Shown here in pieces: positions 1 through 64,000 of a stretch of DNA of 64,000 bases. The notes below the pieces were generated by a model. That model was not told the origin of the DNA and ran no database searches. It saw only the letters and a list, made by a program, of their open reading frames with translations. The stretch is taken from contig CAZTGZ010000001.1 of NCBI GenBank assembly GCA_964613385.1, positions 105,836 to 169,835 on the forward strand, read 5' to 3'. Source of the DNA: an uncultured Chitinophagaceae bacterium. Its GTDB lineage: Bacteria; Bacteroidota; Bacteroidia; NS11-12g; UBA9320. The number at the start of each line of letters is the position of its first letter. The stretch's first letter is position 1. The position numbers and the translations under genes are program-made.

Positions 1-436
1 GAAACTTCGAGACAATTCCGGCCCATTTATCGAGATCCGGCAACCAGCCAATGGTCCCATAACTGCTGAAAACCAAATCAAACTTTTCATCCAGATGCAG
101 AGCTAAGTCGTAAATGTCACAACAGATAAATCTTGCGTTGCTGTTGGTGTCAGCCGCAATTTGTTGAGCATGTCTGATGGCATTATCAGAAAAATCAACC
201 CCGGTAACTGAAGCACCAAGTCTGCTGAGTGAAATGGTGTCCTGTCCAAAATGACATTGTAAATGCAAGACCGATGCGTCCTTTAATTGTCCCAGCAGGT
301 TTAATTCAATTTCTTTGAGGGATGATTTCCCTTTCAAAAAGGACGCCATGTCATAGAAATCCGACTTCAGATGTATGTCGGTTTTATGATTCCAGGAATT
401 CCGATTGATGTGCAGATAATCCTTCTCGTTGTTCAT
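1..436 (-). CDS. class I SAM-dependent methyltransferase (partial; 3' end lies beyond the left window edge)
   Basis: Not in the ORF track because it runs off the edge. My reverse-complement translation from the ATG (complement of 434-436) reads MNNEKDYLHINRNSWN...VLHLQCHFGQDT...VTGVDFSDNAISHAQ...FSSYGTIGWLPDLDKWAGIVSKF. A glycine-containing motif I-like segment and an acidic motif II-like segment (VTGVDFS) are typical of Rossmann-fold methyltransferases. Family call is from recognised motifs only. Confidence 0.55.
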   Translation of the reverse strand, partial: MNNEKDYLHINRNSWNHKTDIHLKSDFYDMASFLKGKSSLKEIELNLLGQLKDASVLHLQCHFGQDTISLSRLGASVTGVDFSDNAIRHAQQIAADTNSNARFICCDIYDLALHLDEKFDLVFSSYGTIGWLPDLDKWAGIVSKF

Positions 437-456
437 TTTTTACATTATAAATGATT

Positions 457-804
457 TTATAATTCAAGTTCTTTCGCAGGGTCCCAAAATACCTTTTCAA
501 AACCCACAATCTGATCATCAACAACCATCAGTCCTTCAGAAATCAACAGAGCTTCCATTTGTTCAGGGGGATGAAAATGCGCTTTGCCGCTTAGCATACC
601 GCTTTGATTCACAACGCGATGCGCCGGAACAGGTGGAATAAGGCCATGACTGGCATTCATAGCCCAACCGACCATACGAGCCGATTTGCCGCTGCCCAAA
701 TACCGCGCAATTGCACCATAGGAGGTGGCCCGGCCCGGCGGTATTAAACGCACTACTTCAAATACTTGCTGAAAGAAATCCTTTTGAACCAATGTGGCAC
801 ACAT
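457..804 (-). CDS. MGMT-family DNA-binding protein, alkyltransferase-like (ATL): active-site motif reads PAHRV instead of PCHRV
   Basis: The 115 aa ORF contains ...LIPPVPAHRVVNQSG..., the helix-turn-helix plus Asn-hinge region of O6-alkylguanine-DNA alkyltransferases. The nucleophilic Cys is replaced by Ala, which is the ATL signature known from established literature. Confidence 0.75.
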   Translation of the reverse strand: MCATLVQKDFFQQVFEVVRLIPPGRATSYGAIARYLGSGKSARMVGWAMNASHGLIPPVPAHRVVNQSGMLSGKAHFHPPEQMEALLISEGLMVVDDQIVGFEKVFWDPAKELEL

Positions 805-875
805 GTTGTTAGTTTCGTGTAAAATTTGTCAGGTACTACAAATTAAATGTGTAGAATAATATTTTTGTCAGCCTT

Positions 876-2303
876 ATGAAGAATACCACATCATACTTTT
901 TACTTATCTTGTTTCTTTCTTTCCAAACTTTGGTATCCGCTCAGGGATATCGGATTGAGGCCAGGGTAAAAGGCCTGAATGGAGGAACCGGCTTGCTTGC
1001 GAATTATTACGGAGTAAAGCAATATTTAAAGGATTCCGCTAAAGTGAATGCCACGGGAACCATGGTGTTTCAGGGCAAAGATCCATTGCCGAGCGGTATT
1101 TATCTGGTGGTTTTACCCAATCATACATATACCGAAGTTGTGGTTTCTGACAAATCGCAAAAGTTTATCATCGAAACAGATACCACACTGTCGCCTACCA
1201 TGCTGAAAGTGACCAATTCACTGGAAAACGAGATTTTTTATGAGTTCAATCGTTTTGCAGCAGAAAAGGGAAGACAAGCATCCATGTTGCAGGAGCAGAT
1301 AAAAAATGAAACCGACGAAAACAAAAAATCTGCTCTTCGCGAAGAATTGAGAAAAGTAGATGAGTCTGTGAGTGCGAAGCGGGCCGAACTGGCCAAAGCG
1401 AATCCGGGCTTGTTTATCTCCAAAATTTTCTCGGCCATGACCGAAATTGATATTCCCGAACCTCCTGTTAATCCGGATGGAAGCATAGATTCAAATTTTA
1501 AGTTCAATTATTACCGTGATCACTATTGGGACAATGTGGACTTCAGTGAAGACGGATTGATGCGCACCCCGGTATATCAGAACAAGCTGGAATATTATAT
1601 GACCAAATTGTATATCCAGATTCCCGACACGGTGGTTTCAGCCATCGAAAGACTGATGAAGCTGGTGGACAAAGGTGGAAGCAAGGAGATTTTTAAATAT
1701 ACGGTATGGTGGAATACCAATCATTATGAAGAATCTAAAATCATGTGCATGGATAAGGTTCTCCATTATATGATCAGCAATTACTATTGTGCAGGACGCG
1801 CCTTTTGGGCAGATAGCGCATTGATTGCCAAAATGTGCGATCACGCCAGGAAAATAGGACCTACCCTTTGCGGAAGGACTGCGCCTGATATCACCCTGAT
1901 CGACACGGCTATGATGCCACATACACTAAGCCGAATCAATAGTCCTGTTACCATCGTGGTATTTTGGGATCATCAGTGCGGGCATTGTAAAAAGGATATT
2001 CCGGCTCTGGCCAGAATGTATGATACCCTGGCTGCCAAAGGATTATATGTGTATGCCGTTTATACTCAGGGAGATTGGGATGGCTGGCGAAAGTTTATCA
2101 GAGAAAATAAACTGGGGTTCCTGAATGTAGGCAACCAATATGGTCAAAGCGATTTCAGAGACAAATACAATATTTTAACCACGCCTGAAATTTTCATTTT
2201 AGATCACAAACAAAACATCCGATTCAAAAAGGTTGCCATTGACAACGTTCCCGGAATTGTCAATTACTTGCTGGAGGAGTACGAAGAGGATTTGAAGAAA
2301 TAA
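876..2303 (+). CDS. thioredoxin-fold (redoxin/TlpA-like) thiol:disulfide oxidoreductase with signal peptide
   Basis: N-terminal signal peptide MKNTTSYFLLILFLSFQTLVSAQ. C-terminal thioredoxin-fold segment VTIVVFWDHQCGHCKKDIPALARMY carries a CGHC (CxxC) redox motif. Confidence 0.7.
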   Translation: MKNTTSYFLLILFLSFQTLVSAQGYRIEARVKGLNGGTGLLANYYGVKQYLKDSAKVNATGTMVFQGKDPLPSGIYLVVLPNHTYTEVVVSDKSQKFIIETDTTLSPTMLKVTNSLENEIFYEFNRFAAEKGRQASMLQEQIKNETDENKKSALREELRKVDESVSAKRAELAKANPGLFISKIFSAMTEIDIPEPPVNPDGSIDSNFKFNYYRDHYWDNVDFSEDGLMRTPVYQNKLEYYMTKLYIQIPDTVVSAIERLMKLVDKGGSKEIFKYTVWWNTNHYEESKIMCMDKVLHYMISNYYCAGRAFWADSALIAKMCDHARKIGPTLCGRTAPDITLIDTAMMPHTLSRINSPVTIVVFWDHQCGHCKKDIPALARMYDTLAAKGLYVYAVYTQGDWDGWRKFIRENKLGFLNVGNQYGQSDFRDKYNILTTPEIFILDHKQNIRFKKVAIDNVPGIVNYLLEEYEEDLKK

Positions 2304-2925
2304 TCTGTAAGTTAGGTGGTAATTTTCGGTATAAAGGACCGAAAAAGAGCAGAATTCCTGCTGTTGTATAAGGTCCGCTATAGGTAGCTGACATATCTTT
2401 TCCGGCAACAATGCGGGTTCCAAATCCGGCTTTTGCACCCAACCACGGAAAAATATAATACTGTCCGTTTATCCCGAATTCAAAAGGTAATACCAAGGTT
2501 TTTTCCGATGAAATGAGCTTGTGGTCTATCAACGAGGTAAGTTCTTCGGTCACTTTTCCTAATCCAAACTGTACCGGGGTGCTCAGTCTCCACTTGTCGC
2601 TCAGTTTAAAGGTATATTCACCTCCTAAGCCCAAATACCTCATCCTTCCCTCCAATTTGGAAACATAACCCAGTCCGGGTAAAGCAGGATCTGAATATTG
2701 CTCTACTACCGGTTTTCCCATCCAATAATATCCCAACCAGCCTTTGTATTTTTCCAGGTACTCTGCACCGCCATACACGCCCATTATCCTGTTTGCCCTG
2801 CCTTGTACAAGCGAATATCTGCCGCTAAATCCTCCAATGGGCGATAGTTTGTTGTCCTTTGTTTGCTGTGCCCATGACAATGAGCTTATCAGAAGCAGAG
2901 ACATTGTAATTGTTAAAAGTCGCAT
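2260..2925 (-). CDS. hypothetical secreted protein (signal peptide; possibly outer-membrane beta-barrel)
   Basis: 221 aa ORF with N-terminal MRLLTITMSLLLISSLSWAQQ and a Gly/Tyr/aromatic-rich body. Its 3' end overlaps the convergent upstream gene by about 44 nt, so the exact stop and its reality are uncertain. Confidence 0.45.
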   Translation of the reverse strand: MRLLTITMSLLLISSLSWAQQTKDNKLSPIGGFSGRYSLVQGRANRIMGVYGGAEYLEKYKGWLGYYWMGKPVVEQYSDPALPGLGYVSKLEGRMRYLGLGGEYTFKLSDKWRLSTPVQFGLGKVTEELTSLIDHKLISSEKTLVLPFEFGINGQYYIFPWLGAKAGFGTRIVAGKDMSATYSGPYTTAGILLFFGPLYRKLPPNLQIISSNPLRTPPASN

Positions 2926-2945
2926 AGTCTGTCTTTTAGATATTT

Positions 2946-4385
2946 TTGCAGGACAAAAATAAATCCTTGCAGTTTAACTCATTGGCTTTCCTGATTTTTC
3001 TGCCATTGGTGGTGGGCTTATATTATCTCCTCCCACACCGGTACAGATGGATATTGTTGTTGGCCAGTTATTTTTTTTATGGCTATTGGAAGATAGAGTA
3101 TCTCAGCCTGATGATCATATCTACCCTTCTCGATTACTTCGTGTCGAATGCCTTGTACAAATACGAATCGCCGACACTTCGAAAAGGATTATTATGGATA
3201 AGTTGTGCCGGTAACCTGGGCATGCTTTTCTTGTTTAAGTATCTGGGCTTGTTCGTTGATCCCATTGATCTCACTACGTATAACATGAATCTGGATATCA
3301 ATTCATGGATGAAACAAGGCGCCCATTTTCTATTTTTTGCGCTGCCCGTTGGGATTTCATTTTATACATTCCAAACCATGAGTTATACCATCGATGTATA
3401 TTATCGAAAGAGTGTACCGGCGAAATCGCTGGGTAAGTTTGCCCTGTTTGTTTCCTTTTTTCCTCAATTGGTAGCCGGTCCTATTGAGAGATTTAACCAT
3501 CTGATGCCCCAACTGACTGCAAATCACAGCTGGAAGTATGAAAATTTTTCTCAGTCATTCAGGCTGCTGTTATATGGGTTCTTCATTAAAATGTGCATTG
3601 CCGATCAGGTGGCACCCTTGGTAAATGAAATCTATGCATCTCCTCAAACCTATAACCGGCTGAATATTGGATTGGGGTTATTGTTGTTTGGCGTGCAGAT
3701 ATATGCAGATTTCAGCGGATACAGCCTGATTGCCATAGGGGCTGCCAAAATGCTGGGCATTCAACTTATGGATAATTTTCGTACTCCTTATTTGTCATCA
3801 TCCATTCACGAGTTCTGGCAGCGCTGGCATATTTCACTTTCCACCTGGTTCCGCGATTATCTGTACATCCCGCTTGGAGGCAATCGCAAAGGGAAAGCCA
3901 GATGGATACTGAACATCATGTTGGTTTTCAGTCTAAGCGGTTTTTGGCACGGCGCCAGCTGGACTTTCATGATATGGGGAGGTATTCATGGTTTAACCTA
4001 CCTTCTGGAATTTGGGATCAAACGCACCAAAATATGGAGCCTCATCCCATCCTTCCTGAAAAAAGGCCTGGGAATTCTGCTCACATTTGCAATAGTTCAT
4101 GTGGCCTGGGTATTCTTCAGAGCCGGTAGTCTCGAGCAGGTTACCATCATTTTTACAAATCTATTTCAACAACATGGAACGCAATCTCTGGAAATAGATG
4201 CAGTGGTTTGGTTGATGCTTTCAATCTTTATACTTTCTGATGGATATTTGTTGAACACCCGAATAGACACCAAATTGGCGAATTGGCCTATATGGTTGCG
4301 TTGGGCCCTCTATTTGGGATTGTTGTTTTGTATTCTGGCATTTGGAGGCGTAGCCAATCACCCATTTATATATTTCCAGTTTTGA
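2946..4385 (+). CDS. MBOAT family membrane-bound O-acyltransferase (AlgI/DltB-like)
   Basis: Polytopic 479 aa protein containing the MBOAT signature FWQRWHISLSTWFRDYLYIPLGGNRKG, including the conserved His. Confidence 0.85.
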   Translation: MQDKNKSLQFNSLAFLIFLPLVVGLYYLLPHRYRWILLLASYFFYGYWKIEYLSLMIISTLLDYFVSNALYKYESPTLRKGLLWISCAGNLGMLFLFKYLGLFVDPIDLTTYNMNLDINSWMKQGAHFLFFALPVGISFYTFQTMSYTIDVYYRKSVPAKSLGKFALFVSFFPQLVAGPIERFNHLMPQLTANHSWKYENFSQSFRLLLYGFFIKMCIADQVAPLVNEIYASPQTYNRLNIGLGLLLFGVQIYADFSGYSLIAIGAAKMLGIQLMDNFRTPYLSSSIHEFWQRWHISLSTWFRDYLYIPLGGNRKGKARWILNIMLVFSLSGFWHGASWTFMIWGGIHGLTYLLEFGIKRTKIWSLIPSFLKKGLGILLTFAIVHVAWVFFRAGSLEQVTIIFTNLFQQHGTQSLEIDAVVWLMLSIFILSDGYLLNTRIDTKLANWPIWLRWALYLGLLFCILAFGGVANHPFIYFQF

Positions 4386-4447
4386 GCCTGAAAGTAATTA
4401 CAAATATCGCCCTGAGAATCCTGATCGTTTTGGTCGCATTACCCATC

Positions 4448-5455
4448 ATGAATTACGTGTACATGCGTTGGTTCTGGATGGATGATTTAAAGGAGCATGC
4501 CGAAACTTTGCCGGATTTGTTAGATGCTCAGGACAGTTGTGAAATTTTGTATTTCGGAGAATCGAGTAATTTTAGCTTTAATCCCGAAAAGGATTCACTG
4601 CATGACCGCATCAGTGATTTTGTTGGAAAACATTTTGAAGGGATACCTCTGGGAACCATCAACAACAGCGCCTATCACGGCGGAATTTTTTTGCCACTTA
4701 TCCGGCATATCGATGCAAACAGCAAGGTGAAAACCCTGATTGTAACGCTCAACATGCGGACCTTTGACCAGGCTTGCATACATTCTGAATTGGAAACGGC
4801 ACTCCGAAAAAAGGCAGTGATGTATGAGCCCAGACCGGCATTGCTCAATCGCCTGTTACTTTCTTTAAATGCCTATGATGACCAACTGTTGAAGGAACGC
4901 GACTTAACCATGTGGAAATCATGGACTTATGATACATTAAAAAGTAATGTTGTTCAATTTCCCTATCCAACGATAAAATCGTGGTGCGCTGCGGAAAAGT
5001 TTCCGTTGCCGGGCGGAGGAGAGGACATGAAAAAGAGAGAATTAGCGGATCATTACATCAAGGCATATGCCTTTCAGATTGATACCATTCGTAATCCGCG
5101 GATTGCTGATTTTGATGCCATTGCTGCATTTGCTCAATCCAGAGGATATACGCTGGTATTGAATCTGATGGCAGAAAACACCCATTATGCAGATAGTTTA
5201 GTGGGTGAAAATCTGGTATGGCTCATGCGGAACAATCGAGATTTATTGGTGAAACGATACACCGCTATGGGAGCCATTGTGGTGGACAATCTTGAGGTTG
5301 TTCCTCCGGATGATTACACGGATTTACATTGGACTACAGAGCATTACGGGCAATTGGGAAGACAAATTATTGCTTCGAGGGTTGCTGAAGCGTTGAAAGA
5401 ACGTTATCCGGATCACTACAGAAACAGACCCATTGTGAAGTCAAATCATAAGTAG
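4448..5455 (+). CDS. MBOAT-associated protein (AlgJ/AlgX/DltD-like partner, inferred from context)
   Basis: The ORF is in the +2 frame, immediately after and overlapping the MBOAT gene. The track start at 4283 overlaps MBOAT by about 100 nt, so I chose the internal ATG at 4448 (MNYVYMRWFW...); the real start may instead precede the TM-like segment LKVITNIALRILIVLVALPIM. A degenerate GDS-like segment (FGESSNF) is present. Function is inferred from the conserved MBOAT + partner arrangement. Confidence 0.5.
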   Translation: MNYVYMRWFWMDDLKEHAETLPDLLDAQDSCEILYFGESSNFSFNPEKDSLHDRISDFVGKHFEGIPLGTINNSAYHGGIFLPLIRHIDANSKVKTLIVTLNMRTFDQACIHSELETALRKKAVMYEPRPALLNRLLLSLNAYDDQLLKERDLTMWKSWTYDTLKSNVVQFPYPTIKSWCAAEKFPLPGGGEDMKKRELADHYIKAYAFQIDTIRNPRIADFDAIAAFAQSRGYTLVLNLMAENTHYADSLVGENLVWLMRNNRDLLVKRYTAMGAIVVDNLEVVPPDDYTDLHWTTEHYGQLGRQIIASRVAEALKERYPDHYRNRPIVKSNHK

Positions 5456-5572
5456 ACATCTTCTTGAGAACCTATTTTATAAGTCGAATTTCTTTTTGAT
5501 ATTGTAAATTCGTTTTCGACTTCTTCGCCGGAAACGTGCGAATAAATATACAATCAATAATTATCAGAACTT

Positions 5573-5953
5573 ATGAGTGGAGCCATGCCAATTTACAAGA
5601 CCATGGACGATTATATATCGGATCAGTCCCAGCCCGCCCGGAAATTATTAAATGAATTGAGGCTTTTGGTGCACGAAACCGTTCCGGAGAGTATGGAAGT
5701 CCGGGACTATAAAGTACCTGTTTTCAAGTTGGTGCCGGAAGCTAAAACAGAACTTCAGCTGATGATGATGGCCGGTTCTAAATTTGTGAGTTTTTATCCC
5801 TTTGCTTCCACCCTTCAAAAGTTTGCCGATCAACTAAAAAAATACAAAATGGGAAAGGGTTCCGTGAATTTTCCTTTCGGAGAGGAGTTGCCGGTGGAAA
5901 TTATCAAACAAATGGTACTTCACAGAAAGGATGAATTGTTAATTCAGGGCTGA
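5573..5953 (+). CDS. DUF1801 (YdhG-like) domain protein
   Basis: 126 aa ORF; the N-terminal MDDYISDQSQPARKLLNELRLLVHETVPE pattern resembles DUF1801 family proteins. Confidence 0.55.
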   Translation: MSGAMPIYKTMDDYISDQSQPARKLLNELRLLVHETVPESMEVRDYKVPVFKLVPEAKTELQLMMMAGSKFVSFYPFASTLQKFADQLKKYKMGKGSVNFPFGEELPVEIIKQMVLHRKDELLIQG

Positions 5954-6214
5954 TCTTCCAAATTGGTTCTTTCAAACAGGATTTTCTCATGTTGAGTTTA
6001 TGTCTTTAGGGGTTCCTTTTTTTATTGCATGTACTGAAAAAAAAGGGTTGGGACTGGAATAATTGATCTTATGAAAAAGTTATAAAACAAAGGAATTTAC
6101 CCAATACTATGCATTAATAACAAAAAAGCCCATTTCCTTTCGTAGATTTCGGCCGTTAACATAAAGCCATTAAATACACTTCAAATAGCACCATACCCAC
6201 TAACCAAACAATCC

Positions 6215-6751
6215 ATGAAAAACTCCATTGTACTTTTCATTTTTTTCATTTCCATGTTTCTTTACTCATCACAGCTTGTTGAGCCCATTAACCGCGTTCG
6301 TCTCAAAGGAAGTCCGAGAGGCATTATAACTTGGGGTGGCGACCAACACGCCAACCAAAAAGGAGTGATGACCAATGGAGATTCAGTTTATATTAAGGTA
6401 CAAAACAACGTATTGATTGTGCAGCATAAAAAAGATGGAATGACGACGACCATTTTTGAAAGTATGCCGGACCAAATGCTGGCCAGTACCTGGTTAGGTG
6501 TATACGAATATCAATTTGATGACAATCCTTTGAGTGAAGACGATGGGGAACAAGAACTGGTTATCATCAATTCGCCGGGTCCCAATGTTTCCTGTGTAAA
6601 AGTATTTCATATGTCGCAACAGCCTCCAATGGGAATCGGAACCTTATGGGGATCTACAGAAATTGAATTTCAACCGAATGCACTTTTGTTCAACGCAGCG
6701 GCGTCTGGACAGAAATATACATATTCGAACATGAGTTTTGTAGCTGAGTAA
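6215..6751 (+). CDS. hypothetical secreted protein
   Basis: 178 aa ORF with signal-peptide-like N-terminus MKNSIVLFIFFISMFLYSSQL. No recognisable catalytic motif. Confidence 0.5.
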   Translation: MKNSIVLFIFFISMFLYSSQLVEPINRVRLKGSPRGIITWGGDQHANQKGVMTNGDSVYIKVQNNVLIVQHKKDGMTTTIFESMPDQMLASTWLGVYEYQFDDNPLSEDDGEQELVIINSPGPNVSCVKVFHMSQQPPMGIGTLWGSTEIEFQPNALLFNAAASGQKYTYSNMSFVAE

Positions 6752-6789
6752 TTGGTTCGCAAATCCAAAACTGTTGTAATTTTATCCCG

Positions 6790-8610
6790 GTGAATTTCCG
6801 GAATTTATTTCTGAGATTTTGGTTGGGATTCCTTTGCGTGTCGGTATTTCCGGCATATGCCCAACAGGAAAGTATACAGAACGAAGCCAAAAGGCTGCTC
6901 AACGATCTCAAAGTCGCTGCTAATGATACAGATCGCATGTATTTGTTATCTGATTTGTCATTCATTTATATCGATACGAATCCAAAACTTGGCCTGGAAT
7001 ACGGACACAAAGCGCTGAACCTGGCACATGAGCTCAAATGGCCCAGAGGAACCGCCTATGTTCAGAATAACCTGGGAAGTTTGTATGCAGCGATTTCAGA
7101 TTTGCCCAAGGCCCTGGATTACTATTTTAAAGCGTTAAAAAACAACGAATTGGCAAATCATGTCAAGGCCATCGCTTCCAACTTCGGCAATATTGGAACC
7201 ATTTACCTTCGCCAGAGAAATTTTGACAAAGCCTTATTTTATTATCGAAAATCCCTCAACATAGAAAAGGAATTGAAAAATGAAGATGGCATCTCTTCAG
7301 ATCTCATGAACATCGGCATCATCTACCGACAAAAAGAAGAATTAGATACTGCGCTGTTATATTTTACTGAAGCTCTAAGAATTTGCGAATCCATTAAAAA
7401 TTATGAAGGCATCGCAGAAAATTTGGTCAATATTGGGTCAACCTTTGAGGCTCAGGGCAAATATGAGGAAGCGCTGAAATACTACGGAGAATCTATTAAA
7501 ATAGACCTCGAAAGGGGTAATATCAGTGGTTTGGGTGCGAATTACGGAAGCATTGGAAGCCTTTATTTAAAATTACTTACTGACTCTACCTTAAAAGGCA
7601 AGGGTGAAAAATTTGCCCTAAGCAAAACGGAGCTCATTCAATTGTCAAGGGAGAATTTAACCAAATCTGTTGAATTGTTGAATAAAACCGGCGCCCTGTA
7701 TGAACTGCGTTTGGTTCATAAAAGCCTGGCTGAATTAGAAGAAATTTCCGGAAACTATCAAAAGGCGCTCAAGCATTATATGGAATACTCGAGCCTAAAG
7801 GATTCCATATTTTCCAGGGAGAATCAAATACGCATTTCTTACCTCGAAAACCAGCGTACGGAAGATTTGAAACAAAAGGAAATTGAGATACAAAAGCTAC
7901 AGTTATTGCGCGCCCGTAACCGACAAACTTTGCTGATTGCGGGTTTGGTGGCCTTAATTTTGGTAGCGTTTCTCGTCTTAAAACAACGGGCAGTCTCTGA
8001 AAAGCTGCTGTTGAATATACTTCCCGCCCAAATCGCCAAACGGCTGAAAAAGAAGGAAAGTCCTATAGCAGATCAGTTCGAACACGCGAGTATTATTTTC
8101 ATTGATATTGCCGGTTTTACCAAATTATCCGGGAAGATACCACCCAGGGAGCTGGTTTCTATACTCAATACCATTTTTACCATATTAGACGAATTGGTTG
8201 ACAAGTACAATCTGGAAAAAATTAAGACCATCGGAGATTGTTATATGGCAGTTGGAGGCATTCCGGAAGCCAGAGAAGGACATGCTGACGATGTGGCCAA
8301 CTTTGCCCTGGAAGCCCGTGACAGCATTCAGGGATACACCACCCAGATGGGAGAAAGCCTGAGTTTCCGCACCGGAATTGATATCGGGATGGTAGTGGCC
8401 GGTGTTATCGGACAAAAGAAGTTCATTTATGATCTCTGGGGAGATGCCGTGAATACTGCGAGCAGAATGGAAAGTAGCGGCGAAGAGGGTAAAATTCAAA
8501 TTACCGACAGATTCAAATCTTCGTTACAGGGGAATTTCACATTTCAATCGAGAGGAAGCATGCAGATTAAAGGCAAGGGAAGCATGGACACCTGGTTTCT
8601 GGAGCGCTGA
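6790..8610 (+). CDS. receptor-type class III adenylate/guanylate cyclase with extracytoplasmic TPR sensor domain
   Basis: GTG start. Signal peptide, then multiple 34-aa TPR-like repeats (ALNLAHELKW..., ALDYYFKALKNNE..., ALKYYGESIKID...), then a coiled coil and one TM helix (LLIAGLVALILVAFLVL). The C-terminal cyclase homology domain carries FIDIAGFTKLS...KTIGDCYMAVGG...GDAVNTASRMESSG. Confidence 0.85.
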   Translation: MNFRNLFLRFWLGFLCVSVFPAYAQQESIQNEAKRLLNDLKVAANDTDRMYLLSDLSFIYIDTNPKLGLEYGHKALNLAHELKWPRGTAYVQNNLGSLYAAISDLPKALDYYFKALKNNELANHVKAIASNFGNIGTIYLRQRNFDKALFYYRKSLNIEKELKNEDGISSDLMNIGIIYRQKEELDTALLYFTEALRICESIKNYEGIAENLVNIGSTFEAQGKYEEALKYYGESIKIDLERGNISGLGANYGSIGSLYLKLLTDSTLKGKGEKFALSKTELIQLSRENLTKSVELLNKTGALYELRLVHKSLAELEEISGNYQKALKHYMEYSSLKDSIFSRENQIRISYLENQRTEDLKQKEIEIQKLQLLRARNRQTLLIAGLVALILVAFLVLKQRAVSEKLLLNILPAQIAKRLKKKESPIADQFEHASIIFIDIAGFTKLSGKIPPRELVSILNTIFTILDELVDKYNLEKIKTIGDCYMAVGGIPEAREGHADDVANFALEARDSIQGYTTQMGESLSFRTGIDIGMVVAGVIGQKKFIYDLWGDAVNTASRMESSGEEGKIQITDRFKSSLQGNFTFQSRGSMQIKGKGSMDTWFLER

Positions 8611-10608
8611 TTAACGGACAATGCTTCCGTTATCTGCTTCAGTTTCGGGAACCACAAAAATCAGCTTGCCTTCGGAATTCTCAGCCAGTAACAACATTCC
8701 CTGTGACATAATGCCCCGTATTTTTCTGGGTGCCAGATTCACCAATACACAAACTTTTTTGCCCGGCAACGATTCCGGTTCGAAGTGTGCAGCAATACCA
8801 CTGACAATGGTTCTGACATCGATACCCGTATCTACTTTGAGTTGTAACAATTTATCGGCATCCGGAACTTTAATGGCTTCCAGAATAGTACCGGTACGAA
8901 TATCCATTTTGCTGAAATCATCATAGCTGATCTCAGGAGAAGCGGGTTTAACATGAGAAGATGGAGTTTCAGGCATGAGTTTTTCCATTTGTTTGGCGAT
9001 GTCGGCATCCTCAATTTTTCGGAATAAAATTTCTGCCTCAGCAATTTGAACACCGGATTGAACGGCCCCACGGCTGTCTAAATTCAGCATTTCTCTGATT
9101 CTGTTAGACGTAAATGGCAGAAAAGGTTCACAGGATTCAGCGAATGCGGCCAGAATCTGCAGACTGATATGTAAGATTTGATTTACAGATTCCGGATCGG
9201 TTTTTATCAAATGCCAGGGCTCGGTATCAGCAAGTAACTTGTTGCCCATGCGGGCGATATTCATGACTTCCGACAATGCGTCTCTAAACCGGAAATTTTC
9301 TATATTTTGAGCTATTTCCCTTTGTTTCGATTCCAGTTCTTCCCATTGAATTCGTGTGTCGTTGCGCCATGCTTCGTATGCAGGAATCACGCCGTTGCAA
9401 TACTTATGTGTCAATACCATCACCCGGTTCATCAGGTTTCCGACTATGGCCGCCAGTTCATTGTTCACCCTGGCTTGAAAATCTTTCCAGGTAAAATCGG
9501 CGTCCTTGGTTTCCGGTGCAATGGAAGTGAGCACATATCTCAGTTCATCCCTTCTGCCAGGGAAATCCTGCAGATATTCGTGCAACCAGATGGCATGGTT
9601 ACGACTGGTGGAGAGTTTTTGCCCTTCGAGATTGAGAAATTCATTGGCCGGAACCTGCCAGGGTACAATGTAATCACCATGGGCATGCAGCATAGCCGGG
9701 AAAATCAGACAATGAAATACGATGTTGTCTTTACCAATAAAATGAACAAGTCGGGTGTCTTTGTCTTTCCACCACAGTTCATAGTCATCTCCTTTCAATT
9801 CGCGGGTTGCGCTGATATATCCGATGGGTGCATCGAACCAAACATATAACACTTTTCCTTCAGCTCCTTCCACAGGAACCGGCACACCCCAGTCCAGATC
9901 ACGGGTCATCGCCCTGGGCTTCAACCCATCGGCCAGCCAGCTCTGGCATTGTCCAATCACGTTGCCCTTCCAGTTTTCCCTGCTTTCGATATAATCATTG
10001 AGAAATTGCTCCTGTAATTGATCTAATGGCAGGTACCAATTCAGGGTTTTCTTTTTGATGGGAGTATGTCCGCTCAATGCGCTTTTAGGTCCAATCAGAT
10101 CTTCCGGATTCAATGTCCTGCCACAACTTTCGCATTGGTCACCATAGGCCTTATCGAAGTTACAATGCGGACAGGTACCTGTAATGTATCGGTCGGCTAA
10201 AAACTGACCGGCGCTTTCATCGTAATATTGCTCACTTTCTATTTCTGAAAAGATGCCCTTGTCGTAAAGATTCCTGAAAAATTCGGAAGCAGTATGATGA
10301 TGAATGGGGCGGGAAGTCCTGGAAAACACATCAAATGAAACCCCCAGTTCCCGGAAGGCTTCACCCATTTGCTCATGGTAGAAATCTACCACTTGCTGGG
10401 GACTCAGACCTTCTTTGGCAGCTTTTATCGTAATGGGTACTCCGTGTTCGTCGGTACCGCAAATAAATATGACATCTTTACCGGATTTGCGCAAATGACG
10501 AACATAGATATCGGCAGGTAAATAACATCCTGCAATATGTCCGATATGCAAAGGTCCATTGGCATAGGGCAGTGCGGCGGTAACGGTATATCTTTTGGCT
10601 TCAGACAT
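8611..10608 (-). CDS. metG: methionine--tRNA ligase
   Basis: 665 aa protein with the HIGH motif (LHIGHIAGC), the KMSKS-equivalent KLSTSRN, zinc-knuckle cysteines (CPHC...CESC) and a C-terminal EMAP/tRNA-binding domain ([25 protein letters not shown]). Confidence 0.95.
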
Positions 10609-10632
10609 GGTGCAAAGATAAAGGGTAATGCT

Positions 10633-11535
10633 TCAATTCAGGAGGGATGATTGTTGACGACGATCCTGCCACTTGACCAAAAATGGATGAGCCAGAACAG
10701 CAAGCAATAAAATCGCTGTTCCCGCATAAAAGGATGGATTCAGTTGATTCCCCTCATGAAGTATCCAGATGGCCAGTAGAATTCCATAAACAGGTTCCAG
10801 AGAAATGGCAAGATTCGAAACAAATGCACTTAATACTTTTAAGGCTTCCAAACTTAAGGCAAATGCCAGACTGGTGCACAACAATGATAAAAGTATCAGA
10901 TAAACCCAATCAGAAGATTTAGGATGCAAGTCTGCGGGGTTCAGGTATCCGGAAAGAAACCAGATAACGGTAAGTGCAATCCATCCCGCGCCTAATTCGA
11001 CCATGGTTACAGAAATACTGTGATGTGAACCGATGTATTTTTTGTTCAAAGTAGAAAATAAAGCAGCCACAAACGCTGAAAACAGGCCGGTTATAATGGC
11101 TGTATAATACGCTGCTCCGACTCGGGTTACGAGCCAAATTCCGACAATGACCAAAAGCCCCAGGAATATTTCAATTTTATTGAAGGCGGTACGCATGATG
11201 GCCGGTTCCAGAAAAGAAGTAAACAGGGTTGTTGTGCTTAAACAGGCAAGCGTAACCGATGCACTATTTCCAAGCTTTATAGAACCATAAAAGGTCACCC
11301 AATGGACGATGACCAATACCCCTATGCCTGAAAATCTCCATATTTCTGAAGATTTCATGGCTTTGATACCGCGGATGGCACCGGGAATAAAAAGAAGGCC
11401 CAACACGCTGATCCACAGCCGATGCCATACCAATGAAGCCCCGTTTAAAGAGATGAGTTTGCCCAATATGGCGGTGAAGCCGAATAGCAAAACCGCAGTA
11501 TGCAGTTGTATGTAGGCTCTGCGCTTTCCTGACAT
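10633..11535 (-). CDS. DMT superfamily (EamA-like) transporter
   Basis: About 10 TM helices with duplicated EamA-like halves. I chose the start at MSGKRRAYIQLHTAVLL (complement of 11533-11535) rather than the track's upstream start at 11580, which would overlap the divergent pirin gene. Confidence 0.7.
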   Translation of the reverse strand: MSGKRRAYIQLHTAVLLFGFTAILGKLISLNGASLVWHRLWISVLGLLFIPGAIRGIKAMKSSEIWRFSGIGVLVIVHWVTFYGSIKLGNSASVTLACLSTTTLFTSFLEPAIMRTAFNKIEIFLGLLVIVGIWLVTRVGAAYYTAIITGLFSAFVAALFSTLNKKYIGSHHSISVTMVELGAGWIALTVIWFLSGYLNPADLHPKSSDWVYLILLSLLCTSLAFALSLEALKVLSAFVSNLAISLEPVYGILLAIWILHEGNQLNPSFYAGTAILLLAVLAHPFLVKWQDRRQQSSLLN

Positions 11536-11619
11536 GTGGCAAAAATAGTTCAGAAGCATCCCGAAAGAACAAATATTCAATTGGAGTGTTATTTTCGTGT
11601 AGCAACAATCTTTAAGCTT

Positions 11620-12747
11620 ATGGAAGATAAATTACACCGAAGGGGATTTCTGGAGAGACTGACCCTCGGATTTACTTCGTTGCTCACACTTCCTGTGCAA
11701 AGTATGGCCAACAAACTTGAAAAGGAGAAAAATATGCAAGTGATTAAATCAATCAGACCCTTGGGATTTCAATGGGAAACTGAAGATCCGTTTTTGTTTT
11801 GTGTTCACCATGAAGACGACTTTCCGCAAGGCAACGATGCTATGGGACCGGCGGTTTCCTTGGCGGGGCGCCATATGGGTGATGACTTCATCATTAAAGA
11901 TGGTTTTCGGATGTATCACGGGAAAGTCGTTCCCGGATTTCCCGGGCATCCCCATCGAGGGTTTGAGACCATAACGGTGGTGAGAAAAGGCCTGGTAGAT
12001 CACGCTGATTCACTGGGTGCAGCCGGAAGATATGGCTTTGGAGACGTTCAGTGGATGACTGCCGGTAAAGGGGTTCAGCATTCGGAGATGTTTCCACTGA
12101 TTAACAAAGACAAAGGCAATCCACTGGAATTGTTCCAGATATGGCTGAATTTACCTGCCAAGGACAAAATGGTGGAGCCGCATTTCAAAATGTTGTGGTC
12201 AGACCAGATTCCGAATATGGTGATAAAAGATTCGAATGGTCGGTCGACTACCGTAGAAGTTATTGCGGGCTCCATTGGCGAATACAAGGCGGCAAGCCCT
12301 CCACCTAATTCCTGGGCTGCGAACCCTGCCAACGAAGTGGCTGTCTGGAATATTAAAATGGAAGCCAATGCTGAATTCCAGTTGCCACCGGCTTCATCAG
12401 GAATTAACCGGAATGTGTACTTTTATAAGGGAAAATCGCTCAAAATCGACGACACCTCCATCCCGTTTTATCATGCAGTATCATTGTTCGGAGATGCCAA
12501 AGTGACCATCAAGAATGGTGAGGAAGAATGTGGTATTTTGGTACTTCAGGGCAAACCCATAGGCGAGCATGTAATACAGTATGGCCCGTTTGTGATGAAT
12601 ACCAAAGAAGAAATCAATCAGGCGTTTTCGGATTATCATGCCACCAAATTCGGAGGCTGGCCATGGCCGAGATATGATCAGGTGCATGATCGCAATAGAG
12701 GACGCTTTGCCCGCCATGCAGACGGCAGTGAGGAAATAAAAGGCTAA
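11620..12747 (+). CDS. pirin family (cupin) protein with twin-arginine (Tat) signal peptide
   Basis: Pirin N-terminal cupin metal-binding motif HPHRGFETITVV. Start chosen at MEDKLHRRGFLERLTLGFTSLLTLPVQSMA, which has a Tat-type RRxFL motif. Confidence 0.8.
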   Translation: MEDKLHRRGFLERLTLGFTSLLTLPVQSMANKLEKEKNMQVIKSIRPLGFQWETEDPFLFCVHHEDDFPQGNDAMGPAVSLAGRHMGDDFIIKDGFRMYHGKVVPGFPGHPHRGFETITVVRKGLVDHADSLGAAGRYGFGDVQWMTAGKGVQHSEMFPLINKDKGNPLELFQIWLNLPAKDKMVEPHFKMLWSDQIPNMVIKDSNGRSTTVEVIAGSIGEYKAASPPPNSWAANPANEVAVWNIKMEANAEFQLPPASSGINRNVYFYKGKSLKIDDTSIPFYHAVSLFGDAKVTIKNGEEECGILVLQGKPIGEHVIQYGPFVMNTKEEINQAFSDYHATKFGGWPWPRYDQVHDRNRGRFARHADGSEEIKG

Positions 12748-12779
12748 TATTTCTTATATTTGAGGTTCAACTGTGATGT

Positions 12780-14447
12780 ATGGGAAAGAACCTCAGTTCA
12801 CTTTCGGGTAGAAAAGGCCTGGATAACAATTTATTTGATGCTTTAGGCAGAGTGGCCGCCAAAACCGGTACTCCTTCCCGCGAAGAGCTTGAAAAGCTGC
12901 AGCAGGAGTTTCTTTTTGGCAAAGCAAATTTGCAGGGCACCATTACTTTTTATGATTTCTTAAAGCCTGAAAATCAAGGTAAAAAGGTCTATGTGTGCAA
13001 CGGAAGTGCCTGTCTAACTGCAGGAACTCAAACCAAACTCCGGGAGACTCTGGAAACCAAATTCAGTCCTGATCAGATAGGGGAAATGTGTTGTTTAGGC
13101 AGATGCCATGAGAACAGTGCATTTTATCTGGATGGACATAATTATTCGGGAAACAGCATTTCCAATCTGGATGACATCCTTCAAAAAAAGGAGATTCCCA
13201 TGGACCGCTATCAGAGCAGGGCTTTGGGAGAAGCCATATTAACGGCGACCTACCCGGATGTGCGGGAATATTATTCCATTTTGAAGGAAGCCCTACAAAA
13301 AACACCTGAATCATTGCTGGAAGAATTGAAAATAAGCGGGTTAAGAGGTCGGGGTGGGGCCGGCTTCTCCATGGCGTTTAAGCTCTCCAGCTGCAGAACT
13401 TCTGAAGGTGAAGTAAAATACATCGTATGCAATGCCGATGAAGGAGACCCCGGCGCGTACAGCGATAGATATATCATGGAGCAACGCCCGCATCATCTGC
13501 TTTTGGGTATGATGCTGGCGGGATATATGGCAGGAGCCGCTTATGGTGTGCTTTATATCCGGGCCGAATATCCGGAATCCATTGCCATTATTCGGGAAGC
13601 CCTCGATCATCTCGAAACAGAAGGAATAACCGGGGATAGGATATTTGGAAGTGATTTTTCATTCCGTTTCAAGCTGATCAGCGCCCAGGGAGCCTATATC
13701 TGCGGGGAAGAAACCGCTCTGCTGTCTTCCATTGAAGGACAAAGACCGGAAGTTAGGGTGAGGCCGCCTTACCCAACGCAACAAGGTCTCTTCAACATGC
13801 CTACGGCCGTAAATAATGTCGAAACTCTGGCCAGTGTACCCTATATTTTGAATAACGGGGGTCAGAAATATGCAGCGATAGGTACAAGCAAATCAACCGG
13901 AACTAAACTGGTGAGTCTGGATGGGTTTTTCAATCGTCCCGGAGTATATGAAGCGGAAATGGGGACACCCATGCGCAACATTATAGATGAATTGGGTGGT
14001 GGATTTAAGCAACCTGTTAAAGCCCTGCATATCGGAGGGCCATTGGGGGGCATTGTTCCCATTACAAAAATTGATTCACTGAATCTCGATTTTGAGTCCT
14101 TTTCATCCCAGGGATTTCTGTTGGGGCATGCCTCAGTTGTGAGCATTCCTGAGTCATATCCGATGATGGATTATCTCACGCATTTAATGCACTTTGCGGC
14201 CCACGAAAGTTGTGGAAAATGTTTCCCCTGTCGTTTGGGAACCCAACGCGGATTTGAAATGCTGGATAAAGCGCGAAAAGGAGAATATCAGATTGAACGT
14301 CAGTTGTTTGATGATCTTTTGACCACCTTACAACAGGGCTCGCTATGTGCGCACGGTGGAGGAATTCCACTTCCTGTCCGGAATGCCCTGCAATACTTTT
14401 ACAATGAACTGGAAATGTATTTTGAACCTTTGCCAACCTTTAAATAA
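12780..14447 (+). CDS. NAD(H)-binding formate dehydrogenase beta-like subunit (fused NuoE-like 2Fe-2S + NuoF-like FMN/4Fe-4S domains)
   Basis: N-terminal thioredoxin-like 2Fe-2S domain (YVCNGSACLTAG...CCLGRCH). NuoF 51-kDa motifs follow: GLRGRGGAGFSMAFK (FMN/NADH site) and ESCGKCFPCRLGT (4Fe-4S). The ORF lies immediately upstream of the molybdopterin subunit. Confidence 0.85.
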   Translation: MGKNLSSLSGRKGLDNNLFDALGRVAAKTGTPSREELEKLQQEFLFGKANLQGTITFYDFLKPENQGKKVYVCNGSACLTAGTQTKLRETLETKFSPDQIGEMCCLGRCHENSAFYLDGHNYSGNSISNLDDILQKKEIPMDRYQSRALGEAILTATYPDVREYYSILKEALQKTPESLLEELKISGLRGRGGAGFSMAFKLSSCRTSEGEVKYIVCNADEGDPGAYSDRYIMEQRPHHLLLGMMLAGYMAGAAYGVLYIRAEYPESIAIIREALDHLETEGITGDRIFGSDFSFRFKLISAQGAYICGEETALLSSIEGQRPEVRVRPPYPTQQGLFNMPTAVNNVETLASVPYILNNGGQKYAAIGTSKSTGTKLVSLDGFFNRPGVYEAEMGTPMRNIIDELGGGFKQPVKALHIGGPLGGIVPITKIDSLNLDFESFSSQGFLLGHASVVSIPESYPMMDYLTHLMHFAAHESCGKCFPCRLGTQRGFEMLDKARKGEYQIERQLFDDLLTTLQQGSLCAHGGGIPLPVRNALQYFYNELEMYFEPLPTFK

Positions 14448-14453
14448 AAATGT

Positions 14454-17180
14454 ATGACACGTCAGATTGCTTACATTGATAATCAACCTCATGAAATTGT
14501 CCCCGGAGAAACCATGTTGTCCTTTATTCGTCGCGTGGCGGGGAAGGATTTGGTTCCCACGCTCTGCGATGCACCCAACCTGACCCCATTCGGGAGTTGT
14601 CGGGTTTGCAGCGTGGATGTTGCTCTTGAAAAAGGCGGAAGGGCGCGTTCCATGGCCTCCTGTCATTCTCCGGTCTCTGAAGGAATGTATCTCTACCCTT
14701 CTTCGGAATCCATACAAAAGCTGAGAAAGAACATCATTGAGTTGGTGTTAACCGACCACCCGCTGGATTGTCTGACTTGCGAAGTAAACAACAACTGCGA
14801 GTTGCAAACGGTAGCGGCCAAGGTTGGTATTCGCGATGTGCGTTACCCGGAAGGCAAGAATCACCTGGATCGCAAGAAGGATTTGAGCCACCCGTACATG
14901 ACATCGGATTTGTCTAAATGCATCAATTGCTATCGCTGTGTGCGGGCTTGCGAAGAGGTACAGGGAGAATTTGTGCTCAGTATGTCGGGAAGAGGGTTCG
15001 ACAGTAAAATCATCAAGGGATTTGATCAGAGTTTTTTTGAATCGGATTGTGTGAGTTGTGGCGCTTGTGCCCAGGCTTGTCCGACTTCTGCCATTTCCGA
15101 TGTTTTTGAGTCAAAATCCATTGTTGCCGATGAAAAAGTGCGCACCATCTGCACCTATTGCGGGGTGGGTTGTAATTTGGAGGTGGCTGTGGTTGATGGC
15201 AAAGTTAAATCCATACAGGCGCCTTATGATGCGGCGGTAAACCAGGGACATACCTGTTTAAAGGGCAGATTCGCCTTTTCCTTTTACAATCACAAGGACC
15301 GGATAACGACTCCATTGATTCGCCGAAACGGGGAACTGGAAGAAGCCACCTGGGATGAAGCATACGACTTTATAGCAGAAAAGCTGTTCGAAATCAAAGG
15401 GAAATACGGACCCGATTCGATTGCAGGGATATCCTCGGCGCGATGCACAAACGAGGAAAACTACCTGATGCAGAAGTTTATCCGAGCCGTAATCGGAACG
15501 AACAATATCGACTGTTGTGCGCGGGTTTGTCATTCGCCTACCGCTTTGGGAATGCAGAGAGCCTTTGGAACCGGAGCGGCCACCAATTCGGTTGTAGACT
15601 TAAAGTATACAGATTGCATCCTGGTCATCGGAGCCAATCCGACTGACGCACATCCGGTAACCGGAGCTAAATTGAAGCAACATGCCATCAAGGGAAAAAT
15701 GACCATCGTTATTGACCCAAGGAGAACGGAAATGGCGAGGTATGCGACCTACCACCTGGCCTTAAAGCCGGGAACCAACGTGGCCATGCTCAATATGATG
15801 TTGTATTATATCATTTCGGAAGGGGTAGAGGATGCGGCGTTTATTGAGCAGCGTACAGAAGGTTACGAAGACTTCAAGGCGCAGATTATGAGTCTGGACC
15901 CTGCTGAATTGGAGGCCATTACGGGCGTGGACAGAAACCTGGTGAGAGAAGCGGCAATGGCGTATGCCAATGCTAAGTCAGCCATGTCTTTCCATGGATT
16001 GGGCGTTACGGAGCATTCGCAAGGTACCTTTACCGTTATGCTGATTTCTGACCTGGCGATGATTACCGGGAACATTGGCCGCCGCGGAGTTGGGGTGAAT
16101 CCCTTGCGCGGACAAAACAATGTTCAGGGTGCAGCGGACATGGGTTGTCAGCCACATCAGGGAGCGGGATATATGGATGCATATGACCCGGCCATGAATG
16201 AAAAGTACAGTGCTTTTTACAAGACACCTATTCCGATAGGAAAAGGAATGAAAATTCCGGAGATGTTCGATGCTTCCATTCAAGGTAAGCTCAAAGCACT
16301 TTGGTTGATGGGTGAAGATGTGGTTCAAACCGACCCGAATACCCAAAAGGTGATTGCTGCAATGGAGAATCTGGAGTTGCTGGTAGTACAGGAGTTATTC
16401 TTAACCGAGACAGCCAAGTATGCAACGGTAATATTGCCGGGAGCTTCCTTCCTTGAGAAGAGCGGCACTTATACCAATGCAGAGCGCAGAATACAAAAGG
16501 TACAAAAAGCTGTAGATCCGCTGCCCGGAACCAAGCCGGATGGAAGGATCATTACTGACATCATGCAGCGCATGGGCTTTGATCAGGCAGATTACGATCC
16601 GGCTGAAGTATTGTCTGAAGTAAGTCGCATCGTTCCATTCTTTGCCGGAGTAACCTGGGAGAATCTGGGCATCAATGGCAAGCAATGGCCGGTTAAACCC
16701 GACGGAAGCGACACAGAGATATTGCATATTGACCAGTTTCAGCGCGGACTGGGCAAATTCCACTATTTCGACTGGAGGCAGTCAGAGGAGATCAAGGAAC
16801 ACGGCAAGGAGTATCCCTATATCATTACCACGAACCGCGAGTTGGAGCATTACAATGCCGGAACGATGACACGTCGTACCCGAAATGTGCAGATACTCAC
16901 GGAGGATGTGTTGTTGATACATCCGGAAGATGCGGCCCGACATTTTATCGAGGAGGGAGATATGGTTTGCGTGGAGTCGCCGAGGGGAAAAGTTGACATC
17001 AAGGCGCGGGTCACCGATCAGGTTCGACCGGGTGTGTTGAGCAGTACTTTCCACTTTCCGGAGGTAATGCTGAATGTGATTACCTCGGATGTGCACGACA
17101 GCGAAGCCATGTGCCCTGAATATAAGGTAGTGGCTTGTAATATCCGCAAAAGCAAAGGGAAGTATAAGGTGGGTGTGTGA
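14454..17180 (+). CDS. formate dehydrogenase alpha subunit (molybdopterin oxidoreductase, FdhF/FdsA-like), Cys-type rather than Sec-type
   Basis: 908 aa protein. NuoG-like N-terminus with a 2Fe-2S site (GSCRVCSVDV) and two 4Fe-4S ferredoxin motifs (CINCYRCVRACEE, CVSCGACAQACP), then a MopB 4Fe-4S motif (CTYCGVGCNLEV). The catalytic region reads RVCHSPT where Sec-type enzymes have U. The reading frame is uninterrupted. Confidence 0.85.
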   Translation: MTRQIAYIDNQPHEIVPGETMLSFIRRVAGKDLVPTLCDAPNLTPFGSCRVCSVDVALEKGGRARSMASCHSPVSEGMYLYPSSESIQKLRKNIIELVLTDHPLDCLTCEVNNNCELQTVAAKVGIRDVRYPEGKNHLDRKKDLSHPYMTSDLSKCINCYRCVRACEEVQGEFVLSMSGRGFDSKIIKGFDQSFFESDCVSCGACAQACPTSAISDVFESKSIVADEKVRTICTYCGVGCNLEVAVVDGKVKSIQAPYDAAVNQGHTCLKGRFAFSFYNHKDRITTPLIRRNGELEEATWDEAYDFIAEKLFEIKGKYGPDSIAGISSARCTNEENYLMQKFIRAVIGTNNIDCCARVCHSPTALGMQRAFGTGAATNSVVDLKYTDCILVIGANPTDAHPVTGAKLKQHAIKGKMTIVIDPRRTEMARYATYHLALKPGTNVAMLNMMLYYIISEGVEDAAFIEQRTEGYEDFKAQIMSLDPAELEAITGVDRNLVREAAMAYANAKSAMSFHGLGVTEHSQGTFTVMLISDLAMITGNIGRRGVGVNPLRGQNNVQGAADMGCQPHQGAGYMDAYDPAMNEKYSAFYKTPIPIGKGMKIPEMFDASIQGKLKALWLMGEDVVQTDPNTQKVIAAMENLELLVVQELFLTETAKYATVILPGASFLEKSGTYTNAERRIQKVQKAVDPLPGTKPDGRIITDIMQRMGFDQADYDPAEVLSEVSRIVPFFAGVTWENLGINGKQWPVKPDGSDTEILHIDQFQRGLGKFHYFDWRQSEEIKEHGKEYPYIITTNRELEHYNAGTMTRRTRNVQILTEDVLLIHPEDAARHFIEEGDMVCVESPRGKVDIKARVTDQVRPGVLSSTFHFPEVMLNVITSDVHDSEAMCPEYKVVACNIRKSKGKYKVGV

Positions 17181-17187
17181 GGTATTA

Positions 17188-17850
17188 TCAAGAATTTAAA
17201 AACACCGGTTTCAGATAATCCGGCTCGAAATAGGCGATGCTTTCTAGAGCTTTTTGCTCCCATTTTTGAGCGGCATCCAATCCCATAAATCTCGCATCCG
17301 CGCTTATTTCCGGCCTATAATCTGCATTTGGAAAAACCGCTTGCTCTTGCCATTTTCCTGCGCCGTCACCCAGAAAAACAATCCTGTTATTGCGAAATTC
17401 TTCAAATGATGCGCCATCCAAAATCAAAGGTCCGGGGGAAGATGTCACCGTCATATCCGGCTGATAAACACCGCAATACACTTCATTCCGGCGAGCATCT
17501 ATCATGGGAATCAGAAAATCATACGTTTCCGGATTTCCAATGGCTCTGACCATAATTTCAAGTGAGGAAATGGCAATCAGAGGAATTTGTAAACCATGAC
17601 ATAATCCCTTGGCAGCACCGGCACCAATGCGCAATCCCGTATAAGAACCTGGTCCTGCACTCAGGGCTATAGCGACCAAATCTTCTTTGACAAGTCCTGC
17701 TTTCTCCAATGCATCCTGTATTGCCGATAATATTACCCGGGCATGATCATTCGGTCCGGGATGTGACACATACGACAACATTTCCAAACCGTTAAATACT
17801 GCAACAGAGCAGTGTTTTCCGCTGGTTTCAAGGCATAGTATCGGATTCAT
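17188..17850 (-). CDS. tsaB: tRNA threonylcarbamoyladenosine biosynthesis protein TsaB (YeaZ-like)
   Basis: 220 aa ORF with N-terminus MNPILCLETSGKHCSVAVF (the TsaB/Kae1-fold 'ILALDTSTE.CSVAL' pattern) and an internal GPGSYTGLRIG motif. Confidence 0.8.
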   Translation of the reverse strand: MNPILCLETSGKHCSVAVFNGLEMLSYVSHPGPNDHARVILSAIQDALEKAGLVKEDLVAIALSAGPGSYTGLRIGAGAAKGLCHGLQIPLIAISSLEIMVRAIGNPETYDFLIPMIDARRNEVYCGVYQPDMTVTSSPGPLILDGASFEEFRNNRIVFLGDGAGKWQEQAVFPNADYRPEISADARFMGLDAAQKWEQKALESIAYFEPDYLKPVFLNS

Positions 17851-17852
17851 TT

Positions 17853-18314
17853 CTAATATCTGATACCCAGTTTTCTGAAAATAAAATGAAGCAGCCAGGC
17901 CGGACCAATAAGCAGGAATTGAAGATCCTGAAAAAAGGAGGGCTTTTTACCTTCGATATGATGACCCCAGAATTGACCTATCCAGGCGGCTGTAAATATG
18001 GATAAACACAAGGCCCACAACATAACTCCAGCATCTAATAGCCTCATGCTAAGTACTATACAAAATGACATAATCGCCGCAAAGGCTAAAAACATCATTT
18101 TAGACAATGAAAAGTAAAACCAAAGCGCGGGAATGGCGATTACACTGGCCCAATTGAACCAGATACTCTTTTCAGCGAATGGGAAAGGCAGGCTGCACAG
18201 TAAACCAATGATGCTGTAAAAAATGGCCGGAACACAAATCCAATGGACCAATTTATTGGTTGGGTTTTGATGACTTTCCCCATAGGCTTCCAGCCAATTT
18301 TCTAAGGTTCTCAT
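17853..18314 (-). CDS. DUF962 (Mpo1-like) membrane protein
   Basis: 153 aa ORF. N-terminus MRTLENWLEAYGESHQNPTNKLVHWICVPAIF resembles the DUF962/Mpo1 family (predicted Fe-dependent dioxygenase-like membrane proteins). Four TM segments. Confidence 0.55.
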   Translation of the reverse strand: MRTLENWLEAYGESHQNPTNKLVHWICVPAIFYSIIGLLCSLPFPFAEKSIWFNWASVIAIPALWFYFSLSKMMFLAFAAIMSFCIVLSMRLLDAGVMLWALCLSIFTAAWIGQFWGHHIEGKKPSFFQDLQFLLIGPAWLLHFIFRKLGIRY

Positions 18315-18315
18315 A

Positions 18316-18807
18316 CTATGTTGTTTGTAAAGGGAGCCATCGGGCTGCCCAACTGTATTTTAATGGTTTGATCCAGCTATTGCGCCATTCTCCTAAATTT
18401 TGAATGGTATGGTCAAGCATCAAACTTTCTTCGCTCACTTCTCCTCTTCCCCAGGCATCCAGCATTTGGGCCCGGTTCATCAGGGTTACCTTTCCATCGG
18501 TAATTAAAGCCACCTCCAATCGCACAAACAAGGAAATTTGAAAAGCTGATTCAAGGGATTGTATGATGTGAACAGAACTGTCGATGGAACAGCCACTGGC
18601 ACCTGCCTGGGTTTCATCCACTGCCAGAATAATCACCTGATGGTATGCTATTTCAAATCCGGCTTTCAGGGGTATTTCGTGAGCCTTCCAATTGGCCGTA
18701 AATTCCTGTAACATGGATTCTGCCGCTTTTTCTTCATTCGGATTCAACGCCCGATTGCTTTGGTAAATCCAGATGCGGCTGTGGTCTGATAAATTGATCA
18801 GGCTCAT
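18316..18807 (-). CDS. hypothetical protein (operon member)
   Basis: 163 aa ORF with no recognisable motif. Its start overlaps the stop of the upstream CCG-domain gene by 4 nt (18804-18807), which suggests translational coupling. Confidence 0.5.
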   Translation of the reverse strand: MSLINLSDHSRIWIYQSNRALNPNEEKAAESMLQEFTANWKAHEIPLKAGFEIAYHQVIILAVDETQAGASGCSIDSSVHIIQSLESAFQISLFVRLEVALITDGKVTLMNRAQMLDAWGRGEVSEESLMLDHTIQNLGEWRNSWIKPLKYSWAARWLPLQTT

Positions 18808-27800: not shown

Positions 27801-28931
27801 ATGAAAAAGTTGAAAATTGTCTATCTCTTGTGTTTTTCTTTTTTGTTGCTGAAGTGCGAGGATGACGACTTGAAGAAAAATGAGCCGAAAGTTGTGTTGC
27901 CAGTGGATATAGCCATGGATACATTGTTGGAAAACATGACGCAGATTCCAAATCCATGGTCACTGGAAGAGCTGGCACCGGGCAAATGGATTATTTCAGG
28001 AAGAAATGGAAAGATGTATATATATCAATCGGGAATTTTAGCGGAAGTAAGTGGCGTTCCGGCTGTAATTACAACAGGTCAGGCAGGATTGATGGATATT
28101 GAATTACATCCTCAGTTCAAAACAAATGGAAAGCTTTATTTTACGGCTGTAACCGGAACGGGATCTAATTTTAGCACGACATTATATTCAGCGCAGCTTC
28201 AGGGACAGGCATTGTCGCAGGTTGAGAAGCTTTTTCAGGCGGATCCGAGAACCGCTTCATCGGCACATTTTGGCAGTCGCATTGTTTGTGATAACGGCTT
28301 TATCTATGTATGCATTGGCGAGCGAAATGATCCTAACCAGGCTCAGAATTTGGCCTTCCATAGCGGAAAAGTCATCAGATTACTGGAGAATGGCCAAATA
28401 CCGGGTGACAATCCATGGGTAGATTCCCTGGGAAAAAGGGCGGAAATATGGACATACGGACACAGGAACCCACAGGGTATGGCCAGAAACCCATGGACGG
28501 GTGATATTTGGGTCCATGAGCATGGACCTAAAGGCGGTGATGAAATCAATGTACTGAAAAAAGCGGCCAATTATGGATGGCCATTGGCAACATTTGGAGT
28601 TAATTACGACGGGAGCACCATTACAACCGATACCTTCGTAGAAGGAACCATTTTACCTATTTACTATTATAAGCCTTCCATAGCACCTTGTGGAATGACA
28701 TTTTACCAATCCGAGGTTATACCTCAATGGAATGGAAGTCTTTTTATCGGAGCTTTGGCCGGTGAGCACATCAACCATTTAAAGCTAAACGGAAACCAGG
28801 TGGTTGCAGAAGAAAGGCTGGTTCAAGGCATAGGGCGAATCAGAGACATTAAACAAGGTAGTGACGGGTTTCTCTATTTTGTGACCGAAACTCCGGGTGC
28901 TTTGTTTAGGTTCAGGCCTAAAACGGATTAA
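27801..28931 (+). CDS. PQQ-dependent sugar dehydrogenase (soluble aldose/sorbosone dehydrogenase, beta-propeller) lipoprotein
   Basis: Start chosen at MKKLKIVYLLCFSFLLLKCED (lipobox-like LLKC). The body matches the GSDH family (GLMDIELHPQF..., HSGKVIRL..., GHRNPQGMA..., WVHEHGPKGGDEIN). Confidence 0.8.
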   Translation: MKKLKIVYLLCFSFLLLKCEDDDLKKNEPKVVLPVDIAMDTLLENMTQIPNPWSLEELAPGKWIISGRNGKMYIYQSGILAEVSGVPAVITTGQAGLMDIELHPQFKTNGKLYFTAVTGTGSNFSTTLYSAQLQGQALSQVEKLFQADPRTASSAHFGSRIVCDNGFIYVCIGERNDPNQAQNLAFHSGKVIRLLENGQIPGDNPWVDSLGKRAEIWTYGHRNPQGMARNPWTGDIWVHEHGPKGGDEINVLKKAANYGWPLATFGVNYDGSTITTDTFVEGTILPIYYYKPSIAPCGMTFYQSEVIPQWNGSLFIGALAGEHINHLKLNGNQVVAEERLVQGIGRIRDIKQGSDGFLYFVTETPGALFRFRPKTD

Positions 28932-29221
28932 TGGGTGCGGATAATTTGGAGCAGGTCATGCGCGCTCAACACCCCGCTTTGACGCCAAACCTGGTTGCCA
29001 TTGTGATATAAAATCAGGGTTGGAACCCCTTGTACCTGATAGCGAGACGCCAGTTCCGGATTGCGGTCAACATCTATTTTAACGATTTTCACTTCATCGC
29101 CCGCCTTGTTTTTTAAGTCTTCCAAAATAGGAGCCAGCATTTTACATGGTCCACACCAGGTGGCGCTGAAATCCACCAACACTTTTTCATGACTGCCGAT
29201 AATGTCTGTATAACTTGCCAT
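28928..29221 (-). CDS. trxA: thioredoxin
   Basis: 97 aa protein with the WCGPCK active site and typical thioredoxin flanks (VLVDFSATWCGPCKMLAPILEDL). Confidence 0.9.
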   Translation of the reverse strand: MASYTDIIGSHEKVLVDFSATWCGPCKMLAPILEDLKNKAGDEVKIVKIDVDRNPELASRYQVQGVPTLILYHNGNQVWRQSGVLSAHDLLQIIRTH

Positions 29222-29308
29222 ATCATCCCGGCATCAAAATTCAGACCCGCTTATGTGTCTGTCAGATTGTCAGGAAGAATTTATTATATTTGAGATACTA
29301 AACGCTGT

Positions 29309-30622
29309 ATGAAACCTAACATCTTGAAAGTCGGCTTTTTAATGCTCACCTTGTTGATTTCCGGAACTTATAATATGGCCCGGGCTCAGGTATATTTTCC
29401 GCCTAATTCAGGCAACTGGGACACTTTGCATCCTATGCGTTTAGGTTGGTGTGAAACGAAGTTGGATTCACTTCAGGATTATCTGGAATCGAAAAAAACC
29501 AAGGCGTTTATGGTTCTTAAGGATGGCAAGATTGTATTGGAATGGTATTTTGGAACATTTACCCAAGATAGTCTTTGGTACTGGGCTTCTGCAGGTAAGT
29601 CTCTGGCTTCGGCAGTTATAGGAATAGCCGAGCAAGATGGGTATTTGTCCTTAGATTTTCCGGTTTCTGCTTATTTGGGAGAAGGTTGGACCAGTTGTCC
29701 TAAGGACAAGGAAGATCAGATTACCGTTTTACACCAGGTGACCATGACCACAGGATTGAATGAAAACCTGTTGAACTCGGACTGTACAACACCCGAATGC
29801 CTTACGTATAAAGCAGATGCAGGAACGCGCTGGTTTTACCATAATGCTCCTTACACGCTTACCCATGACGTGGTTGAAAAGGCAACTGGCAAGTCCTTCA
29901 ACATTTATACGTATCAGCGCCTGACTTCCAGAATTGGCATGGGCGGATTATGGGTAAAAAGCGGCTGGAACGACCTGTTTCTCAGCAAAGCCAGAGATAT
30001 GGCGAGATTTGGGGTTTTGATGCTCGCGAATGGTATCTGGAAGCAGGATACCGTATTGAATAATATGTCCTATCATCCTGCCATGATTCAGACCAGCCAA
30101 TCGTTAAACAAAAGCTATGGGTATCTATGGTGGCTGAATGGGAAAGGCGAAATTATCATGCCGGGACTACCAACTGTTTTTAACCGGGATTTGGTTCCTT
30201 CTGCTCCTTCGGACATGTATGCCGCTATGGGAAAAAATGATCAGAAACTTTACGTCGTGCCGTCTCAGGGCTTGGTTGTCGTGAGGATGGGTGATGCCGC
30301 GGACGATGCAATGCCGGCATTGTCAGATTTTGATATAGTGCTTTGGAGCAAGATTTCGGATTTAGTTTGCAAAACCGGAGGTTCGAAGAACCTTTCAACC
30401 CTTTCCACAGTCTATCCGAATCCATTTACAGGTGAATTAAACCTGGAGCGGTCAGAACCTTTTAATTACCAATTGTGCAATAACCGGGGAGCAGTGATCA
30501 AGAGCGGATTTTCATTGGGCTCGGAGCATATTGAAACCACGGAAATACCCGCCGGTTTCTATTTTCTGCGATTGATTTCCACGAATCAAACAGAATGGAT
30601 GCCTTTGATTAAAACAAACTGA
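29309..30622 (+). CDS. serine hydrolase (beta-lactamase/PBP-like family) with T9SS C-terminal sorting domain
   Basis: Signal peptide. SxxK motif within WYWASAGKSLASAVIG. The C-terminal ~75 aa (VYPNPFTGELNLE...AGFYFLRLISTNQTEWMPLIKTN) match the Por/T9SS type-A CTD pattern. Confidence 0.75.
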   Translation: MKPNILKVGFLMLTLLISGTYNMARAQVYFPPNSGNWDTLHPMRLGWCETKLDSLQDYLESKKTKAFMVLKDGKIVLEWYFGTFTQDSLWYWASAGKSLASAVIGIAEQDGYLSLDFPVSAYLGEGWTSCPKDKEDQITVLHQVTMTTGLNENLLNSDCTTPECLTYKADAGTRWFYHNAPYTLTHDVVEKATGKSFNIYTYQRLTSRIGMGGLWVKSGWNDLFLSKARDMARFGVLMLANGIWKQDTVLNNMSYHPAMIQTSQSLNKSYGYLWWLNGKGEIIMPGLPTVFNRDLVPSAPSDMYAAMGKNDQKLYVVPSQGLVVVRMGDAADDAMPALSDFDIVLWSKISDLVCKTGGSKNLSTLSTVYPNPFTGELNLERSEPFNYQLCNNRGAVIKSGFSLGSEHIETTEIPAGFYFLRLISTNQTEWMPLIKTN

Positions 30623-31876
30623 TCAGGAAGCGATTTCTTTCAGCGCAGTTACCAATTTAGCGGTCTCTCCGGGATTGTTAAAAAGATGCGGTGTTATGCG
30701 GACCCCTTGAATAACATCGTGTTCGATGGCCACGGTGAAAATACCATATTTCTCTTTGAGGGTTTTGGATACCTGTGAAGGTTTTTTCCCGATAACTGAG
30801 ACATTAGCCAGGGCGCAGGAACGTTCAGGTCCAACCGGTGTGAGCATTTGAAATCGCTCATCTTTGCGAATCTCATCCGTCCAGCTTTTTTGAAGATAAC
30901 GCAAGTGACTTTCCTTGAGTTTGGCCCCGATCATTTGATGAAAGGAGATGGCTTCGGGTAAGGTTTCGCTTACGGCACAGGGATGCGTTCCGAAATGTTC
31001 AAATTTTCGGATATTGGATGCATCATAACCGGTATCTCCGAAAAGCGGCCATATTTTTTGAGTGTGTTTTTTCTTCACGCAGAGCATTCCGGCACCTAAT
31101 GGATTACATAGCCATTTATGAAGACTGCACCCGAGATAATCGGCATCCAAATCTTTAAAGTTGCAGGGAATATGAGCGAAGCTGTGCGCTGCATCAACCA
31201 AAACTTCAATTTGCTTAGCGTGAGCTGCGGCGATTATTTTGGAAGCAGGAAGTATCTGTCCGGTTAAATTGATCATGTGAGTCAACAGAATCAACCTGGT
31301 GTTCGAACCGGTTGCATCCATGTATGCATTCACAATTTCTTCATCGCTTTTAGGATGTATGGGCAATGATATCATTTTGAGATGTATCCCATAGCGCTTT
31401 TCAGCCTGTTTCAGTTGTTCGACCATACTGCCATAGTCCTGATTGCTGTATATGACTTCATCTCCTTTTTGCCAGGGATAACCCATGATTACGATGTTCA
31501 TGGCTTCCGTGGTATTGCGAACCAGGGCGGTTTCTTCAGGTTCTGACCCGGCGAGACCGGCAAGTGCCAATCTGCTTTTCTCCCGTCCGTTTTCCTGCTC
31601 GGTGCGCATATACAGGGATGTCTTTCTGTTGATATAGGTACCTGTTTTTTGAAAATAATTGCGGGTTGAAACCGGTTGAGGAGAAAAGTAGCCGTTTTCC
31701 AACTGAATGAATGCCGGATCCGGTTCAAACATGCCTCTTACCAATAGCCAGAATTCCTCGTTGGCTACATCGGCCATTCCGGTTTGTTGCATGCTTTTGA
31801 TAAGTTCAGCTGCTTTACCAGATTGAACCGACCATCCTGCAACAGCTGCCTGCATCAAAAATTTCCGGCGATTCAT
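30623..31876 (-). CDS. aminotransferase class V-fold PLP-dependent enzyme with Tat signal peptide
   Basis: N-terminus MNRRKFLMQAAVAGWS has a twin-arginine motif. The body has class V PLP-fold features (LILLTHMINLTGQILP..., ...VDAAHSFAHIP..., ...GCSLHKWL with the Schiff-base Lys). Confidence 0.75.
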   Translation of the reverse strand: MNRRKFLMQAAVAGWSVQSGKAAELIKSMQQTGMADVANEEFWLLVRGMFEPDPAFIQLENGYFSPQPVSTRNYFQKTGTYINRKTSLYMRTEQENGREKSRLALAGLAGSEPEETALVRNTTEAMNIVIMGYPWQKGDEVIYSNQDYGSMVEQLKQAEKRYGIHLKMISLPIHPKSDEEIVNAYMDATGSNTRLILLTHMINLTGQILPASKIIAAAHAKQIEVLVDAAHSFAHIPCNFKDLDADYLGCSLHKWLCNPLGAGMLCVKKKHTQKIWPLFGDTGYDASNIRKFEHFGTHPCAVSETLPEAISFHQMIGAKLKESHLRYLQKSWTDEIRKDERFQMLTPVGPERSCALANVSVIGKKPSQVSKTLKEKYGIFTVAIEHDVIQGVRITPHLFNNPGETAKLVTALKEIAS

Positions 31877-33567
31877 TATCCGAGACCCAAAACCTTCAGA
31901 CCTTGCTCAAAAATAACGTCGACTGGAATATTTACTGCTTTCAGTCTATCCAAATCCTTTTGGAGTTCTTCACCGATATAACCGTATTTTTTCATGAATG
32001 CGGTAACGGCTGCTTTGTTGCCATCGCCTTGAAGTTTCAGGATTTCTGCGGAAAGGTCGTTAACGGCACGGGCGAATGCTTCCTGCTGTACCTGATAAGT
32101 GCCCGTTTTCGGATCTCTGATAAATGCTCCTTTTTCCTGAAAATAATTGAATCTCACCATATTGGCGTTTCCATGTGCGCTTGCACCTCCGAAGCGAACC
32201 GAGCGGAAAATACCGGCCAAAAAGGTTACGTAGTGATCCATAATTTCTCCTTCGCTTATTTCACCTTTTTCAAACAGACGGGTGATCATATATAATCCGA
32301 GGATATCAGCCTTACCTTCTTCCAAGGCAGAAAACTCTTCTTCCAGCGCATCTCTTACCGTACCTTTTCCTGTGATGGTATTTTTGATGCCCAATCCATG
32401 CGCTACTTCATGAAACATGGTATTGGAGAAGAAAGCATTAAAAGTGATATGTTTCTGCTGTTCTTTAGATATTAACTCATGAGAAATCGGAACCAGAATG
32501 CGATCATATTTTGCACGCATGGCATTTTTAAGCTGACTGCGACGTGTTCCCTTTTCTTGTTGCAATTTTTCATCGTTGGGAAGGTTAACGGCAATGGTTT
32601 TACTTCCGGCATTGCAATCACCGGCATAATACACCACATCGTAGGCATTGAGTTGTGCATTGGAGGCAGAAATTTTCTCTTTTTTGTATTGGGGAAGACA
32701 TGGCAAGTCGCGCTGTAATTCGGGCAAATAGGCCACATACTTTTCGAGTTTCTTACTCCATTCTCTGTCTTTGATTAATACATAGGCTTCATAAGATGTA
32801 CGGGCATTATATAGTTGATCCTCATAGTTTTCTATTGGACCGATAATCAAGTCAATTCCATTGGTTTTCATATCGAGCCAGGCTTCATCACTTCGGGTAA
32901 AATCATCGGTAAGTAAAGCTTGTGCGCGAAGTTCAAGATAGGTTTTAAGACCGGCATCGCGGCATTTGGAGGCCGCACTTTTTAAATAAGAAGCTGCTTT
33001 TTCCAATTCAGGTTTAAAAGCTACATGGAATGGAATACTATATAGTTTTCCGCTGCTATCACGACGAATAATGGAATATTGGCCTTTTTTATCGGCAACT
33101 TTGGATTTCTCCAATTCTTCCTTGCTCATATCGGCAGGATAGAAGTTGGCACCTTTGGGTTTTTCGCCAATTCCCTCCCACATAGGTAAATTGTTTTCCA
33201 GTCGATTCCATGGACCATAATTGATCAGGACCTGAGTCCGGATTGAATCATTATTAATGGTGGATAGCAGGCTTTCTTTGTCGCCGTAAGCCTGTTTCCA
33301 AAAAAGATCATCCATAATCATGGCAGCCTTAATCAAGTCGGGAAGCATGGCCCTTTCATCTTCACTGAGGGCATTCAGATCCGTGGTTAGTTTAACCCTG
33401 GCATAGATTCCGGCATCCGGAGTTGAAGGAGCTTCAACAGAAGTTTGATCCTGAGGCTTTTCTTTCGTCTGACATGAGGTCCAGCAAAGTGCACTGATCA
33501 GACATAAAAGGAGAAATATATTTTGTTGCATCAGGAACAAATGTAAATTCTGCACATGAACCGACAA
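31876..33567 (-). CDS. secreted zinc metallopeptidase, DPP3/M49-like (HExxH + EExxAD variant)
   Basis: Signal peptide/lipoprotein-like N-terminus (…LLLCLISALCWTSC). Contains MFHEVAHGLG (HExxH) followed by EEGKADILG, which resembles the second zinc-binding motif of dipeptidyl-peptidase III. The family call is tentative. Confidence 0.55.
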   Translation of the reverse strand: MSVHVQNLHLFLMQQNIFLLLCLISALCWTSCQTKEKPQDQTSVEAPSTPDAGIYARVKLTTDLNALSEDERAMLPDLIKAAMIMDDLFWKQAYGDKESLLSTINNDSIRTQVLINYGPWNRLENNLPMWEGIGEKPKGANFYPADMSKEELEKSKVADKKGQYSIIRRDSSGKLYSIPFHVAFKPELEKAASYLKSAASKCRDAGLKTYLELRAQALLTDDFTRSDEAWLDMKTNGIDLIIGPIENYEDQLYNARTSYEAYVLIKDREWSKKLEKYVAYLPELQRDLPCLPQYKKEKISASNAQLNAYDVVYYAGDCNAGSKTIAVNLPNDEKLQQEKGTRRSQLKNAMRAKYDRILVPISHELISKEQQKHITFNAFFSNTMFHEVAHGLGIKNTITGKGTVRDALEEEFSALEEGKADILGLYMITRLFEKGEISEGEIMDHYVTFLAGIFRSVRFGGASAHGNANMVRFNYFQEKGAFIRDPKTGTYQVQQEAFARAVNDLSAEILKLQGDGNKAAVTAFMKKYGYIGEELQKDLDRLKAVNIPVDVIFEQGLKVLGLG

Positions 33568-33590
33568 AATTGTTCGTCGAACAGTGGTCT

Positions 33591-35657
33591 TTACATCAGA
33601 TCTTCAGCTATTTGAAGGGCTTCATATAAATACAAATCCTTTTTGAGATTTGATTTCCAATCCATGGCTCTTGCTTTCCTGCTTTCATCTCCCTTCATCG
33701 CTTCTGCATCAGAACTACAGAAATCTATGTTCAAATCTTCTATTGGCTTAAACAGGGATTCGTATTTCTTATTTACTTCGCTCAACGCCTTTTCTTCTTC
33801 TCTATATTTCTGAATCTGAAGGGAATAAACGGTTCTTTCATTCTGTTTTTGCCATCTTTTCGCATTTTCTTCAAGCAAAATCATTTCATTTTGACTGGAA
33901 GTTCGGTTTTGGCTGGCTTTCACAATCTTCTTTTTATCCTTAAGCCAATTGCCTGGCTTATAAAAAGCTTTTTCAATTTGATCGAATGGCATAGCTGCAG
34001 GGTCTTCTTTTTCACCGGTTTTGATATAGGTATAGTTGTCGGGCATCACCAAATCCGGTTCAACACCTTTTAATTGGGTTGCGTCTCCATTGATGCGATA
34101 GAATTTTTGAACGGTAAGTTTCACAGAACCCAATACATCCGGACCGGCGCCCTGAGCACCGAGTTCAGCAAATCTCTGAACCGTACCCTTTCCGTGTGTT
34201 GGTCCGGTACCCAGAATAATGGCCCTATTGTAATCCTGCATGGCTGCAGCGAGTATTTCTGATGCGGATGCGCTGAAACTGTTAACCATCACTATGAAGG
34301 CCCCATCCCAGGTAACCTGTCTATTGTGGTCACTCATTACATAGGGTTTTTCACCCCTGGATTTAACCTGAACCACCGGGCCTTCTGGAATAAATAATCC
34401 CGCCATTTCCACTACATCTGCCAGTGAACCTCCGCCATTGTTGCGCAAGTCGAGGATAATGGCTTTCACATTTTCCTTTTTCAACTTTTCAATTTCATCC
34501 CTTACATCTTTCCAACTGGTTCTTCCACCTTCTCCGCTAAAATCTGCATAGAAGCTCGGGAGATACACATAGCCCGTTTTTTTCTTGTCGGCGTCATACA
34601 AAATCGCACTTTTGGCATAAGTTTCTTCCAATTGCACAACATCGCGAACAATTGGAATCACCTTAATGCTTCCATCGGGTTTTTTAACGGTTAACCGAAC
34701 TTCTGTGCCTTTTTTACCGCGGATCAGTTTTACGGCATCATCAATGCGCACATCCACCAAATCAACCGGATCATCTTTGCCTTGTGCTACCTTGATGATG
34801 AGGTCGTTTTCCTTTAACTCACCTTGCAAAGCACTTGGACTACCTGGAATGATTTTCATTACCTTGATATATCCGTCTTTCTCCTGCAGTTGAGCTCCGA
34901 TTCCTTCCAGTTTCCCACTCATTCGAATATCGAAATTTTCCTTATCGGCCGGTGGAAAATAATTGGTATGTGGATCAAATACAGATGTAAGGGCATTGAT
35001 ATAAATACTGAGTCGGTCTTTTCTCTTGATTTTAACCAATCGGTCGAACCACTCATCGTGATTTTTCAGAACTGCCATTCTCGCTTTATACTCCAGACTG
35101 TCCATGCTTTCTTTTTTTATGGAGCTATCTGCTTTTTCCTGCACATCCAGACTGCTTATTACGCGAAGCATCACGTTGTATTTCAAGTATTTAAACCATC
35201 TCTCCCGAAGCTCATCATGATTTTTAGCATATGGAATTTTCTCGTTAAAATCTACCTGCTCGTCTTTGGTGAAGTCCATGGGTTCGGCCAGAATACCTTT
35301 ATAGATATCCTTGATTTCCAGTTGTCTCCGTTCGATCAGCTCCAGACTCAAATTAAAACAATCATATCTGCCCGACATACTTTCATCGTCCAAGGTGTAG
35401 CGATGTTCTTCCAACCGCTTTACATCATCATCCAGCAACAAACGTTTGGTAGGGTCTAAAGCATCCAAATAATTCGTGAATGCTTTGTTGGAAAAGCTGT
35501 CGTTAATTTCAACCGGGGCATAGTGGAAATTTCTCAGATTTTCCAGTATGGTTCGAACCAGCAGGTCTTCAGGTTGGGTATCTTGTTTCAGATAAAATCC
35601 AAGGGCCAGCAATGAAGCAGGTACCAGGATCATCAATGATTTAATAAATTTATTCAT
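33591..35657 (-). CDS. carboxy-terminal processing peptidase (S41 family, tail-specific protease) with PDZ domain
   Basis: 688 aa protein with a signal peptide, a PDZ-like segment (GIGAQLQEKDGYIKVMKIIPGSPSALQGELKENDLII) and an S41 catalytic region (AIILDLRNNGGGSLADVVEMAGLFI...). Confidence 0.85.
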   Translation of the reverse strand: MNKFIKSLMILVPASLLALGFYLKQDTQPEDLLVRTILENLRNFHYAPVEINDSFSNKAFTNYLDALDPTKRLLLDDDVKRLEEHRYTLDDESMSGRYDCFNLSLELIERRQLEIKDIYKGILAEPMDFTKDEQVDFNEKIPYAKNHDELRERWFKYLKYNVMLRVISSLDVQEKADSSIKKESMDSLEYKARMAVLKNHDEWFDRLVKIKRKDRLSIYINALTSVFDPHTNYFPPADKENFDIRMSGKLEGIGAQLQEKDGYIKVMKIIPGSPSALQGELKENDLIIKVAQGKDDPVDLVDVRIDDAVKLIRGKKGTEVRLTVKKPDGSIKVIPIVRDVVQLEETYAKSAILYDADKKKTGYVYLPSFYADFSGEGGRTSWKDVRDEIEKLKKENVKAIILDLRNNGGGSLADVVEMAGLFIPEGPVVQVKSRGEKPYVMSDHNRQVTWDGAFIVMVNSFSASASEILAAAMQDYNRAIILGTGPTHGKGTVQRFAELGAQGAGPDVLGSVKLTVQKFYRINGDATQLKGVEPDLVMPDNYTYIKTGEKEDPAAMPFDQIEKAFYKPGNWLKDKKKIVKASQNRTSSQNEMILLEENAKRWQKQNERTVYSLQIQKYREEEKALSEVNKKYESLFKPIEDLNIDFCSSDAEAMKGDESRKARAMDWKSNLKKDLYLYEALQIAEDLM

Positions 35658-35876
35658 CTCGGTAAATTGGTTCTGTTCGCAATTTATAGGGGATAACGCA
35701 AATTTCTTGCATTTCTTGAAGGGAGTCGGAAAGAATCTATGAAATGCGCGAAATGGAGGACGAGTGTTCGGTTGAGGGGAAATAAGAGAATTTGCAGCGC
35801 ACCCGGTATTTCAGTTTACACTTATGTGAACTACCCATAAACCACCTCATTTTTTTATCGATATTTGCCCATCGAC

Positions 35877-37343
35877 ATGAAGGCACTCATCCGGAAACTT
35901 GCTGGCGAAACAGCAGTGTATGGCTTGTCCAGCATGGTAGGGCGGTTTCTGAATTTCTTGCTGGTTCCCCTGTATACCGCGCAATTTTTACCGGAAGAAT
36001 ATGGTGTAGTAACCGTTTTATATGCCTTTGCCGGCTTTGCTGCAGTGATTTTAACTATGGGAATGGAAACGGCTTTTTTTCATTTTTCCACTAAAATTAA
36101 CGATACGGCTAAGGCTTATTCTCACGCCTTTTTATTGTTGTTGCCCTTGAACATATTACTTGGGCTTATCATTTGGTTTGGTGCGGAACCCTTGGCAGAA
36201 TGGGTAGGATTTGAGGGTCATGGCAATTATTTCAGATGTTTTGCCCTCATATTACCTTTGGATGCCCTCACTTCATTGCCTATGGCCTGGTTGAGGAAAA
36301 TGGGTAAAGCCCGGCGATTCGCGCTCCTCAAACTGTTGAATATCGCCATCAACATTGGCGTGAACCTGTACTTTGTTTATTTTGGATATACCTATTTCGA
36401 AAAAGGTATTCAACTTCCCGGATTTAACCCCGATTGGGGAATCTTCTATATTTTTATTGCGAATGTTTTGGCCAGCCTGATCGGATTTTTGTGTATGATT
36501 CCGGAATTGCGTGTCATTCGTTCTGCTCCGGATGTGGAATTCATCAAATCCATGCTAAAATATGCCTGGCCGGTGATATTAATCGGATTGGCCGGTATGG
36601 TGAACGAATTGCTGGATCGGGTACTTATCCAATATTTAACTCCGGCGAAGGAAGCGGATTTTAATACCGGTGTATATGGTGCATTTTATAAGCTGAGCAT
36701 TGTAATTACCTTATTTGTTCAGGCATTCAGATTTGCGGCGGAGCCATTCTTTTTTGAACAGAGCCGACAGAGTGATGCCCCGAGGATTTATGCTCGGGTG
36801 ATGCATTTATTTGTCGCAGTTTGTGCAGGCATATTTCTCCTATGCATGTTGATGATGGATGAATTATCGGCACTGTTGATAAGGCAGGAAGCCTACTACA
36901 GGCATCCACAGGCCATGCAACTGGTGCCTGTCTTACTCATGGCGAATATTTTTCTCGGCATGTATTACAATTTGTCTATCTGGTATAAACTCAGCGAAAA
37001 GACCCGCATGGGTGCCTGGATAGCCATGGGAGGTGCTGTGCTTACAATTGTACTGAATATCCTTTTGATACCAAAAATCGGAATTCTAGGTGCGGCATGG
37101 ACGACATTGATCGTATATATGAGTATGGCCTTGATTTCGTGGTTGCAGGGTCAGCGTTATTATCCGGTTCCATATAATGTTCCGAGAATTTTAACTTATT
37201 TGGGTCTGGCACTGGGGGCTGTTTTTGTTTATCAGTTTGTTTTGATTTTCAAGTGGTTTCCGAACGAAATATGGCAAGCACTGGCATTGATCGGCTTTGT
37301 AGCAGGCATCTATTTAATGGAAAGGGTGAATAAATTTGCGTAA
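35877..37343 (+). CDS. MOP-superfamily polysaccharide flippase (Wzx/MurJ-like oligosaccharide translocase)
   Basis: About 490 aa with ~12-14 TM helices; N-terminus [34 protein letters not shown] is typical of Wzx-like flippases. The track start at 35865 is a TTG; I chose the ATG at 35877. Confidence 0.7.
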
Positions 37344-37365
37344 ATTCGCGCCTTTCTCAAAAACT

Positions 37366-37806
37366 ATGGTACAAATCCGTATCATCAATCAAAGTGGACT
37401 GAGTTTGCCCGCTTATCAGACTGAGCATTCTGCCGGTCTGGATTTGTGTGCCTGTTTGGAAGAGCCGGTTGTGATTGCCGCTGGCCATCGACAGTTAATC
37501 GGAACAGGATTGTTTATGGCATTACCTTCGGGATTTGAAGCGCAAATTCGTCCGAGAAGCGGCCTGGCACTCAAACATGGTATAACATTGTTAAACACCC
37601 CCGGAACGATTGATGCAGACTATCGCGGCGAGATTAAGGTGTTGCTCATAAACCTGGGGCATGAGCCTTTTTTGGTGAACCACGGAGACCGAATTGCACA
37701 AATGGTAGTGGCCAGATATGAAAAAGTAGAATGGCAATTAACCGAAGAACTCGACGAAACAGTTCGCGGTGCAGGCGGATATGGACATACCGGAATTAAA
37801 CCTTAA
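37366..37806 (+). CDS. dut: dUTP diphosphatase
   Basis: [29 protein letters not shown]...[28 protein letters not shown]...AQMVV...[10 protein letters not shown] covers all five dUTPase motifs. The track's upstream TTG start at 37336 was rejected. Confidence 0.9.
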
Positions 37807-37819
37807 GCTAAAAACATAT

Positions 37820-38833
37820 ATGAATCTGATTATCCCTATGGCAGGAATGGGAAAGCGCATGAGACCGCATACCCTCACTACACCAAAACCACTATTGCCA
37901 ATTGCGGGTAAACCCATTGTTCAGCGCCTGGTAGAAGACATTGCCAAAGTTTGTGCTGAACCAATCGACGAGATAGCCTTTATTATTGGCCCCGGTTTTG
38001 GCAAAGCTGTTGAAGAAAAGCTGTTGGAAATAGCATCCGGAATTGGAGCCAAAGGTCTGATATGCACTCAGGACGAAGCGCTGGGAACAGCACACGCGGT
38101 CTATTGTGCCAAAGCCAGTTTGAGAGGCCCCGTAATCGTGGCTTTTGCCGACACTTTGTTCCGTGCCGATTTTACCCTCGACAGCAGCAGAGATGGCATC
38201 ATTTGGGTGCAAAAAGTAGATGATCCCAGACCATTTGGGGTGGTTAAACTGAATGAAAACAATGAAATCACAGATTTTATTGAAAAACCACAGGATTTTG
38301 TATCCGATTTGGCCATTATCGGAATTTATTTTTTCAGAGATGGCGCTAATTTGGAGCAAGAAATTCGGTACCTGCTCGATAATGATATCAGGGAAAAAGG
38401 TGAGTATCAATTGACCAATGCCCTTGAAAATATGAAATCGAAAGGGATGAAATTTGTGCCGGGTAAAGTGATTGAGTGGTTGGATTGCGGGAATAAGGAT
38501 GTAACAGTATATACCAACAAACGGGTTCTGGAAACAACCGATGAACCCAACTTGATAGACCCCGGAATGTTGTCAGAAAACAGTAAAATTATCCCGCCTT
38601 GTTTCATCGGGAAAAACGTGCGCATATCGAACAGTACGGTTGGACCGTTTGTAAGTATTGGAGATAATAGCGTAATTGAAAATTCAGTGATTACCAATAG
38701 TATTTTACAGGAAAAGGTGCATTTGATCAATGCAGATATTACCAATTCTATGTTGGGCAATCATACCATTTATGACGGAAAGGCACGGGAATTGAGTTTG
38801 AGTGATTACTCGACCGTAGCCGGAACCCTATGA
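37820..38833 (+). CDS. sugar-phosphate nucleotidyltransferase with C-terminal left-handed beta-helix (GlmU/GCD1-like)
   Basis: Start chosen at MNLIIPMAGMGKRMRPHTLTTPKPLLPIAGKPIV (the G-x-G-x-R NTP-transferase signature). The C-terminus has hexapeptide repeats (ISNSTVGPFVSIGDNSVIENSVITNS). Confidence 0.7.
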   Translation: MNLIIPMAGMGKRMRPHTLTTPKPLLPIAGKPIVQRLVEDIAKVCAEPIDEIAFIIGPGFGKAVEEKLLEIASGIGAKGLICTQDEALGTAHAVYCAKASLRGPVIVAFADTLFRADFTLDSSRDGIIWVQKVDDPRPFGVVKLNENNEITDFIEKPQDFVSDLAIIGIYFFRDGANLEQEIRYLLDNDIREKGEYQLTNALENMKSKGMKFVPGKVIEWLDCGNKDVTVYTNKRVLETTDEPNLIDPGMLSENSKIIPPCFIGKNVRISNSTVGPFVSIGDNSVIENSVITNSILQEKVHLINADITNSMLGNHTIYDGKARELSLSDYSTVAGTL

Positions 38834-40533
38834 GAAATGTTTTTCTATATATCGCCATAACAGGAATATTAACCGCATGTGCGGGACGTAAACAAAATGC
38901 CGGTGAACTTTCTTATGCTCAGCAGAAGAAGTTCAATGAAGCATTTTTTGAGGCGAGTAAGCAAAAGGCTTTGGGGAATTTGGAGGAAGCCACATCATCA
39001 TTTTTACAGGCGATCAAAATCGATCCTTCAAACCATGCGGTGATGTATCAGCTGGCCAATCTTTATTTGAAACAGAAGAATACCGATGAATCTCAGCATT
39101 GGGCCGAGAAATCCGTTCAAAAGAATCCGGTTTACAATCATTGGTATTACGGTCAATTGGGGCAGATTTACAATCGTCAGGGTTTATATGCCAAATCAGC
39201 GGGGATTTTTGTGAAAATGATAGAACAGGATCCCAACCGCTTGTCTAATTACATAGAGGCGTCAAATCAGTTGATCAATGCCGGCGAATACAAGGAATCC
39301 ATCAAAATACTGGACCGATATCAGGAAAAATTCGGGGTGGATGAAGAATCGGCCAGGAAACTGGAACAATTGTACCTGAAACTGAACAAACCGGAACAGG
39401 CGCTGGCCGAAATATTAAAATTGGCTGAAGCTTGTCCGGATGAGGTGCGTTACTGGGGTTTGCTCGCAGAAACCCAAATGTCCGTTGGAAAAAAGGCGGA
39501 TGCCGAGAAATCATATCTCAAAATGATTGCATTGGATTCGTTGAACGGATATGCCCATTTTGGGTTGGCTGATATTTTAAGAAGCAAGGGTGAAGCCGAT
39601 GCATCCTTTGAACATCTTTTAGCAGGATTCGGAGATGACCGGGTTAAAATGGCCAATAAACTGCAGGTAGTCTCTTCCTATTTTGTGTTGATGCAAAAGG
39701 ATGAGAAAAGTAAGACACAAGTGTTCAGATTGGCGGAAGCACTGGTGAAAACACATCCCAACGATGCGATGGGGTATGTGGTATACAGCGATTTGTATTA
39801 TGCACTTGGTTCCTTTAGTGAAAGCCGAACGTATTTGTTGAAGGCTCTTACCTTGGAATCCGGAGATTACAAGTACTGGCAGAAATTGATTTCTATTGAT
39901 GAACGTGTCAATGACATGAAATTGCTGGAAGAAGATTCACGGAAGGCGTTGGAAGTATTTCCGAATATACCCGCCCTCTACATCTATAACGGTTTTGCAT
40001 TAATCGCTTTAAAACAGTTTGAAAAGTCTGTTTCCATATCGGAAGAGGGATTGGGATTTGCCATCCAAATCCGAGATAAAATACAATTGCATCTCAATAT
40101 GGCCGATGCCTACCATCAAATGAACAATCACGAAAAATCGGATGCTTCATTTGAATCTGTGCTGGAATTAGACCCTGAAAACGCACTGGCACTAAACAAT
40201 TATGCCTACTTTCTCGCCCAAAGGAAGCATAGGTTGGATGATGCGGTGAAGATGATACAGAAGGCCTTGAAATCAGAGCCCGACAATGCTTCATACCTGG
40301 ATACTTACGGATGGGTTTTGTACCAAAGCGCCAAATATCCCGAGGCTTTGAAATTGTTGGAGACCGCGCTTAAACTCGACCCCAGGAATGCTGAAATTTT
40401 AGAGCATGTGGGAGATGTTTATTTCAAGATGGGAAGAAACGATGATGCCCAGAGCTATTGGCGAAAGGCAATTGACAATAAAGGAGATGCAGAAAAATTA
40501 CAAAGGAAAATTAAAGAAGGTATTCCGGGCTGA
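38830..40533 (+). CDS. tetratricopeptide-repeat lipoprotein
   Basis: Lipoprotein-like N-terminus (ITGILTACAG) followed by many TPR units (AIKIDPSNHAVMYQLANLYLK..., ...YGWVLYQSAKYPEALKLLETALKLDPRN...). Confidence 0.75.
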   Translation: MRNVFLYIAITGILTACAGRKQNAGELSYAQQKKFNEAFFEASKQKALGNLEEATSSFLQAIKIDPSNHAVMYQLANLYLKQKNTDESQHWAEKSVQKNPVYNHWYYGQLGQIYNRQGLYAKSAGIFVKMIEQDPNRLSNYIEASNQLINAGEYKESIKILDRYQEKFGVDEESARKLEQLYLKLNKPEQALAEILKLAEACPDEVRYWGLLAETQMSVGKKADAEKSYLKMIALDSLNGYAHFGLADILRSKGEADASFEHLLAGFGDDRVKMANKLQVVSSYFVLMQKDEKSKTQVFRLAEALVKTHPNDAMGYVVYSDLYYALGSFSESRTYLLKALTLESGDYKYWQKLISIDERVNDMKLLEEDSRKALEVFPNIPALYIYNGFALIALKQFEKSVSISEEGLGFAIQIRDKIQLHLNMADAYHQMNNHEKSDASFESVLELDPENALALNNYAYFLAQRKHRLDDAVKMIQKALKSEPDNASYLDTYGWVLYQSAKYPEALKLLETALKLDPRNAEILEHVGDVYFKMGRNDDAQSYWRKAIDNKGDAEKLQRKIKEGIPG

Positions 40534-41284
40534 GCTTCTGCTGGTTATACTATTGTTAGGGACTTTTAGTTCCTGCGCCGGGTTGAAGCGCAAAAAAAGC
40601 ACCGTTGTAAATAAACCTGTCATCGTTACGGATGAGACGTTGATTAAAATGGAAGAGGCGGCCTTTCAATTCGAATCTCTTTCCATTCAAGCCAGGGCAA
40701 ATTATACGGAGGGAGAGTCCAATCAGTCCTTTACCATGAGCATCAGAATGAAAAAGGATAGCTTGATTTGGATTTCAGTGAGTGGTTTGGGTTTTGAGGT
40801 CGTGAGAGCCCTGTTGAATAAGGATAGCATATATGTTTTGGATCGTTTTAATCGGGTTTATTATGCTTACGGAAAGGATCAGGCCCATCAGTTGCTTGGT
40901 GTTCAGGTAGAGTTGATACAGTTGCAGGCCATTTTATTGGGAAATGCACCCTACCCTTGGAAATCTTATAAAATGAACAGTGCCGACAGTGCAGCCAAGG
41001 CCATAGAATACAGGGAAGCTGACATTTATAATAAGCTGTATGTTAATTCGTTACATAGATTGAGTGGGGCTTTCATCAAGAATATGAAAACCGGCCAGGA
41101 TATGAATATTGAATACAGTAAGCATACCAAGGTTGATAAAATGTATTTGCCATATTCATCCAGAATAGAAGTTAATGCCGAAAATAGCAGACCCATTCTG
41201 ACGTTATCTTATGAAAAAGTCACTTTGGATCAAACCCATGAGTTTCCATTTTCTATACCGCCCAATTACAAGAAAGCCGGTTAG
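40487..41284 (+). CDS. DUF4292-like lipoprotein
   Basis: Start chosen at MQKNYKGKLKKVFRAELLLVILLLGTFSSCAG (lipobox SSC); the ORF overlaps the TPR gene end. TPR-DUF4292-M23 is a recurring Bacteroidota gene order, which supports the family call. Confidence 0.5.
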   Translation: MQKNYKGKLKKVFRAELLLVILLLGTFSSCAGLKRKKSTVVNKPVIVTDETLIKMEEAAFQFESLSIQARANYTEGESNQSFTMSIRMKKDSLIWISVSGLGFEVVRALLNKDSIYVLDRFNRVYYAYGKDQAHQLLGVQVELIQLQAILLGNAPYPWKSYKMNSADSAAKAIEYREADIYNKLYVNSLHRLSGAFIKNMKTGQDMNIEYSKHTKVDKMYLPYSSRIEVNAENSRPILTLSYEKVTLDQTHEFPFSIPPNYKKAG

Positions 41285-42551
41285 CTTACTTTTACTTTTA
41301 TGCCTTTTTTGTTTGCCGTTCAGTTTGTCGGCACAAAAAAATGATCGGAAAACCCTGGAAAAGCAGCGGAATCAGACCCGCAAGCAAATAGAAACCACTC
41401 GTAAAATTCTGAAACAAACGCAGAATAAAAAGCAGAAAAGCGTGGCGGTTCTGAGGACATTACAAGCTCAGATAAACCTTCGCAAGAAAATGATGGTTCA
41501 AATCGGGCGTGAATTGGAAGGCATTGATGATGATATTGTGGTTCAGAATTCCGAAATCCAGCTTCTCAATTCGGAGATAGTTCAGCTCAAGCAGCAATAT
41601 GCACACCTGATTTACAACGGCTATAAATCGAGCAATACCCGCAATCGACTTCAATTTGTTTTTAGTGCAGAGGACTTTAATCAGGTATTAAAGCGTATGA
41701 ACTATCTGAAAATGCTGGTAGATTACCGCAAAAAGCAATTGGAGTTAATCAAGGCTAAAATTGATGAAAATACCTCCCGGGTGAATATGTTGATGCAAAC
41801 CCGAAGTGAAAAACTTCAATTAATGAGCAATCGGGAAGAGGAAAAAAAGGATTTGGAAAAGGATGAGGACGAGGCGAGTAATTTGTACAAGGACCTTCAG
41901 AAACAGGAAAGTGAACTGAAGAAAGATTTGAAGGAGAAAGAGGCATTGGCGCGCAAACTCGATGACGCCATTAAAAAGGCCATTGAAGCCGAAATAAAAA
42001 GAGCACGCGAAGAGGCTGAACGGAAACGCAAGGAGGAGGAGCGAAAACGAAAGGAGGCAGAGGCAAATAAATCTGGTCCACCGGCATCTCCGAAAGAGCC
42101 GTCAATGACGGATTTCAATAAGGAGGAAATTGCCATGTCGAAACTCTTTAGTCAGAATAAAGGCAAATTGCCCTGGCCCGTGGGTAGTGGATTTATTTCC
42201 CAGGCATTCGGGATACATCCTCACCCCACCCTAAAAAATATTACGACCGAAAATAACGGCATTAACATCAGCACGACAGGTGGAAGCAAGGCCAAGGCAG
42301 TTTTTGAGGGCGAAGTGACAGCCATCGTGCGTATTCCGGGCTTATTCAATACGGTTTTGGTAAAGCACGGTGAGTTTTTTACGGTGTATAGCAATTTGGA
42401 GGTAGTTTCTGTAACCAAGGGCCAAAAACTGAAAGTTGGTGCGGAGGTAGGTCAGATTCACACCAATGAAGAAGGGAAAACAGAATTGCATTTCGAAGTA
42501 TGGAAAGGCAATGAAAAGCAGAATCCCGAAACTTGGCTGCGCAGAAAATAA
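41238..42551 (+). CDS. M23 family metallopeptidase / murein hydrolase activator (EnvC/NlpD-like) with long coiled coil
   Basis: Signal peptide (MSFHFLYRPITRKPVSLLLLLCLFCLPFSLSAQ); a ~250 aa coiled coil with a K/E/R-rich stretch; a C-terminal LytM/M23 domain (ISTTGGSKAKAVFEGEVTAIVRIPGLFNTVLVKHGEFFTVYSNLE...TELHFEVWKG). Confidence 0.8.
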   Translation: MSFHFLYRPITRKPVSLLLLLCLFCLPFSLSAQKNDRKTLEKQRNQTRKQIETTRKILKQTQNKKQKSVAVLRTLQAQINLRKKMMVQIGRELEGIDDDIVVQNSEIQLLNSEIVQLKQQYAHLIYNGYKSSNTRNRLQFVFSAEDFNQVLKRMNYLKMLVDYRKKQLELIKAKIDENTSRVNMLMQTRSEKLQLMSNREEEKKDLEKDEDEASNLYKDLQKQESELKKDLKEKEALARKLDDAIKKAIEAEIKRAREEAERKRKEEERKRKEAEANKSGPPASPKEPSMTDFNKEEIAMSKLFSQNKGKLPWPVGSGFISQAFGIHPHPTLKNITTENNGINISTTGGSKAKAVFEGEVTAIVRIPGLFNTVLVKHGEFFTVYSNLEVVSVTKGQKLKVGAEVGQIHTNEEGKTELHFEVWKGNEKQNPETWLRRK

Positions 42552-42576
42552 AAGCCCTTTGTATCTTTGAATTTCA

Positions 42577-43422
42577 TTGTTTATGAAAGTTGCCATCATA
42601 GGAGCCGGTACCATGGGATTGGGAATTGCACAGGTTTGTGCTTCTGCCGGTCATGAAGTAGTTCTGGCTGACGTTCAGGAATCAGCCTTACAAAAAGCTT
42701 TGGATGCCATCAGGGGTAATCTTGAAAAAGCAGTTTCCATCGGTAAACTCACCCCGCAGGCACTACCCGAAATACTGGGAAGATTATCCACCACCACCGA
42801 TATCAATCAGTTGCCCTGCGATCTTGCCATCGAAGCCATCGTGGAAAGACTCGATGTGAAACAGGATTTATTCAGGAAATTGGCGGCTGTGAATTCCTCA
42901 AATTGCATCCTGGCTACCAATACATCCAGCATCCCCATTACCCGCATCGCAGCGGGCATCGAGCATCCGGAAAGAGTGATAGGACTGCACTTTTTCAACC
43001 CGGCACATATCATGAAACTGGTTGAAATTGTAAATGGTGCGCACACCTCACCCGACATCACGGAGGAGATGAAATCCTTTATTTTGGGACTGGGTAAAAC
43101 CCCCATTATTGCAGCAGATGCACCCGGGTTCATCGTTAACCGGGTAGCGAGACATTATTACGTAGAATCTCTGAAAATACTGGAAGAAGGTATTGCTTCG
43201 TTTGAAGATATCGATATGCTGATGGAAAGTAGCGGATTTAAAATGGGCCCATTCAGACTGATGGATTTAATCGGTGTTGATACCAACTTTTCTGTTACTT
43301 CTTCGATGTTTGAGCTTTTTCATCAGGACCCGAAATTCAGACCTAGTCGGATACAACAACAAAAAGTGGATGCAGGATTACATGGACGCAAAAGTGGTAA
43401 GGGCTTTTATACGTACGCTTAA
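42577..43422 (+). CDS. 3-hydroxybutyryl-CoA / 3-hydroxyacyl-CoA dehydrogenase
   Basis: N-terminal Rossmann motif KVAIIGAGTMGLGIA, plus HFFNPAHIMKLVEIV and a C-terminal dimerisation domain. This is the typical Hbd/FadB-C organisation. Confidence 0.85.
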   Translation: MFMKVAIIGAGTMGLGIAQVCASAGHEVVLADVQESALQKALDAIRGNLEKAVSIGKLTPQALPEILGRLSTTTDINQLPCDLAIEAIVERLDVKQDLFRKLAAVNSSNCILATNTSSIPITRIAAGIEHPERVIGLHFFNPAHIMKLVEIVNGAHTSPDITEEMKSFILGLGKTPIIAADAPGFIVNRVARHYYVESLKILEEGIASFEDIDMLMESSGFKMGPFRLMDLIGVDTNFSVTSSMFELFHQDPKFRPSRIQQQKVDAGLHGRKSGKGFYTYA

Positions 43423-43861
43423 GGCGGCATCTCTGCTGTGTTTTTTCGCGGCATTTCAAGCCTGCGATGACGATCCGGGCGGAGAGCACCCTGTGCCGGC
43501 AGCTTCGGTGAACTTGACGATTAATACGGATTTGCCTACTTATTTTAAATTGAAAAATCTGGGATCTTATGTGTATGAAGATGGCGGAAACAGAGGGATT
43601 TTGGTTATCCACGGATTCGATGATCAATTTTACGCCTTCGATCGTTTGTGTACACATCTTCCGGATTTAACTTGTTCCTTAATACATGTTGATAGTATGA
43701 ATCTCAACCTCAGATGTGGTCAATTTTCAGATACCACCTGGGTTCCGTGTTGTGAATCGAAATACCAGATGGACGGCCTGGTGCAGCAAGGACCGGCTAA
43801 ATATCCGTTGAGACAGTATCCGGTTGCCATAAACGGAAGTATCCTATATATCAGGAATTGA
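43370..43861 (+). CDS. cysteine-rich lipoprotein, function unknown
   Basis: Start chosen at the internal ATG (MQDYMDAKVV...LLCFFAAFQACDDD, lipobox FQAC); the 5' part of the track ORF overlaps the hbd gene. Seven Cys residues (CTHLPDLTC, RCGQF, VPCC). The start is uncertain. Confidence 0.45.
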   Translation: MQDYMDAKVVRAFIRTLKAASLLCFFAAFQACDDDPGGEHPVPAASVNLTINTDLPTYFKLKNLGSYVYEDGGNRGILVIHGFDDQFYAFDRLCTHLPDLTCSLIHVDSMNLNLRCGQFSDTTWVPCCESKYQMDGLVQQGPAKYPLRQYPVAINGSILYIRN

Positions 43862-44445
43862 ACACCATGAAAATAGAATTCAAACTGCTCATTTTTAGTG
43901 TTTTGTTGGGATTCGTATATGCCTGCGGTGAATCGTCTCAAATGAGCGATAAAGACAAGGAAAAATGGATGCAACAGGGAAAACAAGCGGTGGATGCAGC
44001 GTCTAAAAGGGTGAAGGATTCCCTGGTTCATGCCATGCAGCAAAGAGGACCCATGGCAGCGGTCACTGCCTGTAACCATTTAATGCAGGGAGAAAACCCT
44101 TATGGGAATACGTATGAAATAAGAAGAACGGCGCTGAAATTCAGAAATCCCGGCAATAAGCCCACACAAAGGGAAAAACAGGTGTTGGAAATGATGCGGG
44201 ATGCGCATGGCCGAAAACAGGAAATAGGACCGGTATTAGACCTTCATGAGAATGGGGATTTATACTATTATCATCCCATTATGGTTCAGCCTATGTGTCT
44301 GAATTGCCACGGTAAACCCGGATATGAAATAACAGAGGCCGTATTTAATGCCATTAAGAAAACCTATCCCAAAGACAAAGCTATGGGATTTTCAGAAGGT
44401 GATTTTCGGGGAATGTGGACCGTAAAATTGAAATCTACGTTGTAG
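43858..44445 (+). CDS. DUF3365-like lipoprotein with c-type heme-binding CxxCH motif
   Basis: Lipoprotein signal (LLGFVYACGES). A single CLNCH motif in MVQPMCLNCHGKPGY, and ...TACNHLMQ.... The size and layout match DUF3365 family proteins. The ORF overlaps the upstream Cys-rich gene by 4 nt. Confidence 0.6.
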   Translation: MNTMKIEFKLLIFSVLLGFVYACGESSQMSDKDKEKWMQQGKQAVDAASKRVKDSLVHAMQQRGPMAAVTACNHLMQGENPYGNTYEIRRTALKFRNPGNKPTQREKQVLEMMRDAHGRKQEIGPVLDLHENGDLYYYHPIMVQPMCLNCHGKPGYEITEAVFNAIKKTYPKDKAMGFSEGDFRGMWTVKLKSTL

Positions 44446-44782
44446 ACCATTGAGCCCATAGTTTCCGGTTCGACAAGTAATCTGCTTGATTTTCAAACCC
44501 GTAAGCTTCTTTTTCAAAACTGATACTCATGTAGGCCTTCGTATGATTCCGGCCTTTTAGTCTGTAATAGCAATATTCAGAAATATAGATGAAGTAGAAC
44601 GGCAGCACCAGTAATTCCAGTTGTTGTTTCAGATGAATTTGTTCGTGACGTATGATATTGGGTATGGCATATTTAGGTTCTCTGATAATAACCAATGGCC
44701 ATATGGCCGCGGCTGCATATTTGGGATGTATCATCCATCTCAGGTAAGGGGGCAAAACCCAAATCATACATCCTCCTTTCAT
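44435..44782 (-). CDS. hypothetical small protein with HExxH-like motif
   Basis: 115 aa ORF containing HEQIHLKQ and a downstream FEKEAY. It could be a minimal zincin-like fold. It sits immediately downstream of pnuC on the same strand. Confidence 0.4.
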   Translation of the reverse strand: MKGGCMIWVLPPYLRWMIHPKYAAAAIWPLVIIREPKYAIPNIIRHEQIHLKQQLELLVLPFYFIYISEYCYYRLKGRNHTKAYMSISFEKEAYGFENQADYLSNRKLWAQWSTT

Positions 44783-45342
44783 TATCGGGTCTTATAAGAT
44801 TTATACCAGCGAAAATATCCGCTGATGCATAAAAGGGCAAACAACAACATTTGTATGCCTAAAATATCCAATCCTTTTTTGTGGTAAAGCCAGGCAGCCG
44901 ACAAGTTGAGCACAAACCACCAGGTCCAGGATGAGAGTATTTTCCGGGCTTCCTTGAAAGTAGCAATAAAACTGAAAACGGTGATAAATGCATCTGCATA
45001 TGGATAATCGGAAGGTGAAAATCTCTGGGATATTTTCCCCAGGACTACACTCACCAACATTCCAACCATTACAACCCGGATTAGTTGCTTATGATTCCAT
45101 CGCGAAACCAATAGATGTTCTCTTTTTTCTTTCCAGCTTCGGTATGCGATTATGGCAACGGCAATGTAATAGAGATTCAGAATCGACTCGTAATAGAGTT
45201 GAGCATCTGCCAGAAGAACCATGGAGATGGCAGCTGCCAGTCCACCGAAAATCCATCCCGATCGGCGTTCAAACGTAAGGAGTAGCAAAAAAATCAGGTT
45301 TGATGCAAACGCCAGCCATTCGAACAGAGTGATTGCCTTCAT
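44782..45342 (-). CDS. pnuC: nicotinamide riboside transporter PnuC-like
   Basis: 186 aa Trp-rich polytopic membrane protein (WIFGGLAAAISMVLLADAQLYYESILNLYY...WWFVLNLSAAWLY) consistent with the PnuC family. Confidence 0.65.
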   Translation of the reverse strand: MKAITLFEWLAFASNLIFLLLLTFERRSGWIFGGLAAAISMVLLADAQLYYESILNLYYIAVAIIAYRSWKEKREHLLVSRWNHKQLIRVVMVGMLVSVVLGKISQRFSPSDYPYADAFITVFSFIATFKEARKILSSWTWWFVLNLSAAWLYHKKGLDILGIQMLLFALLCISGYFRWYKSYKTR

Positions 45343-46613
45343 AGGGACTCATTGATGGCCATGGCCGCGTGCCAGGCGGAGGTCCATGCATGTTGAAAAT
45401 TGAAGCCGCCCGTTATGGCATCCACATCCATTACTTCACCGGCAAAATACAAGCCCGGGAATTTTCGGCTTTCCATGGTTTTAAAATTGATTTCATCCAA
45501 ATCTACGCCACCGGCTGTTACAAATTCTTCTTTAAAGGTGCTTTTTCCGTTTACCAAAATCTGGAAATGCGTCAGTTGATGACAAATTTCAGTCAAATCA
45601 CTTGATTGCAGGTGTTTCCATCGGCTGCCCGGCAGGAGTGTAAATCCATCCGTCAAGCGATCCCATAACCTTCGCGGCAAACCCAACGGGCCGATGGTGC
45701 CAATTTGCTTATCTCTGTTTTGTGCCTGAAAAATGCGAAGATGTTCCAGGGCTTTTTCCGGTTCCATTCCTGTGAAATTTACGGTCAGTTGAAAGGAATA
45801 TTGTCTTTCTGCAAGTAAACGAGCTCCCCAGGCCGACAATCGCAATACCGCCGGACCGCTGAGGCCATTGTGGGTAATGAGCATGGGGCCTTCGGTTTTA
45901 AGCCCGGTATTCGCCACAGACAAAAGCACATTTGGAATAGAAATGCCCGCCAATCCCTGAATGAATTCAGCCTTTGTGTGCAATGTAAAAAGCGAAGGGC
46001 AGGGTTCAATGATGGTGTGACCAAGTTCCTGCAACATTTTCCAAATTCCGTGATTGGCACCGGAACAAATCAGGACTTTGGAGGTTTCATAATTCCGTTG
46101 ATTAGATATTGCTTCCCATGCATTTCCATTGAATCGAATTTCTTTAAGTGCAGTTTTGTTGGAAAGTATAACACCTTGATTTACAGCAGTTTGCCTGAGA
46201 CAGTTTACGATGGAATCCGAAGAATCACTTTTTGGAAACACACGACCATCACTTTCAGTTTTTAATGGAACCCCATGATTTTCAAACCATTCCATCACAT
46301 CTGCTGGTCCAAAACGATGAAATGGTCCAAGCAGAGCCTTTTCCCCACGGGGATAGTTTTTAACCAACATCTCAGGGTCTGAACAATCGTGGGTTACATT
46401 GCATCTTCCACCTCCACTAATTTTCACTTTTTGCAGATACTCCGTCGATTGTTCGAGAATGCATATCTGCAATTCCGGCCGCCATGCCGACAACAATGCC
46501 GCAGCAAAGAAGCCTGCTGCCCCGCCACCTACCATCAAAACATCGACTTTTATAGACACTGCTTTTGAATTTCTGTATGTTTGAACTATGAGAATTCGTC
46601 GCAAAAATATCAT
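45339..46613 (-). CDS. HI0933/BaiN-like FAD-dependent oxidoreductase (aminoacetone oxidase family flavoprotein)
   Basis: FAD Rossmann motif VLMVGGGAAGFFAA; ISGGGRCNVTHDC; C-terminal GLYFAGEVMDVDAITGGFNFQHAW, typical of the family. Confidence 0.8.
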   Translation of the reverse strand: MIFLRRILIVQTYRNSKAVSIKVDVLMVGGGAAGFFAAALLSAWRPELQICILEQSTEYLQKVKISGGGRCNVTHDCSDPEMLVKNYPRGEKALLGPFHRFGPADVMEWFENHGVPLKTESDGRVFPKSDSSDSIVNCLRQTAVNQGVILSNKTALKEIRFNGNAWEAISNQRNYETSKVLICSGANHGIWKMLQELGHTIIEPCPSLFTLHTKAEFIQGLAGISIPNVLLSVANTGLKTEGPMLITHNGLSGPAVLRLSAWGARLLAERQYSFQLTVNFTGMEPEKALEHLRIFQAQNRDKQIGTIGPLGLPRRLWDRLTDGFTLLPGSRWKHLQSSDLTEICHQLTHFQILVNGKSTFKEEFVTAGGVDLDEINFKTMESRKFPGLYFAGEVMDVDAITGGFNFQHAWTSAWHAAMAINESL

Positions 46614-47877
46614 ATATACGGTGCTACTGTTTTTAATTCATTGCACCACCATTGCTCAGGATCGGAATTATGCAACCCGTATCATGGATAGTTTGTGCAG
46701 TCCCGCGTATTTTGGCAGGGGATATTTGAATGACGGTGACCGTAAAGCGGGAGAATTCATTCGCAACGAGATGATACATGCCGGACTTCTTCCGTTGGCG
46801 GATGACTACCGACATCGTTTTTCATTTCCGGTGAACACTTTTCCTGAAGATCTGATTTTTCAGATTGATGGAAAAAACATGCAGGCCGGGGTGGATTTTA
46901 TTCCGGCACCTCATGCTACTTCCTTTCATGCCGTCCATCAAAAGTTGCGTCTTGTAAAAAAGGAGGATTTACTATCAAAATGCAGGTATCGAAAATTGCG
47001 GAGGGAAATTAAGTCCGGAGTGGTTTTGGTGCTCGACACAACCACTGATGAGAAGGCAATGGTAAAACGCAAGGAACTGATGAAAGAAACCAGGGTCAGT
47101 TTCTACATAGAATTGGTGAACAATCTGGTTTGGAGTGTTTCTACCAAAGAGAACAAAGCATCTTTTCAAATGCTTGTGGGCTCCTATCCCCTGAATGCAG
47201 CCTTAACAGAAATAAAAATCGTGAACAAATTCATTCCCAACTATCAGACCGCCAACATTGCCGGATACATTAAGGGAAAGGAACATCCGGATTCATTTCT
47301 GGTTGTTACCGCGCATTACGACCATTTAGGTGGTATAGGCAAATCGGTATTTTTTCCGGGTGCAAACGACAATGCGAGCGGTGTGGCTATGATGTTGGAT
47401 CTGGCGCATTATTTTCAGCAACATCCTCCGGCATATTCCATAGCCTTTATCGCATTTGCGGCCGAAGAGGCCGGTCTGATCGGTTCCTTTCATTGGGTGA
47501 AGGACTCCAGACAGTTAATACCATTAAACAAAATCAGGTTTTTGGTGAATATAGACCTGATGGGAAGCGGAGATGAAGGAATTATGGCCGTAAATGGTGC
47601 TGTTTTTACCGAAGAATTTGAAAAATTGACGAACATCAACTCCACCCATCATTTATTAACAGAGGTAAAGGCAAGGGGGAAAGCCGCCAATAGCGACCAT
47701 TATTTTTTTACAGAAGCCGGTGTACGAGGCTTCTTTTTTTATCTGATGGGAAAATACAAACACTATCACAACGTATATGATTCCCCTGAAAACTTAAGGT
47801 TGAATGATCATTATAACAGAGCTTTTACCTTGATAAGCGGATTCATTTCCAGTTTCTATATTCATGATTATGAATAG
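46588..47877 (+). CDS. M28 family zinc aminopeptidase
   Basis: VVTAHYDHLGG...FPGANDNASGVAMMLDLA...FIAFAAEEAGLIGS... are the M28 metal-binding motifs. N-terminal signal peptide present. Confidence 0.8.
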   Translation: MRIRRKNIIYTVLLFLIHCTTIAQDRNYATRIMDSLCSPAYFGRGYLNDGDRKAGEFIRNEMIHAGLLPLADDYRHRFSFPVNTFPEDLIFQIDGKNMQAGVDFIPAPHATSFHAVHQKLRLVKKEDLLSKCRYRKLRREIKSGVVLVLDTTTDEKAMVKRKELMKETRVSFYIELVNNLVWSVSTKENKASFQMLVGSYPLNAALTEIKIVNKFIPNYQTANIAGYIKGKEHPDSFLVVTAHYDHLGGIGKSVFFPGANDNASGVAMMLDLAHYFQQHPPAYSIAFIAFAAEEAGLIGSFHWVKDSRQLIPLNKIRFLVNIDLMGSGDEGIMAVNGAVFTEEFEKLTNINSTHHLLTEVKARGKAANSDHYFFTEAGVRGFFFYLMGKYKHYHNVYDSPENLRLNDHYNRAFTLISGFISSFYIHDYE

Positions 47878-47968
47878 GTAATACCATAATTTTTTTATAT
47901 AATCGAATCTGATTCCGATCAATAAAAACTTATGATGATTTATAAAATTAACACATAGCGATTCGGAA

Positions 47969-49756
47969 ATGCTGCAATTGATTTCCGGACCATTAACGAA
48001 AGCCTATAAATACCTCATGTATCTTGGGGTTGAACCGGGTGACTCCAGAACTGAGACAAATAAGGTAATCTTATTAAACAAAATCTGTCTGTTTGTTATC
48101 CTCCTGATTGAAATTTATTGTGTGAATTATTTGTACCGGGGCATGATGATGATGTTCCATATTTCACAACTTTTGTCGATCGGATGGTTCATCGTTTTCT
48201 TTTTGACTGCCTCCAAAAAGCATTATGCTGCCCGTCTTTTTTCCGTTGCCTTATCCGGCCTAACCATCACATTGGTCTGCTATTTATACTCCATGAAAAG
48301 TGGGGTGTATTACTATCTCATTCCGGCAGCAGTCGGGTCATTTTGTCTTTTTTCTGCTGATCAGAAAAAGGAATTGGCCCTGAGTGCTGTCATTCCCCTG
48401 ATACTCTACATCATATCTGCCCGGTATTTCGGCGATGAGCCCAGATTGGTAGAGATGAATAATGAATACCTATTGTCATTATTATACCATACCTCCTTTG
48501 GACTTTCGCTGATTGCAACTTTGTTATTCGTGTATTATTTCGCTATTGAAAACAAAGCTATTGAGAAAGAACTCATCAAGGCAAGGGTAAAGGCGGAGTC
48601 AGCAGATCAGGCCAAATCCAAATTTCTCAGCATGATGAGCCATGAGATCAGAACTCCGATTACTGCCATGATTGGCTTCACCGATATGTTGCGTCGTCAA
48701 CCTTCCAAAGAGCAGCGCAACCAGTATTTGAATAACCTCTCCGTTTCAGGAAACAATCTGCTTCAGATTGTCAATGAGATCCTGGATTTCAGTGTGTTAG
48801 AGAGCGGAAATCTGAAAACAGTTACGGCCCCTTTTTCGCTGTCAGAACTGGCCAAAGAAGTGGTTTCGGGGTTACAACCTCTGGCCGACAAGCAAGGAAT
48901 ACAGTTGGAACTGAAATCTGATGAAGGATTGGCTGCATATCACGAAGCAGATCGCAAGTTGATCAATCAGATACTGATAAATTTGGTTCATAATGCCATC
49001 AAATTTACCCACGAAGGCTATGTGAGATTGATATTGGAGGCAAGGGAGTCAGATAAAGAAGGATTTCAGCACATAGACATTATCATAGAAGATACAGGTA
49101 TCGGATTTAGTGTAGATCAGAAGGATGATATTTTCAAACGGTTCTCGCAGTTATCAGGGGATATTAACCGAAAATACGGGGGTACCGGACTCGGATTATC
49201 CATTGTAAGAGAACTGGTGAAAGTAACGGGGGCGGATATTGAAGTAGCCAGTGAACCCGGGCAGGGAACCCGATTCACCATTCATTATCATTTGAAAACG
49301 AATCATGATTTTGTGGCCATTGCAAATCCGGAAAGCCTGATGGCAGATTTTGGGGAAAAGAAGGTACTGTTGGTGGAAGATGATGTTTTTAATGCCATGA
49401 TCGCTTCTTATATTTTGAAAGAATGGAATATGGAGGTAGATGAAGCCGGAGATGGAAATCAGGCCATCCAGAAATGTATCCGGAATCGTTACGACATCAT
49501 TCTGATGGATGTTCAGATGCCGGAATGCGATGGAATTACAGCAACTTTCAGAATTCGCAACCAGGAAGGTGGGCTGAATCTGGCGACACCCATTATCGGA
49601 TATACGGCAAATCTCAGTGCCGAAGAACGAAACAGGGGATTGGATGCCGGCATGAACGATTATCTGATAAAACCATTCAATCGGATGATGCTTTATCAAT
49701 CGCTGGTAAGACTGGGTTTAAGGGATGCCAATGATGAGCGCAACCCAACAAATTGA
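47969..49756 (+). CDS. hybrid sensor histidine kinase/response regulator with polytopic N-terminal membrane sensor
   Basis: An N-terminal ~200 aa region with 5-6 TM helices; HisKA with MSHEIRTPITAMIGF; HATPase_c (GGTGLGLSIVRELV); a C-terminal receiver domain (KVLLVEDDVFNAMI...DIILMDVQMPECDG). Confidence 0.85.
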   Translation: MLQLISGPLTKAYKYLMYLGVEPGDSRTETNKVILLNKICLFVILLIEIYCVNYLYRGMMMMFHISQLLSIGWFIVFFLTASKKHYAARLFSVALSGLTITLVCYLYSMKSGVYYYLIPAAVGSFCLFSADQKKELALSAVIPLILYIISARYFGDEPRLVEMNNEYLLSLLYHTSFGLSLIATLLFVYYFAIENKAIEKELIKARVKAESADQAKSKFLSMMSHEIRTPITAMIGFTDMLRRQPSKEQRNQYLNNLSVSGNNLLQIVNEILDFSVLESGNLKTVTAPFSLSELAKEVVSGLQPLADKQGIQLELKSDEGLAAYHEADRKLINQILINLVHNAIKFTHEGYVRLILEARESDKEGFQHIDIIIEDTGIGFSVDQKDDIFKRFSQLSGDINRKYGGTGLGLSIVRELVKVTGADIEVASEPGQGTRFTIHYHLKTNHDFVAIANPESLMADFGEKKVLLVEDDVFNAMIASYILKEWNMEVDEAGDGNQAIQKCIRNRYDIILMDVQMPECDGITATFRIRNQEGGLNLATPIIGYTANLSAEERNRGLDAGMNDYLIKPFNRMMLYQSLVRLGLRDANDERNPTN

Positions 49757-49774
49757 ACTAGATTTGTCACGGGA

Positions 49775-51292
49775 ATGTATCCATTTGTAAACTCATTGTT
49801 CTCCTGGTATTTGCGCCGACAATACGAACAGATATGGAATGCTGTTCAGAATCCGGTATCTATTCAAAAACATGTACTCAGAGATTTGTTGAAATCCGCC
49901 TCCAGAACGGAGTATGGCGAGAAATACAAGTTTTCCGATATCCGCAATTTCAAAGAATTTCGGGAGAGAGTGCCGCTGGTTTCGTACGAAGATCTGAAGC
50001 CGTTTATACAGCGCATGATGAAGGGCGAGCAGAATATTTTATGGCCTTCAGAGGTCAGGTATTTTGCCAAGTCGTCGGGAACTACCGGAGATAAGAGTAA
50101 ATACATTCCCGTAAGTCTGGAAGTGTTGGAGCATTGCCATTTCAGGGGAGGAAGGGATGTTTTGAGTATATATTGTCACCAATATCCGGAAACAAAAATC
50201 TTTGAAGGAAAAGGCCTGCTCATCGGGGGCAGCCTTGAAATTGGCAAAACAAGTGGGGAGATGCAAATGGGTGATCTCAGCGCAGTTATGATGAACAATA
50301 TGCCGTATTGGAGTACCCTGTTCAGTACTCCCGGTCCGGAAATTGCCATGCTCGGCGACTGGGAGGAGAAGCTGGAGAGAATGTCGGAAGCAACGTTACA
50401 GGAAGATGTTCGAAGTATTTCGGGCGTTCCAACCTGGACTATGGTATTGATAAAGAGATTGTTAGAGAAGAAGGGGACAAATAATCTGACGGATATCTGG
50501 CCGAATTTGGAACTGTTTATTCATGGAGGGGTTAGTTTCGATCCCTATCGCCATGAGTTTGAGACTTTAATTCCGGGCAACAGCATGCACTATCTGGAAA
50601 CCTACAATGCATCCGAAGGGTTTATGGCCATCCAGGATTTGCCCAACAGCAAGGATTTATTGTTGATGATGGATTATGGCATTTACTATGAATTCATTCC
50701 CCTGAAGAACCTGGAAGATGAAGTGCCTGTTAGTTTAAGTCTGGATGAAGTCAGTCTGAATACACCTTATGCGCTGGTAATTTCGACCAATGGCGGACTG
50801 TGGAGATATTTGCTGGGCGATACCATTGTCTTCACATCTATGGATCCGTTTCGCATACGGATAACAGGAAGGACCCGAAGCTATATCAATACATTTGGCG
50901 AAGAGTTGATGGTTTATAATAGCGACCATGCGATAACGGCGGCCTGTCAGGAAACCGGAGCCAGGGTGAGGGAGTACACCGCTGCGCCCATATTTATGAC
51001 AGCTTCACAAAAAGGTGGGCATGAATGGATGATTGAATTTGAAAAGATGCCTGATAGTCTGGAAGCATTCTCCCATAGTCTCGACCAACATTTAATGGCG
51101 GTTAACTCCGATTATGAGGCTAAAAGGGTTGGAGACATGGCATTGGCTGCGCCGTTGATTGTCGTTTGTCCGGAAAACACTTTTTATCGATGGCTTAAGC
51201 AAAACCAAAAGCTGGGCGGTCAACACAAAGTTCCACGCCTGTGTAATAACAGAATTTTGTTAGAGGAAATGAAGGCCCTGATGGTGCATTGA
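49775..51292 (+). CDS. GH3 (auxin-responsive promoter / acyl-acid-amido synthetase-like) family protein
   Basis: FAKSSGTTGDKSKYIPV (adenylation motif), YNASEGFMA and overall size match bacterial GH3-family proteins. Confidence 0.8.
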   Translation: MYPFVNSLFSWYLRRQYEQIWNAVQNPVSIQKHVLRDLLKSASRTEYGEKYKFSDIRNFKEFRERVPLVSYEDLKPFIQRMMKGEQNILWPSEVRYFAKSSGTTGDKSKYIPVSLEVLEHCHFRGGRDVLSIYCHQYPETKIFEGKGLLIGGSLEIGKTSGEMQMGDLSAVMMNNMPYWSTLFSTPGPEIAMLGDWEEKLERMSEATLQEDVRSISGVPTWTMVLIKRLLEKKGTNNLTDIWPNLELFIHGGVSFDPYRHEFETLIPGNSMHYLETYNASEGFMAIQDLPNSKDLLLMMDYGIYYEFIPLKNLEDEVPVSLSLDEVSLNTPYALVISTNGGLWRYLLGDTIVFTSMDPFRIRITGRTRSYINTFGEELMVYNSDHAITAACQETGARVREYTAAPIFMTASQKGGHEWMIEFEKMPDSLEAFSHSLDQHLMAVNSDYEAKRVGDMALAAPLIVVCPENTFYRWLKQNQKLGGQHKVPRLCNNRILLEEMKALMVH

Positions 51293-51295
51293 GGT

Positions 51296-52270
51296 TTAAT
51301 GATTGCGATCAATCACGAAATACACCAATTTTCTCAATTCCTGTTTTTGATGCTGGTCACCCTGAATGGACTCTAAAATTTCCAGGGCTTCCTTAAGATA
51401 GCGGTTCATGTGATCGATGGCATAATTAAGGCCGCCCTTTTCAATGACAAAACGGATGACTTCATTCACCATGTCCCTGTTTTTATGGTTATGGCGAATG
51501 ATGCGGATTATTTTCTTTTTCTCTGAACTTTCTGCCCGTGAGAGCGCACAGATCAGAGGTAGGGTCATTTTCTTTTCCTTGATATCAATGCCGGTAGGTT
51601 TTCCAATATCGCCATCTCCATAATCGAATAAATCATCTTTTATCTGAAAGGCAATGCCGATTTTAAGGCCAAAAAGTTTCATCCGGTTTACGGTATCTGT
51701 GTCATTTGTTCCGGAAACAGCACCAATTCCGCAGCAGGAAGCAATTAATGAAGCCGTTTTCTTTGAAATGATGTCGAAATAAACATCCTCAGAAATATCC
51801 AGTTTTCGGGCTTTTTCCAATTGCAGAAGCTCACCTTCACTCATTTGTTCCACAGCTTCGGATAGAATTTCGAGCATATCGTGGTCTTTGTGGCGCAATG
51901 CGAGCAGCAGACCTTTAGACAACAGGAAATCACCGACCAAAACGGCTATTTTGTTTTTCCAAAGCGCGTTGATGGAGAAAAAGCCTCTTCGCTTATAGGC
52001 TTCATCCACCACATCGTCGTGCACCAGAGATGCCGTATGCAGTAGCTCTACCAATGAAGCGCCCCTGTATGTTCTTTCGTTTATTGGACCAAAGATTCTG
52101 GAAGATAGAAGCACAAACATCGGGCGTATTTGCTTGCCCTTGCGTTTGACGATATAGGTCATGATGGTGTCCAGCAAGGGGACATTGGTTTTCATGCTCT
52201 GACGAAACATCTTTTCAAATGCTTCCAGTTCCGCTTTAATCGGAGCTTTTATTTCAGAGATGCCGGCCAT
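51296..52270 (-). CDS. polyprenyl diphosphate synthase (trans-isoprenyl diphosphate synthase family, IspB-like)
   Basis: First and second aspartate-rich motifs LVHDDVVDEA and FQIKDDLFDYGD. Confidence 0.85.
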   Translation of the reverse strand: MAGISEIKAPIKAELEAFEKMFRQSMKTNVPLLDTIMTYIVKRKGKQIRPMFVLLSSRIFGPINERTYRGASLVELLHTASLVHDDVVDEAYKRRGFFSINALWKNKIAVLVGDFLLSKGLLLALRHKDHDMLEILSEAVEQMSEGELLQLEKARKLDISEDVYFDIISKKTASLIASCCGIGAVSGTNDTDTVNRMKLFGLKIGIAFQIKDDLFDYGDGDIGKPTGIDIKEKKMTLPLICALSRAESSEKKKIIRIIRHNHKNRDMVNEVIRFVIEKGGLNYAIDHMNRYLKEALEILESIQGDQHQKQELRKLVYFVIDRNH

Positions 52271-52329
52271 TGGAATGGGGTCAAAGTTAAGTATGCTGTA
52301 CCGAAATACAGCAAGGGCTTATGACCTCT

Positions 52330-52791
52330 TTATTTACGGGCTTCTTTGCTGGCTGAATAATTTAGCTTAAGGGAATTTACCTGACGTAATTCCTGCTTGA
52401 TATCTTGTATCATCCCCATTTTAACCGATTTGTCGGCTTTGATGGAAGTGGTCAGATAATCACGAATGGCCTCGTCGCTTTTATTGCGTTCCAGGGTAAT
52501 ATACTCCTGAACATCTGCAACCGTAGCAAAAGCGTCATTCAATTGAATCCTCGAAGATGTTCCAACACTCTCATCAGTAGGTGGTCCTACATAAATGTAG
52601 TTTACCCAGCTTTTCTTTTCAAGTTTTTCAATCTCGGAAGCTTTGGGAACGATGGTTTTAACCTTCATTTCCTTGTCCTTCATTTTGGTAGCCACCATAA
52701 AGAAAAACAAAAGCATAAAAACAATATCAGGAAGAGATGAGGTATTGATTCCCGGGCTTCCTTCGGATTTCTTTTTCTTAAACTTTGACAT
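52330..52791 (-). CDS. biopolymer transporter ExbD/TolR family
   Basis: 153 aa ORF: N-terminal cytoplasmic K-rich tail, a single TM (DIVFMLLFFFMVATK), then a periplasmic domain. Confidence 0.75.
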   Translation of the reverse strand: MSKFKKKKSEGSPGINTSSLPDIVFMLLFFFMVATKMKDKEMKVKTIVPKASEIEKLEKKSWVNYIYVGPPTDESVGTSSRIQLNDAFATVADVQEYITLERNKSDEAIRDYLTTSIKADKSVKMGMIQDIKQELRQVNSLKLNYSASKEARK

Positions 52792-52792
52792 G

Positions 52793-53341
52793 TTATTCTT
52801 CTCCTATTTTAACCGGTTCTGCTTCTGAAATCTTCATGGGATGCATATCCTTGATCTCATCCTTCTGCTTTTTCGTGAGACTGCTGAAAGGTTTTCCATA
52901 CTTTCTCTCAGCTGCTTCATCTCTAACCTCGTTATAGGCACGTATCAGTTCATTGTAAACACCGACATATGTTTCAAATCCGGTTCCGCGGTCATTTTTC
53001 AGAGAAATGATGGCTTTTTCCGGAGAAGTTGACATAGAAGGATCTCTACCGTCATTGGTTAAAAATCGCTTGGTAAATGCATTCAGTTCGGAAACCTTCA
53101 TCAATTTCTTCTCCACCAGCAATTGATTGTTCGCATTGATCAACACTTCCAACACGTCGCGGTTATTCTGGGTAGAAGTTGGCGGTGGCTGACTTGGGTC
53201 CGGCCAAGGCGGTAATTTTACCTGCAAACCCGCATCGGTGCTCATGGTGGTGGTCACCAGAAAGAAAATCAGCAGCAGGAAGGCGATATCCGCCATAGAT
53301 CCGGCATTAATTTCTGGTGTTCCTCTGGATTTTCTTGCCAT
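52793..53341 (-). CDS. biopolymer transporter ExbD/TolR family (second copy)
   Basis: 182 aa ORF starting MARKSRGTPEINAGSMADIAFLLLIFFLVTT, the canonical ExbD start. Confidence 0.8.
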   Translation of the reverse strand: MARKSRGTPEINAGSMADIAFLLLIFFLVTTTMSTDAGLQVKLPPWPDPSQPPPTSTQNNRDVLEVLINANNQLLVEKKLMKVSELNAFTKRFLTNDGRDPSMSTSPEKAIISLKNDRGTGFETYVGVYNELIRAYNEVRDEAAERKYGKPFSSLTKKQKDEIKDMHPMKISEAEPVKIGEE

Positions 53342-53344
53342 GAC

Positions 53345-53749
53345 TTAGTTATTTTTAAAAATGCCCAATACTTCAGAATAAACCGCAGCCAGGATACAAA
53401 ATCCTCCTAAAACATATACGGTAACCAAGCCTCCGCTGATTACTTTACTCATGTTGTCGGAAACGTCAGGAAAGCTGTCTAGTCTCACAGGCTCAGCCAT
53501 GCTGAAGGCAATAAAGAAGATGACCCCAACAGCCGCCGCCCCTATCAATGCCAACATACTTTTCTTCACATTGTGAACCATATGTCTCAACGAGAAAAGT
53601 ATCCATAATGCAAATGCGGACGCAGTTAGCACCAAACCTTGATTAATTCCAAGTTCTACCTCAGTTCCTGTGGTAAATATTTTGTACATCGCCACCAGCA
53701 GTATACCTACTACAACGGCATAATATACCAGTCTTATTGTTTTAGACAT
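53345..53749 (-). CDS. small integral membrane protein between ExbB and ExbD genes
   Basis: 134 aa ORF with about 4 TM helices and no motif. Confidence 0.5.
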   Translation of the reverse strand: MSKTIRLVYYAVVVGILLVAMYKIFTTGTEVELGINQGLVLTASAFALWILFSLRHMVHNVKKSMLALIGAAAVGVIFFIAFSMAEPVRLDSFPDVSDNMSKVISGGLVTVYVLGGFCILAAVYSEVLGIFKNN

Positions 53750-53757
53750 GCGTAAAA

Positions 53758-54591
53758 TTATTTAATGAGTTTCGACTTAATCAACATATCAACCAAAGAG
53801 ATGCTGGCATCTTCCATGGTATTCACGAGGTTATCGATTTTAGAAACCAAATAGTTATAAAACAACTGAAGGATAATCGCAACAACAAGACCTCCGATGG
53901 TTGTTAAAAGAGCTACTTTAATACCTCCCGCTACAATGGTAGCTGAAATATCACCTGCTTTTTCAATCGCATCGAACGACTGCACCATACCCACAACCGT
54001 TCCAAGGAACCCGAGCATCGGCGCTAACGCAATAAACAAAGAAATCCATACCAGTCCCTTTTCCAATTGTCCCATTTGAACTGATCCATAACTTACGACA
54101 GATTTTTCTACAATTTCCAGACCTTCATCGCTGCGATCCAATCCCTGATAAAAAATGCTGGCAACAGGTCCACGGGTATTTCTGCATACTTCTTTGGCAC
54201 TTTCAATACCTCCGTTGTTCAACGCTTGTTCAACGTTATTTAAGAACTTGCTGGTATTGATGCTGGCCATGTTCAAAGAAATGATACGCTCTATGGCAAT
54301 AGCTAATCCTAAAATCAAACAAAGCAATACCGGAGCCATCCACACCGGATCTCCTTCAATAAATTTTTCGACCAATACTCTATGGCCTGACTTTTTGGCT
54401 GCCGGGGCATCACCGGCCGGAGCACCTTCTTCAGCTGCAGCTTCTGTTGTATCCGTAGTGGCAGAAGATGTGTCCTGAGCATAAATGTTTTGAGATCCAC
54501 TTACTACAAACGCGGTCATTAAAACAAGAATCGCAAATAATCTTTTCATTGTTGTGTTGTTAAATTGGCTTTTACGCATAGATGGCGACAA
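53758..54591 (-). CDS. MotA/TolQ/ExbB proton-channel family protein
   Basis: Signal peptide, a low-complexity acidic/Ala-rich segment, then three TM helices with the MotA_ExbB signature region (LAPMLGFLGTVVGMVQSF). Confidence 0.85.
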   Translation of the reverse strand: MSPSMRKSQFNNTTMKRLFAILVLMTAFVVSGSQNIYAQDTSSATTDTTEAAAEEGAPAGDAPAAKKSGHRVLVEKFIEGDPVWMAPVLLCLILGLAIAIERIISLNMASINTSKFLNNVEQALNNGGIESAKEVCRNTRGPVASIFYQGLDRSDEGLEIVEKSVVSYGSVQMGQLEKGLVWISLFIALAPMLGFLGTVVGMVQSFDAIEKAGDISATIVAGGIKVALLTTIGGLVVAIILQLFYNYLVSKIDNLVNTMEDASISLVDMLIKSKLIK

Positions 54592-54706
54592 AAATAGAAA
54601 AATTTATATCTACGTATATTAACTCTTTGCTAATTTTTGGGCTGTTGTAAGATGTTCAACCATTATAAAACGCAATCATGGACTAATATTGCATGTAAAA
54701 ACTGCA

Positions 54707-56059
54707 TTGGCCAAAGAAAAGACCATGTTTTATTGCTCCTCCTGCGGAGCATCATCGGTTAAGTGGATAGGAAAATGCCCCTCATGTGGGCAATGGAACA
54801 GTTTTGTGGAAGAGTTGGCTCCGGTTTCCGTGCCGGCCTGGTCCGCGGATCGGGATCGGAAATCCAGAAGTGCCATCAGAATAGACGAAATACAGGAAAA
54901 AGACGATGTACGTATCAGAATTCCCGGCAAAGAGCTGAACCGGGTGCTCGGTGGCGGTTTGGTTCCCGGTAGCTTGATTTTACTCGGAGGCGAACCGGGA
55001 ATCGGGAAAAGTACGCTGATGTTGCAAACCGCATTGCGTCTAAAAAACAAGGTTCTATACGTAAGTGGGGAAGAGAGTGAAGTGCAAATTCACATGCGGG
55101 CAAAGCGCATCGGTATTTCCAACGATAATTGCTATATACTGCCTGAAACCGAAACATCAGCTATTTTTCATGTCATCCGGGACCTTCAACCTCAATTGGT
55201 CATCATAGATTCTATACAGACCTTATATTCCAAGGTGCTGGATTCAGCTCCCGGGTCTTTGTTGCAGGTTCGGGAATGCGCCGGCGAAATGTTGCGTTTC
55301 AGCAAAGAATCGGGCGTTCCGGTGGTATTAATTGGACATATTACCAAGGATGGAGCCATTGCCGGTCCGAAAATTCTCGAACATATGGTGGATGTTGTCC
55401 TGCAGTTTGAAGGAGATCGCCATCATACCTACAGATTATTGCGAACTTTAAAGAACCGATTTGGTTCAGCCAGTGAGTTGGGTATCTATGAAATGATCAG
55501 CGAAGGACTCCGGGAAGTGAACAATCCGAGCGAAATTCTGATCACAGAGCGAGACCACCAACTACCCGGAATTTGTGTAACCGCTGCCCTGGAGGGTATG
55601 CGACCACTTCTGGTTGAAACACAGGCTCTGGTTAGCAGTGCGGTATATGGAACTCCGCAACGAAATGCCAATGGATATGATTTGCGCAGGCTGAATATGT
55701 TGCTTGCCGTATTGGAAAAACGCTGTGGCTTTAAACTGGCCATGTTCGATGTGTTTGTCAATATTGCGGGCGGATTGCACCTCACAGATCCCGGTATCGA
55801 TCTGAGTATAGCCTGCAGTATTTTATCGAGCTATCATAATATTACCCTGCCGAACAAGCTCGTTTGTATTGGTGAAATTGGATTGAGCGGTGAAATCAGA
55901 GCTGTGAACCGAATGGAACAGCGATTAACAGAAGCCGAAAAACTCGGTTTTACCGAAGTCATCGTGAGTCAGCATGGTTTAAAAGGAATGCGTAAACCCA
56001 AAATCAAAATTACCGGAGCAGACCGAATCGACGAAGTATTCTCGATGTTATTCGGTTGA
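54707..56059 (+). CDS. radA: DNA repair protein RadA (Sms)
   Basis: Zinc finger CSSCGASSVKWIGKCPSCGQWN; Walker A GGEPGIGKST; the KNRFG motif (LKNRFGS); a C-terminal Lon-like domain. I chose the start at an in-frame TTG giving MAKEKTMFYCSSCG; the ATG at 54725 is an alternative. Confidence 0.9.
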   Translation: MAKEKTMFYCSSCGASSVKWIGKCPSCGQWNSFVEELAPVSVPAWSADRDRKSRSAIRIDEIQEKDDVRIRIPGKELNRVLGGGLVPGSLILLGGEPGIGKSTLMLQTALRLKNKVLYVSGEESEVQIHMRAKRIGISNDNCYILPETETSAIFHVIRDLQPQLVIIDSIQTLYSKVLDSAPGSLLQVRECAGEMLRFSKESGVPVVLIGHITKDGAIAGPKILEHMVDVVLQFEGDRHHTYRLLRTLKNRFGSASELGIYEMISEGLREVNNPSEILITERDHQLPGICVTAALEGMRPLLVETQALVSSAVYGTPQRNANGYDLRRLNMLLAVLEKRCGFKLAMFDVFVNIAGGLHLTDPGIDLSIACSILSSYHNITLPNKLVCIGEIGLSGEIRAVNRMEQRLTEAEKLGFTEVIVSQHGLKGMRKPKIKITGADRIDEVFSMLFG

Positions 56060-57475
56060 TGCCGGCCAGGGCAAATCGTTTTTCTTCTTGATTCCAATAC
56101 CTGAATCGTACCACATGGAATCATACCCTTCCGTCCAATTGCGATGCCAGCCGGAGTCTGATTCGAGATATATGATATAATCCGGAGCCACCGGACTGTC
56201 CATAAACTGTGGCCACATGGCTCGGTGTCGGTGAAAGAGGTGAAAATACTTCTGGGTTGGCCCGACCACTTTTTTGCGATCAATGTTTTGCGCCCATGAT
56301 TTTACAATAGGAAAAGAAGCATCTTCTGCATATACTTTTTTTTCCGACTGAATGGTGCCCATCATCTGAATCAGATTCTGATCTTTAACGGAAGCGAGCA
56401 ACCCGAATTGAAAGACCCAAAGCATGATCACCAAAACCACACCTACCGGCAGTCTCAAATGCTCCAGATTTTCGGCATGTCGATAAAACAACATCACTAG
56501 CATCATATTTCCTACCGACCACAAAGCCGACAAACGGGGCTGCCACAAGAGACTGTGGTACATATCCGGAAAATAATATAAGGCAGACACACAGGAAGCC
56601 GCAAACACCGGAAGGCTGACCAGCATTAACAAACCAACCGATTTCAGCCATCGTTTCCCATCAGCCACCGCAATAAACAACAGCAATAGGGTGGGCATCA
56701 ATAGATAAATGTAACCTCTTATATTCAGCCAGGTATGCTTCATCAATAATTCGGGTTGGGTGCCGATCTTTGATAATGCCATAGCCAGGCGGTTTTGCGT
56801 TCCTTCCGAGGATTGTATCTGAAGCATGGACAAGAGAAAAACAGTACTGCATGCCAGTGACAGAATTGCTATTTTCTCAAAGGACCATTTTGGAGCCCCG
56901 ATCCCCATAGCTATCGGGAATGCCCACAATGTCATTCCGGTCCAGATCAGAATAATACCATCCTCCCGAACTAAAAAAATCAGTATTCCCAGCAAAATGC
57001 TCTGGACTTTTTTGCCGGATACCAAAGCAGCAGCCCAGGCGATGCAAAGGGGGAAATACAGCAACTCCGCATGATAGCCATAAGGGTTATTGTCGAAAAT
57101 CCAAAAGGCAAAAGGCCCCAATAACACCGCGAAACTGAGTATGCCCGCTGCCTTCGTTGACATAAATTTAGACAAATTATACAATGCCCATAAACTGCAT
57201 AGCAATTGTACCACAAACAATCCCGGAACGCCCAGGAGCATAGTAAAAGGGGCCAGTAAGGGACTCAAAAAGAAATTGTGCAGCGCTCCGTGGTTGCCAT
57301 AGCGGTAATCGAAAAACAATGGTTGGCCTGACATCCACAATCTGCTGATTTGATCATGAATATATACGTCCATATAATAGGCTCCGGTTTCAAATCGCAT
57401 CCACTTGAGCCAGGCCCAGGCTATTAAAATAAGGATTCCGAAAATGACGAGGATTTTACGCATGTTCACGGACAA
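56048..57475 (-). CDS. large polytopic integral membrane protein (DUF2079-like or glycosyltransferase-C-like), function unknown
   Basis: 475 aa ORF with more than 10 TM helices and no catalytic motif recognised. Confidence 0.55.
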   Translation of the reverse strand: MSVNMRKILVIFGILILIAWAWLKWMRFETGAYYMDVYIHDQISRLWMSGQPLFFDYRYGNHGALHNFFLSPLLAPFTMLLGVPGLFVVQLLCSLWALYNLSKFMSTKAAGILSFAVLLGPFAFWIFDNNPYGYHAELLYFPLCIAWAAALVSGKKVQSILLGILIFLVREDGIILIWTGMTLWAFPIAMGIGAPKWSFEKIAILSLACSTVFLLSMLQIQSSEGTQNRLAMALSKIGTQPELLMKHTWLNIRGYIYLLMPTLLLLFIAVADGKRWLKSVGLLMLVSLPVFAASCVSALYYFPDMYHSLLWQPRLSALWSVGNMMLVMLFYRHAENLEHLRLPVGVVLVIMLWVFQFGLLASVKDQNLIQMMGTIQSEKKVYAEDASFPIVKSWAQNIDRKKVVGPTQKYFHLFHRHRAMWPQFMDSPVAPDYIIYLESDSGWHRNWTEGYDSMWYDSGIGIKKKNDLPWPASTE

Positions 57476-57555
57476 TAGACGTATTCTCAGGCAAATAACA
57501 ATATTATAATTGTAAATTCGTTCAACGGACTATCTGAATTGCTGTAAACCGCACA

Positions 57556-58155
57556 ATGCCGAGAATATTATTGTTGCTTCTGATACCTTTCCTTTATTGC
57601 CCGGTGAAGGGCCAGAATGCACCTGAATTATCAGATTATACCGCTACTTTTACGCATGGCAATGTACTGGTAAACTGGACCATTAAATCCGGTAACACAT
57701 GCAATGGAGCCAGGTTGTTTCACAGTTCGGATAGTGTTCATTATCAATTGATTCATGAGGTGTTCGGCGTTTGTGGAAACATAACGGAAGAAGAGCATTA
57801 TTTCTTTTTGCATACCCAACCCGGGCTCAATCAAAGTAACTACTACCGGTTGGAACTGGGCACAGATCAAAATTTCTGGATCACACGGCTTTTTGTCCCT
57901 TTGGAAGCACAAAATGCACTGAATATCTGGCCTTCGCCTGCCCGGGAAACTGTTTTTGCCGGCTGGGAGAATCCAACGTATGAAATGCATCTGCTGCGAC
58001 TCATGGATGCGCAAGGCCGGATATTATATGAATCATCTACCAGAGAATCGTTTTTTAGTACGGCATTAAACGGATATCCTTCCGGTATTTATTATATGAC
58101 TCTTCAGAAAGAAGGCGAACGGAAAATACATTTTCAGAAATTCGCCGTGTATTAA
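57556..58155 (+). CDS. small secreted protein with T9SS C-terminal sorting domain
   Basis: Signal peptide (LLLLIPFLYCPVKGQ). The C-terminal ~80 aa (LNIWPSPARETVFAGWE...LLRLMDAQGRILYE...GIYYMTLQKEGERKIHFQKFAVY) resemble the T9SS type-A CTD. Confidence 0.55.
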   Translation: MPRILLLLLIPFLYCPVKGQNAPELSDYTATFTHGNVLVNWTIKSGNTCNGARLFHSSDSVHYQLIHEVFGVCGNITEEEHYFFLHTQPGLNQSNYYRLELGTDQNFWITRLFVPLEAQNALNIWPSPARETVFAGWENPTYEMHLLRLMDAQGRILYESSTRESFFSTALNGYPSGIYYMTLQKEGERKIHFQKFAVY

Positions 58156-58739
58156 TGCGAAAATGGCTCTCCCTTCTGATTGTTTCGCTGTGTCTGAGCG
58201 CATGTAATCAACCGAATACGCGTTATCGCCATATTGTCTTGCAGCCTTTGGGGAAATTTAGTGTTACCGAGGCCGCGCATTTTCAAAAATGGTTGCCGGG
58301 GAGTGCAGTTGCACAGCCCATTGCCATTCCGAACCATTGTCTAAATGAAAAGAAATACCGCTATCGGGCAGATAAATTACTGGATTTCCTTTCTGGCATA
58401 TATGGAAAGGATACGCTGGTGGTTGGGCTCACACATTCGGATATCAGCGTTACCAAAGGTAAACATGCAGACTGGGGCATCATGGGATTGGCCCGAAAAC
58501 CGGGTAGCGTTTGCGTTATTTCCTCATTCCGACCCAAAAGAAACGGTCTCGGAAACCAGTTGCACAAAGTAGTTCTGCATGAAATCGGACATACCACCGG
58601 ATTGCCGCATTGCCCGGTGAAGAGTTGTCTGATGCGCGATGCGGAAGGAGGTATACCGCTCCCGGAAGAAAAGGAATTTTGTACCAAATGCGCGCAACAA
58701 ATCCGCAAAAGTGGTTGGAAGTATTCACCGTCTCTCTGA
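58155..58739 (+). CDS. archaemetzincin-like zinc metalloprotease (M54-like) lipoprotein
   Basis: Lipobox LSACNQ. HEIGHTTGLPHC followed by CLM and FCTKCAQQ gives the HExxHxxGxxHC ... CxxC archaemetzincin signature. The start overlaps the upstream stop. Confidence 0.7.
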   Translation: MRKWLSLLIVSLCLSACNQPNTRYRHIVLQPLGKFSVTEAAHFQKWLPGSAVAQPIAIPNHCLNEKKYRYRADKLLDFLSGIYGKDTLVVGLTHSDISVTKGKHADWGIMGLARKPGSVCVISSFRPKRNGLGNQLHKVVLHEIGHTTGLPHCPVKSCLMRDAEGGIPLPEEKEFCTKCAQQIRKSGWKYSPSL

Positions 58740-58831
58740 GGGCGTTCACCTATTTTTTTCAGGGCATTCACCTACTTTTGAAAACCTCTATGATTTAGTC
58801 GGCTCAACTTTGCTGTATAAATCAATAGAAA

Positions 58832-59575
58832 ATGAAACCACAACACAAATTTAATTATTGCATGAATCCACAATTTGAAAAACAACGGAGAAATGGCCGC
58901 ATTTGGGGCGGAATCCTGGTATTGGCTGTGGGTGTAACCTTATTGGTGAAAGCCATGGGCTACTATATGCCTGCCTGGTTATTTACCTGGCCTATGTTGC
59001 TCGTTTTGCTCGGAATCTATACCCTCGGCAAACATGGATTTACCAGATTAACCGGATTGCTACCGCTAACAGTAGGAAGCATCTTTCTACTCGAAAAAAT
59101 AGACCCGGGTTTGCACATTGGACAAATGGCCTGGCCTATTGTAATTATTGCAATTGGACTCGCCATACTATTTAAACCCAGAAAAAAATGGAGTCACGAT
59201 TGGAAAAACGTCAATATGGGCTCTGATATCAGCGGAGAGGATTTTTTACAAATCGAGAGCATATTTGGCGGGGTAGAGAAGAACATCCTGAGCAAAAATT
59301 TTAAAGGGGGGAATATCAATGTAGTGTTTGGAGGTGTGGAGTTAAATCTGATGCAGAGTGATATTCAGGGTACAGTTATAGTTGATATTCAGGCGGCCTT
59401 TGGTGGGGTTGAGATTACGGTACCTGCCAATTGGAAAGTCCAAAACGAAATTACAGCTGTTTTAGGAGGAATTGAGGATAAGCGCCCATTTTCAGATGAA
59501 GCGATGAACGGTGACAAAACCCTCATGCTCAAAGGCTCAGTTGTTTTTGGAGGGGTCTCAGTTAAGTCGTATTGA
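58832..59575 (+). CDS. LiaF-like membrane protein with C-terminal DUF2154-type beta repeats
   Basis: Four TM helices, then a repeated VVFGGVELNL / AAFGGVEITV / VVFGGVSVK beta-strand motif characteristic of the LiaF/YvqF C-terminal domain. Confidence 0.6.
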   Translation: MKPQHKFNYCMNPQFEKQRRNGRIWGGILVLAVGVTLLVKAMGYYMPAWLFTWPMLLVLLGIYTLGKHGFTRLTGLLPLTVGSIFLLEKIDPGLHIGQMAWPIVIIAIGLAILFKPRKKWSHDWKNVNMGSDISGEDFLQIESIFGGVEKNILSKNFKGGNINVVFGGVELNLMQSDIQGTVIVDIQAAFGGVEITVPANWKVQNEITAVLGGIEDKRPFSDEAMNGDKTLMLKGSVVFGGVSVKSY

Positions 59576-59579
59576 TGAC

Positions 59580-60590
59580 ATGAAATTTTCAGGAAGCTCA
59601 TTTGTGTTGCTACCGGTTATGGCTGCTATGATATTGTTCTGGCCGGGATTATACATAGTTACACAAATGAACTTTCCATTTCAAACCTTGATCGATGCAT
59701 TTTCCGGTGCATTTTACATGGCATTATTCAGTCTGGTTTTACATCATATTCTGAAGCGCTACCGACCAGCAACCCCAACTCTGATACTTTGGGCGGCCAT
59801 TTTATGTGTCATTTGGCTGCCATTGTCAGTTATTACAACCCGGGCTATAGTGGATGAAAGTTACGCGTACATCACAGCTTGGGAAACCTGGCCTTTGAGA
59901 TACGGATTGGCTGTTTTATTCACTGGCAGTTCGGCCCTGATTTCAGGCGTGTATAACGAACAGCGGCATTTGGCCAAAAGTTCCGAAAGAATCGGTGAAT
60001 TGTCTCATTTAGCCAAAGACGCAGAGCTGCACTCTTTAAGGCAACAGATGCAACCCCATTTTTTGTTCAATAGTCTCAACAGCATACATGCATTAACGGC
60101 CATAGACCCTCAGAAGGCATCAGAAATGGTATTGGTTTTAAGCGATTATCTGCGGGGAACCCTGGGCAAAGAGCATCGGCATATGCACAGCGTTGCGGAT
60201 GAAATAGAGAGCAGCCGATTATACCTGGAAATCGAAAAGGTCAGATTTGGCGACCGTTTGCAGGTGGCTTGGGAGCAGGAAGGCGATTTGAGTACCATGA
60301 AAGTTCCTTCGTTAATATTACAACCACTGGTAGAAAATGCGGTGAAACATGGATTGCGGCAGGTTCAGGGGGATGTTTGTGTTCAAATCAGCGTCCGGGT
60401 GAATCCGGCATCCGTCTGGTTTTGTGTTGCGAATCCGTATAGCAATGAGGTGGTTCAAAGTCCGAAAGGAGGTTTCGGACTGAAGGCCCTGAAGCGCAGA
60501 TTGTATTTGTTGTACGGGAGGGATGATTTGCTGAATATCAATACGAACAAGGAGAAATTTACCGTAGAAATGCTCATACCATCATCATGA
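59580..60590 (+). CDS. LytS/YehU-type sensor histidine kinase
   Basis: 5-6 TM N-terminus; the His_kinase (HisKA_3-like) H-box LRQQMQPHFLFNSLNSIHAL; HATPase_c (ILQPLVENAVKHG...GGFGLKAL). Start chosen at MKFSGSS, just after the upstream stop. Confidence 0.8.
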   Translation: MKFSGSSFVLLPVMAAMILFWPGLYIVTQMNFPFQTLIDAFSGAFYMALFSLVLHHILKRYRPATPTLILWAAILCVIWLPLSVITTRAIVDESYAYITAWETWPLRYGLAVLFTGSSALISGVYNEQRHLAKSSERIGELSHLAKDAELHSLRQQMQPHFLFNSLNSIHALTAIDPQKASEMVLVLSDYLRGTLGKEHRHMHSVADEIESSRLYLEIEKVRFGDRLQVAWEQEGDLSTMKVPSLILQPLVENAVKHGLRQVQGDVCVQISVRVNPASVWFCVANPYSNEVVQSPKGGFGLKALKRRLYLLYGRDDLLNINTNKEKFTVEMLIPSS

Positions 60591-61309
60591 AAGCACTGAT
60601 TGTTGACGATGAACCGCTGGCACGTCAGCATTTGGAAATGTGTCTGAAAAAAATTTCGGGGATGGAAGTGGTGGGCACGGCCGGAGATGGATTTGAGGCC
60701 CTCCAGCTGATGAAGGAAATACATCCCGATATCATCTTTCTCGACATCCAAATGCCGCGTATCAATGGCTTTGAGGTGTTGGAATTGCTGGAAGAGAAAC
60801 CGGCCATCGTATTTATCACCGCTTTTGACAGCTATGCCATCCGCGCTTTTGAAATGAATGCGGTGGATTATTTGTTGAAGCCATTTTCACAATCGAGATT
60901 GGAACAAGCCATACAAAAAGCTCAACAGCAGGTTTCATTGTCATCAGGGAATTGGATGAACCGGGAAAAAACACCCGAAGAACAGGGCAGGATTGTATTG
61001 AGGCATCAGGGAGATATCCGAATGATTCCGGTTCATCAGATATATTATGTTGAAGCCTATGATGATTTTGTGAAGATACATACGGAGAAGGAGACCTTTG
61101 TGAAAAAGCAAACCCTCAGTTATTACGAAACGAATTTGTCGACCGCCGGTTTTGTGCGTTGCCATCGCAGCTATTTGGTAAACACCCAATGCATTACAGC
61201 CATACACCACGTAAAGGGTGAAATCTGGGAAATCCGCTTAAAGAATGGTTATCATATACAGGCCAGCAAGCAGGGTTATGGAAGGTTAAGGGAGGGGATG
61301 GGATTTTAG
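60587..61309 (+). CDS. LytTR-family response regulator
   Basis: Receiver domain (MKALIVDDEPLARQHLE...DIIFLDIQMP) plus C-terminal LytTR DNA-binding domain (IPVHQIYYVEAYDDFVKIHT...). 4-nt overlap with the kinase gene. Confidence 0.85.
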   Translation: MKALIVDDEPLARQHLEMCLKKISGMEVVGTAGDGFEALQLMKEIHPDIIFLDIQMPRINGFEVLELLEEKPAIVFITAFDSYAIRAFEMNAVDYLLKPFSQSRLEQAIQKAQQQVSLSSGNWMNREKTPEEQGRIVLRHQGDIRMIPVHQIYYVEAYDDFVKIHTEKETFVKKQTLSYYETNLSTAGFVRCHRSYLVNTQCITAIHHVKGEIWEIRLKNGYHIQASKQGYGRLREGMGF

Positions 61310-61567
61310 GAAAAATAGATCTGGTGGAGAACTCAATGGAGATTTTACTTTTTATGGGGAAAAGCAAGTTAGAAATTAGTTGAAGCTGTTATCCATACCC
61401 TGGTAAGACGCGCTTATCAATAAGATGGACTAAGATCAATAGGGTAGAGTAGCCATGTTATAAGAATGTATCAGAGTCCCTTTCAAGTGACTCCAATAGA
61501 GAGAACGCCGTCATTTGTCATGGTGAGCTTTGTTTGGTTAAGCGTGTTACATAACGGTTTAGGGCTA

Positions 61568-61676
61568 CCCGAAGGGCGGGACTTTTACCACTCCCTTTAG
61601 CGATCTGGATGATTTGAAAAACTGATGTTTGAATAACATCAAAACTGCCTTTGAAACAGAAATCCCGCCTTTTGGG
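61568..61676 (+). other. candidate structured RNA element: a 14-bp long-range helix (CCCGAAGGGCGGGAC / GAAATCCCGCCTTTTGGG) enclosing a 7-bp hairpin
   Basis: Seen directly. Arm 61568-61582 pairs with arm 61659-61676, including two G·U pairs that are possible only in the plus-strand transcript. An internal hairpin TGATGTT-tgaat-AACATCA lies at about 61622-61640. The element sits in a 433-nt ORF-free gap. Confidence 0.35.
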
Positions 61677-61742
61677 TAGGTGCTTCCTGTAGCCGGGCTA
61701 TTATAATATTAGTAGGGTGATGGGTTCTATTAATTTGCATTG

Positions 61743-62783
61743 TTATTTTATCGTGTAGCTCACATTGCGTCCACTTCCTTGTTTTTCAATGAGTCCTTTG
61801 TGGAGCAACCCTGACAAAATGCGTTTTACGGTTGGTGCGGGTATCGCCAACTTTACGGCAATTTCTCCCGACTGGATGTTCGGACGGTATTGAATAATAG
61901 AATAAATTGATTTTTCTTTGACCGAAAGCTGTGTTTCCATTCCACTTTTTTGCAGTTTCGTCAGCAGTTGCGATTGGATATTTGACAAGCAATTCAAAAA
62001 GAACATTATCCAAACGGTTACATCTTCATTAGGGCGTTGTGCATGACAACTTCTAAGCACTTGATAATATTCGTTTTTTCGGTTTTCTACTTCGTGTTCA
62101 AAACTCACGTATTCTATCCATTTATATCCGTTTTTGAGCAGCAAAAGCGTTGAAATCAAACGGCTTAGCCTGCCGTTTCCGTCTTGAAATGGGTGAACGC
62201 TCAAAAAATCATAGACAAAAGACGCTACTTTGATTAACGTATGCACTTCCGTTTCGGAATTATACCAATTGAGCAAAGCCCTCATGGCCTCTTCGGTGGC
62301 AAATCCTGCTTCGGTAGTTTGAAAAATGATTTGTCTTGTGCCGTCAGGAAGTGAGGCTTCAACCGCATTGTTATGCAGCTTATAATTGCCTTTATGCCAT
62401 TTGTCTTTGGCACTATATTTCAACAAACAATTATGTAAATTTTTGATTTGGCTTTCGGTAATGCTGATGTTTTCATAAGATCCCGAAATCAAGTCCAGTA
62501 CTTCAAAATAACCGACTACTTCCTGCGAATCTCTGTCGGTAAGCTTAGTATTATCAATTTTTTGAAGTAATACATCAACTTCTTCATCGCTCATTCTGTT
62601 TCCTTCAATACGGTTTGAAGCCCCTACGCTTCTCACTGTAGCAATGCTTTTCAACTCTTTGAGGCTTTGTCCTTCTCTGCGTTCAATAGCTGTCCAATGG
62701 GCATCAAAACGGTCTAGTTCACTGATTAAGTTAATCAGCTTCCAATTAATTTTTACTTTTAAATTGTATACTTGGTTGTCCAT
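61743..62783 (-). CDS. Fic family protein (class II, N-terminal inhibitory helix) with C-terminal winged-helix domain
   Basis: Fic active-site motif HPFQDGNGRLSRL; inhibitory (S/T)xxxE(G/N) motif SNRIEGN in the N-terminal Fic_N region; C-terminal wHTH-like tail (IAVKLAIPAPTVKRILSGLLHKGLIEKQGSGRNVSYTIK). Confidence 0.85.
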   Translation of the reverse strand: MDNQVYNLKVKINWKLINLISELDRFDAHWTAIERREGQSLKELKSIATVRSVGASNRIEGNRMSDEEVDVLLQKIDNTKLTDRDSQEVVGYFEVLDLISGSYENISITESQIKNLHNCLLKYSAKDKWHKGNYKLHNNAVEASLPDGTRQIIFQTTEAGFATEEAMRALLNWYNSETEVHTLIKVASFVYDFLSVHPFQDGNGRLSRLISTLLLLKNGYKWIEYVSFEHEVENRKNEYYQVLRSCHAQRPNEDVTVWIMFFLNCLSNIQSQLLTKLQKSGMETQLSVKEKSIYSIIQYRPNIQSGEIAVKLAIPAPTVKRILSGLLHKGLIEKQGSGRNVSYTIK

Positions 62784-62785
62784 TT

Positions 62786-62857
62786 TGATACGATTTGATA
62801 CGCAAAGATACCGTTAAGATTTGAAACCGCATACAAAAAATGATACGATTTGATACG
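62786..62857. promoter_or_regulatory. two 17-bp direct repeats TGATACGATTTGATACG (62786-62802 and 62841-62857), each a tandem GATACG-ATTT-GATACG; putative operator/promoter of the Fic gene
   Basis: Seen directly. Copy 1 abuts the Fic start codon (complement of 62781-62783). On the minus strand a TATCTTTG (-7 TAnnTTTG-like) box lies between the two copies. Confidence 0.4.
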
Positions 62858-62967
62858 TTTAGATTTGATTATGAAACGAAAAATGTCATGGTTTTAGGTG
62901 GTGCGCTTGTCATGTTGTGGGTTTTCACACCTTGCGCTAGCGTGTTGAAGCTACCCGAAGGTGGCGT

Positions 62968-62983
62968 CCCGAAAGCTTTCGGG
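62968..62983. repeat. perfect 16-bp palindrome CCCGAAAGCTTTCGGG
   Basis: Seen directly. Self-complementary; 5' neighbour of the GCTACCCGAAGG motif shared with the 61564 region. Confidence 0.5.
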
Positions 62984-63039
62984 ATCGGAGCACAAATCTG
63001 TCTGCCAGCACAGAACTTGAATAGAACCACAAAGCTCCA

Positions 63040-63059
63040 ATCCCGATAGCTATCGGGAT
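63040..63059. repeat. perfect 20-bp palindrome ATCCCGATAGCTATCGGGAT
   Basis: Seen directly. A 19/20 near-copy, ATCCCCATAGCTATCGGGA, occurs at about 56894-56913 inside the membrane-protein CDS. Confidence 0.5.
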
Positions 63060-63117
63060 GCACGTCACCCCGCCTGAGGCAAAACCCGTGTTATAGCCAT
63101 TGGTTCTTGTCCTTTCG

Positions 63118-63981
63118 TTATTCAAATTCCACAGGTTCAAAAAATTGTCTGCCTAATGCATAAGATATCAATCCTTCATGCTGCAATCTTCCTATAATAA
63201 TAGCGGGATGGGTATTAAATTTTTCTGCAAATTCAATTACATCCTCTTCGGTAATTCTGAATCGTTGTAAAATTTCTTCTTGTTCTTCTTTTGAAAGTGT
63301 CCATTTAATGGCAAAGTTATCGGCTTCTTTTTCTTTCTGTTTGTCTTTCTCAGAATAGTCAATGTTCTCCAAGAAAATATCCTTTTTGCCATGTAGCAAA
63401 ATATGCCCTGCCTCATGAAAGAAAGTAAACCAAAAGCTGTCGATACGTTTGTAACGACCTGTTAATTGAATTAAAGGCGTATCGTTTATCCAACGGGTGC
63501 TACCATTGATTGGGGCTTTATTGATGCAAGGCGTATGTACCACTTTTACACCTGCTTCCAAACAAACTTGTTGCAATTGCTTGAAGAAATTATTAGGATG
63601 CTTTGCCATAATGCTTTTAATCTCGGGCAATGCTTCTTTAAAATCTTTTTCTTCATAGGGTTTGGTTGGCAATTCGGCTGCTTGCAGTTCGCCTTTACGC
63701 AACCATGCAGAAATGGCATAAGGTTCTTTGGTATGTGCCAACGAAATACGGAACGCTACTTTTAGTTGCTGCTTGAAATAGTAATCTTCCCAAGCGTAAT
63801 GATTACTGATACTGAAAAACGCCAACAGTTCTGATGTTTTTTCTTCGATAGTGGTTTTAGCCGGTAGCCAACCTTTTTTTACCATGTCAGGAATAGGGAA
63901 ATTTCTTGCCCAATCGGTTGATTCTGCCAACAGTTCCTGACGTTCTTCACGGGCAATATATTCATCATAGCTTCGCTGCAT
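63118..63981 (-). CDS. ImmA/IrrE family metallo-endopeptidase (DUF955); N-terminus may continue beyond the window edge
   Basis: HExxH in FTFFHEAGHILLHGKKDIF with the downstream acidic motif (EKEADNFAIKW) typical of ImmA/IrrE. The reading frame stays open from 63981 to the window end, so the true start (possibly an XRE-type HTH domain) may lie outside the window. Confidence 0.7.
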   Translation of the reverse strand: MQRSYDEYIAREERQELLAESTDWARNFPIPDMVKKGWLPAKTTIEEKTSELLAFFSISNHYAWEDYYFKQQLKVAFRISLAHTKEPYAISAWLRKGELQAAELPTKPYEEKDFKEALPEIKSIMAKHPNNFFKQLQQVCLEAGVKVVHTPCINKAPINGSTRWINDTPLIQLTGRYKRIDSFWFTFFHEAGHILLHGKKDIFLENIDYSEKDKQKEKEADNFAIKWTLSKEEQEEILQRFRITEEDVIEFAEKFNTHPAIIIGRLQHEGLISYALGRQFFEPVEFE

Positions 63982-64000
63982 ATTCAGCCAAAAGTGGGCA

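Follow-up and report, generated by a model that had tools for sequence, protein, structure and literature searches.

Two members of a family of imperfect palindromes of about 133 nt, here named R1 and R2, flank a Fic gene in the window (the whole 64-kb stretch of DNA that was analysed) and probably act as attC-like recombination sites delimiting mobile gene cassettes. In Bacteroidota and their phages, this family apparently makes up a large integron-like system not described before. Under the proposed mechanism, the arms of a site would pair in single-stranded DNA, so that its R'' and R' boxes meet and base-pair over a short length; G|TT would be where a tyrosine recombinase cuts, by a presumed cleavage chemistry, and exchange between two sites would excise or insert a gene together with one site. 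The window, read on its minus strand, would represent the distal end of an array in the order ImmA/IrrE-type gene, R2, Fic gene with its own promoter and operators, and R1, after which ordinary chromosome resumes (a LytTR two-component operon).

The two sites and the Fic cassette

The features of the region, with the evidence for each, are as follows:
61310-61547, no strand: ORF-less stretch past the last site, abutting a convergent LytTR response-regulator gene
61548-61692, minus: R1, putative attC-like site of the Fic cassette, 145 nt (88.8 bits with model CM R1; also independent model CM R2 and nhmmer)
61549-61555, minus: R' box of R1, GTTATGT, with GTT intact (alignment to model)
61565-61580, minus: L' arm of R1, CCCGCCCTTCGGGTAG, which holds the 12-mer shared with R2 (pairs with 61664-61679; columns with compensatory changes)
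61664-61679, minus: L'' arm of R1, CTACCCAAAAGGCGGG (two A.C mismatches on the minus strand, which are G.T pairs on the plus strand)
61683-61692, minus: degenerate R'' box of R1, CTACAGGAAG where the family has CTACTAAC-AG, with AAC lost (compared with L024, L031 and L036)
61743-62783, minus: Fic-domain protein of 346 aa with a C-terminal winged helix, cassette cargo (Pfam Fic, 1e-14; weak TrmB/MarR/HTH_24)
62784-62933, minus: 5' leader of the Fic cassette (kept in all Fic loci)
62934-63097, minus: R2, putative attC-like site of the upstream ImmA cassette, 164 nt (62 bits with CM R1; nhmmer profile positions 4-131)
62935-62941, minus: mutated R' box of R2, GCTAGCG as against GTTAGTA, the 5' border of the Fic cassette (sequence comparison)
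62968-62983, no strand: palindromic insertion in the 3' arm of R2, CCCGAAAGCTTTCGGG (insert relative to the profile and alignment A4)
63043-63057, no strand: palindromic counterpart of that insertion, in the 5' arm of R2, CCGATAGCTATCGGG (absent from the profile; predicted to pair with 62968-62983)
63090-63097, minus: R'' box of R2, GCTATAAC, with AAC intact (alignment and profile)
63118-63981, minus: ImmA/IrrE-type (Peptidase_M78) gene, neighbouring cassette cargo (Pfam PF06114, 5.5e-11; R2 follows directly)

A preliminary description of the region had proposed that two diverged, structured non-coding copies flank the Fic gene in the same orientation, with a likeness beyond chance, and both points were borne out. 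An nhmmer profile seeded from 22 relatives, with the window sequences left out, matched just these two places in the 64 kb, at 61548-61685 (minus strand, E 4.2e-11) and 62934-63096 (minus strand, E 3.1e-7), the next match having an E value above 3. The independent structure model built from the same seeds (CM R2) scored site R1 at 51.3 bits (E 1.4e-10) and site R2 at 15.1 bits (E 0.1), the low score of R2 being due to its palindromic insertions. The pairwise alignment of R1 and R2 gives weak support by itself; on the profile evidence they are homologous members of the family. R1 begins 51 nt past the stop codon of the Fic gene and shares 74-76% identity with the elements that follow Fic in two other loci (L031 and L036), and R2 begins 21 nt past the ImmA stop codon. 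Predicted folds of both are stable (z-scores of -2.3 to -3.8), and that of R1 is better on the plus strand than on the minus strand (-75.3 versus -56.6 kcal/mol) because of G.U pairs on the plus strand. A scan with a sigma-70 promoter model, which is unsuited to Bacteroidota, and for terminators gave no clear promoter, and no terminator-like T tract was seen after R1 or R2.

The Fic gene has more than 100 homologues (protein 85-92% identical) in unrelated contexts. Its DNA homology to other loci spans 61610/61689 to 62918/62934, that is, it reaches the elements and stops there. Of 22 distinct upstream contexts, 14 show the common sequence starting at GTT-AGTAGCAAGG after unrelated DNA, the 5' border of the module in those 14 being G|TTAGTAGC; comparison of these sequences places the border at G|TT. 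At its two ends the module carries TTAGTAGC and GCTACTAA, which are complementary, as would be expected of a cassette able to circularise. At the other end, after CTACTAA|C, the same module precedes at least 14 unrelated element bodies. The Fic gene and its leader move as a unit bounded by the end boxes of the element. Within the leader, direct repeats TGATACGATTTGATACG at 62786-62826 and 62841-62881 (repeat family D1) are putative operators alongside the cassette's own promoter, and this promoter/operator region is separate from the element. Fic also occurs without the element, in loci L109-L114.

The R' box of R1 is the predicted crossover point and the predicted end of the array, and Fic and ImmA would be acquired cargo, carried by the terminal part of an array extending past coordinate 64000. 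With GCT in place of GTT in R2, a change present in just 2 of 195 family members, and AAC lost from R1, the Fic cassette has probably been immobilised and frozen in place, and both window copies would be inactive. Three further candidates were rejected. The left flank of R1 (61310-61547) had no homologue in any fetched locus that would identify it as a remnant cassette; a CTn-type Bacteroidota integrase beside Fic in L108 is an ordinary tRNA-Phe island integrase with only half an element next to it; and a tRNA- or tmRNA-derived att site was dismissed, as the sole tRNA is a tRNA-Phe at 21419.

Build and pairing of the element family

Family members are imperfect palindromes of 132-136 nt whose ends are ...TAAC and GTTA... 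boxes. Read on the minus strand of the window, each site begins with an R'' box that ends in TAAC; 5 nt further on comes the L'' arm (16 nt), followed by a variable tip and the L' arm (16 nt as well), and a spacer of 9 nt (consensus CTGCAAAAC) leads to the closing R' box, GTTAG. The typical boxes are CTACTAAC and GTTAGTA, which follow the full attC consensus RYYYAAC/GTTRRRY loosely; AAC is kept in 188 and GTT in 169 of 195 members. The two halves of the L box are equal (16/16 nt), and two A.C / G.T positions stand in place of bulged bases. The complement strand gives the more stable fold in 157 of the 195 copies.

The fold is conserved and covaries. Compensatory changes were found at 10 of 12 L-box pairs in the family alignment, and double changes at 17 of 17 modelled pairs among 52 distinct copies. 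In the alignment of these 52 copies, which was fitted to the model, 78.8% of cells are paired; shuffles reach 60.6%, and slid partners 32-44%. The R box covaries too, and AAC and GTT are near-invariant at the outermost ends of the element, which presumably folds as single-stranded DNA. Copies of one genome are 50-70% identical to each other, and those of one locus 20-69%. Similarity within loci differed only weakly from that between loci (p=0.02), and the idea of array-specific element types, or 'local homogenisation', was dropped as unproven.

This architecture gives a more exact account of the motifs first noticed. An exact copy of the 12-mer GCTACCCGAAGG stands at 61564-61575 and another at 62950-62961 (plus strand); the rest of the window has no further copy, even when one mismatch is allowed. 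AGCGTGTT, given as a second ordered motif, does occur at 61541 and 62939, but its copies are not in register, that of R2 comprising degenerate spacer and R' box and that of R1 lying almost wholly outside the element. A third, TGTCATGG, had been placed at 61508 and 62885; its real positions are 61516 and 62884, and the in-register reading fails. In the R2 flank this 8-mer falls within the 5' leader that all Fic cassettes conserve, and its presence in both flanks is probably due to chance. The long-range stem of R1 exists, with two G.T pairs on the plus strand, and measures about 17 bp (CTACCCGAAGGGCGGGA / TCCCGCCTTTTGGGTAG), not 14 bp. Both palindromes of R2 (62968-62983 and 63040-63059) are present; they had been described as perfect palindromes, and are symmetric 15-16-nt insertions in the two arms, which pair mutually. 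CCUUCGGG had been taken for a C(UUCG)G tetraloop hairpin, but CTTCG has its pairing partner, CAAAAG, on the far side of the element, and the surrounding positions covary. The two ORF-free gaps are not the only large ones of the window, as other sizeable gaps exist.

Arrays, cassette turnover and recombinases

Arrays of the element exist in both chromosomes and phages. In chromosomal contigs the element lies just 3' of co-oriented genes, and all 44 matches with E below 0.01 in a CM R1 search of the fetched loci were on the Fic strand. At least three sites each were found in L021, L030, L055, L058 and L071, those of L021 beginning 7-51 nt past an ORF stop. Some chromosomal 'cassettes', those of L030, are large, ordinary-looking T9SS genes, a point against the cassette reading. 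Phage contigs of IMG/VR carry dense arrays, the largest with 15 elements in 9 kb, in which every element immediately follows a small ORF; a motif scan gave more than 360 model matches in at least 120 IMG/VR loci, and the isolated Flavobacterium phage hemulen6-1 has 14 sites. No earlier description of these repeats in Flavobacterium phages was found in the literature that could be searched. A scan for two motifs only (AGCGTGTT..GCTACCCGAAGG) across 185,579 genomes, the source genome not among them, gave 20 matches in unrelated phyla, equal to the chance expectation.

The element comes after hundreds of unrelated genes and has no tie to Fic. Cargo includes Fic, ImmA and Mrr in bacteria, and DNA methyltransferases, Gad2 and Tad6 in phages. 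The strand of the element is the same as that of the flanking genes in chromosomal loci (61 versus 3) and opposite to it in phage arrays (201 versus 17), a pattern that speaks against its acting mainly as a transcript.

Near-identical isolated Flavobacterium phages (hemulen, sniff and snork) differ by whole units of one ORF and one site. The flanking copies share longer similar stretches, yet all five junction pairs (5/5) fall inside the same 5-nt window, C-GTTA; cassette-wise gain and loss at GTTA is thereby observed directly in related phages. These junctions coincide with the most conserved 8-mer of the family, and microhomology may drive recombination there. Between the related arrays L048 and L050, break points lie at R'', after L' and at R'; from these, and from the swapped bodies after CTACTAA|C, it follows that exchange is not confined to G|TT. 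The R' box matched the R'' box of the next cassette about as well as its own (2.93 versus 2.80 matches, n=15), the difference not being significant.

Canonical IntI is absent from the window (tblastn with IntI1) and from about 230 loci. Where an enzyme is seen with arrays, it is a Xer-like tyrosine recombinase of 264-294 aa without the IntI-specific segment; recombinases near arrays score 133-168 bits on TIGR02249 (cutoff 265), with the match split in two, and fall below every NCBIfam cutoff. Arrays adjoin a 277-aa protein with SAM_4 and Phage_integrase domains in 3/3 phage loci that were retrieved through the recombinase alone. We infer that the compact Xer-like tyrosine recombinase beside phage arrays is the candidate enzyme. 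The window encodes no such Xer-like recombinase, and hemulen-type phages have arrays and encode a recombination protein, with the recombinase absent.

Alternative readings and relation to known systems

Among the explanations offered in the preliminary description, the one of a small mobile cassette that carries Fic between att-like direct-repeat ends came closest and is essentially right; the MITE variant of that idea does not hold, since the unit gained or lost is a gene with its element, never the element alone. Two chance insertions of a MITE near Fic would account for the size (about 133 nt), the terminal inverted repeats TAAC/GTTA and the many copies, and are extremely improbable given that target-site duplications were not seen, that copies are 50-70% identical within one genome and 20-69% within one locus, and that all copies of an array have one orientation. 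A small RNA or a cis-regulatory RNA (5'-leader or 3'-UTR element) controlling Fic is also very unlikely. It would suit the stable predicted folds, the covarying pairing and the better plus-strand fold of R1 through G.U pairs, but the element stands behind hundreds of unrelated genes, Fic occurs without it, and its strand relative to transcription is reversed between phages and chromosomes. An Rfam search of 58000-64000 at E up to 10 gave nothing in 61310-63117 and noise matches outside it, in agreement with the earlier view that no named RNA family is involved. The conserved Fic leader and its operators lie outside the element, which counts against this RNA and equally against a duplicated regulatory region, the third of the explanations first offered.

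An intergenic repeat of the PeSL, REP or ERIC type has more in its favour, though it too is judged unlikely. Here each gene would carry a transcribed stem-loop (terminator or mRNA stabiliser), and homologous or relaxed recombination or microhomology would shuffle genes with no dedicated enzyme. The scattered L048/L050 breaks, the swapped bodies downstream of Fic, the hemulen-type phages with a recombination protein in place of the recombinase, and the better-folding strand being the mRNA strand in phages all agree with it, and the T4-type PeSL cassettes offer a precedent (PMC2839356). Against it stand the confinement of all five near-identical-phage junctions to one 5-nt window despite longer similar stretches, the near-invariant AAC/GTT at the extreme ends with a covarying R box, the strict unidirectionality of arrays whose gene orientation flips between phage and chromosome, the 3/3 association with a tyrosine recombinase and the missing T tract after R1 or R2. 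The cassette-site reading accounts for the two odd non-coding stretches of the window.

A broader reading is put forward tentatively, as somewhat short of probable: a very abundant, unrecognised integron-like cassette system in Bacteroidota and their phages (virulent ones included), whose sites of about 133 nt would escape standard attC detection, which would be served by the 277-aa Xer-like phage recombinase or a host enzyme and not by IntI, and in which phage cassette genes would be reversed relative to the site and the cargo would be enriched, for counter-defence genes in phages and for defence or toxin genes in bacteria. Bacteroidota are regarded as nearly devoid of integrons (PMC9024848), and phages as seldom carrying them, an IntegronFinder/HattCI screen of 10,705 phage genomes having given 17 CALINs (clusters of attC sites lacking an integron integrase), with Lillamyvirus arrays not listed (PMC9892861). 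In view of the IMG/VR matches and the hemulen6-1 sites, cassette-based gene exchange may therefore be far wider than attC models trained on Proteobacteria suggest. If the broader reading is true, phages and hosts would have one pool of cassettes in common, reached through the same sites, and the Fic cassette of the window would be a decayed chromosomal outpost of that pool. Such a system could help to explain the turnover of phage hyperplastic regions and the movement of defence and counter-defence genes between phages and hosts; it is testable, since cultures of Flavobacterium sp. LMO6/LMO9 and their Lillamyvirus phages exist, as does a candidate enzyme.

Like integron attC sites, the element is an imperfect palindrome with ...AAC / GTT... 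ends, a compensated inner L stem and a variable tip, of which one strand folds better. There is one site per gene in unidirectional arrays, the gene and site are gained or lost together with junctions at G|TT, the 5' end of a cassette is complementary to its own R'', and the cargo is rich in toxin and defence or counter-defence genes. Unlike them, it lacks extrahelical L-box bases and the canonical asymmetry that selects the bottom strand, its longer spacer (9 versus 5 nt) is on the R' side, the ORFs of phage arrays are antisense to the R''-to-R' direction of the site, and element bodies are apparently exchanged at R'' too. It also differs from a complete integron in having no IntI and an associated enzyme that is Xer-like and below family cutoffs. 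Vibrio cholerae repeats (VCR), which are roughly 120-130 nt long, likewise form a repeat family of uniform length (132-136 nt for the element) between mostly small ORFs in long arrays; VCR arrays, however, adjoin IntIA and attI, and their copies are much more alike within an array than are copies of the element (50-70%).

The two window sites, 1.25 kb apart with no integrase in the 64 kb, would fit the definition of a CALIN. A closer tie is to the phage CALINs of Qi et al. 2023: the family model matches Polaribacter phage P12002L (L239) at 30004-30060, which is the published P12002L_attC1 (PMC9892861). A second P12002L site was recombined by IntI1 at G|TT, attC1 itself being not verifiable in that assay (PMC9892861). 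This phage, too, is one of Flavobacteriia, its DNA-methyltransferase cassettes and the site lie on opposite strands, and attC1 has the comparable geometry R''-5 nt-L''...L'-8 nt-R'. The attC1 and attC2 sites differ in being short (about 55-70 nt), and only two were reported; that work did not describe the class of about 133 nt or its dense arrays. The 'mobile regulatory cassettes' of T4-type phages, with their PeSLs, share with the element the repeated stem-loop intergenic motifs that flank small accessory ORFs in hyperplastic regions, and the modular gain, loss and replacement of genes between close relatives. PeSLs, however, are promoter and terminator motifs for which homologous recombination is thought responsible, whereas the element has AAC/GTT end boxes, junctions within GTTA between near-identical phages and an associated tyrosine recombinase, and is present in bacterial chromosomes too.

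Paired hairpin elements around the Fic gene

The two ORF-free intervals that bracket the Fic gene have the extents reported in the preliminary description, and each folds into one or more long hairpins, as was also noted there. The locus reads as follows.

63118-63981, minus strand: ImmA/IrrE-type gene, first in minus-strand order
334-nt gap between the ImmA/IrrE-type gene and Fic: holds element copy R2 (62934-63097, minus strand)
61743-62783, minus strand: Fic gene, between the 334-nt and 433-nt gaps
433-nt gap after Fic: holds element copy R1 (61548-61692, minus strand), followed by the convergent end of a LiaF-like/histidine kinase/LytTR operon

On the minus strand the element (~133 nt) consists of an R'' box, an L'' arm, a variable tip, an L' arm and an R' box. 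Direct pairwise alignment of R1 and R2 was unconvincing, and their homology therefore had to be decided through relatives. Twenty-two relatives, without any window sequence, were used to build an nhmmer profile and a structure model, which identified R1 (nhmmer E 4e-11; structure model 51.3 bits) and R2 (E 3e-7; only 15.1 bits) as the only matches in the window, and the original observation of two copies around Fic is confirmed. R2 is a normal member plus two symmetric palindromic insertions of 15-16 nt, which explain its low structure-model score. They lie one per arm (62968-62983 and 63043-63057) and lengthen the hairpin.

The series of ordered motifs said to be shared by the two gaps held in part. 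An exact copy of the 12-mer GCTACCCGAAGG starts at 61564 and another at 62950, with none elsewhere in the window, TGTCATGG is located at 61516 and 62884 rather than where first placed, and AGCGTGTT occurs in different registers in the two copies. Scanning 185,579 genomes with the two-motif pattern gave only roughly 20 matches, as chance predicts, and the combination as typed is therefore not conserved. Rfam returned no match for either gap, even at E up to 10, in agreement with the view that no named RNA family is present. The G·U pairing remarked on for the plus strand is explained by that strand being the better-folding 'bottom' strand of R1.

Sites of the family are alignable over their full length (132-136 nt, n=14), and RNAalifold recovered the inner stem with compensatory changes in 10 of 12 pairs. 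Using 52 distinct copies in an alignment fitted to the model, double changes were found in 17/17 modelled pairs, with 78.8% paired cells compared to 60.6% for shuffled and 32-44% for slid partners. In a set of 195 distinct near-full-length copies, one end carries AAC in 188 and the other carries GTT in 169.

The Fic module in chromosomal contigs

More than 100 homologues of the Fic protein (85-92% identity) were found in quite different neighbourhoods. DNA similarity to other Fic loci is confined to 61610/61689 to 62918/62934, that is, Fic with its leader and trailer, and stops at both elements. The flanks do recur with Fic elsewhere: long hairpins again surround the gene, with arms differing compensatorily from those of the window (e.g. 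TTGGCAAAAAAGCGGG...CCGCTTCTATGCCAA vs CTACCCAAAAGGCGGG...CCCGCCCTTCGGGTAG) and ...AAACCGTTA downstream. The 44 significant element matches in Fic loci all share the strand of Fic itself; three or more elements are present in each of several contigs, and those of locus L021 start 7-51 nt past an ORF stop. The 5' border of the module, G|TTAGTAGCAAGG, is preceded by unrelated DNA in 14 distinct contexts, and in L024 a housekeeping gene without an element is located upstream. The 3' border is ...GCTACTAA|C, and the two ends are mutually complementary, as expected for a circularisable unit. Among the options initially offered, Fic as cargo of a mobile cassette with att-like ends comes closest.

Between two contigs that are 98.5% identical (L048 and L050), blocks have been replaced, and the replacements start and finish inside elements. 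Across loci L021-L098 the element body after Fic belongs to at least 14 unrelated types, beginning directly past CTACTAA|C; this diversity behind one Fic module suggests exchange at the R'' box besides R', or gene conversion among elements. Break points at R'' or just past L' also occur in chromosomal contigs, off the textbook pattern.

Other repeats and genes were observed at these loci. An ORF-less unit of ~115 nt with 18-bp inverted ends (GTCAGGCTGTGAAAAAAC ... GTTTTTTCACAGCCTGAC), placed exactly between an element's final G and the following GTTAG, occurs in L036 (1437-1555), in L030 (5401 and 9753) and upstream of Fic in L047, L073 and L077; either an empty cassette or an independent small mobile element could account for it. 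Repeats of another, unrelated family (...TTGTTTACATAACCAAAGTTTTGTAGTTTTGAGG...) are scattered through the same arrays in L055 (2905-3051, 5197-5404, 6188-6298, 8451-8549), L059 and L062. L108 (8276-9846) carries, in this order, tRNA-Phe, a Bacteroidota-type integrase (Arm-DNA-bind_5), the 3' half only of an element, and Fic; tRNA-Phe is also encoded in the window (21419-21492). In L109, four tandem 249-aa genes with a T9SS C-terminal sorting domain (1732-4848) precede a Fic copy with no elements nearby. Bacterial cassette cargo comprises Fic, ImmA/IrrE and Mrr-type genes.

The window contains the probable distal end of a minus-strand cassette array, in which the ImmA cassette is followed by R2, the Fic cassette (including a promoter and putative operators), R1 and then ordinary chromosome. 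Direct repeats of TGATACGATTTGATACG lie upstream of Fic at 62786-62826 and 62841-62881 (within 62784-62881), and GTATCAAATCGTATCAAA abuts the start codon. Such CGTATCA-type repeats are retained upstream of Fic homologues down to ~63% identity and are likely operators for the C-terminal winged helix of the Fic protein. The predicted crossover box of R2 has GCT for GTT, and the AAC box is missing from R1; both conditions are uncommon in the family, so the Fic cassette is probably fixed in place. No fetched locus contains a homologue of the 238-nt ORF-less stretch that separates the last element from the LytTR gene (61310-61547); the stretch could be what is left of a decayed cassette.

Phage arrays and the proposed crossover point

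Scanning IMG/VR with the 3' motif gave at least 120 loci, and among those listed the model identified 244 + 119 copies in dense, one-strand arrays. The array-bearing contigs are real phages. In L115, which encodes Sipho_Gp157, AAA_24 and DUF3127, 15 copies lie within 9 kb, each immediately following a small ORF. In the cultured Flavobacterium phage vB_FspS_hemulen6-1, 14 copies are spaced through the leftward early region, which contains genes for four DNA methyltransferases and an HTH protein as well as small ORFs; the paper on this phage makes no mention of the copies. Elements are antisense to genes in phages (201 antisense, 17 sense) and sense in chromosomal loci (61 sense, 3 antisense). 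Array-bearing phage loci also encode the counter-defence functions Gad2, Tad6 and a cREC_REC domain protein (L240 6687-7298, L245 12794-13681, L249 14196-14870, L115 5860-6309), together with many DNA methyltransferases; the L245 Gad2 gene lies ~4 kb past the recombinase, outside the detected array.

Whole [ORF + element] units distinguish four near-identical Lillamyvirus genomes from one another. The 439 extra bases of sniff9-1 comprise gp014 and one element, inserted after ...TTTAACGTTAT and ending at ...GCAAAGCGTTAT|GTAAAAG, and 4/4 hemulen/snork junctions likewise fall in C-GTTA. Such a pattern is what integron cassettes leave behind when they exchange at G|TT. GTTA is also the most conserved short motif of the family, and microhomology is for that reason a possible source of these junctions. 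The main rival explanation is a PeSL/REP-like repeat (PeSL being the stem-loop cassette motif of T4-type phages) shuffled via homologous recombination.

Comparison with integrons

The element appears to work like an integron attC site, from which it differs in two membership features, the integron integrase IntI and the canonical unpaired-base geometry. No IntI was found in the window or in any fetched locus. Arrays in L184, L138 and L220 are bordered by compact tyrosine recombinases (264-294 aa, Phage_int_SAM_4 + Phage_integrase) without the IntI segment; in NCBIfam these proteins score best against 'tyrosine recombinase/integron integrase' models, all under cutoff. Homologues fetched via the recombinase protein alone had directly adjoining arrays in 3/3 long phage contexts.

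Clusters of attC sites lacking an integron integrase (CALINs) have been described in 17 of 10,705 phages, including Polaribacter phage P12002L with two methyltransferase cassettes, and its attC2 is recombined by IntI1 at G|TT (Qi et al. 2023, PMC9892861). P12002L_attC1 of that study is exactly a match of the family model (L239 30004-30060), and the Lillamyvirus arrays are absent from its CALIN list (PMC9892861). Taken in the orientation of the element, each of these phage arrays runs away from the recombinase gene, as integron arrays do, although its cassette ORFs are reversed.

Follow-up and report, generated by a model that had tools for sequence, protein, structure and literature searches.

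The tandem repeats that run up to the start codon of a Fic gene in this stretch of 64,000 nucleotides (the window) probably constitute the operator of a self-contained Fic cassette, to which the winged helix of Fic itself would bind and through which Fic would repress its own gene. We base this reading on the anatomy of the repeats, their conservation among related loci, their covariation with the recognition helix of Fic, and the boundaries of the cassette, from which we infer both binding and repression.

The Fic gene (61743-62783, minus strand, 346 aa) was recognised from its open reading frame and translation, a Pfam Fic match (1e-14), and a TrmB/MarR-like HTH, and its start codon is the complement of 62781-62783. 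An initial reading made from the sequence alone (the sequence-only reading) had noticed the 17-mer TGATACGATTTGATACG twice in front of the gene, 55 bp apart, with an extra GATACC near 62807. The two copies (62786-62802 and 62841-62857) and their spacing hold, and the additional GATACC occupies 62807-62812. The five GATAC(G/C) half-sites that were counted in that reading are, however, an undercount: read in the sense of Fic, the array consists of eight units of 10-11 bp, arranged as two blocks of four around the promoter and extending up to the Fic ATG. Both blocks were read on the minus strand. The distal block (62838-62878) is made up of CGTTTCATAAT (62868-62878), CAAATCTAAA (62858-62867), CGTATCAAAT (62848-62857), and CGTATCATTT (62838-62847). 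The proximal block (62784-62823), for which TRF gave a period of 10, abuts the ATG and is made up of CAAATCTTAAC (62813-62823), GGTATCTTTG (62803-62812), a second CGTATCAAAT (62793-62802), and CGTATCAAA (62784-62792). The hexamer GATACG is not enriched in the window (19 observed versus 15 expected); the signal lies in its clustering, with four of the 19 copies inside 72 bp. With up to three mismatches allowed, TGATACGATTTGATACG has only two matches in the 64-kb window, where 0.27 are expected and three of 100 shuffles reach two. The repeat cluster is real and far from chance.

Promoters of Bacteroidota have the -7 consensus TAnnTTTG, and a 19-nt gap is the usual spacing between the -33 and -7 elements. 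A promoter-like -7 sequence with an upstream TTTG had been pointed out on the minus strand, and both could be placed. The candidate -7 box TATCTTTG (62803-62810, minus strand) lies within the second proximal unit and is conserved as TAT(C/A)TTTG in relatives, where it varies only at an 'n' position. The putative -33 region (62830-62837, minus strand), assigned by comparison with these relatives, falls in the variable spacer between the blocks; it has TATG at -50 to -47 and TTTG at -54 to -51 (62834-62837), and in most relatives TTTG stands within the spacer exactly 19 nt 5' of the TAnnTTTG box. If this promoter is used, transcription would start about 14-17 nt ahead of the ATG. The suggestion that the repeats overlap the promoter and the translation start thus holds for the candidate promoter: the -7 box is covered by the proximal block, whose last unit directly adjoins the ATG.

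Conservation of the repeats in orthologous Fic loci had been set beforehand as a check on the operator idea. We therefore compared 80 loci, obtained from a protein-guided scan with one genome per species, that encode Fic relatives of 63-92% identity and span Cytophagia, Flavobacteriia, Saprospiria, Chitinophagia, Bacteroidia, and Ignavibacteria/Kapabacteria (at least five classes). The repeats are kept in nearly all of these approximately 80 genomes in a common upstream layout, in which CGTATCATAATCAAATCTAAACGTATCAAATCGTATCA is followed by a variable spacer and then by TTTCAAATCATAATCGTAT(C/A)TTTGCGTATCAAATCGTATCAAAATG. We expressed conservation as the fraction of loci with the majority base, using the 61 loci in which protein identity is 75% or higher. 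This fraction was 0.921 for the proximal block and 0.902 for the distal block, compared with 0.94, 0.96, and 0.752 for the first, second, and third codon positions of Fic, 0.631 for the spacer between the blocks, and 0.58 and 0.56 for the flanks. Because the block values are close to those of the non-synonymous codon positions, the repeats are under purifying selection as strong as that on the positions that determine amino acids, and the operator idea withstands the check.

These values also bear on whether the repeats are a slippage-prone tract or an RNA leader, in which expression or translation would be adjusted by changes in copy number or by the repeated CGUAUCAAAU of the 5' UTR. The proximal unit does vary in copy number (2 in the window, 4.0 in L054, and 4.9 exact copies in L025), and the last one or two units should be transcribed if the -7 box is used. 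We nevertheless consider such a role improbable: the distal block, situated 5' of the inferred promoter, is conserved to the same degree, and what is kept is the sequence of the unit as well as its length, with the sequence covarying with a DNA-binding helix. Slippage would in any case be compatible with operator function.

DNA homology between the window and the 80 loci covers Fic, 100-160 bp upstream, and approximately 55 bp downstream, with nothing beyond, and Fic is the single ORF in this conserved block. The ImmA-type gene and the LytTR regulator that flank Fic in the window are shared with none of the 80 loci, and a wider view of five further places also showed unrelated neighbours. The sequence-only reading had offered two candidate binders, namely the C-terminal domain of Fic and the XRE/ImmA-type regulator encoded next door. 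The latter is recommended by its adjacency, which is found in this window only. Its gene (63118-63981, minus strand) encodes an ImmA/IrrE-type metallopeptidase (Pfam Peptidase_M78, 5.5e-11; PADLOC PD-Lambda-2_B, 2.2e-38) in which Pfam detected no HTH, and it sits in a different cassette with an attC-like element between it and Fic. Since this neighbour is never shared among the 80 loci, yet the repeats are kept in nearly all of them, it is ruled out as a general binder, and we give it a negligible chance of being the binder here. The Fic winged helix is the candidate that we favour, as its gene is the sole one conserved with the repeats, as repeat core and helix covary, and as there are precedents in CccR and SoFic.

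The architecture of the Fic protein speaks for such a role. It carries class II motifs, and its build is of the SoFic/CccR/CbFic2 type. The catalytic motif HxFx(D/E)GNGRxxR is present as HPFQDGNGRLSR (residues 197-208), with H197, P198, F199, Q200, D201, G202, N203, G204, and R208 invariant among 43 homologues, and the inhibitory helix motif (S/T)xxxE(G/N) is found N-terminally in the same polypeptide (SNRIEG, S56-N-R-I-E60-G61), with S56, E60, and G61 invariant in the same 43 homologues. At the C-terminus, Pfam TrmB (2.1e-5) and MarR/HTH_24 each scored slightly below the cut-off. The AF2 model places a winged helix in residues 286-346 (61746-61928, minus strand), with three helices and a two-strand wing (H-H-H-strand-strand) across residues 288-345 at a pLDDT of 85-90, and a predicted recognition helix, APTVKRILSGLLH, in residues 316-328 (61800-61838, minus strand). 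Foldseek returned full-length matches to 8cil, 3zec, 3eqx, and 7xux, and the best structural neighbours were CbFic2 (the top match), SoFic, Bordetella Fic, and CccR; PDB 8uqu also matched (1.9e-29). The window Fic matches the PADLOC SoFic model (6.7e-41, residues 44-343) and is by this profile a predicted relative of SoFic-type anti-phage defence proteins. Its score against the NCBIfam SoFic equivalog NF046030 was 57.1 bits against a cut-off of 550, which makes it a distant relative of SoFic and no orthologue.

We also looked for a partner gene. The conserved block, with its one ORF, has no separate antitoxin gene of the kind expected in a two-gene type II toxin-antitoxin layout. A small ORF of the form MK(I/F)N..ND..NI begins directly after the Fic stop codon in some loci and was considered as an AS1-like antitoxin gene like that of EcSofic. 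We rejected this candidate because only 12 of 81 loci have the ORF intact; in close relatives it has a frameshift, a stop, or no start codon.

A further pointer to the binder comes from comparing repeat cores with recognition helices. In the CGTATCA-repeat loci, the helix IPxPTVKRIL is invariant down to 63% protein identity. The sole exception among the 80 loci, L077, has the helix MSRAIVIRVL together with TGTAACA repeats. Another protein search led to a whole second subfamily, six of whose loci carry other cores in tandem arrays at the corresponding position, with a 10-bp period throughout and 4-14 copies. In these six loci, on which the covariation rests, TGTAACA or TGTATCA cores pair with M/ISR(A/M)IVIR and TRIIVIR helices, TGTTGCA with ISRTIVIR, TAGTTGCA with ISKWIVYR, and (C/T)GTATCATT with IARLSIIR. 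Divergent helices occur in a few Fic genes that carry the 17-mer (SILSTKRAL in L129 and NANRNTIKK in L193). As the repeat core tracks the recognition helix, binding of Fic to its own array, and hence autorepression, is the best-supported mechanism.

We weighed this against binding by a regulator encoded elsewhere, either a host factor or a protein of another mobile element, in which case Fic would belong to a small regulon. The distribution of the motif is informative here. Within 630 kb around the Fic loci, CGTATC[AT]NNNCGTATC occurs 136 times, and in 135 of these cases a Fic start follows on the same strand at a distance of no more than 200 nt; the remaining one is in a truncated duplicate of that region. 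A metagenome scan for the exact 17-mer TGATACGATTTGATACG gave a broader picture, with at least 121 sites. Among the metagenome matches listed, 43 had Fic downstream, 5 were at contig ends, and 44 were isolated pairs that may be chance in such a very large collection, while 29 of the 71 multi-unit sites had an array without a downstream Fic. Several of the latter are truncated cassettes, and some precede unrelated small genes. We thus dropped the notion that the motif is private to Fic, which holds in the 630 kb around Fic loci and only partly in the metagenome matches.

The sites without Fic are what speaks for an external regulator: multi-unit CGTATCA arrays abut the starts of unrelated small genes at L115/L147/L168 (where the gene encodes a 93-aa Cys-rich protein), L126/L146, L184, and L199, and such Fic-less arrays need a trans-acting binder. 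A Fic copy in the same genome could, however, serve these arrays in trans. An external regulator would also have to accompany a cassette that is found in many Bacteroidota classes among unrelated neighbours, and it leaves the shift of the repeat core with Fic's own recognition helix, and the restriction of the motif to Fic upstream regions across 630 kb, to be accounted for. We therefore regard an external regulator as unlikely, and Fic itself remains our preferred binder.

The arrangement of the two blocks suggests how binding by Fic could lead to repression. The distal block lies directly upstream of the -33 region, and the proximal block would span the -7 box and the inferred start as well as the short leader that runs to the ATG. 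The unit period of 10 bp corresponds to one helical turn, so that the C-terminal winged helix (APTVKRIL, residues 316-323) could occupy the direct repeats along a single face of the DNA in head-to-tail order, with probable cooperativity. Bound Fic would then occlude RNA polymerase and turn off its own gene. Occlusion of this kind would keep a potentially toxic SoFic-like AMP-transferase low and self-limiting wherever the cassette lands.

Homology to the relatives stops at recurring points, on the 5' side at 62935-62947, which puts the 5' boundary of the Fic cassette at 62935-62942 (minus strand). The relatives have AAAC G followed by TTAGTAGCAAGG at this boundary and the window has GCTAGCGCAAGG, with GCT for GTT, meaning that the GTT core was lost. 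Upstream of the boundary, an attC-like hairpin element (62942-63098, minus strand; nhmmer 62934-63094, E 3.6e-5; fold z-score -3.3) ends the ImmA cassette. It has an R''-like end, GGCTATAAC, at 63090-63098 and keeps the AAC, with GCT instead of GTT. On the other side of Fic, relatives share a downstream boundary in which GCCCAGCTACTAAC is followed by a variable hairpin and then by AAAC GTTA, and CTACTAAC is the reverse complement of GTTAGTAG. The corresponding attC-like element of the window Fic cassette (61553-61694, minus strand; nhmmer 61551-61682, E 1.1e-4) has 20-nt arms that are 85% complementary and a 26-nt exact match to L029, an Ignavibacteria locus. Its 3' end is intact (AAACC, then GTTATGT after the boundary, with GTT at 61553-61555). 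The R'' core at its 5' end is decayed, with GCTACAGGAAG (61682-61694) in the window for GCTACTAAC in relatives and AGGAAG in place of TAAC. With both core triplets lost, the window Fic cassette looks immobilised.

We evaluated these elements with an nhmmer profile built from 11 elements, all from other genomes. In the window the profile found exactly two elements, which flank Fic and have its orientation. In the related loci all 54 matches were co-oriented with Fic, with up to six elements in 7 kb (L015). The elements of relatives are 127-128 nt long with invariant AAC and CGTT. Where adjacent elements can be clearly delimited, their 5' cores are complementary to the start of their own cassette more than to the sequence adjoining them in situ (6/6 versus 3/6 in L018, 6/6 versus 2/6 and 5/6 versus 3/6 in L068, and 6/6 versus 2/6 for the Fic cassette of L015). 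Fic cassettes begin with TTAGTAGC and in relatives their elements begin with GCTACTAA; in the decayed window copy this complementarity is lost. A 5' core that matches the start of its own cassette is a signature of integron-type cassettes, here in the relatives with a crossover between G and TT.

A permissive Rfam search of 61200-63300 found no known RNA family, and its only match, a plant miRNA at 24.9 bits against a threshold of 85, is due to the long hairpin. RNAalifold on a MAFFT alignment of the 11 attC-like elements yielded no consensus structure, as the arms do not align in register. Ungapped complementarity of 11-mer arms discriminated weakly (8.1 of 11 for own arms versus 7.3 for crossed arms), since GGCGG/CCGCC cores are common to all elements. 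Covariation of the arms between attC-like elements was visible by eye.

An integrase was sought as well. No IntI was found in the window, which ends 19 bp past the ImmA gene, and no integrase was found within 10 kb of L210-L213. At L023 and L009, a divergently placed gene for a Xer/IntI-like recombinase is separated from an element by 117-130 nt; the protein shows a gap of 42 residues at the position of the IntI insertion and scored 157 bits for TIGR02249 against a cut-off of 265. The L023 recombinase was found as a single tblastn match of an approximate IntI1 query and then checked by NCBIfam. We therefore call the elements attC-like and the arrays integron-type.

The attC-like element upstream of Fic also accounts for two palindromes that had been proposed as dimeric transcription-factor sites or transcript hairpins. 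Both were confirmed as perfect palindromes, 150-280 bp upstream of Fic: the 16-nt CCCGAAAGCTTTCGGG (62968-62983), which lies within the insertion TCCCGAAAGCTTTCGGGA (62967-62984), and the 20-nt ATCCCGATAGCTATCGGGAT (63040-63059). They share 89% identity and are embedded in 28-nt arms with 86% complementarity. Their perfection and position are what would recommend them as factor sites or as terminators for Fic. They are, however, outside the block conserved with Fic, have no fixed distance from Fic in relatives, and have no T-run after them, as a terminator would. The host element recurs between unrelated genes in other genomes. The palindrome-1 module was found again in L007 and L133, the palindrome-2 core TCCCGATAGCTATCGGGA is identical in L038, L057 (twice), L070, and L186, and the same palindrome is present in six other loci unrelated to Fic promoters. 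In the homologous elements L014u and L018u the palindromes are missing, and other copies have one at a third position. A role of the palindromes in Fic regulation is accordingly very improbable. Because they lie inside a recurring attC-like element and are absent from homologous elements, we do not count them as Fic operators; they are optional hairpin modules that appear to have been inserted in the element of the upstream cassette, and of the earlier proposal only hairpin-forming DNA is retained.

The repeat array invites comparison with known systems, among them iteron-type operators such as parC/ParR of plasmid R1. In parC, two clusters of direct repeats (approximately 10-11 bp) flank a promoter, and the product of the downstream gene binds them cooperatively and represses itself. 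The likeness lies in two tandem direct-repeat clusters around a core promoter. ParR is, however, a ribbon-helix-helix centromere binder, whereas the binder proposed here is a toxin-fused winged helix, and we do not imply a partition function.

Among Fic proteins, CccR of Yersinia pseudotuberculosis (PDB 7xux) represses its own promoter via a C-terminal HTH, with a site, AGATAATCAT-N26-ATGATAATCT, that consists of inverted 10-bp boxes over core promoter elements (PMC9755527). It resembles the window Fic in having a C-terminal HTH and in its fold, which matches over the full length, although the two sequences are only distantly similar (E 1.7e-5). The Yersinia protein is an effector of a T6SS, whereas the window Fic is encoded by a cassette-borne chromosomal gene. 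The sites also differ, with two inverted boxes 26 bp apart and a back-to-back dimer for CccR and eight direct repeats with a 10-bp period in the window. As the CccR site is a split inverted repeat for a back-to-back dimer, it provides no direct precedent for the geometry of binding to tandem repeats.

SoFic (Shewanella oneidensis SO_4266) has the same domain order as the window Fic and, as a dimer, binds the 100 bp that immediately precede its own gene (bioRxiv 10.64898/2026.07.09.737422). No binding motif is defined for SoFic, and the window family differs from it in having no conserved downstream AS1-like antitoxin gene. CbFic2 of Coxiella burnetii (PDB 8cil), a winged-helix Fic and the best structural match, switches from AMPylation to deAMPylation upon DNA-induced dimerisation; binding was followed on 20- and 40-bp dsDNA, and no dedicated operator was reported (PMC10628234). 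By analogy, DNA binding might regulate the enzyme activity of the window Fic as well. With CccR, SoFic, and CbFic2 as precedents, the principle of a DNA-binding, autoregulating Fic is already known. New are the direct repeats phased by helical turns, which vary in copy number and form two blocks around the promoter, and their covariation with the helix; we found no description of such a direct-repeat operator architecture or of its helix covariation in the literature.

The cassette itself resembles integron cassettes that carry their own promoter, such as the toxin-antitoxin and defence cassettes found in chromosomal integrons, being a single-ORF unit with a boundary between G and TT, followed by an imperfect palindrome, in co-oriented arrays with defence-type cargo. 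Cassette cargo of the defence type has been described for Vibrio integrons. Differences are the spacing from R to L, which looks atypical here, the window without a visible IntI, and recombinases beside the arrays (L023, L009) that are without the IntI-specific insertion. Many attC-like cassette arrays are found in Cytophagia, Flavobacteriia, Saprospiria, and Chitinophagia, classes in which complete integrons are reported to be rare.

A bolder extension of these results, which we offer as a speculation of low probability, is that SoFic-like toxins travel across Bacteroidota as integron-type cassettes, each with a private array of 2-14 repeats that are spaced by helical turns and matched to its own helix. 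The array would then be a docking platform on which the toxin is polymerised and catalytically silent, through DNA-induced oligomerisation as in CbFic2, and loss of or competition for the DNA under phage attack would release active enzyme. Xer-like recombinases without the IntI-specific domain might act on the cassette arrays, which would then represent a hitherto undescribed kind of integron-like system.

Autorepression by a winged-helix Fic is established for a single protein, CccR, and has been proposed for SoFic. To our knowledge, no operator logic has been described for the SoFic-like family, which is very large and counts anti-phage defence genes among its members. The subfamilies described here, which differ in a few helix residues and in the repeat core, may provide a testable recognition code, and their helix/repeat pairs may provide orthogonal repressor/operator pairs for Bacteroidota. 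For the family itself, an operator of this kind would make a toxic single-gene cassette portable between hosts, as it would bring along both its own promoter and its own brake.

Two imperfect hairpins in the window, one ending the Fic cassette (61551-61694) and one ending the upstream ImmA cassette (62934-63098), belong to an attC-like family with a typical length of about 128 nt, whose members separate individual genes from one another in the genomes of many Bacteroidota. Co-oriented arrays of these elements were found in the window and in seven loci from other genomes or contigs (L015, L057, L068, L016, L007, L018, and L075), with G|TT forming the cassette boundary. Complete integrons are reported in the literature as rare in Bacteroidota. 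The hairpin element of the window Fic cassette shares an exact 26-nt stretch (61564-61589) with an element found after Fic in a MAG of Ignavibacteria (L029:4270-4295), although the DNA around this match differs between the two.

Some of the attC-like elements also carry a small GC-rich palindrome, TCCCGAWAGCTWTCGGGA, found in nearly identical copies in different genomes at varying positions within the element. Palindromes of this type occur at 62967-62984 and 63040-63059 in the window and in L004, L007, L031, L038, L057, L070, L133, and L186. The palindrome behaves like an insertable hairpin module.

Genes for Xer/IntI-like tyrosine recombinases were found on the minus strand of two loci (L023:117-1027 and L009:5017-5430), each arranged divergently with an attC-like element 117-130 nt away. 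The two recombinases share 59% identity, lack the IntI-specific insertion of roughly 40 residues, and score under the cut-off for integron integrases. In a single genome, a Bacteroidota-type tyrosine integrase (L081:8567-9781; Arm-DNA-bind_5, Phage_int_SAM_5) lies directly upstream of the Fic cassette, beside an aspartyl-tRNA synthetase gene; this Fic cassette is therefore located at the edge of an integrative island and not within an attC array.

The operator module was not confined to Fic. In metagenomic contigs L115, L147, and L168, and also in L126/L146, L184, and L199, the CGTATCA operator and promoter reach the start codons of unrelated small genes, one of which encodes a 93-aa product with the N-terminus MIKKxExCIYCGEKMES. 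In some genomes the proximal CGTATCAAAT unit is present in 3.4-4.9 exact copies (L025:1792-1840; L047, L054), which indicates units gained recently via slippage.

The neighboring cassette, whose start and any partner genes lie past the window end, encodes an ImmA/IrrE-type peptidase (63118-63981, minus strand) that matches PADLOC PD-Lambda-2_B (2.2e-38), so a portion of a further anti-phage system may be present there.

Fic protein sequences vary unusually little, with 84-92% identity across the best 120 clusters (P0002-P0120), and the sources of these clusters are very diverse; one is a MAG that bears the label Candidatus Moranbacteria. Many members are on 1-3 kb contigs with breaks close to the gene. 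This combination fits recent horizontal spread together with repeat-induced assembly breaks. In the window Fic cassette, both recombination core triplets are mutated (62935-62942 and 61682-61694; GTT to GCT and TAAC to AGGAAG), with the coding region and operator intact, which suggests that the cassette has become immobile at its present site, where it forms the final unit ahead of the LytTR two-component genes.
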